Part shown: piece after piece, positions 1 through 32,000 of the stretch
Numbering within the stretch: position 1 is the first letter of the stretch
Layout: the number at the start of each line of letters is the position of its first letter
NCBI RefSeq assembly: GCF_000011125.1
Contig: NC_000854.2
Location: 750,001-782,000, forward strand
Direction of reading: 5' to 3'
DNA: 32,000 nt
DNA from: Aeropyrum pernix K1
Lineage (GTDB): Archaea > Thermoproteota > Thermoprotei_A > Sulfolobales > Acidilobaceae
Notes under the pieces: generated by a model
Databases searched by the model: none
The model's input: only the letters and a program-made list of their open reading frames with translations
Told to the model about the DNA's origin: nothing
Position numbers and translations under genes: made by a program

Positions 1-2
1 CG

Positions 3-650
3 GCGGCCCTAGTTGCACAGGTGATCTCGTCAGCTACTGCCCTCATTGCTTGGCGCTCCCATGGGGCCAAGCCTCCCTCAACTGATGTTCTATTAGTTTT
101 GATAGCGTCGTCCCTTGCTGGCGTTGTTTTGGGATCCGTGTTCATGAGTCTACTTGGCGATGCAGAAGCTCTAGCCATATACACGGTAGCCCTGGCAGGT
201 ATCGCCACACTCTACATGGCCACTGCAACAGACAGCTATAGTCTGGAGGTTAGGAGGCTAGGTAGGAGACCCATCACCATTCTAGGGGGCTTCCTGGGAG
301 GCCTTTCAAAGGCTCTCTCAGGCGGCGGTTTCAGCCCCATATTGGTGGCGTCCCAAAGGGTCTCGGGAGTCGACTACAAGGCGTCCCTCGTGGCCATACC
401 ACTTGTGAAGCCTCTCGCATTCTTGGCTGCCGCAGTGATATACTCTTGGGCGGGTTACATGGAGCCTTATACCGCGGCCTCGCTCACGGCCGGGAGCATA
501 CTCGGCTCCCTGTTAGCCCCCAGGCTGTCACGCTTAATACCACGACGGTGGGCCCACGCCCTAGTAGGCCTAGCCTTGGCTGCCGCTATGTTGAAAGCTG
601 TCTACAGGCTCACGCTTGAGTATGGGGTGCTCGGTCGGGTTGGTTTCTAG
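3..650 (+). CDS. TauE/SafE (DUF81)-type sulfite/anion exporter family membrane protein, 5'-partial
   Basis: The reading frame is open to the window edge (no in-frame stop between nt 3 and the GTG at 21). The protein is polytopic and hydrophobic, with the glycine-rich LSGGGFSPILV motif typical of TauE/SafE. It overlaps the start of sat. Confidence 0.65.
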   Translation, partial: AALVAQVISSATALIAWRSHGAKPPSTDVLLVLIASSLAGVVLGSVFMSLLGDAEALAIYTVALAGIATLYMATATDSYSLEVRRLGRRPITILGGFLGGLSKALSGGGFSPILVASQRVSGVDYKASLVAIPLVKPLAFLAAAVIYSWAGYMEPYTAASLTAGSILGSLLAPRLSRLIPRRWAHALVGLALAAAMLKAVYRLTLEYGVLGRVGF

Positions 651-1791
651 GCCTCATGGAGGGAGGCTGGTAAGGAGGGTTTTAAGCGGTAGGAGGAGGG
701 AGATTTTCGAGTCACAGTATAGGGAGATGCCTAGGCTTGAGGTGCCTCTGGAGAGGGCTATCGACGCTGAGGACCTCGCCCGGGGGGTTTTCAGCCCTCT
801 CGAGGGCTTTATGGTCGAGGACGACTACCTGAGTGTTCTGAGCCGTATGAGGCTATCTAACGATCTGCCATGGACCATACCTATAGTGCTTGACGCCAAT
901 AGGGAGTGGGTTTTAAACGAGGGTGTTTCAGCGGGGGACGATATCATACTCACCTATCATGGGCTCCCGATTGCGGTATTGACGCTTGAGGACATATACT
1001 CCTGGGATAAGGGGCTTCACGCCGAGAAGGTCTTCAAAACACGTGACCCAAACCATCCTGGAGTGGAGGCGACCTACAAGAGGGGCGACATACTACTGGG
1101 AGGCAGGCTGGAGCTCATCCAAGGTCCTCCCAACCCCCTGGAGAGGTACACACTCTGGCCTGTCGAGACTAGGGTCCTCTTCAAGGAGAAGGGGTGGAGG
1201 ACGGTAGCAGCATTCCAGACAAGAAACGTACCTCACTTGGGCCACGAGTATGTTCAGAAGGCTGCTTTGACTTTCGTGGACGGGCTGCTGGTGCACCCTC
1301 TGGCTGGGTGGAAGAAGAGGGGAGACTATAGGGACGAGGTCATAATAAGGGCTTACGAGGCGCTGATAACACACTACTACCCCCGGGGTGTCGTCGTCCT
1401 CTCCGTCCTGCGGATGAACATGAACTACGCAGGCCCCCGGGAGGCGGTGCACCACGCCATAGTTAGGAAGAACTTCGGCGCCACACACTTCATCGTGGGC
1501 CGCGACCATGCGGGGGTCGGGAGCTACTACGGCCCCTACGAGGCGTGGGAGATCTTCCGAGAGTTCCCCGACCTAGGTATAACACCACTCTTCGTACGGG
1601 AGGCCTACTACTGTAGGAGGTGCGGTGGCATGGTTAATGAGAAGGTCTGCCCCCATGGGGACGAGTATAGGGTGAGGATAAGCGGGACAAGATTGAGGGA
1701 GATGCTGGGCAGGGGCGAGAGGCCGCCTGAGTATATGATGAGACCTGAGGTTGCCGACGCGATAATATCCCATCCCGATCCGTTCATATAA
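622..1791 (+). CDS. sat: Sulfate adenylyltransferase (ATP sulfurylase)
   Basis: Carries the QTRNVPHLGHE and GRDHAG ATP-sulfurylase signatures and an N-terminal RPHGGRL motif. The C-terminus has a CRRCGGMVNEKVCPHG Cys/His cluster. The first ATG is at 622; the track start at 616 is TTG. Confidence 0.93.
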   Translation: MGCSVGLVSRPHGGRLVRRVLSGRRREIFESQYREMPRLEVPLERAIDAEDLARGVFSPLEGFMVEDDYLSVLSRMRLSNDLPWTIPIVLDANREWVLNEGVSAGDDIILTYHGLPIAVLTLEDIYSWDKGLHAEKVFKTRDPNHPGVEATYKRGDILLGGRLELIQGPPNPLERYTLWPVETRVLFKEKGWRTVAAFQTRNVPHLGHEYVQKAALTFVDGLLVHPLAGWKKRGDYRDEVIIRAYEALITHYYPRGVVVLSVLRMNMNYAGPREAVHHAIVRKNFGATHFIVGRDHAGVGSYYGPYEAWEIFREFPDLGITPLFVREAYYCRRCGGMVNEKVCPHGDEYRVRISGTRLREMLGRGERPPEYMMRPEVADAIISHPDPFI

Positions 1792-1815
1792 TAAACCGTA
1801 GGCTGTAGGAGACCA

Positions 1816-3192
1816 CTATACTGCCCCCCTCCCTCTATCCTTCATATGTGACTCGAGGCCGTAGTGGGCTAGTATAATCTCTTTAACCCTTTGTATAGGT
1901 ACGGTACTATCTTTCACGGCCTCCTTTAGTACGTCTGCATTCCCTCCTATGATGCCGTGCCAGTCGTGGACGGCGTCGTCGGGGCCTCTATCGTTTTCCT
2001 CCAGATACGTGCTGGGCCAGCCTATGGTGCCCGCGGGTCTCCAGCTCAGGTTGTCGAGGTATACCATGAGGTCTGGTGCGTCTCCACGGACCTCCGGGTA
2101 GAGCTCGCTGGGGTGGTAGGCCTTGTTCTCCCACCTCTCGCCGTTGGGCCCTCTTATCTTCTCTATATCCCTCTTCAGCTGCTCCACAACGCTCCAATAC
2201 TCCTCCCGCCCTACTATGCCCCGAGGTTCTCTTCCCTTGAGGTTTATGTAAACCCTCGAGTAGTAGCCGCCCCAGGCCCACGCCATGGTCCTATCCCAGT
2301 CTATCATGCTAGCCTCTAGATCTGCTCCCGGCCTCTTCGGCTCCTCCTTCAGACTTAGGTATCCCTCCTCCTCTAGCCACTGGTTTATGGCGAAGGCCCC
2401 CTTCATAGCCTTGGCCCCGTGATCGGAGACGACTATCACGTCTGTATCACCCGGTAGGGACTCTAGAAGCTGGCCTATGTGCTTGTCGACCAGGCTATAA
2501 TATTCTGGTAGAACATTCTCGTAGGGATTGCCCTCACCAGGGTATCTCGGGTGCTCTGGATCCCAGTATTTCCAGAAGGCGTGATGCACCCTGTCAGTGC
2601 CAATGTGCATGTACATGGCGAAATCCCACGGCTTACTGCTTAGTAGGTATTTGACTACCTTGAACTGTGTCTTGGCGAGCCTCCACAAACTCTTCCTAAC
2701 GCTTTCCTTATCTTCGACTCTATATTTAACATCGAAGACATAGTCGCCTCCGCTTGCCTTGAGAATCTCTCTTTTCAGACCGGGAGGCCAAGCGAAAGCC
2801 CCATCAACGCCGGGAGTTAGAAAACAAGAGACGAACCAACCCCTGACACGTCTAGCTGGATACCCGGGGGGAACTCCTATAACAAGACTCCTTAAACCCA
2901 GCCGCAATCCCAGGTCATCCCAAACCCAACCTTCCGCGATGCTGCGGCTTGTCACCACGTAGCTAGTACCGACGTCTCCAGGCCTCCTATGACGGAAACC
3001 GTAAACCCCAAGCTCTCCGGCACTGCGGCCAGCAAGCATCACCCCCCACATGGGCACCGTAATGGGAGGGTGGCCAGAGAGAAGTTTGCCTTTTACGTTT
3101 AGTAGTGATTGAAGATTGGGGATGAGATCGCGGAACTTCTCTATGAGAAGAGGGGGTACGCTATCCAGCCCTATTACTAGTAGTTTTCTCAT
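1816..3192 (-). CDS. Alkaline-phosphatase-superfamily type I phosphodiesterase/nucleotide pyrophosphatase
   Basis: N-terminal VIGLDSV metal-binding Asp, ITVPMW candidate Thr nucleophile, VVSDHG and C-terminal HDWHG metal ligands. The gene is convergent with sat across a 24-nt gap. Confidence 0.8.
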   Translation of the reverse strand: MRKLLVIGLDSVPPLLIEKFRDLIPNLQSLLNVKGKLLSGHPPITVPMWGVMLAGRSAGELGVYGFRHRRPGDVGTSYVVTSRSIAEGWVWDDLGLRLGLRSLVIGVPPGYPARRVRGWFVSCFLTPGVDGAFAWPPGLKREILKASGGDYVFDVKYRVEDKESVRKSLWRLAKTQFKVVKYLLSSKPWDFAMYMHIGTDRVHHAFWKYWDPEHPRYPGEGNPYENVLPEYYSLVDKHIGQLLESLPGDTDVIVVSDHGAKAMKGAFAINQWLEEEGYLSLKEEPKRPGADLEASMIDWDRTMAWAWGGYYSRVYINLKGREPRGIVGREEYWSVVEQLKRDIEKIRGPNGERWENKAYHPSELYPEVRGDAPDLMVYLDNLSWRPAGTIGWPSTYLEENDRGPDDAVHDWHGIIGGNADVLKEAVKDSTVPIQRVKEIILAHYGLESHMKDRGRGAV

Positions 3193-3391
3193 TGAGTCTA
3201 CCCTATCTTGCTAATAGGGCCCATGACTGATATATCAATGTAGCTGGTTAAACTCGTTAATTTATGGTCAAACTTTCAAATAAAACCCGAAATATAGGAG
3301 ATATTTAACTAAAGAATAGAGACAAAAACTACTGGAAAGAGTATAAAAGCTAGAAACATGTATTAGCCTCTATTTCTCGGGTAGCTTAAGC

Positions 3392-4642
3392 TTGGCTGGG
3401 AGTGTTTTTGTTGTTCTTGCTGGCGGTAGGGGGGAGAGGCTTTGGCCTGTTAGTGAGACTAGGGCTAAGCCTCTCGTCCCTATCTTGGGGGAGCCTCTTG
3501 TTTGTAGGCATTTGAGGCTGGGTTTGGCTACGGGGTTGTTTGACGAGGCTGTTGTTCTCGTGGGCTATCGTGGTGGCGAGGTTGTTGAGGCTGTTAGGGC
3601 GTGTGGGTTCGGGGGTGTGAGGTTTGTGGAGCAGGGGGGTGCGCTGGGGACTGGGCATGCTGTGAGGCGGGTTTTGGAGGAGCTTGGTGGTGAGGGTGTG
3701 TTCACCTTTGTCTATGGTGACGTGTATCTGGACTCGAGGTTTTACGGGTTGCTGGCGTCTGCTGAGGCTCCCTCGGTGCTGGCGGGGTGGGTAGAGGATG
3801 CGAGGTGGTACGGGCTCCTGGATGTTGGGGATGGGCTTGTCCGGGGGGTTGTTGAGAAGCCCAGGGAGCCCCGGGGGGGCTGGGTTTTCCTGGGTGGTTT
3901 CAAGGTTGACGGCAGCTTCCTGGGCCTGCTGAGGGGGCTTGAGCCTAGCCCCAGGGGTGAGGTTGAGGTTACCGATGCGCTCGAGGCTCTCGCCCGGGAG
4001 GGTGTTCTCCGGGCTCTGGTGGGAGGGGAGGGGTGGGGCTGGGTTGACGTGGGGAGGCCTTGGGACGTTTTGAGGGCTAACCGGATGGCGTTCCACGACC
4101 CCCAGTTTAGCGGCGGGGTTGAGGGGGAGGTCCACTCCTCCGCGGTTCTCGAGGGGGATGTGGAGAGGATCTATATAGCCCGGGGCGCCAGGATCGGGGC
4201 TCACAGTGTGGTGGAAGGGCCGGCCTACATTGGCCCGGGGGCCCGTGTGGGGCCTGGGGCGCACGTCAGGGGTTACACGGTCTTGCTGGAGGGTGCTTAT
4301 GTGGGTTTTGCGAGCGAGGTCAAGGCCTCCGTGATTATGGAGGGTGCTAGGGCCCCCCACCTCAACTACGTTGGAGACAGTGTCGTGGGGGAGCATGTTA
4401 ACCTTGGTGCGGGCACTGTGACGGCTAACCTGAGGTTCGACGGGAGGAGTGTGAGGATGACGGTGAAGGGGGAGAGGGTTGACACTGGTTTGAGGAAGCT
4501 CGGCGCAGTCATAGGAGGCTACGCCCAGACCGGCATTAACGTGTCGATCATGCCGGGGGTGAGGATAGGGCCGAGGGCCCTGGTGTACCCCGGGTGTGTT
4601 GTGGGGAGGGATGTGGGGAGCGGGGAGGCCTTCAAATGCTAG
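3392..4642 (+). CDS. Sugar-1-phosphate nucleotidyltransferase fused to a left-handed beta-helix acyltransferase domain (archaeal GlmU/ST0452-like)
   Basis: N-terminal VVLAGGRGERLWPVSETRAKPLVPI is the G-x-G-x-R-L NTP-transferase signature. The C-terminal half contains imperfect hexapeptide repeats (IGxxxxVG...). TTG start. Lies upstream of glmS. Confidence 0.85.
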   Translation: MAGSVFVVLAGGRGERLWPVSETRAKPLVPILGEPLVCRHLRLGLATGLFDEAVVLVGYRGGEVVEAVRACGFGGVRFVEQGGALGTGHAVRRVLEELGGEGVFTFVYGDVYLDSRFYGLLASAEAPSVLAGWVEDARWYGLLDVGDGLVRGVVEKPREPRGGWVFLGGFKVDGSFLGLLRGLEPSPRGEVEVTDALEALAREGVLRALVGGEGWGWVDVGRPWDVLRANRMAFHDPQFSGGVEGEVHSSAVLEGDVERIYIARGARIGAHSVVEGPAYIGPGARVGPGAHVRGYTVLLEGAYVGFASEVKASVIMEGARAPHLNYVGDSVVGEHVNLGAGTVTANLRFDGRSVRMTVKGERVDTGLRKLGAVIGGYAQTGINVSIMPGVRIGPRALVYPGCVVGRDVGSGEAFKC

Positions 4643-4816
4643 GGGGCTAGGGAGTTGTTTGTATTTGGCATATTCAACCGTCCCGGTCTTTCCCTGGTGT
4701 TGGGGCCTATAACGTCTTGTAATGTCTTGTTTATGCAGGCTTAACCGTTATATAGATCCCCTGCCCCATAGTGTCAAAATGTAACAGCGTGAATGGGCAG
4801 GCTGGTGGCAGGAGTC

Positions 4817-6670
4817 TTGTGCGGCATCATAGGCCTGGCGTTCGCCGAGGGCAACAGCGTGGCGGGGGCGCTGGTCAGGGGGCTCAAGAGGCTCGAGTAC
4901 AGGGGCTACGACAGCATGGGGGTCGCGGTTATAGAGCCACCGGGGAGGCTTGTGGTGAGGAAGGCGGCGGGGAAGATAGGCGAAGTCGTCAGGAGGACTG
5001 GGGTGCTGAGCCTCAGGGGCAGGGTTGGCATAGGCCACACCCGGTGGGCGACCCACGGCCCGCCCAACGACGTGAACGCCCACCCCCACACCGACTGTGG
5101 GGGCAGGGTTGCGGTTGTGCATAACGGGGTGATAAGGAACTACGCCTCCCTCCGGCGGGAGCTGGAGGCGAGGGGGCATAGGCTTGTGAGCGAGACTGAT
5201 ACCGAGCTTGTGGCCCACCTTATCGAGGAGTATCTGGGGCGAGGCTACAGCTTCCTGGAGGCCCTCTCCCTGCTGGGCAGAGTGTTAAGGGGGAGCTACG
5301 CCCTCGCCCTCCTCCACCTGGGGGAGCCGGATAAGGTCTATTTCCTCAGGTATAAGAGCCCCCTGGTAGTCGGGCTGGGTGAGGGGGTAAACGCTGTCGC
5401 CAGCGACATAACGGCGGTGCTGGATGTCGCCAGGGACGTGATAGTGCTCGAGGACGGGGAGTTCGGCTGGATATCCCCCGAGGGTGTGGCCATCTACAGG
5501 CCGAGGGGTGACGGGGGGTTCGAGCCCCTCCCGCCGGGGGCTTTGGAGGAGAGGGTTAAGAGGGTTGAGTGGACCCCCGAGTCCGCGTCGAAGGCCGGCT
5601 ACCCCCACTTTATGCTGAAGGAGATTTACGAGCAGCCCCGGGCCCTGGCGGAGACTTTCGAGGGGATTATAGAGGATCCGGCGCTCTTGAGGGCCGCCGG
5701 GCTGGTGGCGGGGGCTGGGAGGCTGCTGATAGTGGGGGCTGGGACCAGCTTCCACGCCGGCCTAGTGGGCCACTACTACCTCTCCCGCCTGGCAGGCATA
5801 CTGGGCCACCCCGTGGTGGCCTCCGAGCACAAGGTCTACACCCCAGGGGTTGATGGCGAGACCGTTGTGGTGGCGGTGAGCCAGAGCGGGGAGACCTACG
5901 ACACCTTGGAGGCTGTGAGGGAGTGGAGGGGCCGGGGCGCAAGGGTTATAGGGGTCACCAACGTGGTTGGCAGCGCCCTGGACAGGGAGGCCGACGTGAC
6001 CCTCTACCTCCGGGCCGGGCCCGAGATAGGGGTGGCGGCGACCAAGACCTTCCTAGCTCAGACCATACTCCTCCAAACCCTCTCCATAGCGGCGGCTGGG
6101 GAGGCGGGTAGGCTCACCTCCGGGGAGACAAGGGAGCTCACCGGCGTCCTGGAGGGGGCGCCCGATGCTGCGAGGAGGGCTATTCTGGCGTCGGAGGGCG
6201 CCGCCAGGGAGGCTGCGTCGCTGCTGAAAGGGGCGGGCAGCATGTACATCATAGGCCGGGGGCTGGGTGGCAGGCTGGCTATGGAGGCTGCTTTGAAGGT
6301 GAAGGAGGTGTCCTACATACACGCGGAAGCCTACCCGGCGGGGGAGAGCAAGCACGGCCCCATAGCCCTGGTGGAGCCCGGGTTCAAGGTTTACGTGGTG
6401 GCGACGAGCGACTCACCCGAGGTTATGGGTAACGCGATAGAGATGAAGGCCCGGGGCGCCAGTGTAACTGTGGTGGCGCCCAGCGACCTGCAGCTCGATA
6501 CACCAGAGGGCATCGAGGTCCTCAAAATGCCCCCCACAGGGGGTGAGACGCTGCTCGACCCCTACTCCCTAACCCCCTACTTCCAGCTCCTAGCCTACCA
6601 CCTGGCGGTGGCGAGGGGCTACGACCCCGACAAGCCGAGGAACCTGGCTAAGACGGTCACAGTAGAGTAA
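4817..6670 (+). CDS. glmS: Glutamine--fructose-6-phosphate aminotransferase (isomerizing)
   Basis: CGIIG catalytic N-terminus, two SIS domains (VAVSQSGETYDT) and a C-terminal KPRNLAKTVTVE tail. I place the start at TTG 4817 so that Cys follows the initiator Met. The track ORF starts at ATG 4793. Confidence 0.95.
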   Translation: MCGIIGLAFAEGNSVAGALVRGLKRLEYRGYDSMGVAVIEPPGRLVVRKAAGKIGEVVRRTGVLSLRGRVGIGHTRWATHGPPNDVNAHPHTDCGGRVAVVHNGVIRNYASLRRELEARGHRLVSETDTELVAHLIEEYLGRGYSFLEALSLLGRVLRGSYALALLHLGEPDKVYFLRYKSPLVVGLGEGVNAVASDITAVLDVARDVIVLEDGEFGWISPEGVAIYRPRGDGGFEPLPPGALEERVKRVEWTPESASKAGYPHFMLKEIYEQPRALAETFEGIIEDPALLRAAGLVAGAGRLLIVGAGTSFHAGLVGHYYLSRLAGILGHPVVASEHKVYTPGVDGETVVVAVSQSGETYDTLEAVREWRGRGARVIGVTNVVGSALDREADVTLYLRAGPEIGVAATKTFLAQTILLQTLSIAAAGEAGRLTSGETRELTGVLEGAPDAARRAILASEGAAREAASLLKGAGSMYIIGRGLGGRLAMEAALKVKEVSYIHAEAYPAGESKHGPIALVEPGFKVYVVATSDSPEVMGNAIEMKARGASVTVVAPSDLQLDTPEGIEVLKMPPTGGETLLDPYSLTPYFQLLAYHLAVARGYDPDKPRNLAKTVTVE

Positions 6671-6712
6671 AGGCCCCCCTCCAGCCACCGGGATAAGGGG
6701 GGATGGAGCGGT

Positions 6713-7804
6713 TTGGAGGCCGTGGTCTTAGCTGGGGGTGTGGGGAAGAGGCTGCTGCCCCTAACCCGGGAGAGGCCGAAGCCCTACCTACCCCTTGCGG
6801 GTAAACCCCTCTACATGTACGCTGTGGAGCAGGTTGCAATGGTGAGGAGCCTGCTGGACAGGGCTGTCATGGTCACCCCTCCCGGCCACCCCACTCCCCC
6901 CGGGTCTCTGCCGAGCTGGCTCGACACGGTGGAGCAGCAGGGCGAGGGTGTGGAGGCGGGGTTGGCAACGGCGCTTAAGAGGCTGGGGGGTGGTGAGGAG
7001 GTTGTAGTCTCCTTCGTGGGCTATCTGGCCAGGCCCAACACCCTGGTTAGACACGTGCTGGACTTCTACAGCGTAACCCGGTACAAGCTGGTTCTAGCCC
7101 TCGCACCCGTGACCAGGGGTAGCGAAAGCTTCGGGTTTGTAGACGCCGACCCCTCCACCGGCAGGGTGCTGGGGTTCTCGGGCAGTAGGGAGGAGTGGAT
7201 GGCGGGCCGTGGAAGGGTGTTCGCCGGCGTACTGGCGGGCGACCCGGAGGCCCTGGAGGTCCTCGCTGGAGAGGGGTTTGTGGAGGGCATAAACACACTT
7301 GCCAGGAGGGGGCTGGTGGGGAGTGTGGTGTGGCCGGGTGAGTGGCTGGAGGTAGGCTATCCCTGCGACCTGCTGGAGGCGCCGAGGCTTGTGGTGGAGG
7401 CGTGGGCCGCTGTGATCTCGGCGAAGGCCCGGGTGGCGAGGTCCTCAGTAATCCAGGGAGGGGTCGTTATTGAGGAGGATGCCGAGGTGGGGGAGGGGGC
7501 GGTCGTAGAGGGGCCCGCCTACCTAGGCAGGGGCGCCGTTGTGGGTAGGAACAGCGTGGTGGGCCCCGGGGTCGTGCTGGAGGAGGGCGCAGTAGTGGGT
7601 GATCTCGTGTCGATAGAGAGGTCCGTCATGCTGGAGAGGGCTGAGGCATCGGGCCCCTCGAGGCTCGAGGGCGTTGTGATAGGCGACGGGGCGTACATAG
7701 CACCCCTCGCAGCAGCCACAAACCGGGAGGGCTGCACGGTAGTAGCGCCGAAGACGAGGTTAGGGCCTAGAGCAACGCTAGAACCCGGAAAAACATACAC
7801 CTAA
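6713..7804 (+). CDS. Second nucleotidyltransferase/left-handed beta-helix protein (paralog of 3392-4642)
   Basis: VVLAGGVGKRLLPLTRERPKPYLPLAGKPL NTP-transferase signature with a C-terminal hexapeptide-repeat region (VVIEEDAEVGEGAVVEGPAYLGRGAVVG). TTG start 42 nt after the glmS stop. Confidence 0.8.
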   Translation: MEAVVLAGGVGKRLLPLTRERPKPYLPLAGKPLYMYAVEQVAMVRSLLDRAVMVTPPGHPTPPGSLPSWLDTVEQQGEGVEAGLATALKRLGGGEEVVVSFVGYLARPNTLVRHVLDFYSVTRYKLVLALAPVTRGSESFGFVDADPSTGRVLGFSGSREEWMAGRGRVFAGVLAGDPEALEVLAGEGFVEGINTLARRGLVGSVVWPGEWLEVGYPCDLLEAPRLVVEAWAAVISAKARVARSSVIQGGVVIEEDAEVGEGAVVEGPAYLGRGAVVGRNSVVGPGVVLEEGAVVGDLVSIERSVMLERAEASGPSRLEGVVIGDGAYIAPLAAATNREGCTVVAPKTRLGPRATLEPGKTYT

Positions 7805-8004
7805 CAAGACGGAACACAGGCCGCCAACCCGGGTTCACCCTTAACTTCTATTTGCCGCTTGAGGTCCTCGCTCGCCACATTCACGAGAACAGAATCGTCC
7901 AGACTATACCAAAAGCAGAGGAACCGAATGATGTAGTTTCTTTTCCATATTTAGACTCCTACTCCTATTAACCTGAGCTCAATAGAGGCTCTGCCTCATG
8001 ACTC

Positions 8005-8241
8005 TTGTATGTCCTCCTAACTCTCCAAAATCGTTTCGCTTCTATCAAAAACAAGGATGAGGAGGTTCGTGTGTACAGAAGAGGACTCTACAATGTTTTG
8101 AGGAGATTAGGATTAGTGGAAGAGATCGATATAGAACAAAGGGATTTAGTAGTGCTTGATAAAACATTAGCTGACTTAACAGACGATGAATTTGAGCAGT
8201 TCTTAGAAGGTCTGAAACAAGTGCTGGCAAAACAAGAATGA
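8005..8241 (+). CDS. Hypothetical small acidic protein
   Basis: The only support is an ORF in the low-GC island. It has a TTG start (alternative GTG at 8071) and no recognisable motif. A TTTT follows the stop. Confidence 0.3.
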   Translation: MYVLLTLQNRFASIKNKDEEVRVYRRGLYNVLRRLGLVEEIDIEQRDLVVLDKTLADLTDDEFEQFLEGLKQVLAKQE

Positions 8242-8677
8242 GCTTTTATCCACAATGATTTAGTGATCTAGTAGTGGGACTGGAGAAAGATAGACTAGAC
8301 GCCGCGCACTGTTTTACTTTAGCCAAAGATATAAGTCTTTTTACTGCGAGGAGTTTGCCATCTACTGATGTTCGGAGGCCTATCTGTAATTTAAACTACT
8401 TGAAATGAGATGAAACTAGCTACATCACTGAGGATAAAGAATTTGTTAATGGAAAAACGGAAGTAGGGGCTCAGTCTAGTTGGGGGAGTATTAGCTTTAT
8501 TATATGGTATGTAGCGGTATCGGAGAGAGGAGGCGTTTTTGCTTTGCATTAGCTCTTATGGTGTCGGTGTCATAGCACTCTGAAAGTATCGCTGTCAACA
8601 AAGCTAGAAGGACTAGATAATTGAGAGAAGCTAGACAAAAGGTTTATAGAAGTAACAGCCAATAATGAGCCATCTTC

Positions 8678-9475
8678 TTAGAGTTTGACTAGTTTCACTG
8701 TTTCGACTGTTGCTTTTAGGAATTGGGAGAACCTAGTTACTGCGTGCGCTATTAATCGTGCCTCTTCTTCGGCTTCTATGCACGGGGCGATTCCTAGCGC
8801 CTGAGTCGCTGTTTTCTCTGTGACTTCCTCAGATTTTAGTAGGTGGAGTATAGGTGCATTTCCATGTATGATTTGGGATAGTAGTCTGTAGTCCTCTCTT
8901 AGACTTTCGACGATTTCACCTGCCAGCTTGTCATCTCCGACCATGAGTTTGAATGTGTCTTCGAGGCAGTCTACTGAGATTATGCATCTCTTTCGGCAGG
9001 CCTGCTCACTTCTCTCGCGACGGCTGAGGCGTCTTAGGTCTTCGAGCCCGAACATCTCAAGTCTTGTGTTCAATGGGAGGTCTCTGCAGCGGGGGTGGAA
9101 ATCTAGTATCAATGCTTTCTCCAGGTATTCCAAAGCTATCCTCAAAAGCACGTATGCCAGTTCGGATACGCACAAGAGCCCTACCGCTTGAACCCCTATT
9201 ACATACCTAGGCAGAATATTGTTGACATAAAACAGGTAGACCGAGTCTTCGCGACCCCAAGGCTTCTCCACCTGCAGCGCATCCTGGAACACCCCCCATA
9301 AATCCTCTAGGGCCTCAGCCAACAGCCTGATATGTTCACGGCTTCTCAAGGTGCCGCTATCCACGTTGTGTATCCAGCCCATCTGATCCAATACCATATG
9401 CTTAGCACTCTTCAGATTTTCTACCAGTATTACAAAGTAAGAATCATCCTTACGAAGATCGTCATCCTCTTTCAT
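8678..9475 (-). CDS. Hypothetical 265-aa helical protein, possible HEPN/Abi-like; paralog of the core of 11487-13202
   Basis: ATG start preceded by GGAGG. Contains AYVLLRIALEYLEKAL and YRLLSQIIHGN (R-x6-H). It is collinear with residues about 190-450 of the 571-aa protein. Confidence 0.7.
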   Translation of the reverse strand: MKEDDDLRKDDSYFVILVENLKSAKHMVLDQMGWIHNVDSGTLRSREHIRLLAEALEDLWGVFQDALQVEKPWGREDSVYLFYVNNILPRYVIGVQAVGLLCVSELAYVLLRIALEYLEKALILDFHPRCRDLPLNTRLEMFGLEDLRRLSRRERSEQACRKRCIISVDCLEDTFKLMVGDDKLAGEIVESLREDYRLLSQIIHGNAPILHLLKSEEVTEKTATQALGIAPCIEAEEEARLIAHAVTRFSQFLKATVETVKLVKL

Positions 9476-9591
9476 GCCTCCTACCCAGTATTTTGTATTT
9501 TACTCTGTAAACATCTAAATTAGTGTTTGCATAGTGGGAAGAAGACTAATACGCACATTCCACTATTTTCGTTGTTGACAGGTGACCTGCT

Positions 9592-9789
9592 ATGGGTTTT
9601 CTCGGAGATCTCGTCCTAGACGTAGACCCGCCCTTCGTGGGTGGGGAGCATAGGCTGCTTAGGAAGAGTGTTAGGGAGTTCGCCGAGAAGACTGTCAGGC
9701 CTAGGGCCAGGGAGATAGATGTTGGGAACCAGTATCCCCGTGACCTCCTGCCCGTGCTGGCGGGCTGGTGGAGACAGGCTTCAGGGTAG
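9592..9789 (+). pseudogene. Acyl-CoA dehydrogenase, N-terminal fragment (about 60 codons)
   Basis: GEHRLLRKSVREFAEKTVRPRAREIDVGNQYPRDLLPVLA matches the ACAD N-terminal helical domain. The match ends abruptly and the frame stops. The fragment is GC-rich, unlike its flanks. Confidence 0.75.
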
Positions 9790-9848
9790 GCCGCTTGCAC
9801 CTATAACTAGCTCTGAACTTTTCTCTGGATGAATTATCACGCATGATT

Positions 9849-10274
9849 CTATGGTATCTGTTTGAAATCGTTGTCTAGTGTTAGGATTTCTTTTATTTCT
9901 TCTCTTTTCATGATTGCTACTGTTAGAGCGTCGCTCGGTAGTAGCTTGTATTCTAGCGATATTTTCATGCTTTCTCTGAAGTCGCTGTAGGTTGGTGGGA
10001 TTATATTCAGCTTTTCAGCTATCTTGTCGAGTGCAGCTAGTCTAGCTCTAATGGTGTCTTCTGCAGCACCCTTCTCAAACAGTTTTCCTATCTTGTAGAC
10101 ACTTACAGGCCCCTCCGATTCAATTATGGAGAGGGCTATTAGCTTGTACGCTGCCTCCTCAAGGAGGTGGGTCGAGGTGTAGGGTTCTGTTCCTATTAGG
10201 TACTCGAGAAGGCTGTGTTCTCTGTTGAATATTATGCGGATGAATATGTTAGCGTCAACGAAGAGCCTCCTCAA
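9849..10274 (-). CDS. vapC: PIN-domain ribonuclease toxin VapC
   Basis: N-terminal RRLFVDANIFI (Asp7), EEAAYKL, PSDALTVAIM and C-terminal LTLDNDF supply the PIN acidic residues. The TTG start overlaps the upstream antitoxin gene by 20 nt. Confidence 0.9.
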   Translation of the reverse strand: MRRLFVDANIFIRIIFNREHSLLEYLIGTEPYTSTHLLEEAAYKLIALSIIESEGPVSVYKIGKLFEKGAAEDTIRARLAALDKIAEKLNIIPPTYSDFRESMKISLEYKLLPSDALTVAIMKREEIKEILTLDNDFKQIP

Positions 10275-10476
10275 GATATAACTCCTCCACTAGGTCCAGC
10301 AGCTCAGCCTTACCCTTAGGGAGTTCTGAAAGGAAGTCCACTAACTCCCGGTAATCCTCCTCCCCGAAAACTCTACGCCTAATAACAACCTCAACCTCCT
10401 CCCCCTCACTTAACACCAAGGGTTCTAGGGGTTTCAGCACACCCCCCTCATACTTCACACGGATAACCTTAGACAT
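10255..10476 (-). CDS. AF2212/DUF104-type antitoxin (VapB-like)
   Basis: MSKVIRVKYEGGVLKPLEPLVLSEGEEVEVVI is the characteristic DUF104 N-terminus. I place the start at ATG 10476 rather than the track start at 10494. The gene overlaps vapC. Confidence 0.85.
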   Translation of the reverse strand: MSKVIRVKYEGGVLKPLEPLVLSEGEEVEVVIRRRVFGEEDYRELVDFLSELPKGKAELLDLVEELYLEEALR

Positions 10477-10640
10477 AGCACACCCCCAACCCATAAAAAA
10501 GGTTTAGACCCCCTAAGCCTTTATCCTAGCATGCTGCACCATCCTCCATTATGATACAAAGCTTAGATTATCAAGATGTCGGGCGTGCTACATTATATCG
10601 TGCATTCATTAACATTTGTTTAATTTATCTTTGTTCTCAG

Positions 10641-10680
10641 GGGCAGGAGGGTCTGGCTTCAAATCTCGGTGGCTCCACCC
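10641..10680 (+). other. Degenerate tRNA 3'-half-like remnant (T-arm plus 3' acceptor strand); possible old att site
   Basis: CTGGC-TTCAAAT-CTCGG has a canonical T-loop and 4 of 5 stem pairs (position 53-61 is a C-C mismatch). It is followed by TGGCTCC-A-CCC. No matching 5' half lies upstream. Confidence 0.25.
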
Positions 10681-10731
10681 TAAGTTTATACTTGAACGTG
10701 GCATTTTGCGAATGTTGCTAGAGCAGTATTG

Positions 10732-11231
10732 AGGCCTAGGGTTCCAGCGCCATCCAAGACTCCACCAACAGCCTCAGCAACGTACCTCCTGGCGGCCACC
10801 TACCCCAAACCCTACCGGGGTATGGCTAGAGCGTTCTCGGTTGAAGCTAGGAGGTGGCTTACGAGTGGAGCCTCTCCAGCATGTCCTTCGGCAGGCCCAT
10901 ACACCGGCTCCAGGCAGTCCGCTTCCAGATCGTCGACATGGCGGTCAAGACAAGGTCGATGAAGACTCTAGCATACACGGCAGCCAGGCTCAGGGACCAG
11001 GGGGACCCGAGGTACGTGTGGATGGCCTCAGCAGCTAAGCTCCACGCAAGCATAGCTGCGAACGAGATAGCAGCCGCCGCCGTGAGAATCCTAGGCGGCC
11101 TGGGCTACGTGAAAGAGTCGACGGCGTAGAGGGTGTACAGGGACGCCAAGCTCCTGGAGATAGGCGAGTGGACGAACGAGATCCAGAGGTGGATAATGGG
11201 GAAGATGCTCTACGGCGAACTATCCCCCTAA
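10732..11231 (+). pseudogene. Acyl-CoA dehydrogenase, C-terminal fragment with a frameshift and an in-frame TAG
   Basis: FGRPIHRLQAVRFQIVDMA...ASAAKLHAS...ILGGLGYVKESTA-TAG-RVYRDAKLLEIGEWTNEIQR matches the ACAD C-terminal domain. There is an in-frame stop at 11127-11129 and a frameshift near 10850, where frame 1 switches to frame 3. Confidence 0.8.
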
Positions 11232-11423
11232 ACCCCGGTTTCCCCTCTAGGCGCATGCGCAAACCACATCCAACACTCTCCTATTCCGTCTAGGCAGGTA
11301 TGCTCAGTCATCCCTGTATCCCCCTCCCTTTCCTCGTGTCGATCCTTGAGGCTGCCTCCACAACGGAAATGCCATGGGCAATACAAGCTACCCACAGATC
11401 ACCAATATGTATATGGTCTGAGC

Positions 11424-11457
11424 TCTCGGCGTGGGCCCGAGACACTCTGGGTTTTTT
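11424..11457 (+). terminator. Hairpin plus T6 run downstream of the ACAD remnant
   Basis: TCTCGG (11424-11429) pairs with CCGAGA (11437-11442). A TTTTTT run follows at 11452-11457. Confidence 0.25.
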
Positions 11458-11486
11458 GCATCAACCGCTGAAGCCGTATCTTCGCA

Positions 11487-13202
11487 TTGTTTTGTTTGTT
11501 ATTTATCGTTCGAGAGTTTGGAGCGAGATGTGCATCTATATCACATTATGTTGAATTTATTTATGATAAATGCCACGATATTTCAAATGGTGGACGTATA
11601 GTGGGTAGATACTTCGGTTTCCGGGAGCTATACCCAAAGTACCCCGTTCAGCTAGCCACTCGACGCGACTCTAAAATAAGACTCGGTACCAGGCAACTCT
11701 ATGTGGATGTTCCCTTTCCAATCTACCATCATTACATTCGTTGGTGGATGTACCACGAGGGGATCGGCGATAAACAGGAGAACCTGGACGTAATACAACG
11801 AATAAAAGATGACTTGAATAAGGAGCTCGGAGACAGGTATTCTAGCATTTACAGCGTTGAGGGACCAATTGAGAGAGGGACAGGCAAACCATTCATAAGG
11901 CTACGGATTAGATGGGACAAGCTGATAGACTACCTAGAATGGAGAGCTAGGGATTGGGTCGAGGATGTAAAAAGAGTTAGTGTAAATCATGTAGGAAGTA
12001 TTATTAGAGATTTATACGTTAATGACATTATATGTAACTATATAGGATTGTTATTATTAGTAAACATTGAGAGGGCTCTAGACCTGTTATTATCCAAAAC
12101 CTTTAATATGGGATTAGATGAGGAAGTCCAAAGGTATAGGAAGCTGTTATCGAGGCTAGGAGAAATAGATCATATTGAGGAGCTTGTTGAGAGGTTAAGA
12201 AGGGCTATCGAGAAGATATATAGGTCAGAAAGACGTCGCCTTGCAGGCCTACAAAAGGATGTTGTTTCCATGGACAAATTGATAATATCAAATTTAACAC
12301 TAAACATTAACGATATAGTTAGTGCGGTCTATGATGTAAATATTGGTTATGCCTATCTCAACATGAGGAGATCCATAGAAACACTAGTTAGGCTCTTGTG
12401 CTTCTACAGAACACTTGGTAACAGATCTTTATGTCCTGCAGGCCGTAGAAGCCGGAGGGAGACGGAGATTGAGATTGAATATTGTTTCTCAAACGAAAAC
12501 GACGAAGATATATTGTTTAAAGCATTTGCTCACTCTGCTAAAAACCTCTATGGAATAGGGATCAGTCTAAATATCCAGAATTTACAAAAACTTGGCGTGG
12601 AACCTCGTCACGCTGAGGACCTGAAGCGAATATACTCGATAGCTAGTGAGGTGATCCACCGCATTCCCAGGCTGCCGTTCTATTCTCTTCTCGAGTTTAA
12701 GGTGTTTAAACATGTGTTCAGGTGGTATGTGGAGACTGTTGAATCAATCGCTGGTACGGCGACTGTAAGTGAGGAGGTTGAGCATGATGTGTGGGGTAGG
12801 CTAGAGCTGGAGCAGCACGCTGTCCATGAAGCGGTGAGAATTGTTAGGGATAACAAACGAGACGTTATAGAGGCGTTCAAGGAAGTTGTACGGGGGTTGG
12901 ATGAGAGGGATTTGGAGTATCTTAGGCTTGCTGCTTATCTGTCGCCTAGCAGGGCAACCCTCGAGAAGGGCTTACTCCTGGAGGAGGAGTTTCTGGAGGC
13001 TCTTGAGAAGGCCTCACGCCAGCTCGGCAGCCCAGCTAGCCTGATATTAAGCCTGGCCGCTGATAGGCTGAAGACCGTTAGCATTTTTATGGGGGAGAAA
13101 CTTGTTGAGAAGGGCATAATAGCCTCCGGCGACCCCGACTACGCGGCTAAGGTGGCCTTCTATACACTCCTGCTAGCATTGGGAGAAGGTATACTGTTCT
13201 AA
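11487..13202 (+). CDS. Hypothetical 571-aa protein with an N-terminal unique region, a core paralogous to 8678-9475, and a GC-rich helical C-terminal extension
   Basis: Long uninterrupted ORF in very AT-rich DNA. It shares ordered motifs with the 265-aa protein at matching spacing (HIxxLxExL; AYxxxRxxxExL; SxxIH). The start is uncertain (TTG 11487 or GTG 11601). Confidence 0.75.
   Translation: MFCLLFIVREFGARCASISHYVEFIYDKCHDISNGGRIVGRYFGFRELYPKYPVQLATRRDSKIRLGTRQLYVDVPFPIYHHYIRWWMYHEGIGDKQENLDVIQRIKDDLNKELGDRYSSIYSVEGPIERGTGKPFIRLRIRWDKLIDYLEWRARDWVEDVKRVSVNHVGSIIRDLYVNDIICNYIGLLLLVNIERALDLLLSKTFNMGLDEEVQRYRKLLSRLGEIDHIEELVERLRRAIEKIYRSERRRLAGLQKDVVSMDKLIISNLTLNINDIVSAVYDVNIGYAYLNMRRSIETLVRLLCFYRTLGNRSLCPAGRRSRRETEIEIEYCFSNENDEDILFKAFAHSAKNLYGIGISLNIQNLQKLGVEPRHAEDLKRIYSIASEVIHRIPRLPFYSLLEFKVFKHVFRWYVETVESIAGTATVSEEVEHDVWGRLELEQHAVHEAVRIVRDNKRDVIEAFKEVVRGLDERDLEYLRLAAYLSPSRATLEKGLLLEEEFLEALEKASRQLGSPASLILSLAADRLKTVSIFMGEKLVEKGIIASGDPDYAAKVAFYTLLLALGEGILF
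11556..11570 (+). promoter_or_regulatory. TATA-like element upstream of an in-frame GTG at 11601
   Basis: ATTTATTTATGATAA lies about 35-45 nt upstream of GTG 11601. This suggests the real start of the 571-aa ORF may be 11601, not 11487. Confidence 0.3.
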
Positions 13203-13286
13203 CGTCGGCTCTGAACAGGAAATATAGGTTAACTGTACTTAACCAGCCTTTAACCTCCGCCGATCCAACTAAACCCAACGGAGAAG

Positions 13287-13670
13287 GTGGAGAGCTTGGT
13301 TAACGGCCGATCCACGGATCACCGTTTTGACAGAGAGAAAATTGTTAGAAGGGCGGACGAAATAGCCGGAAAACACGGCCTACTGAGTCATAGGCTTCGA
13401 ATACTGATACTGGCAGCCACTGCCGCCTACGGAGAAGCATCGTGGACCAGCCTGAAAACGATTCTAGAAAGCCTGCTGGGCCCAGTGAACCCGAACACAC
13501 TCGCATTCCATACTAGAAAACTAATGGAGGCGGGGCTACTGAGAAGAGCGGGGTCTCTCGAATCTCCAGTGTACATGCTGGCTGAAGAGCCTGATAGAGA
13601 GATCGCTGAGCTCGCGAAAGAGATGGAAAAGCTAGTTAAGCCCACTAGACAGGGGAGCGAGGAGCCCTGA
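13287..13670 (+). CDS. Winged-helix (ArsR-like) DNA-binding protein
   Basis: HRLRILILAATAAYGEASWTSLKTIL...NPNTLAFHTRKLMEAGLLRR fits a helix-turn-helix plus wing pattern. GTG start preceded by GGAGAAG. It lies 84 nt downstream of, and co-oriented with, the 571-aa gene. Confidence 0.75.
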   Translation: MESLVNGRSTDHRFDREKIVRRADEIAGKHGLLSHRLRILILAATAAYGEASWTSLKTILESLLGPVNPNTLAFHTRKLMEAGLLRRAGSLESPVYMLAEEPDREIAELAKEMEKLVKPTRQGSEEP

Positions 13671-14157
13671 ATACTTATCAGGTAGTCCAGGATTAAAAAC
13701 GAGCGGTTGTAGTTGTAAAGTAATTTAGAGGAGTCGTTCTGCTGTCGAACTCTGGAAAATAGGGCTCTTCGGAAGAGGGACGAGGGATTCATCATGAGGG
13801 GTATCTACAGCTTTCCTAGGATACTACTTCAACGTTATAGAAGAAGGTGATCTCTAGCTAGAATTCGTTATGAAGCTGAATCCCGTTCCTGTTAAAGCTA
13901 AGGATAACTCCGAGGAAAGCCGCTGACGTGAGGGTTGTAGGCCTTAGAGAGGGTTGAAAACAATGTTAGAGAGCCCATTGCTGACGCCTCCTTCCTTGAT
14001 ACTAGGTAGCTACTATAATGAGACCGATACTATAGAGCTGCTCTAGTCGATTAAAGACGAAAGAGATAGCCATGCTTTAGAGTTAATGTAAGGCTAGGTT
14101 TCACTGTTGTTAACGATTAGCTCTTGCTAGTTCTTCTGGTAGCGTTTATATAGCTGC

Positions 14158-17100
14158 ATGGGCTGGGACAAAATTGTAATCGGGTTCCCAGTATTGCGCC
14201 TTCCCTATTTTGCACCTGCTATGCTGGTTTTCCTAATTCTTCTCCAGGGTTTTCCTGGGGCTCTGGCTTCCGGCTATTCTTTGTCTGGCGGCGAGGACCT
14301 CGGCGGGTATGGCGGCTATCCTGCGCCGCTTGCTATGCTTGTGGATTCTCTTGGGGAGGAGGGGCTTGGGCTGGGCGATCTGGAGGCTTTGGGTGTGGCG
14401 GTGCCTGTTGTGGTTTATCTCGAGCCTTGGGCCGATGCTGGGGCGCTTCTGGAGGAGTATGGGGGGCTCGTCTGGCTCTACAGGGGGCCTCTGGTCTCGC
14501 TTGTGGGGGGTGCGCTGGGTGTTGAGGACCTCCTGAGCCTCGCTGGCGAGCCGGGTGTTTCGCTGGTCGTGCCTGCGGGGCCTCTCAGGCCTGTTGCCAA
14601 GGCCGAGGAGCTCCCTCCCGACGTTCCCCGGAGGGCCCTCGGTGCCGTGGCCTCCGCCTCCACCGAGGGCGGGGTGGTTTATGACAGGCCGCTACGGCTG
14701 ACGGGGGCCTTGGAGGCCTGGGAGATGGGGTATCGCGGCGAGGGGGTTGTGATCGGGGTTATAGATACGGGGGTGGACTTCTCGGGGCCGGGGCTGGGTG
14801 AGGATAAGATCGCCTTCTCCCCCGAGGGTCTGCCCCTTATCGTGGACTACGGCATGGTTTTCCTGGCCGCACCCCTCTACGTCGAGGTGGACCCCGACTC
14901 GGGGTCGGGGGCTGTGGACTTCCAGGGGCTCTACACCGTGGAGGCGGGACCCGCTGGCGTTGGCTTGCTGGTGAAGAGGAGCGGGGGGTTCGCCTCCATC
15001 GCATACCTGAGCCCTGAAGGGGGCTACTCCAGCGGCTATGTTGAGTACAGCCTCGAGCCCCCGGTGCTCCCCCAGGAGGTTGTGGATGCCGCCCTGCAGG
15101 GAGGGGCGCCGCCTAGGTACGGTTTGGCGGTGTCCGAGAACATGGCCTACACCCTGGACGGCGGCCTACTCTGGTACAGGATGACTGTGCCCGGGCTGGT
15201 GGCCGACGCGGACGCCGACGGGCTTTACGACACCATCTACCTTGACGCCTCCACGGCTGTCTACCACCTGGCATCCGCCGCCAGGCAGGCGGGCCTCACC
15301 CTCTACCCCGCTCCATCAGCGGCGGACTACAGCTTCGAGGGAGAGAAGCCCGTAACCCCCGCCTCCCCACTGGCGGGCTACGACGCCCGGGGCGACGGGG
15401 ACATAGACCTCCCTGTGGGGGCGCTGGCAGGCTACACAGTAGACCTGAGCGGCGCGGCCCTGGGGATGGCCACCGGCATCCTCGGCGAGATGGCGGCTGG
15501 CCTCCCCGAGGGCGGCGCCACCCTATTACCGACGGAGGACCTCCCAGCGGGCTACCTGCTGCCGGGCATGGACTTCTGGCGGGGGAGCTACGCGGTGTTC
15601 CACACCGACGATGACGGCCACGGCACCAAGGCCGCCTCCACCGCCGCCGGCAGGGAGTTCATCTTCCGGGCCGAGACGGGCCTGGGGTTGGAGGTTAGAA
15701 TGCTGGTCTCGGGCACCGCGCCCGAGGCGAGGCTGGCGGCGAGCTCCTTTTACATCTACGAGCAGGCCATGCTGACCCTAACCGGCCACGTAATGGTAGA
15801 CGCCGGGACGGGTGAGCCCCTATGGATCCCGCCCTGGATGGGGGGCGTGGATCCTTGGGATAGGCTAGACCCCAGGCTCAACGGAGGAGGGGTCAAGGCG
15901 GAGTGGGCCTGGACTGGCACCCCCCTCGTCGACCTAACCACTAACAGCTGGGGCATATCCTCCCTACAGTACTATGCGGATAAACCTCTGGGCCTGGAAG
16001 AGGTTAGCCTCTTCATAGACTCGATAACGCTGGAGACGGGGGTCCCCCACTTCATAGCCGCGGGCAACGGCGGCCCCGGCCTAGGCACCGTGACGGCGCC
16101 GGCCACAGCCAGGCTCGCAGTGGCGGTGGCGGCGGCTACTGACATGGCCTACCTATCCCTCATTCAGCCAGGCTACCTCCCCCTCCTGGCAGGCCTCGGG
16201 GGCTACGGCGACCCAGCATACTTCTCAGCAAGGGGGCCAAGCCACGCCGGAGCCCCGAAGCCGGGGCTCGCCGCCATAGGGGGGTTCGCGTACACCACGG
16301 GGCGGAGCCTGGACCACTACACCGGGGGCAGGCTGGACCCCCGGGCGGCGCCCCTGCTCTTCGGCGGCACCAGCATGGCCACGCCGATGGCGGCGGGGGC
16401 CGCTGCCCTGGCTATACAGGCGTTGAAGGAGAGCCTAGGTGTTGAGAGGCTCGGGCTTGAGGAGTGGCTGAGGGTCTACACAGCACTCTCCATGACCGCC
16501 CAGTGGAGGGGGCTACCCTGGGGGGAGATGGGCAATGGGATCGTGGATGCTGCTGGGGCGATTAGGCTGTTGACGGGCGTCGACCAGGGTGTTCTCATCT
16601 ACTCGGCCACCATATTAGAGGAGGCTGCGGGCCAGGCGGGAGTAGCCGCCCCCGGCTACGGCATCCCCGCGCTCCTGGTTTGGGCGGGGAGCGGTGTCGA
16701 GACCCCGGTGGATATCGTGCTGGAGGGCGAGGGGCCGGTGGCCCTGAAGGCGGTTGAGCCGAGGCTCGAGGTCACTGTGAGGTCCTCGGTCGAGATAGAC
16801 CTGTCCAGCCCCGTGGGGGAGAGCGGCTACTACACGATGTACAACGCGGCCTCCATAGACCCCAGCATGCTGCCCCAGGGGCCCGTTGAGGTGTCCCTAA
16901 CCCTCCCGTACGAGGTTTTCGACAGGCAGGGCAGGGAGAGGACCTCGACGTGGTGGGAAGGCTACGTCTACGGCGTCCTAGCCCTCCTATACTGGGCCGA
17001 CCTGGACGGCGACGGCCTAGGGGATGACGGGGAGTTCTACATCCTCTCCATAGACAAGAAGTCCTCAAACGTGTTCAGAGTATTCCTCTCCAACGCCCAG

Positions 17101-18282
17101 GAGGCGCTGGCGGGGGCACGCGAGGCCCTAGGCTGGAGTGAGGGGGTGCGGGAGGAGGTCGTCCTGAGGCTGGCCCTGGCAGGCCTCTCCTGGGCGGGCG
17201 GCACTACGAGGGCCACGGTGGAGATCGCCGCCATCTCGTGGGTGGAGAGCAGCGCGCTATCCCTCCCCGCCACGGTAGAGGTTGAGGGCGAGGCTGTGGT
17301 GGAGGCTGTTGTGAACCCTCCGGAGCCCGGAGTCTACACGGGCTTCATAGTAGCCTCGACCGGGGTCGGGGAGTATAGGATGCCCTACACCATACTCAGC
17401 CCCTACAGGCCCAGCCACACAGGGGTACACGTCCCCCAGGGCCTGGGGCCCGACGAGTACTATGAGGAGGCCTGGGTCAGGGGGGCCTTCGACTACAGCT
17501 GGTGGTACGAGGACGGGGACTGGAGGATAGTACCCCTCGAGCTCCCTGGCCCGGGGTTGGCGGTGGCGAGGCTCCACTGGCCCGTGGAGGATGGTAGGGA
17601 GGCCTACGCCACCAACATAGACGCCTACCTATACCTCAACAGGCCCTCCATCACCGTGAGTGAGGCGGGGGAGGTCGTGGTTGGAGTGGAGGAGATGGCC
17701 CTAGCCTCCAGGGAGGCGTCGGCCGCGAACAGGTTCTTCGACCCCACCCTAACGGGGTTCTGGGACCAGCCTGGCTCGGGGCCAGGGGAGACTGTGCTCG
17801 CAGCCTACAACCACGCCCCCGGCAGGGTCCTTCTAGTGTACAGGAGTGTGCAGTACAGCGGCGAGACGGCCCGGCAGCCCGTGGTGATAACCTTATATCA
17901 TACACCGGTATCGACGCGGGGCACCCTAGCCACCGGCGAGACGACGCTGGCCTCAGTCTCCATGGCCTCCCTCTACAGGCTAGGAAACCACGTCTCCACC
18001 CCGCTGGGAGCAGGGGTAGAGGCGTACCACCGGGAGGGCGGCTGGGCCCTACCACCCCCCGGGGCCTCTGCCAGCGTAGAGGCGTACCAGGAGGCCCTGG
18101 GCGGCCACGTACTCCACCTCTCCATAGCGGTGGCACTACCCGAAGAGCCGGTGCCGGAGTCGGTGCTGGTGAGTATAGACCTGGGCCTATCTATTCCTAG
18201 GATGAGCAGCGGCCTAACAGTGACAGGTGAGGCTGAGAGGGTTGAGAGCGAGACAATCTACATTACACTACCCACGGGCTAA
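14158..18282 (+). CDS. Secreted giant subtilisin-family (S8) serine protease
   Basis: Signal-peptide-like N-terminus. The catalytic triad motifs are VIGVIDTGVD (Asp203, nt 14764), DDDGHGTKAAS (His488, nt 15619) and GGTSMATPMAAGAAALA (Ser739, nt 16372). NSWG supplies the oxyanion Asn. Confidence 0.92.
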   Translation: MGWDKIVIGFPVLRLPYFAPAMLVFLILLQGFPGALASGYSLSGGEDLGGYGGYPAPLAMLVDSLGEEGLGLGDLEALGVAVPVVVYLEPWADAGALLEEYGGLVWLYRGPLVSLVGGALGVEDLLSLAGEPGVSLVVPAGPLRPVAKAEELPPDVPRRALGAVASASTEGGVVYDRPLRLTGALEAWEMGYRGEGVVIGVIDTGVDFSGPGLGEDKIAFSPEGLPLIVDYGMVFLAAPLYVEVDPDSGSGAVDFQGLYTVEAGPAGVGLLVKRSGGFASIAYLSPEGGYSSGYVEYSLEPPVLPQEVVDAALQGGAPPRYGLAVSENMAYTLDGGLLWYRMTVPGLVADADADGLYDTIYLDASTAVYHLASAARQAGLTLYPAPSAADYSFEGEKPVTPASPLAGYDARGDGDIDLPVGALAGYTVDLSGAALGMATGILGEMAAGLPEGGATLLPTEDLPAGYLLPGMDFWRGSYAVFHTDDDGHGTKAASTAAGREFIFRAETGLGLEVRMLVSGTAPEARLAASSFYIYEQAMLTLTGHVMVDAGTGEPLWIPPWMGGVDPWDRLDPRLNGGGVKAEWAWTGTPLVDLTTNSWGISSLQYYADKPLGLEEVSLFIDSITLETGVPHFIAAGNGGPGLGTVTAPATARLAVAVAAATDMAYLSLIQPGYLPLLAGLGGYGDPAYFSARGPSHAGAPKPGLAAIGGFAYTTGRSLDHYTGGRLDPRAAPLLFGGTSMATPMAAGAAALAIQALKESLGVERLGLEEWLRVYTALSMTAQWRGLPWGEMGNGIVDAAGAIRLLTGVDQGVLIYSATILEEAAGQAGVAAPGYGIPALLVWAGSGVETPVDIVLEGEGPVALKAVEPRLEVTVRSSVEIDLSSPVGESGYYTMYNAASIDPSMLPQGPVEVSLTLPYEVFDRQGRERTSTWWEGYVYGVLALLYWADLDGDGLGDDGEFYILSIDKKSSNVFRVFLSNAQEALAGAREALGWSEGVREEVVLRLALAGLSWAGGTTRATVEIAAISWVESSALSLPATVEVEGEAVVEAVVNPPEPGVYTGFIVASTGVGEYRMPYTILSPYRPSHTGVHVPQGLGPDEYYEEAWVRGAFDYSWWYEDGDWRIVPLELPGPGLAVARLHWPVEDGREAYATNIDAYLYLNRPSITVSEAGEVVVGVEEMALASREASAANRFFDPTLTGFWDQPGSGPGETVLAAYNHAPGRVLLVYRSVQYSGETARQPVVITLYHTPVSTRGTLATGETTLASVSMASLYRLGNHVSTPLGAGVEAYHREGGWALPPPGASASVEAYQEALGGHVLHLSIAVALPEEPVPESVLVSIDLGLSIPRMSSGLTVTGEAERVESETIYITLPTG

Positions 18283-18355
18283 CACCCCCCCAGAGGGCGG
18301 CCCAGGATGCCCCCTGTTTTCCCCGCGCCTGTACTCCCAGCTGTTCCAGGCTTGT

Positions 18356-18364
18356 GAGGTGGTG
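18356..18364 (+). promoter_or_regulatory. Shine-Dalgarno-like GAGGTGGTG ahead of GTG 18368
   Basis: The sequence is complementary to the archaeal 16S 3' end consensus. It sits 3-6 nt before the start codon. This is consistent with an internal operon gene translated from a protease-stalk co-transcript. Confidence 0.4.
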
Positions 18365-18367
18365 TAG

Positions 18368-19969
18368 GTGAGGCTTCGGGCGTCTAGGCTGTTCGCCTCG
18401 TTCTTCCTGGCTTTCACCCTCCTGGCCGCCCCGCTTGCGGGGGGCGGTGCTGCCGGGGCCCAGCCCTCGGCTTTTGTAGTGGGCCCCAGCCCCACGCCCC
18501 CTGTGGATATTGTGGTCTGGCTGGGCGGGTTCGAGCCCTACGATGTTGTGGAGGTATGGCTGTCAACCGGGGTTTCCGAGGTCCTGATAGCCACCCTATA
18601 CCTAGGCTCCGCGGGTGAGGGTGTAGAGCTCGTGGGCCTCCCCCGGAGTCTCGAGCCCGGAGTCTACACGCTCGAGTTTCGGGCCCTCTCAGGCCTCACC
18701 GCCTCTGCCATCGTAGAGGTTGTGGAGGCCACCATAACGCTCGACAAGAGCCAGGTGGGGGTGGGCGAGGTCCTCACGGCCGAGGTGGAGGGCCTGGGCG
18801 GTGGCGGGGTCTCATACGCCTACCAGCTTAGGATGGGGGGAGTGACCGTGGCCGTGGTGTATCCAGACGATAGCGGTAGGGCGGTGGCCAGCTTCACAGT
18901 ACCACCCCTCCCAAGCGGAGTCCATACTGTGGAGCTGGTCTACACGCCGCCCCTCTGGCTCAGGTTCCAGAGCATTTACGGGGGAGAGGCGGTGCTCGCC
19001 GCCGCGGAGGTTGAGGTGGCCGACGGTGTCGCTACAATCGGCGGGGCCAGGGAGATAGCAGAGGAGGTGGCCTCTGCTTACGTCGCCCCCCTTGAGGAGA
19101 GGCTTAGCCTGGTTGAGCAGGCCGTGGAGGACCTCGGCCTCGCTCTGGACAGCCTCGAGGAGAGGGTTGGGGACCTTGAGTTCGCGGTGGAGGACCTCAC
19201 CCTACAGCTATCCAGCCTAGACTCCAGGGTCGGGGCGCTGGAGGATAGAGTGGCGGATATTGAGGGTAGGCTGGAGGCCGTGGAAGGCTCCCTAGAGGAC
19301 CTCTCGGGCGCTGTGGATGCTATGAGCCAGCAGCTGCAGGCCCTTGCCGAGGACCTGGAGAGCCTAAGTAGCAGGGTCGAGGACCTCGAGGCCAGGGTGG
19401 GCAGCGTCGAGGATAGGCTCTCCCAGGCCGAGGAGGATATAGACAGCCTCACCACCAGCCTCGACAGCCTCAGGACAGAGCTCGAGGACCTCTCCACCAG
19501 GCTAGCGGAGGCCCAGGCCAGCCTGGAGGACCTCAACACAAGGCTAGACCAGGTAGCCTCAACTCTGCAGCAGCTCCAGCAGAGGCTCGCCACTGCAGAG
19601 GAGAGCCTGCAAGCCCTCACCGAGGACCTGGCCAGCCTCCAGGCGGAGGTGGAGACCCTACAGCAGTCCATCGTTGAGATAGACAGGAGGCTAGGCCAGC
19701 TAAGGAGCACCGTTGACGCTGTGAGGCTCGAGGTAGAGAGTCTCGGAGAAAAGCTGGTCCAGGCGGAGGAGAAGAACCAGAGGCAGGACGCAAGTATCGA
19801 GGACTTCCAGAGCCAGATCCAGGAGCTCAGGACCCAGCTAGATGAGAAGACCAGAGAAGCCCAGCAGACGGCCAGCACAGCCAGCCGCTGGAGCATGGCG
19901 GCGGCTGGAGCCTCACTCATAGCCCTAGCAGCAGCCGCAGCAGCGATAGCAAGAGTGTTGAGAGGCTAG
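18368..19969 (+). CDS. Surface stalk protein with signal peptide, about 200-aa beta-rich head, 36-heptad coiled coil and a C-terminal TM anchor
   Basis: N-terminal RLRASRLFASFFLAFTLLAAPLAGG signal. The heptad register is unbroken from L242 to E493 (nt 19091-19846). The C-terminal hydrophobic segment is WSMAAAGASLIALAAAAAAIARV (nt 19889-19957). Confidence 0.85.
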   Translation: MRLRASRLFASFFLAFTLLAAPLAGGGAAGAQPSAFVVGPSPTPPVDIVVWLGGFEPYDVVEVWLSTGVSEVLIATLYLGSAGEGVELVGLPRSLEPGVYTLEFRALSGLTASAIVEVVEATITLDKSQVGVGEVLTAEVEGLGGGGVSYAYQLRMGGVTVAVVYPDDSGRAVASFTVPPLPSGVHTVELVYTPPLWLRFQSIYGGEAVLAAAEVEVADGVATIGGAREIAEEVASAYVAPLEERLSLVEQAVEDLGLALDSLEERVGDLEFAVEDLTLQLSSLDSRVGALEDRVADIEGRLEAVEGSLEDLSGAVDAMSQQLQALAEDLESLSSRVEDLEARVGSVEDRLSQAEEDIDSLTTSLDSLRTELEDLSTRLAEAQASLEDLNTRLDQVASTLQQLQQRLATAEESLQALTEDLASLQAEVETLQQSIVEIDRRLGQLRSTVDAVRLEVESLGEKLVQAEEKNQRQDASIEDFQSQIQELRTQLDEKTREAQQTASTASRWSMAAAGASLIALAAAAAAIARVLRG

Positions 19970-20035
19970 AGGCGCGGCCTGGGGCTGGCTAACTCTCTGG
20001 GTGCCATCCCTTTAGCCACTACCCTCTCATCGATC

Positions 20036-20040
20036 TTTTT
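20036..20040 (+). terminator. Oligo-T tract after the stalk gene
   Basis: A TTTTT run lies 67 nt after the stop in a convergent intergenic region. Archaeal terminators are typically oligo-T tracts. Confidence 0.25.
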
Positions 20041-20146
20041 GCTGCCCCCTTGGCCAGAAGCTCCCCGGCCTAGGGGATGTACGTCTATGGTGCAATCTAT
20101 ATTCAGTGTAACGTAGACTGTATACGCGACTATAGGCACACTTAGT

Positions 20147-21259
20147 CTAGGAGCGGCGGGGCCCGGCGAGGCCCCTCGTCCCCACCACGCCCTCGGGCCT
20201 GAACTGGACGGCGGCCGCGGCTAGGGCTGCCAAGACGATTATATACGATACATCGGGGGCCACGGCCCTGACGATTGCTCCCGCCGAGAGGAGTGCCGGG
20301 GGGATGGGCTGGTAGTTCTTGGATAGCTTGACCCGCGCTACCTGGGGTAGTAGGAGGGGGGCGTGGAGGATTATGTGGACGCCTATGAACCCGATGTAGA
20401 GCAGGTGGAGCTTCACAAGCATAGTGGCCTGGGGGTGGAGGGAGAGCAGCATGGGGGGTATTGTTAGGAGGTGGGAGGCGGCCATGTACCTTAGCGTCCC
20501 CCCCGCGGGCCCCGGGAGCCTGGAGGCCCTCCTCAAAAGCTCGGGAGCCCGGTGGAGCCCCAGGGCGGGGTAGTAGGCTAGGAGGCCTGCCAGGGCGAGT
20601 GTTGCGTGGAGCCCCAGGCCGAGGATGGCGAGGGCCAGGGCGAGTGCGTTGGGCGCCAACACGGCGGCCATAAGCTGGCTGGTTGGCCTCCTGCCATAGT
20701 TCCTGGCGACCGTGTATAGACTTACGACGAGTATCATGGGGGCGTCGAGGTAGAGGCCTATCCTCAGCATCAACTCCACAACACCCAACCCCTCCAGGGG
20801 GAGAGCAAGGGATACGGCGCCCGCGATAGGGGGGTATAGCAGGGGCCACCGCGGCTCCCGCCTACGCCAGCCCACCAGCTGGAGTAGGGTGTGGAGGCCC
20901 AGGAATGCCAGGGCAGAAGCGGCCAGGGGCCTCCAAGGCAGCCCGGCGAGGTATAGGAGGAGGCTTAGGATAGCGCTGGAGACCGCCAGCACCGGGGCCA
21001 GGGCCTCGACCCCCCTACGGGGGGCGCCGCTCTTGAGGCTGCCCGTGAAGACGATATACATGGACAGGGGGAAGACCAGGCCCAAACCCAGCCCCACAAG
21101 CCCCATATGAAGACCAGGCGCCAGGGGGGCTAGGACAACACCAAGGAGCCCCCCGCCCAGCCCCAGGGCTATACCCGGCAGGGCGGCTGTTGAGAGCTTC
21201 ACCTGGAAAGCCTCTCCCCGCCACACCCTAGACCCCCCGCGCCCAGACTGGGCAGCCAC
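20147..21259 (-). CDS. Polytopic integral membrane protein of unknown function
   Basis: The 370-aa ORF has about 10 hydrophobic segments and a His-rich segment, HLLYIGFIGVHIILHAPLLLP. I recognise no family. Confidence 0.7.
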   Translation of the reverse strand: MAAQSGRGGSRVWRGEAFQVKLSTAALPGIALGLGGGLLGVVLAPLAPGLHMGLVGLGLGLVFPLSMYIVFTGSLKSGAPRRGVEALAPVLAVSSAILSLLLYLAGLPWRPLAASALAFLGLHTLLQLVGWRRREPRWPLLYPPIAGAVSLALPLEGLGVVELMLRIGLYLDAPMILVVSLYTVARNYGRRPTSQLMAAVLAPNALALALAILGLGLHATLALAGLLAYYPALGLHRAPELLRRASRLPGPAGGTLRYMAASHLLTIPPMLLSLHPQATMLVKLHLLYIGFIGVHIILHAPLLLPQVARVKLSKNYQPIPPALLSAGAIVRAVAPDVSYIIVLAALAAAAVQFRPEGVVGTRGLAGPRRS

Positions 21260-21387
21260 CAGTTTTAGAGAGCTGTGACACAGATATCATTGGCTCCACA
21301 ACATAATCTACCTTCTCTTAGGGGTTCTCCAGCAGTAATATGCTATAAAAGGTCCGGGGCAGGCCCTAGCCACTCATTATCAACAAT

Positions 21388-22323
21388 GTGATAAATTATT
21401 GTAGCAACATTTACTATTGTTGGCATCGTCACATTCCACGTTTAATCACTCCCCGTGGAACTGGGGGATTAGTAGTGGGCATCTACCATCTTCCCGAGGA
21501 TTTTGATAGGAGGCCTGTTGCAGCCTACACCGCGAGGGAGGCCTTAGGCTACTGCTTCCTAGGCTCACTCATACTAGTTGCCTTCTCCTTCTCTGCAACC
21601 TTCCTCCGAAACTTCCTCCTAAGGGAGAGCCCCGAGCCGACCCTGGCCCGAGGGGTCTATAACCCGGTCGCCTTCATCGTCGCTGGCGTGAGGGAGCGGC
21701 TTTACGAGGCTGGGTCTGGGCCGGGTGGCTTCCTCCTCCTGCTTATGACGGTGCTTCTCGCCGTGATCATGTTCTTCCTCCTTGCCGCTCTAGTGTATCT
21801 GAGCGTTGTCCAGTCTACTTTGCTCGGGAGGGTCTCCAGCGTTCTTGGCTGGGGTCTCGACGGGTTTATGGCGAGGCTCACAGGCCTGGGCGGGGCTGTT
21901 TTCGCCTTTTCCACCGTGGCTTTCGTGCTCTACATTCTGGCACTGGCCCTCCCCCTGCCAGGCCTCTACACCCTCTACCAGCGGTACCCCGAGTATGAGA
22001 TCTACTTTACCGCTATAGCCACAATCTACCTGGCGACTACCGCTTTAACCCTGCTCTGGAGCCTACTACACGCTCCACCCACCACTGCGAGGACAGCCGC
22101 GGCAGCCCTGCTGGCATTGGTGTCTCTAATCTTGACGTGGCTATCCCTAGCACACCCCGAGGTCACGATAGGCCCGACGGGCCCTCTAGGGATGGCGGCA
22201 GGCCTGGCAATACTCTACGTCGAGATGGAGAGGAGGATTAGGGAGAGGTACGGGGAGGAGGCTCTAGAGGAGGCTAGAACCGTGCTCGACATCCTTGAGG
22301 GCGGAGAGCGCGAACAAGAATAG
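21388..22323 (+). CDS. Membrane protein of unknown function with an acidic C-terminal tail
   Basis: Contains several hydrophobic helices and a C-terminal EMERRIRERYGEEALEEARTVLDILEGGEREQE tail. The start is uncertain (GTG 21388 or GTG 21475). Confidence 0.6.
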   Translation: MINYCSNIYYCWHRHIPRLITPRGTGGLVVGIYHLPEDFDRRPVAAYTAREALGYCFLGSLILVAFSFSATFLRNFLLRESPEPTLARGVYNPVAFIVAGVRERLYEAGSGPGGFLLLLMTVLLAVIMFFLLAALVYLSVVQSTLLGRVSSVLGWGLDGFMARLTGLGGAVFAFSTVAFVLYILALALPLPGLYTLYQRYPEYEIYFTAIATIYLATTALTLLWSLLHAPPTTARTAAAALLALVSLILTWLSLAHPEVTIGPTGPLGMAAGLAILYVEMERRIRERYGEEALEEARTVLDILEGGEREQE

Positions 22324-22361
22324 CCCGGCCGAACCGCTGACACCCGGTTGAGGAGCAATAC

Positions 22362-22368
22362 TATAAAT
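22362..22368 (+). promoter_or_regulatory. TATA box for a probably leaderless transcript starting at ATG 22391
   Basis: The TATAAAT is centred 26 nt upstream of the ATG. Confidence 0.4.
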
Positions 22369-22390
22369 CTTAGGAGAACTATGTCTATCC

Positions 22391-23461
22391 ATGAAGCCTA
22401 CACCCTACCATATCAACCAGCCTGCAATACCGGTGGGTACCGAGATGTCGAGCCTTTCGAAAAGGGAGATCGAGAAGATACTGAGGACGCTGGAGCGAGA
22501 TAGGGAGTTCCGCTACGCCCTAATGGGGCTACTGGGCTTCAAAGAGCTGCTTGAGAGGTTTGAGAAGCTTGAGGAGAGGCAGCTCCGCCTAGAGGAGCGG
22601 TTCAGTCAGCTGGAGGAGCGTCAAATCAAGCTTGAAGAGAGGTTCCAGCTACTGGAAAAACGTTTCCAGCGGCTTGAGGAGAGGCATTTACGCCTGGAAC
22701 GGCGGTTCCAAAAGCTTGATGAGCGTTTCCAAAGGCTCGAGCAACGGCAGCTCAGGCTAGAAGAGAGGTTCCAAAGGCTCGAGCAGAGGTTCCAATCCCT
22801 TGAAGAACGCTATCTCAGGCTGGAGCAGAGGTTCCAAAGGCTCGAGGAGAGGTTCCGGCTTCTGGAGGAGCGTTTCCAGAAGCTCGAGCAGCGGCAGCTC
22901 CACCTCGAGGAGCGTTTCCAGAGGCTTGAGGAGCGCCAGCTCAAGCTAGAGCAGCGGTTCCAAAAGCTTGAAGAACGCCATCTCAAGCTGGAACAGCGTT
23001 TCCAGAGGCTTGAGGAGGAGTTTAGGAGGCTCTCCGAGCGGGTTCTACGTGTGGAGCAGGCCCTGGTCAACATGATGAGGATGATGAACACAATAGCCCA
23101 CAGGTTCGGGATACTCACTGAGGAGGCTTTTAGGAGTGCGATGAAGCACGTGGTTGAAGAGGTCCTGGGTGCAGGCGTGGTCGGCCGCTGGATCCACCAT
23201 GATAAGGAGGGCATCGTATACGGCCACCCCTCCATCGTTGAGGTCGACGTGGTAGTTAAGGACGGGCAGCACGTGCTCGTAGAGATCAAGTCACAGGTGA
23301 CTCAGGCGGACGTGGCGGAGATGCACAGGATCGGCCTGCTATATGAGAGGGCGGAGGGCGTGAAGCCGAGGCTCGTAATAGTCGGCGGCTTCGTGGATGA
23401 GAGGGCCCGGGCCCTCGCGGAGAGGCTGGGCGTCGAGATCGCCCCGATAACCCCCCAGTAA
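22391..23461 (+). CDS. Coiled-coil repeat protein with a C-terminal PD-(D/E)XK nuclease-like domain (DUF3782-like architecture)
   Basis: Carries 24 consecutive heptads of R-[FQHY]-x-x-L-E-x. The C-terminal SIVEVDVVVKDGQHVLVEIKS gives D286...E298-x-K300, and an upstream EEAFR could supply the first acidic residue. Confidence 0.85.
   Translation: MKPTPYHINQPAIPVGTEMSSLSKREIEKILRTLERDREFRYALMGLLGFKELLERFEKLEERQLRLEERFSQLEERQIKLEERFQLLEKRFQRLEERHLRLERRFQKLDERFQRLEQRQLRLEERFQRLEQRFQSLEERYLRLEQRFQRLEERFRLLEERFQKLEQRQLHLEERFQRLEERQLKLEQRFQKLEERHLKLEQRFQRLEEEFRRLSERVLRVEQALVNMMRMMNTIAHRFGILTEEAFRSAMKHVVEEVLGAGVVGRWIHHDKEGIVYGHPSIVEVDVVVKDGQHVLVEIKSQVTQADVAEMHRIGLLYERAEGVKPRLVIVGGFVDERARALAERLGVEIAPITPQ
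22556..23059 (+). repeat. 24 tandem 21-bp coding repeats
   Basis: The repeats encode RFEKLEE RQLRLEE RFSQLEE ... RVLRVEQ (residues 56-223, 504 nt). Many units are near-identical at the DNA level, for example gagaggttccaaaggctcgag. Confidence 0.9.
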
Positions 23462-23598
23462 ACAGGCTCTCCCTCCCCCACGGGAAAATCCTCCAGACAC
23501 GTGTAGAGGGTTTATCTCTACCACCCGTTTTCGACTCTATAAAAACAGTTGGCCCACCACATCATCCCTCCCCCGGTAGTATAGATTTTCTATGGAGG

Positions 23599-24780
23599 AT
23601 GGTGGGCCGCGTGCGGAAGGGTCTTGGATCCGGTGTTTACGGGAGTATCCTGGACCTTGTAGGCGGCACCCCCCTTCTCAGGCTGGGCAGGGTGGAGCGT
23701 TTCTTCCGGCTAGAGGGTGTGGAGCTCTACGGCAAGCTCGAGATGTTCAACCCTGGGGGTAGCGTGAAGGACAGGATAGGGCTTTACATGCTGATGGACG
23801 CTAGGAGCAGGGGGCTTGTTGAGGAGGGCGCGGTTATAATCGAGCCTACAGCCGGCAACACGGGGGTAGGCCTGGCGCTCGCCGCAATACACTACGGCTT
23901 CAGGCTTGTCGCTGTTATGCCGTCGAAGATGAGCGTGGAGAAGGAGCTAATACTCAGGGCTTACGGCGCCTACGTCATCAGAACCCCCACAGCAGTCCCC
24001 CCGGAGAGCCCCCTCTCCTACTATAGGGTGGCGGAGGCGGTGAGGAACCTGCTATGGATGATAGGCGGCAGGCCCGGTGGGGGGGAGGTGAGGAAGGTTG
24101 TGGAGAAGGTGCAGACGCTTGTGAGGGAGGAGAGGGTTGAGGACCTCAGGTCTATACTGGAGGCCAGCGTCGAGCCCACCCCCTACGCCTACATACCAAA
24201 CCAGTACAGCAACCCGGCGAACCCACGGGCCCACGAGGAGACGACGGGGAGGGAGATATGGATGCAGACTGGCGGCAGGGTTGACGTGGTCTACGCCGGC
24301 ATGGGGACCAGGGGGACTATAACCGGGGTGGCCCGCTATCTGAAGAGGGCCAAGCCCTCTGTGAGGATTGTGGGCGTGGACCCTGAGGGGAGCATATACA
24401 GCCTCGTCAAGAAGGGCATGAGCCCCCACGAGGCAGCGAAGCACGCCAGACCCTACAAGGTGGAGGGGATAGGGGAGGACTTCATACCCTCAACCATAGA
24501 CCTGAGCCTCGTGGACGAGGTGGTTGTGGTCACGGACCAGCAGGCCTTCTCCATGGCCAGGATGCTGGCCCGGCTCGAGGGTGTGCTGGCGGGGGGCTCC
24601 TCGGGCGCCGCCCTCTACGCGGCCGTGAAGCACATAAAGACCAGGAGGGTCAGGGGTGTTGCCGTGGTTATACTCCCCGACACGGGCAGGAACTACATCA
24701 ACAAGCTCTACAACGACAGGTGGATGGGGGAGAACGGTTTCTCCACTAGGGACGAGGAGGTCCTGGGGGAGCTGCTGTGA
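23599..24780 (+). CDS. Cystathionine beta-synthase-type PLP enzyme (fold type II; CBS/cysteine synthase family), catalytic core only
   Basis: GGSVKDR PLP-lysine motif, NQYSNPANPRAH, VEGIGEDFIP and ILPDTGRNYINKLYNDRWM resemble a CBS catalytic core. There is no C-terminal CBS-domain pair. Confidence 0.9.
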   Translation: MVGRVRKGLGSGVYGSILDLVGGTPLLRLGRVERFFRLEGVELYGKLEMFNPGGSVKDRIGLYMLMDARSRGLVEEGAVIIEPTAGNTGVGLALAAIHYGFRLVAVMPSKMSVEKELILRAYGAYVIRTPTAVPPESPLSYYRVAEAVRNLLWMIGGRPGGGEVRKVVEKVQTLVREERVEDLRSILEASVEPTPYAYIPNQYSNPANPRAHEETTGREIWMQTGGRVDVVYAGMGTRGTITGVARYLKRAKPSVRIVGVDPEGSIYSLVKKGMSPHEAAKHARPYKVEGIGEDFIPSTIDLSLVDEVVVVTDQQAFSMARMLARLEGVLAGGSSGAALYAAVKHIKTRRVRGVAVVILPDTGRNYINKLYNDRWMGENGFSTRDEEVLGELL

Positions 24781-25931
24781 GGGGCTTCACCACCAAGGCC
24801 GTCCACGCGGGGGAGGACCCCCGGGAGACCCTCCACGGCGACGTCGTCCACCCTATACACCTCTCCGTCACGTATTGGAAGAGGAGTGTGGCTGAGGCCG
24901 AGGAGGGCTACGTGTACTCGAGGACCTCCAACCCCACCAGGGACGCCCTTGAGAAGAAGCTGGCCGCCCTCGAGAACGCCAGGTACGCCCTGGCCTTCTC
25001 CTCCGGCCTGGCGGCCGAGGCCACCGTCATACTCGCCCTGCTGAGGGAGGGAGACCATATAGTGGCGTTCGACGACCTCTACGGCGGCACCAAGAGGCTC
25101 TTCCAGAGGGTGATGGCCCGGTTCGGGATTAAGGTCACCTACGTGGACGCCCGCGACCCCGGGAACATCGAGAAGGCCCTGACACCCGCCACCAGGATGA
25201 TATGGCTCGAGACCCCCACCAACCCGCTGCTGAAGCTGACCGACATCAGGGCCGCGGCGGAGATAGCGTCCCGGGCGGGGGCTTACCTGGTGGTAGACAA
25301 CACCTTCGCCACCCCATACTTCCAGAGGCCCCTGGAGCTGGGGGCGGATATAGTGGTGCACAGCGCCACTAAATACCTCTCAGGCCACTCAGACCTCCTC
25401 GCGGGGGCCGTGATGGTCAACAGCAGCGAGGTCTACGAGAAGCTCAAGTACCACCAGAACGCCGTCGGCGCCGTCCCACCACCCCTCGACTCCTACCTCC
25501 TCATGAGATCCCTCAAAACCCTAGCCCTCAGGATGGAGTGGCACCAGCACAACGCCATGAAGATAGCCGAACACCTAGAGAGCCACCCGAAGGTGGACCG
25601 GGTAATCTACCCCGGCCTCTCAACACACCCCCAGCACAGCCTGGCGAAGAGGCAGATGACAGGCTACAGCGGCATGCTCTCCTTCGAGCTCAAGGGGGGC
25701 GCCGGGGCGGCGGTCAGGTTCGTAGAGAGCCTCAGGATCATAGCCCTCGCCGAGAGCCTAGGAGGGGTAGAATCCCTAGTGGAGATACCCTCGCTCATGA
25801 CACACGCCTCAATACCTAGGGAGGAGAGGCTCAAGAAAGGGATAACAGACGGCCTAGTAAGACTCTCAGTAGGCATAGAGGACCTCGAAGACCTCATAGA
25901 AGACATAGAACAAGCCCTCAAGAAAACATAG
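24777..25931 (+). CDS. Cystathionine gamma-synthase/gamma-lyase family PLP enzyme
   Basis: YSRTSNPT and [13 protein letters not shown] (PLP lysine) place it in the Cys/Met-metabolism PLP family. The GTG start overlaps the upstream TGA (GTGA). Confidence 0.92.
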
Positions 25932-26022
25932 AGAAACGGGGGGAAACTACTTCCAAATTTCGAATTTAGAACTAAGCATTGAAACACCCTATCTAAACAC
26001 CTAGTTAAAGACCTCCCACCAT

Positions 26023-26754
26023 CTACATAATGCTGCCGGTCTTTACCGCGCCAAAACCTATACCCCTGCTCTTGCCAACGTGGAGAACCTGAGCCGCTTC
26101 CATGACCAGCTGCAACAGCTCTACATACCTAGCAGTAGCGGCATAGGTCGCCCTCCCATAGAAAGCCCTCACCTTTCGGTCCCTTCCTATACTGTACAAG
26201 CCGACACGCCCGTTCCATCCAAGCAGCTCCACGTTGCTAGCTAGAGTGTTCGCATACCCCTTGAGGCTTAGGCCTGTGTGCCTCGCGAGGGCTGAGAAAA
26301 CGCTGTAGACCAGCCTCTGGGGGCTTGGGTAGAGTATGGGACGGCTTCTAAACATGTAGATAGTGGGCCAATATTCAACTGTAAACTCTATAGCGTCTCT
26401 ACTGGTGGTCACACGGCGCGGCAGACGCGGCACCCATCTCTCGACCTCGAAGGAGATAACTCTAAATCCCCAACGATCCAAACAACCAGGCAGCGAGCTC
26501 CTCAGCCTATAGAACCCGGTGGTGTTGAGTGTTGCCCCTAGGAGGATATTAGGTTCTTCAATAGTGGATGGCTTGCTAGGAGAGGCATTGAGGGGCTGGC
26601 CCTCCTTCTGTAGGGGCTCGACACTTACCAGGCCCTCCCGGCCCCCAATACACTCTTTCACTATTCTCGCGGCCACAACACCACTCCAAGAGAGAAGTGG
26701 GAGGGGCCTGGTCGATTCGAGAATAAGGCTTACCTTATACAGTCCAATAACCAT
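26023..26754 (-). CDS. cas6: CRISPR endoribonuclease Cas6
   Basis: It is the last gene of the I-A operon and has the C-terminal glycine-rich loop GKSRGIGFGAVK. I place the start at ATG 26754 (MVIGLYKVSL...), 7 nt after the cas8a stop. The track start at 26850 would overlap cas8a by 89 nt. Confidence 0.75.
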   Translation of the reverse strand: MVIGLYKVSLILESTRPLPLLSWSGVVAARIVKECIGGREGLVSVEPLQKEGQPLNASPSKPSTIEEPNILLGATLNTTGFYRLRSSLPGCLDRWGFRVISFEVERWVPRLPRRVTTSRDAIEFTVEYWPTIYMFRSRPILYPSPQRLVYSVFSALARHTGLSLKGYANTLASNVELLGWNGRVGLYSIGRDRKVRAFYGRATYAATARYVELLQLVMEAAQVLHVGKSRGIGFGAVKTGSIM

Positions 26755-26761
26755 CAGATTA

Positions 26762-27886
26762 TCAGCCCCCGCTCTCCCATACCATGGCGAGCCCTTCAGC
26801 GAGCCTATCAAGCTGTTTGGCGAGATACCTGGCCTCCTGCGACTTATCATCGTTCAGTAGGCTGAGTATTTCCCTGAGTATACCGTATAGAGCATACTCG
26901 TTTCCAACCTCGAAGGATAAGGTTAGGGCAATTCTATGTAGAAGGCCGGGGTCCCTTCTTGCTATGAAATCAATAAGCCTCGGCCAGGACGCCATGTGAT
27001 ACTTTATTATCGCTATGCTAGTTAGGAGAACGCCAGGCAGGCGACCCACATCTACAACTCTAAACGTGTTGTTATCGACGCTGAACTCTCCGTACAGCAC
27101 TTCGAAATGGGAGCTACTGCTTAAAAGAGTCTCACCCAAAGAAAGTACGTAGAGTGATAATCCAGGCCCGGTAAGACTGTTCCTATAACGCAATATAGCG
27201 GGCATCCAAATGGAAGCTGCTTCGAATGACTGAGAGAGGGCCAGGACGTCCTCCAGGCTGGCGTGATGCGGAGATAATGTCACTACTTTGCTTTCACCAT
27301 CCTTCTGATACGTATACGAACCGTAGTGGAAGCCCAGCACACTCAAAAAATAGCAGTACGGGCATACTACATACGGCTTTTCCGTTAACCTACGTGGCTT
27401 TAAACTCCACGTGTAGAACTTACCGTACAAGGGTCCCAAAGGTAGTACGAGGGTAACAAGACCCTTCTTCCTCCCTCGAAATTCCCCTTGAAGCTTCTTG
27501 TGCCCTGGGCTAACATATTTCTCAAGTATATTGGCGTCATTGGATAGAATTTTAGCCGCAACTCTAATTCTGAGATTGTTTAAAATACTTTCTCCAACTT
27601 TAGATCCACGTGCTAGCCGATAAAGATCTGAATAGAAAGTGCCTTCATCGCCAAGAAATACTTGTTGCTGTTCTTCCTGTAGAAGCCTGAGGGCAAGCCG
27701 GATGCTCTCTGGTAGTTGACTCACGGGATGGCAATTATCAGCATCTACTTTTACCACATATCTTTCGCCGACCCTCTCTACCTCGCCACTCACTTTACCC
27801 GACCAAGCCAGTAGCCTTGCAATACCATATAGTATGAGGGTGTCCGTGTAGAGGTTGTGGCCAGGGGTGTAGAGTATACAAACCAT
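26762..27886 (-). CDS. cas8a: Type I-A large subunit Cas8a2/Csa4 (assigned mainly by position)
   Basis: The 374-aa ORF lies directly after cas3'' and before cas6, the canonical I-A position. It contains a CPYC motif. I do not independently recognise the sequence. Confidence 0.6.
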   Translation of the reverse strand: MVCILYTPGHNLYTDTLILYGIARLLAWSGKVSGEVERVGERYVVKVDADNCHPVSQLPESIRLALRLLQEEQQQVFLGDEGTFYSDLYRLARGSKVGESILNNLRIRVAAKILSNDANILEKYVSPGHKKLQGEFRGRKKGLVTLVLPLGPLYGKFYTWSLKPRRLTEKPYVVCPYCYFLSVLGFHYGSYTYQKDGESKVVTLSPHHASLEDVLALSQSFEAASIWMPAILRYRNSLTGPGLSLYVLSLGETLLSSSSHFEVLYGEFSVDNNTFRVVDVGRLPGVLLTSIAIIKYHMASWPRLIDFIARRDPGLLHRIALTLSFEVGNEYALYGILREILSLLNDDKSQEARYLAKQLDRLAEGLAMVWESGG

Positions 27887-27899
27887 GATTACACCCCAA

Positions 27900-28748
27900 T
27901 TACGAGAGACACGGCTCAGCCGGCTCCTGGCTGTCTCTTCCTAAAGCCCTCTTGACTATCCACGTCCCCCCATCTCCATTACACCTCTTCCTACCTTCGT
28001 TTGCCGCTATGCTGTCAGCCACGACTAGTGGGTGTAGAATCCCTGCTACCCTAGCGCGGGCGGATAGCCTGGATAATGTGTCGCCTGAAAGGGAGTATGC
28101 CTTTAGCCGACCTAACGCAATAAGGACCTCTTTGCGGGACGGTGGGCTCCCTGAGAGGATTTTAAGTACGTCAACTACTGCATCACCAACAGCACCCATA
28201 TTCTTTACAGTCCTGGCTAGCCTCTCAAGCCCCCATAGTTCTCCATCATAATAATCTTCTAGCATTAGGCTAGCCACTGAAAGCGTGACGAACCTTTCAC
28301 CCAACTCCCCTGCAAGGACGCCCATGGAAATCGATTCGTGATGCATCATAACGGCGAGGGGGACCTCGAAAACGTAAAGACCTCTGTCATTCCGGCCTAT
28401 GCCCGCCATATCCGCCGCCTTTTCTATAGCTAGTAGGGATAGAGCCCCGCTCACTAGCTCGTGCCTATACTGAACTCGCCCGCGCATTATGCGCTTCTTC
28501 TGATAAGCTGGAACAGCTTTCCCAATATCATGTAATACGATGGCAACCGCCACGGGATCTCCCAAAACACTGGCTAGGGTTTGTGATCCCTGACTATAGA
28601 TGATCCTATTAACAGCGCTAGAATAACATTTCTTCAGCCTCCCCAGCCACACTTCCAAAGACCGCTGAACATGTTCCTCCAGCGTCTCACAGCACTCATG
28701 CTCGCCAGTAGCTTTCCGAATTATGTAGGCGCAGGCCACCCTACTCAT
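27900..28748 (-). CDS. cas3: Cas3'' HD-domain nuclease
   Basis: Contains VLHDIGK (HD motif), YRHELVS and MMHHES metal-ligand histidines. A 4-nt ATGA overlap joins it to the upstream helicase gene. Confidence 0.88.
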   Translation of the reverse strand: MSRVACAYIIRKATGEHECCETLEEHVQRSLEVWLGRLKKCYSSAVNRIIYSQGSQTLASVLGDPVAVAIVLHDIGKAVPAYQKKRIMRGRVQYRHELVSGALSLLAIEKAADMAGIGRNDRGLYVFEVPLAVMMHHESISMGVLAGELGERFVTLSVASLMLEDYYDGELWGLERLARTVKNMGAVGDAVVDVLKILSGSPPSRKEVLIALGRLKAYSLSGDTLSRLSARARVAGILHPLVVADSIAANEGRKRCNGDGGTWIVKRALGRDSQEPAEPCLS

Positions 28749-30457
28749 GATTTACCCCCCACTCTAGGCCTTCCCCCGACAAGTGGCGATACTAGAAGCC
28801 CCTCTTCATCATTGTAGACATATTCTGGATTCTCAAGGCAGACTACGAGCGTGGAACCAGGCTTTGGTCTCTGCGAAGCTCGAATTAGCCTCCGGCCACC
28901 AGGTCCACTCCGTACCTCGTAAACCTCCTTCGCCTTACTCAATAATCTAGTAAGCCTGTCCCAACCCGAGGTCCTCTCGTTTGCAGAGAGAGGTATTGAT
29001 AGTCTAACTAGGTGCTCTTCCCACTCGGGCTCCCACTCTCTACCGTCTCCCACAATGTCACAGGGGAGTATTGCTATGTCTATGAAAGCTGAAGGACGGA
29101 AGTACAAGTCGTCGTTAGGCGGGTATGAAAGGGGGGCGAGGCTCTCAAGGTATGCGAGGGCTCGGAGCATTAGCTTGTCTCCAAGCCTTGCTAGCGAGTC
29201 TACCACATCTCTTTCATATACTGTATTAACTAGATCCGAGGAGGTCCTAATACTTGGTGTGTAGGTTCCAGCCAGCTGATCCATTATCTCCTTGCTTTTT
29301 AAGTACAGCTTTTCGGGATATGGATGGTGGGTTTCGGCGTTGTAAATGATTGCGTAACCACGGCCACGCCTCCTACCTATCCTGCCTAGCCTCTGTATGA
29401 CAGAATCTATGGGAGCCGTCTCAGTATAGAGCGCTTCGAAATCAAGGTCTACCCCAACTTCTAGGACTTGAGTGGCTACAGCTATAACGCCATTATCTTG
29501 CTCTTTAAGTAGCTTTTGTAGCAACTCTATCTTGCTGTTCTTGTCTCTACGTTTGAAAAGCGAATGCAACAAAAGTACCTTCGAGTTGCTGCATCTTGTC
29601 TTCAGTGATTTGTAGACTCTTATCGACTTTGAGACAGTGTTTACTAGGACAAGCCCCTTAACGTTGCAATCTACATCATCTGGCTCTAGACTATTATTCT
29701 TCACTTCTACATCTATCTTGGGAGATAATACAGTATGATCTAGCTCAACCTCTTCAACTCGCCAATCACCAAGCTTCTCCCTTATAACCGTTTTATAATA
29801 GCTTGGTAGTGTGGCGGAGGAGACAACGATTAATCCACCTGCTCTGGCTAGTGCAGCTACAACGAGTGAAAGAAGCCTGGGGCTAAGGAACACCTCGTCC
29901 TGCACAAGGTGGGCCTCGTCGAAAACAGTATAACTAGTAGCCTGCAGACCCACGGGCATCGAGAACCTGCCTGTCTCAACACCTTCATGCGTTAGAATCC
30001 GGTAGACTCTGGAGGCGGCGAAACCGTAGAAGTACGTGTCCGGCGTGGTCACGGTGATGGGAGCAGTATATAGGAAAGTAGGCTGTACCGTCTCACCATG
30101 ATCTTCAGAAACTCCCAAAGTCTCTATAGAGGTCTTAAGCCTGTCAACCATGGCTTTTATTAGGGAGTGCATAGGCTCAACAAGGAACCCCCGGGCCGCA
30201 ATAGGCCTTTTACTGGCAAAGCTAGCCAGTAAGGGTGCCATGAACACCTCTGTTTTCCCGGCCCCAGTAGGGGCCCCAAGAAAGACAACACCTCCTGGAC
30301 TTTCATATGCTATCCTGCAAATCTCCTCGGCGGCCTTAGCCTGGCTGTTTAGTAGAGCTTCGTTAACAGCCTTCTTAGCACCTTCCACATGGATCCGTCT
30401 CTTCACCATCTTCAAGATTGTCTTTTTGAGGACGTTAGGCTGGCATCCATATTCCAT
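28745..30457 (-). CDS. cas3: Cas3' SF2 helicase
   Basis: Motif I GAPTGAGKTE, motif II VFDEAHL, SSATLP, and motif VI QRLGRIGRR. Confidence 0.92.
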   Translation of the reverse strand: MEYGCQPNVLKKTILKMVKRRIHVEGAKKAVNEALLNSQAKAAEEICRIAYESPGGVVFLGAPTGAGKTEVFMAPLLASFASKRPIAARGFLVEPMHSLIKAMVDRLKTSIETLGVSEDHGETVQPTFLYTAPITVTTPDTYFYGFAASRVYRILTHEGVETGRFSMPVGLQATSYTVFDEAHLVQDEVFLSPRLLSLVVAALARAGGLIVVSSATLPSYYKTVIREKLGDWRVEEVELDHTVLSPKIDVEVKNNSLEPDDVDCNVKGLVLVNTVSKSIRVYKSLKTRCSNSKVLLLHSLFKRRDKNSKIELLQKLLKEQDNGVIAVATQVLEVGVDLDFEALYTETAPIDSVIQRLGRIGRRRGRGYAIIYNAETHHPYPEKLYLKSKEIMDQLAGTYTPSIRTSSDLVNTVYERDVVDSLARLGDKLMLRALAYLESLAPLSYPPNDDLYFRPSAFIDIAILPCDIVGDGREWEPEWEEHLVRLSIPLSANERTSGWDRLTRLLSKAKEVYEVRSGPGGRRLIRASQRPKPGSTLVVCLENPEYVYNDEEGLLVSPLVGGRPRVGGKS

Positions 30458-31349
30458 AGCCGGACACCTCGTGGAAGCTCTCGTGCACAGCTACATTAAT
30501 CCTCCCGTCGATCCCCTCAACGCTGCATCCGTATACCGAGCCTTCAACTTCTATCTCCGAATAGACTAGAACGTAGCCGCGTTCTACAGCCTCTTTTTTC
30601 ACTGGCATTGCTATAGCAATGGCCTCGCTTCTCCGAGTTCTGCCAGTACGTCCTGCACGAGCTGGGGCATATACGACGGTGAAGCTCCCTCCAACAGCAC
30701 TGTCTAAAGCTACGGGAGTATTGACCGACTTAGACCTAAACTCGGCCAGCTGGCATCTCCCAACAGGGCGTGCGGATACTAGTGATTCGCTGTCTCCTAG
30801 ACGATCTATGTACCATAGGGCCTTCTCAATTCTGTTAGCATTATCTCTGCCCCGAGCGACAAATACAGCATACACTGGATTATAAGGTGTTATATAGCCT
30901 CGTAATAAGGCATCACTTATTCTACTTAACTCGTCTAAAACTCTATTACCCCTATTCTCCCTTGTCGAGCCCTCTTCTGAATCCGGTTCTAAAACTTTCC
31001 GGAGCCTCCGGAGCACAACCTCCCACTCTACCCCCAGTATTTGGCCTGGCTTTGATAGTGGTGCAGCCGCCTTGACAATCCTGCCAGTCTTCTTTATACA
31101 CGACTGGCTCGCTATCCCGCCGGTGCATGAGCCCAGTAGTGATGCACCCCTCATGAGACCCCCTAGAAGTGTTGAAGGCAGTGGAAGGGGTAGGGGTGAT
31201 GCCACCTGATAAGACTCAGGATTTTTTACAGAAAAAGCTGGGGTGGCTAGCTCGGCCACTACCACCCAGTCTCCAGGCCTCACGGTATCCGATAAGGATC
31301 CGTTGCCGTCAGTTATTGACATACTAGCTCTACGCTTCCTTCCCACCAT
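30435..31349 (-). CDS. cas5: Cas5 (type I-A, Cas5a)
   Basis: N-terminal ATPAFSVKNPESYQVASPLPLPLPSTLLGGLMRGAS matches the Cas5 P-x-P-S-T-hydrophobic-G signature. It lies between cas7 and cas3'. The start could instead be ATG 31322. Confidence 0.75.
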   Translation of the reverse strand: MVGRKRRASMSITDGNGSLSDTVRPGDWVVVAELATPAFSVKNPESYQVASPLPLPLPSTLLGGLMRGASLLGSCTGGIASQSCIKKTGRIVKAAAPLSKPGQILGVEWEVVLRRLRKVLEPDSEEGSTRENRGNRVLDELSRISDALLRGYITPYNPVYAVFVARGRDNANRIEKALWYIDRLGDSESLVSARPVGRCQLAEFRSKSVNTPVALDSAVGGSFTVVYAPARAGRTGRTRRSEAIAIAMPVKKEAVERGYVLVYSEIEVEGSVYGCSVEGIDGRINVAVHESFHEVSGYGIWMPA

Positions 31350-32000
31350 AACCTCCCACCAGCTCGGAGGCGTGATCTGCAGCTTCCTTGAGTAGGGTTC
31401 CCAGGTCCCTATACTCCTTAATCTTCAGCTTGTCGGACCCATATCCACCACAGATGCCCTCAGGATAGCAGTGTAGAATACAGCTAGCACCGTCACCGAG
31501 AGACTCGGTTACACTCTTGAGTAGACTAGCTGTCTTCTCAACATAGTTCTCATACGAACCGTGGACAGCGTTGGGAACTGGTTTGTTACACACAGCCACA
31601 ACAAGCTCTTCGACCATAGCTATGGGAAGGGCTCTGGCTTGTTTACTAGCCGCTCCTCCTAGGAGGTAGGCAAGGGCTAATAGAGAGGCTCTCGCTCTCC
31701 TCATCCTCTCCTCTTCATCGCAAGCACTTCCACCCTCTTCGGATTCGTAGAGTGGCCTGCACAGGTATTCAAGGTCGAAAGAGGCTGAAATACCGTAGAG
31801 TCCGGAGGAGTACTCCTGCTTGAACACCATCATTTCTGTTGCGCCAGTCTCCTGGCTATTTGACTCTTCCCCAGCTCTGCGGCGCTGTAACGGGTCTACC
31901 CTATTATGGGTTACCGAGAACTTCTCTATGTTCTCCAATACCTCGTTGTTAAGAACTGGTATTGCGAAGCTAAACCTGGCAAGGCTATCCCTTTTCAACT
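31330..32000 (-). CDS. cas7: Cas7 (Csa2 family), N-terminus beyond the window
   Basis: The ORF is open to the window end. It sits immediately upstream of cas5 in the I-A order, and LLGGAASKQARALPI is a Csa2-like segment. Confidence 0.65.
   Translation of the reverse strand, partial: LKRDSLARFSFAIPVLNNEVLENIEKFSVTHNRVDPLQRRRAGEESNSQETGATEMMVFKQEYSSGLYGISASFDLEYLCRPLYESEEGGSACDEEERMRRARASLLALAYLLGGAASKQARALPIAMVEELVVAVCNKPVPNAVHGSYENYVEKTASLLKSVTESLGDGASCILHCYPEGICGGYGSDKLKIKEYRDLGTLLKEAADHASELVGGYGGKEA

Follow-up and report, generated by a model that had tools for sequence, protein, structure and literature searches.

APE_1210.1 of Aeropyrum pernix K1 belongs to an unnamed archaeal protein family with a helical core possibly related to DUF5677

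Archaeal defence repertoires are still largely 'dark matter'. Stand-alone abortive-infection genes occur in or beside type I restriction-modification (R-M) loci, as exemplified by PrrC in the EcoprrI locus, and to our knowledge DUF5677 (PF18928) is an uncharacterised helical domain with no known activity. Our literature searches for DUF5677 or PF18928 returned passing mentions only. The domain has been reported to be enriched beside serine recombinases in Bacillota defence islands, and one DUF5677 ORF has been tested for phage defence and is absent from the five ORFs reported as active (PMC12632615). No publication dealing with APE_1209 or APE_1210, the two genes that concern us here, was found.

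The window that we analysed is a stretch of 32,000 nucleotides from Aeropyrum pernix K1 (contig NC_000854.2, positions 750,001 to 782,000 of the forward strand), and all coordinates below are those of the window. An earlier note on this DNA had described a 571-amino-acid orphan ORF whose core was thought to be a collinear paralog of a 265-amino-acid protein encoded nearby. The coordinates of the long ORF were correct, but its first 38 residues were mis-called, since the relatives begin exactly at the GTG codon at position 11601 and the RefSeq protein is 533 residues long. We annotate the gene and its immediate surroundings as follows.

11601-13202, plus strand: CDS of APE_1210.1, GTG start, 533 aa plus stop; the start is set by homologs and the RefSeq protein WP_148679014.1 has 533 aa
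11487-11600, plus strand: upstream extension of the 571-aa ORF, 38 codons with a TTG start, entered by no homolog
11601-12050, plus strand: conserved N-terminal domain, residues 1-150, with the motifs FPxYP, RxGxRxIYVDxP and VNWxxFxxYLE
12243-12800, plus strand: helical core, residues 215-400, putatively and distantly DUF5677-like
12345-12392, plus strand: R-E signature motif, residues 249-264, GYAYLNMRRSIETLVR, with R256 invariant and E260 conserved at 96%
12621-12704, plus strand: H signature motif, residues 341-368, LKRIYSIASEVIHRIPRLPFYSLLEFKV, with H353, E365 and K367 invariant
12801-13199, plus strand: optional C-terminal helical domain, residues 401-533, missing from short forms of about 390-410 aa
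13287-13670, plus strand: 127-aa winged-helix protein, 84 nt downstream of APE_1210.1, with weak HTH_20, ArsR and Csa3 matches

The N-termini of two relatives (MGKFLGV in P0003 and MGRSLGF in P0007) align to VGRYFGF at 11601, and the alignment of APE_1210.1 with its relatives runs from residue 1 through the C-terminal FYxLL motif. The 38-codon extension is probably not translated, and within it, at about 11556-11571, is an A/T-rich, TATA-like stretch that may be part of a promoter. When the neighbouring ORFs of the relatives' loci were searched, no counterpart of the 127-aa winged-helix protein was found beside other members of the family.

The description of the large protein as an orphan did not survive a more sensitive search. 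Word-seeded searches with either protein or with the family profile gave self matches only, which in the case of APE_1210.1 is a false negative, because an exhaustive HMMER search recovered 57 relatives, 31 of them at E<1e-10. The best of these relatives has an E-value of 1e-77, and the similarity seen by phmmer, which for 31 cluster representatives ranges from E 1e-77 to 1e-10, extends over the full length of APE_1210.1. What had been taken for an ORFan of a model hyperthermophile thus becomes a defined family, with about 60 cluster representatives and, from a metagenome scan, at least 61 loci, and word-seeded searches can mislabel such proteins as orphans. Apart from A. pernix, the sources are exclusively metagenomes and metagenome-assembled genomes (MAGs), several of them hydrothermal, and some of the copies lie on contigs of 299-651 kb. 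APE_1210.1 is an intact member of this unnamed and patchily distributed archaeal family.

The family shows a clear pattern of conserved residues. R256, H353, E365 and K367 are invariant, E260, S349, P359, S362 and L364 are near-invariant, and APE_1210.1 carries all of them; in the N-terminal domain, P12, D36 and W105 are kept in all or nearly all members that cover them. The residues singled out earlier in the 571-aa numbering, R294, E298 and H391, correspond to R256, E260 and H353 in the 533-aa numbering, which is used here, and the relatives with their shared residues bear out the suggestion that an undescribed protein family is present at this locus. The N-terminal domain had no match in Pfam, PHROG or PADLOC. 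Searches of NCBIfam and PHROGs returned nothing for APE_1210.1, APE_1209, the family members or the consensus, and PADLOC-DB v2 matched neither protein, nor any of five members, nor the consensus. Among PDB sequences, profiles of the full and of the core alignment picked up only coiled-coil and designed-helix noise.

When Pfam was searched, no match was found for the A. pernix protein, its closest relatives or APE_1209. The consensus of the core, however, aligned with PF18928 at an E-value of 9.9e-6 and 26.2 bits, just under the gathering cut-off of 27.1, over positions 22-152 of the 166 in the profile. Four of the 33 member cores also match DUF5677 at E<=1, with E 1.7e-5 as the best value; no second Pfam family recurs among them. 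Both in the consensus and in the member P0025 the match runs from shortly upstream of the R motif to shortly past the H motif, so that the alignment common to DUF5677 and the family spans exactly the region from the R-E helix to the H motif. From these near-threshold matches we infer that the core is a remote relative of DUF5677. The family goes beyond DUF5677 in having a PF-SLLE-K extension, a C-terminal domain and a conserved domain at the N-terminus.

The earlier note had tentatively assigned the proteins to the HEPN ribonucleases, and the likeness is real in several respects: the domain is all-helical with a conserved, essential-looking arginine and histidine, the arginine is often followed by asparagine (LRNxLE) as in many HEPN motifs, and the genes occur in a defence-like context, in apparent defence islands and near toxin-antitoxin (TA) modules. 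One member has an N-terminus with a weak match to HEPN_RES_NTD1 (E 0.13), the sole match to any model with HEPN in its name. However, no Rx4-6H motif is conserved. The invariant R256 and H353 lie on different helices, 97 to more than 150 residues apart, the fifth residue after R256 is a histidine in a few members only, and the arginine proposed as part of the motif (R381, here R343) is not conserved in the family. Even with E-values up to 1-10 allowed, the Pfam models of HEPN catalytic domains failed to match the consensus, any of 31 members or any of 33 cores, and the family has an invariant glutamate and an invariant lysine in addition to the arginine and histidine. Because the invariant R and H stand at least 97 residues apart and R381 is not conserved, we reject the HEPN assignment and regard a HEPN ribonuclease core as very improbable.

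The DNA around these genes was said to be foreign, and its composition agrees with this. The region between the two native flanking genes has a GC content of 33-54% compared with 60-70% in the flanks, and the APE_1210.1 gene itself is at about 43% while its flanks exceed 60%. The relevant features are these.

7800-14150, no strand assigned: AT-rich mosaic of acquired DNA between the native NTP-transferase gene and the native S8 subtilase gene, delimited on the GC profile
9592-11230, plus strand: remnants of a native acyl-CoA dehydrogenase gene, with an N fragment at 9592-9789 and C fragments at 10854-11129 and 11130-11230
9849-10494, minus strand: VapBC-type TA pair, with a PIN toxin at 9849-10274 (PF01850, E 3.6e-15) and an AF2212-like antitoxin at 10255-10494 (PF01954, E 4.9e-17)

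The TA module that had been placed between the two genes is indeed there, as a PIN/AF2212-like VapBC pair in which the antitoxin gene lies upstream of the toxin gene and overlaps it by 20 nt. The single island in which all three had been placed, however, is a mosaic. The AT-rich DNA is in two pieces, parted by the GC-rich ends of the acyl-CoA dehydrogenase gene, whose fragments match Acyl-CoA_dh_N (E 4e-7) and Acyl-CoA_dh_1 (E 1e-16 and 2.7e-3) and have a GC content of about 60%, against 39-49% for the VapBC cassette. This arrangement indicates that the cassette replaced the middle of the acyl-CoA dehydrogenase gene. VapBC is a separate insertion and does not form a system with APE_1209 or APE_1210.1; the trio of APE_1209, VapBC and APE_1210.1 does not recur among the relatives' loci. 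TA pairs nevertheless neighbour relatives as well, an example being the DUF3368/UPF0175 pair in locus L019. Direct and inverted repeats, tRNAs and Rfam families were sought as possible boundaries of the island or as RNA elements, and none was convincing. A scan with the flanking NTP-transferase gene recovered only an Aeropyrum MAG, 49% identical and rearranged in its context, which does not define the insertion.

The second protein of the pair, APE_1209, is encoded on the opposite strand.

8678-9475, minus strand: APE_1209, 265 aa, all-helical, candidate minimal and very divergent copy of the core
9116-9163, minus strand: APE_1209 residues 105-120, ELAYVLLRIALEYLEK, resembling the R-E motif of the family (12.9 bits; score reached in 6 of 3000 shuffles)
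8849-8902, minus strand: APE_1209 residues 192-209, LREDYRLLSQIIHGNAPI, resembling the H motif of the family up to H+5 (11.4 bits; 2 of 3000 shuffles)

This ORF lies where the earlier note had placed it. The claim that it is a collinear paralog of the large protein had been based on four anchor strings, and all four are found at the residues given, with the correct spacings of 65 and 64 residues from the second anchor to the third and of 97 and 92 from the third to the fourth. Anchors 3 and 4 fall on the R-E and S-x3-H signature motifs of the family, while anchors 1 and 2 occupy non-conserved columns. We attribute these first two to chance, their scores on the family profile being -5.5 and +4.9 bits. 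In APE_1209 the two remaining motifs read AYVLLRIALEYL, with R112 and E116, and YRLLSQIIH, with S200 and H204, so that the pattern Y-x2-L-R-x3-E followed by S-x3-H is present in collinear order.

Comparison of the two proteins as wholes never gave a significant result. The best BLASTP E-value is 1.7, which is chance level, and the hhalign comparisons with the family gave E 0.072 and 0.022 over 19-22 columns with probabilities of 0.8-2.2%, the sole aligned segment of APE_1209 falling in the region of the H motif. The Smith-Waterman score was 37 compared with 39.9+-6.6 for shuffles, and in a simulation the best collinear pair of a 12-mer and a 5-mer anchor scored 44 in APE_1209 compared with 44.1+-3.3, so that anchors just as good can be picked from practically every shuffle. 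The HMMER profile of the family aligns with both motifs of APE_1209 in collinear order, at 3.6-4.4 bits, a score inside the noise of unrelated ORFs that ranks APE_1209 about 34th among the non-family ORFs of a six-frame set of 1505. All of this is what would be expected if APE_1209 and APE_1210.1 were unrelated ORFans of acquired DNA, with only the latter in the family and the motifs reflecting a chance or compositional likeness between helical proteins.

The motifs themselves argue against such a coincidence, as the matched residues are the most conserved of the family. Scored on a family profile from which the A. pernix sequence had been excluded, anchors 3 and 4, which had been specified beforehand and without knowledge of the family, gave 18.5+15.1 = 33.6 bits; for 400 shuffles with pairwise-selected anchors the corresponding score was 0+-7.3 with a maximum of 20.6, and for 164 real ORFs the maximum was 18.5. 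The two-motif score of APE_1209, 24.3 bits, for which the strongest PSSM windows were trimmed once the match was known, compares with a maximum of 10.6 for 5000 shuffles and of 6.2 for real ORFs; neither the sets of 185 and 205 real ORFs nor 47 reversed family sequences equalled it. The 92 residues from R to H are within the range of the close subfamily. In single-sequence AlphaFold2 models of the two proteins, which are of too low confidence to serve as structures (pLDDT 35.9 and 38.5), the arginine is predicted within a long helix and the histidine at the end of a helix before a loop in both proteins. At one metagenomic locus (L052), two divergent family copies lie 5.6 kb apart, which shows that divergent paralog pairs do occur in the family.

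When the blocks were chosen by conservation alone, the observed score was reached by 39 of 2000 shuffles and by 20 of 592 real ORFs, and an identity-count test gave 99 of 1500; overall, these objective tests correspond to P values of about 0.02-0.07. The PF-SLLE-K segment is absent from APE_1209 (with shifts of up to +-5 residues allowed, the best fit has -9.2 bits, P 0.31), and P359, S362, E365 and K367 are not conserved in register; APE_1209 is without three of the five invariant residues and all of the flanking blocks, and the match could not be extended into the blocks that flank either motif. Nor does the N-terminal domain of the family have a profile match in APE_1209, where only about 100 residues precede the R motif. 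No relatives of APE_1209 were found in word-seeded searches, the type of search that missed those of APE_1210.1, and no APE_1209-like gene adjoins any other family member. Since the motif scores exceed chance while the objective block tests reach only P values of about 0.02-0.07, we rate the paralogy of the two proteins as plausible and, by a little, probable, yet unproven. That they are unrelated ORFans we consider somewhat less probable. The proposal that the family is present twice in one island thus stands as plausible on two short motifs.

What surrounds the relatives offers a clue to their role. In locus L019 the family gene is the terminal gene of a type I R-M operon, 21 nt after the preceding genes, and in L014 it adjoins HsdR/M/S. 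Mrr_N and SocA_Panacea genes are close by in L020, and L011 contains BrxL, DUF87, ThiF, integrase and TraG/HerA-like ATPase genes nearby. Across 143 ORFs from about 30 loci, the commonest Pfam families among the neighbours are ResIII, HSDR_N, AAA_21, DUF87, SWI2_SNF2, N6_Mtase, AAA_15 and DUF2813, with counts that are small and raw (2-4 of 143 ORFs each). A good many of the neighbouring genes match no Pfam family or have housekeeping functions. Type I R-M systems, OLD/AbiEii-type and HerA-type ATPases, BrxL, Mrr, TA pairs and integrases recur near the relatives, in the small raw numbers just given. No conserved partner, whether an APE_1209-like gene, the 127-aa winged-helix gene or a 78-aa ORF, was found beside other members.

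Variable AT-rich contexts beside R-M, ATPase, HerA, BrxL and TA genes favour a role in conflict or defence, and the lack of a fixed partner together with the recurrent defence-gene neighbours makes a stand-alone conflict protein the most likely role. The defence or addiction function suggested at the outset is consistent with where the relatives occur, and we infer it from there. APE_1210.1 would then be a stand-alone protein of the defence or abortive-infection type: its N-terminal domain would recognise some cue, and the R/E/H/E/K site in the core would be an active or ligand-binding centre. R256 and E260 would lie on one long helix and H353 at the C-terminal end of another, with E365 and K367 after a proline-rich loop. 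APE_1209 would be a stripped-down and very divergent core that kept R-E and S-x3-H, 92 residues apart, and in which the N-terminal domain and the PF-SLLE-K segment were lost or had never been present. As a whole, this explanation (an intact family member in horizontally acquired DNA, a conflict or defence role, and APE_1209 as a divergent core) is a tentative one, to which we give slightly less than even weight.

The family might instead serve the element that carries it, for instance by helping an integrated plasmid or a virus remnant to replicate, partition or integrate, and not defend the host. The composition of the DNA is AT-rich and foreign-looking, several loci (L005, L008) contain only small genes without Pfam matches, as is typical of archaeal mobile elements, and integrase and TraG/HerA-like ATPase genes are close by in L011. 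Against this, IMG/VR viral contigs and GenBank phages yielded no family member and there is no PHROG match, the loci share neither conserved partner genes nor an element backbone, att-like repeats, tRNA and integrase are all missing from the A. pernix island, and a family gene stands at the end of a type I R-M operon. Nucleotide and tblastn searches of phages and plasmids gave nothing useful. We consider the mobile-element role unlikely.

Within the conflict reading, the closest parallel is to PrrC-type genes, as the family gene adjoins hsdR/M/S in L019 and L014 and is a single gene without a dedicated partner. There is, however, no sequence relationship to PrrC, the family has no ATPase or anticodon-nuclease domain, and the association with R-M genes is found in some loci only. 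In its strongest form, the proposal makes the family a new archaeal system of anti-virus defence or abortive infection that consists of a single gene. The effector would be a catalytic helical domain not recognised before, whose R/E/H/E/K site is distantly shared with DUF5677, and APE_1209 would be a minimal stand-alone version of that domain. We judge this rather improbable; if the single-gene defence reading were true, it would provide the first experimentally testable function for DUF5677. The family has clear candidate active-site residues (R256, E260, H353, E365 and K367), is linked to a Pfam domain that is itself uncharacterised and recurrently neighbours R-M and defence genes, which together make it directly testable by mutagenesis and virus challenge. 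As to composition, about 21 of 31 loci have a family gene whose GC content is lower than that of the remaining sequence by 2 points or more.

The large protein APE_1210.1 of Aeropyrum pernix K1 (BAA80199.2, 571 aa; RefSeq WP_148679014.1, 533 aa) had been called an orphan in the earlier note, a label that was not borne out. Word-indexed searches of 5.8 billion proteins recovered APE_1210.1 alone and, even from a 31-sequence profile, none of the 57 relatives that exhaustive phmmer found among 1.84 billion cluster representatives; "no homolog" results of this kind, that for APE_1209 included, are weak negatives. The best relatives have E values of 1e-77 (46% identity) and 1e-73, 31 of the 57 lie at E<1e-10, and a later pattern scan found 61 family loci in metagenome contigs. 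The ORF coordinates proposed for APE_1210.1 (11487-13202, + strand) and its 265-aa neighbour APE_1209 (BAA80195.1; 8678-9475, - strand) were correct. In the alignment, the N-termini of the relatives coincide exactly with an in-frame GTG at 11601 (MGKFLGVREYYPEYP and MGRSLGFRALYPKYP versus VGRYFGFRELYPKYP), so that 38 residues of the 571-aa call are spurious and the protein is 533 aa long. A TATA-like A/T-rich stretch at about 11556-11571, ahead of this GTG, would fit such a start.

In the numbering of the 533-aa protein (38 is added for that of the 571-aa call), the family is organized as follows:

Residues 1 to about 150: N-terminal domain, motifs FPxYP, RxGxRxIYVDxP and VNWxxFxxYLE
Helical linker: motif FxKLLxxTGD
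Residues about 215-400: core, motifs YxxLR(N/R)xLE and LYxxCSE(I/V)IHNxxPLPFxSLLExKxFK
C-terminal helical domain: missing from the short forms of the family (about 390-410 aa)

P12, D36 and W105 of the N-terminal domain are essentially invariant, as is Y139 close to its end. In the first core motif R256 is invariant and E260 is present in 96%, while in the second, after an insert of highly variable length, H353, E365 and K367 are invariant and S349, P359, S362 and L364 exceed 90%. The residues R294/E298 and H391 singled out in the earlier note correspond to R256/E260 and H353, and are thus indeed invariant or nearly so.

Pfam, NCBIfam, PADLOC and PHROGs gave no match for APE_1210.1, its close relatives or APE_1209, and the family profiles retrieved nothing from PDB sequences. 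The core consensus matched Pfam DUF5677 (PF18928) with an E value of 9.9e-6 over profile positions 22-152 of 166; its 26.2 bits fall just short of the 27.1-bit gathering score. Full-length P0025, a family member, matched the model with an E value of 8.9e-4. Four of 33 isolated cores matched it too (best E 1.7e-5), and no other Pfam family was matched by more than one member. In the consensus and in P0025 alike the match runs from slightly ahead of the R motif to 2-3 residues past the H, which makes the R...H span the shared unit and PF-SLLE-K an addition specific to this family. The uncharacterised DUF5677 is reported to be enriched beside serine recombinases in Bacillota defence islands, and the single DUF5677 ORF assayed there is absent from those reported to protect (PMC12632615). 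We found no functional mention of it in the literature beyond that paper. Unnamed and uncharacterised, the family has a single, near-threshold link, to DUF5677. The HEPN assignment tentatively suggested for the core fell away: a conserved Rx4-6H is lacking, as is conservation of R381 (R343 here), and none of the HEPN catalytic-domain models matches, the sole HEPN-named match being a weak N-terminal one to HEPN_RES_NTD1 in one member (E 0.13). At the motif level, HEPN is effectively ruled out.

APE_1209 had been proposed as a collinear paralog of the core from four ordered anchors, whose strings, residue numbers and spacings were all correct on re-check. Whole-sequence methods indicate no paralogy: the best BLASTP match (E 1.7) lies on another segment, the Smith-Waterman score is 37 (shuffles 39.9±6.6), HHalign of the family profile aligned 19-22 columns at the H motif only, with a probability of 0.8-2.2%, and the HMMER core profile gave 3.6-4.4 bits, which puts APE_1209 at about rank 34 among the ORFs outside the family (six-frame set, 1505 ORFs). 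When the anchor search was simulated as the best collinear 12-mer plus 5-mer by BLOSUM62, APE_1209 scored 44 and shuffles 44.1±3.3; anchor pairs of such quality are thus expected by chance, and the resemblance could be pure chance. Anchors 1 and 2 both fall in unconserved family columns and were rejected as a homology signal. In contrast, anchors 3 (R-E motif) and 4 (S-x3-H motif) hit family motifs, scoring 18.5 and 15.1 bits (sum 33.6) in a profile built without the A. pernix sequence, whereas chance-selected anchors scored 0±7.3 bits, with maxima of 20.6 in 400 shuffles and 18.5 in 164 real ORFs. A two-motif scan gave APE_1209 24.3 bits against maxima of 10.6 (5000 shuffles), 6.2 (real ORFs) and 9.7 (reversed family sequences), placing it second in the window behind APE_1210.1 alone. 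HMMER aligned both motifs collinearly, and low-confidence single-sequence models place the R of both proteins within a long helix and the H at the end of a helix, ahead of a loop. The best-scoring APE_1209 windows were trimmed post hoc, with the match already known; blocks picked purely by information content (247-262, 352-367) gave P of about 0.02-0.03, and an identity-count statistic about 0.04-0.07. Flanking conserved blocks, including the invariant E365 and K367, have no match in APE_1209. On balance we lean slightly towards APE_1209 being homologous to the family core, with chance a close contender; it may represent a minimal, diverged form of this DUF5677-like core.

A relevant precedent for this paralogy question is the metagenomic locus L052, where a canonical 550-aa member and a divergent 750-aa paralog (E 1.7e-8) lie 5.6 kb apart (7995-9644 and 15275-17524). 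The paralog keeps RYLYVDIP, ACYREMRKILE and YSHFVH...PFSSVLEFK, has about 290 extra N-terminal residues and is without the C-terminal domain. The family is thus wider than the phmmer list suggests.

The two genes had also been seen as copies flanking a TA module in foreign DNA. The stretch from about 7800 to 14150, bordered by a native NTP-transferase gene and the S8 subtilase gene, is AT-rich (33-54% GC; flanks 60-70%) and holds VapBC between them, but it is a mosaic:

AT-rich: 78-aa ORF and APE_1209
9592-9789, GC-rich: acyl-CoA dehydrogenase N-terminal fragment
9849-10494, AT-rich: VapBC cassette (PIN, E 3.6e-15; AF2212-like antitoxin, E 4.9e-17)
10854-11230, GC-rich: two C-terminal fragments of the same acyl-CoA dehydrogenase, with one internal stop
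AT-rich: APE_1210.1 and a 127-aa winged-helix gene

The middle of the native acyl-CoA dehydrogenase gene is swapped for the PIN/AF2212-like cassette, which looks like a TA module captured within a decaying metabolic gene. A picture of APE_1209 and APE_1210.1 simply flanking a TA module within one element does not fit this structure, which implies three or more separate acquisitions. The stretch yielded no tRNA, integrase, bounding repeats or Rfam family. The winged-helix protein (13287-13670, + strand), 84 nt 3' of APE_1210.1, has weak HTH_20, ArsR and Csa3-like matches; its gene was not found beside APE_1210.1 relatives. The 78-aa ORF (8005-8241, + strand), in the island's most AT-rich part (39-40% GC), had no significant match anywhere and may or may not be a gene.

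No conserved partner gene was found among the family loci. Among 143 neighbouring ORFs from about 30 loci, the commonest Pfam families were ResIII (4), HSDR_N, AAA_21 and DUF87 (3 each), followed by SWI2_SNF2, N6_Mtase, AAA_15, DUF2813 and SMC_N (2 each); the others were singletons, including ordinary metabolic genes. Among the longer loci, L019 (1-9632) has a type I R-M operon (HsdM, HsdS, HsdR, YgjP-like hydrolase) with the family gene as its last gene, on the same strand after a gap of 21 nt; a TA-like DUF3368/UPF0175 pair on the opposite strand comes next. HsdR/M/S adjoin the gene at L014, and Mrr_N and SocA_Panacea genes are near it at L020. At L011 (7100-11019; also L012, L013 and L062) it has a ThiF (E1-like) gene on one side and, on the other, the gene of a 222-aa protein weakly matching UQ_con (E2-like; E 0.057), and an integrase, BrxL and a DUF87/TraG-like ATPase are near; the cluster may serve defence by ubiquitin-like conjugation. 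The GC content of the family gene is lower than that of the remaining locus by 2 points or more in about 21 of 31 loci. The best-supported reading is that of a horizontally mobile, stand-alone conflict protein, for which we infer both chemistry and defence role: the N-terminal domain would serve recognition, and the R/E/H/E/K constellation would be the functional site of the DUF5677-like helical core. A mobile-element maintenance function is the less well supported alternative. No member was found in IMG/VR contigs or GenBank phages, and some are carried by contigs of 299-651 kb. Overall, the original observation was confirmed in part and its interpretation supported in part. At several metagenomic loci (L060, L070, L076, L077 and L079) the family gene is broken into two adjacent ORFs. 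Frameshifts, pseudogenes or errors of assembly may explain this, and it suggests frequent decay.

Elsewhere in the window, a 1374-aa S8 subtilase (14158-18282, + strand) is followed by a 533-aa protein (18368-19969, + strand) with a long heptad-like coiled coil, DUF7310, tropomyosin-like and FlaC-like matches and a hydrophobic C-terminal tail; the two may form a cell-surface pair. ORFs of 336 aa (3386-4396, - strand) and 416 aa (3392-4642, + strand) overlap almost totally on opposite strands in GC-rich DNA, and probably only one of them is real.
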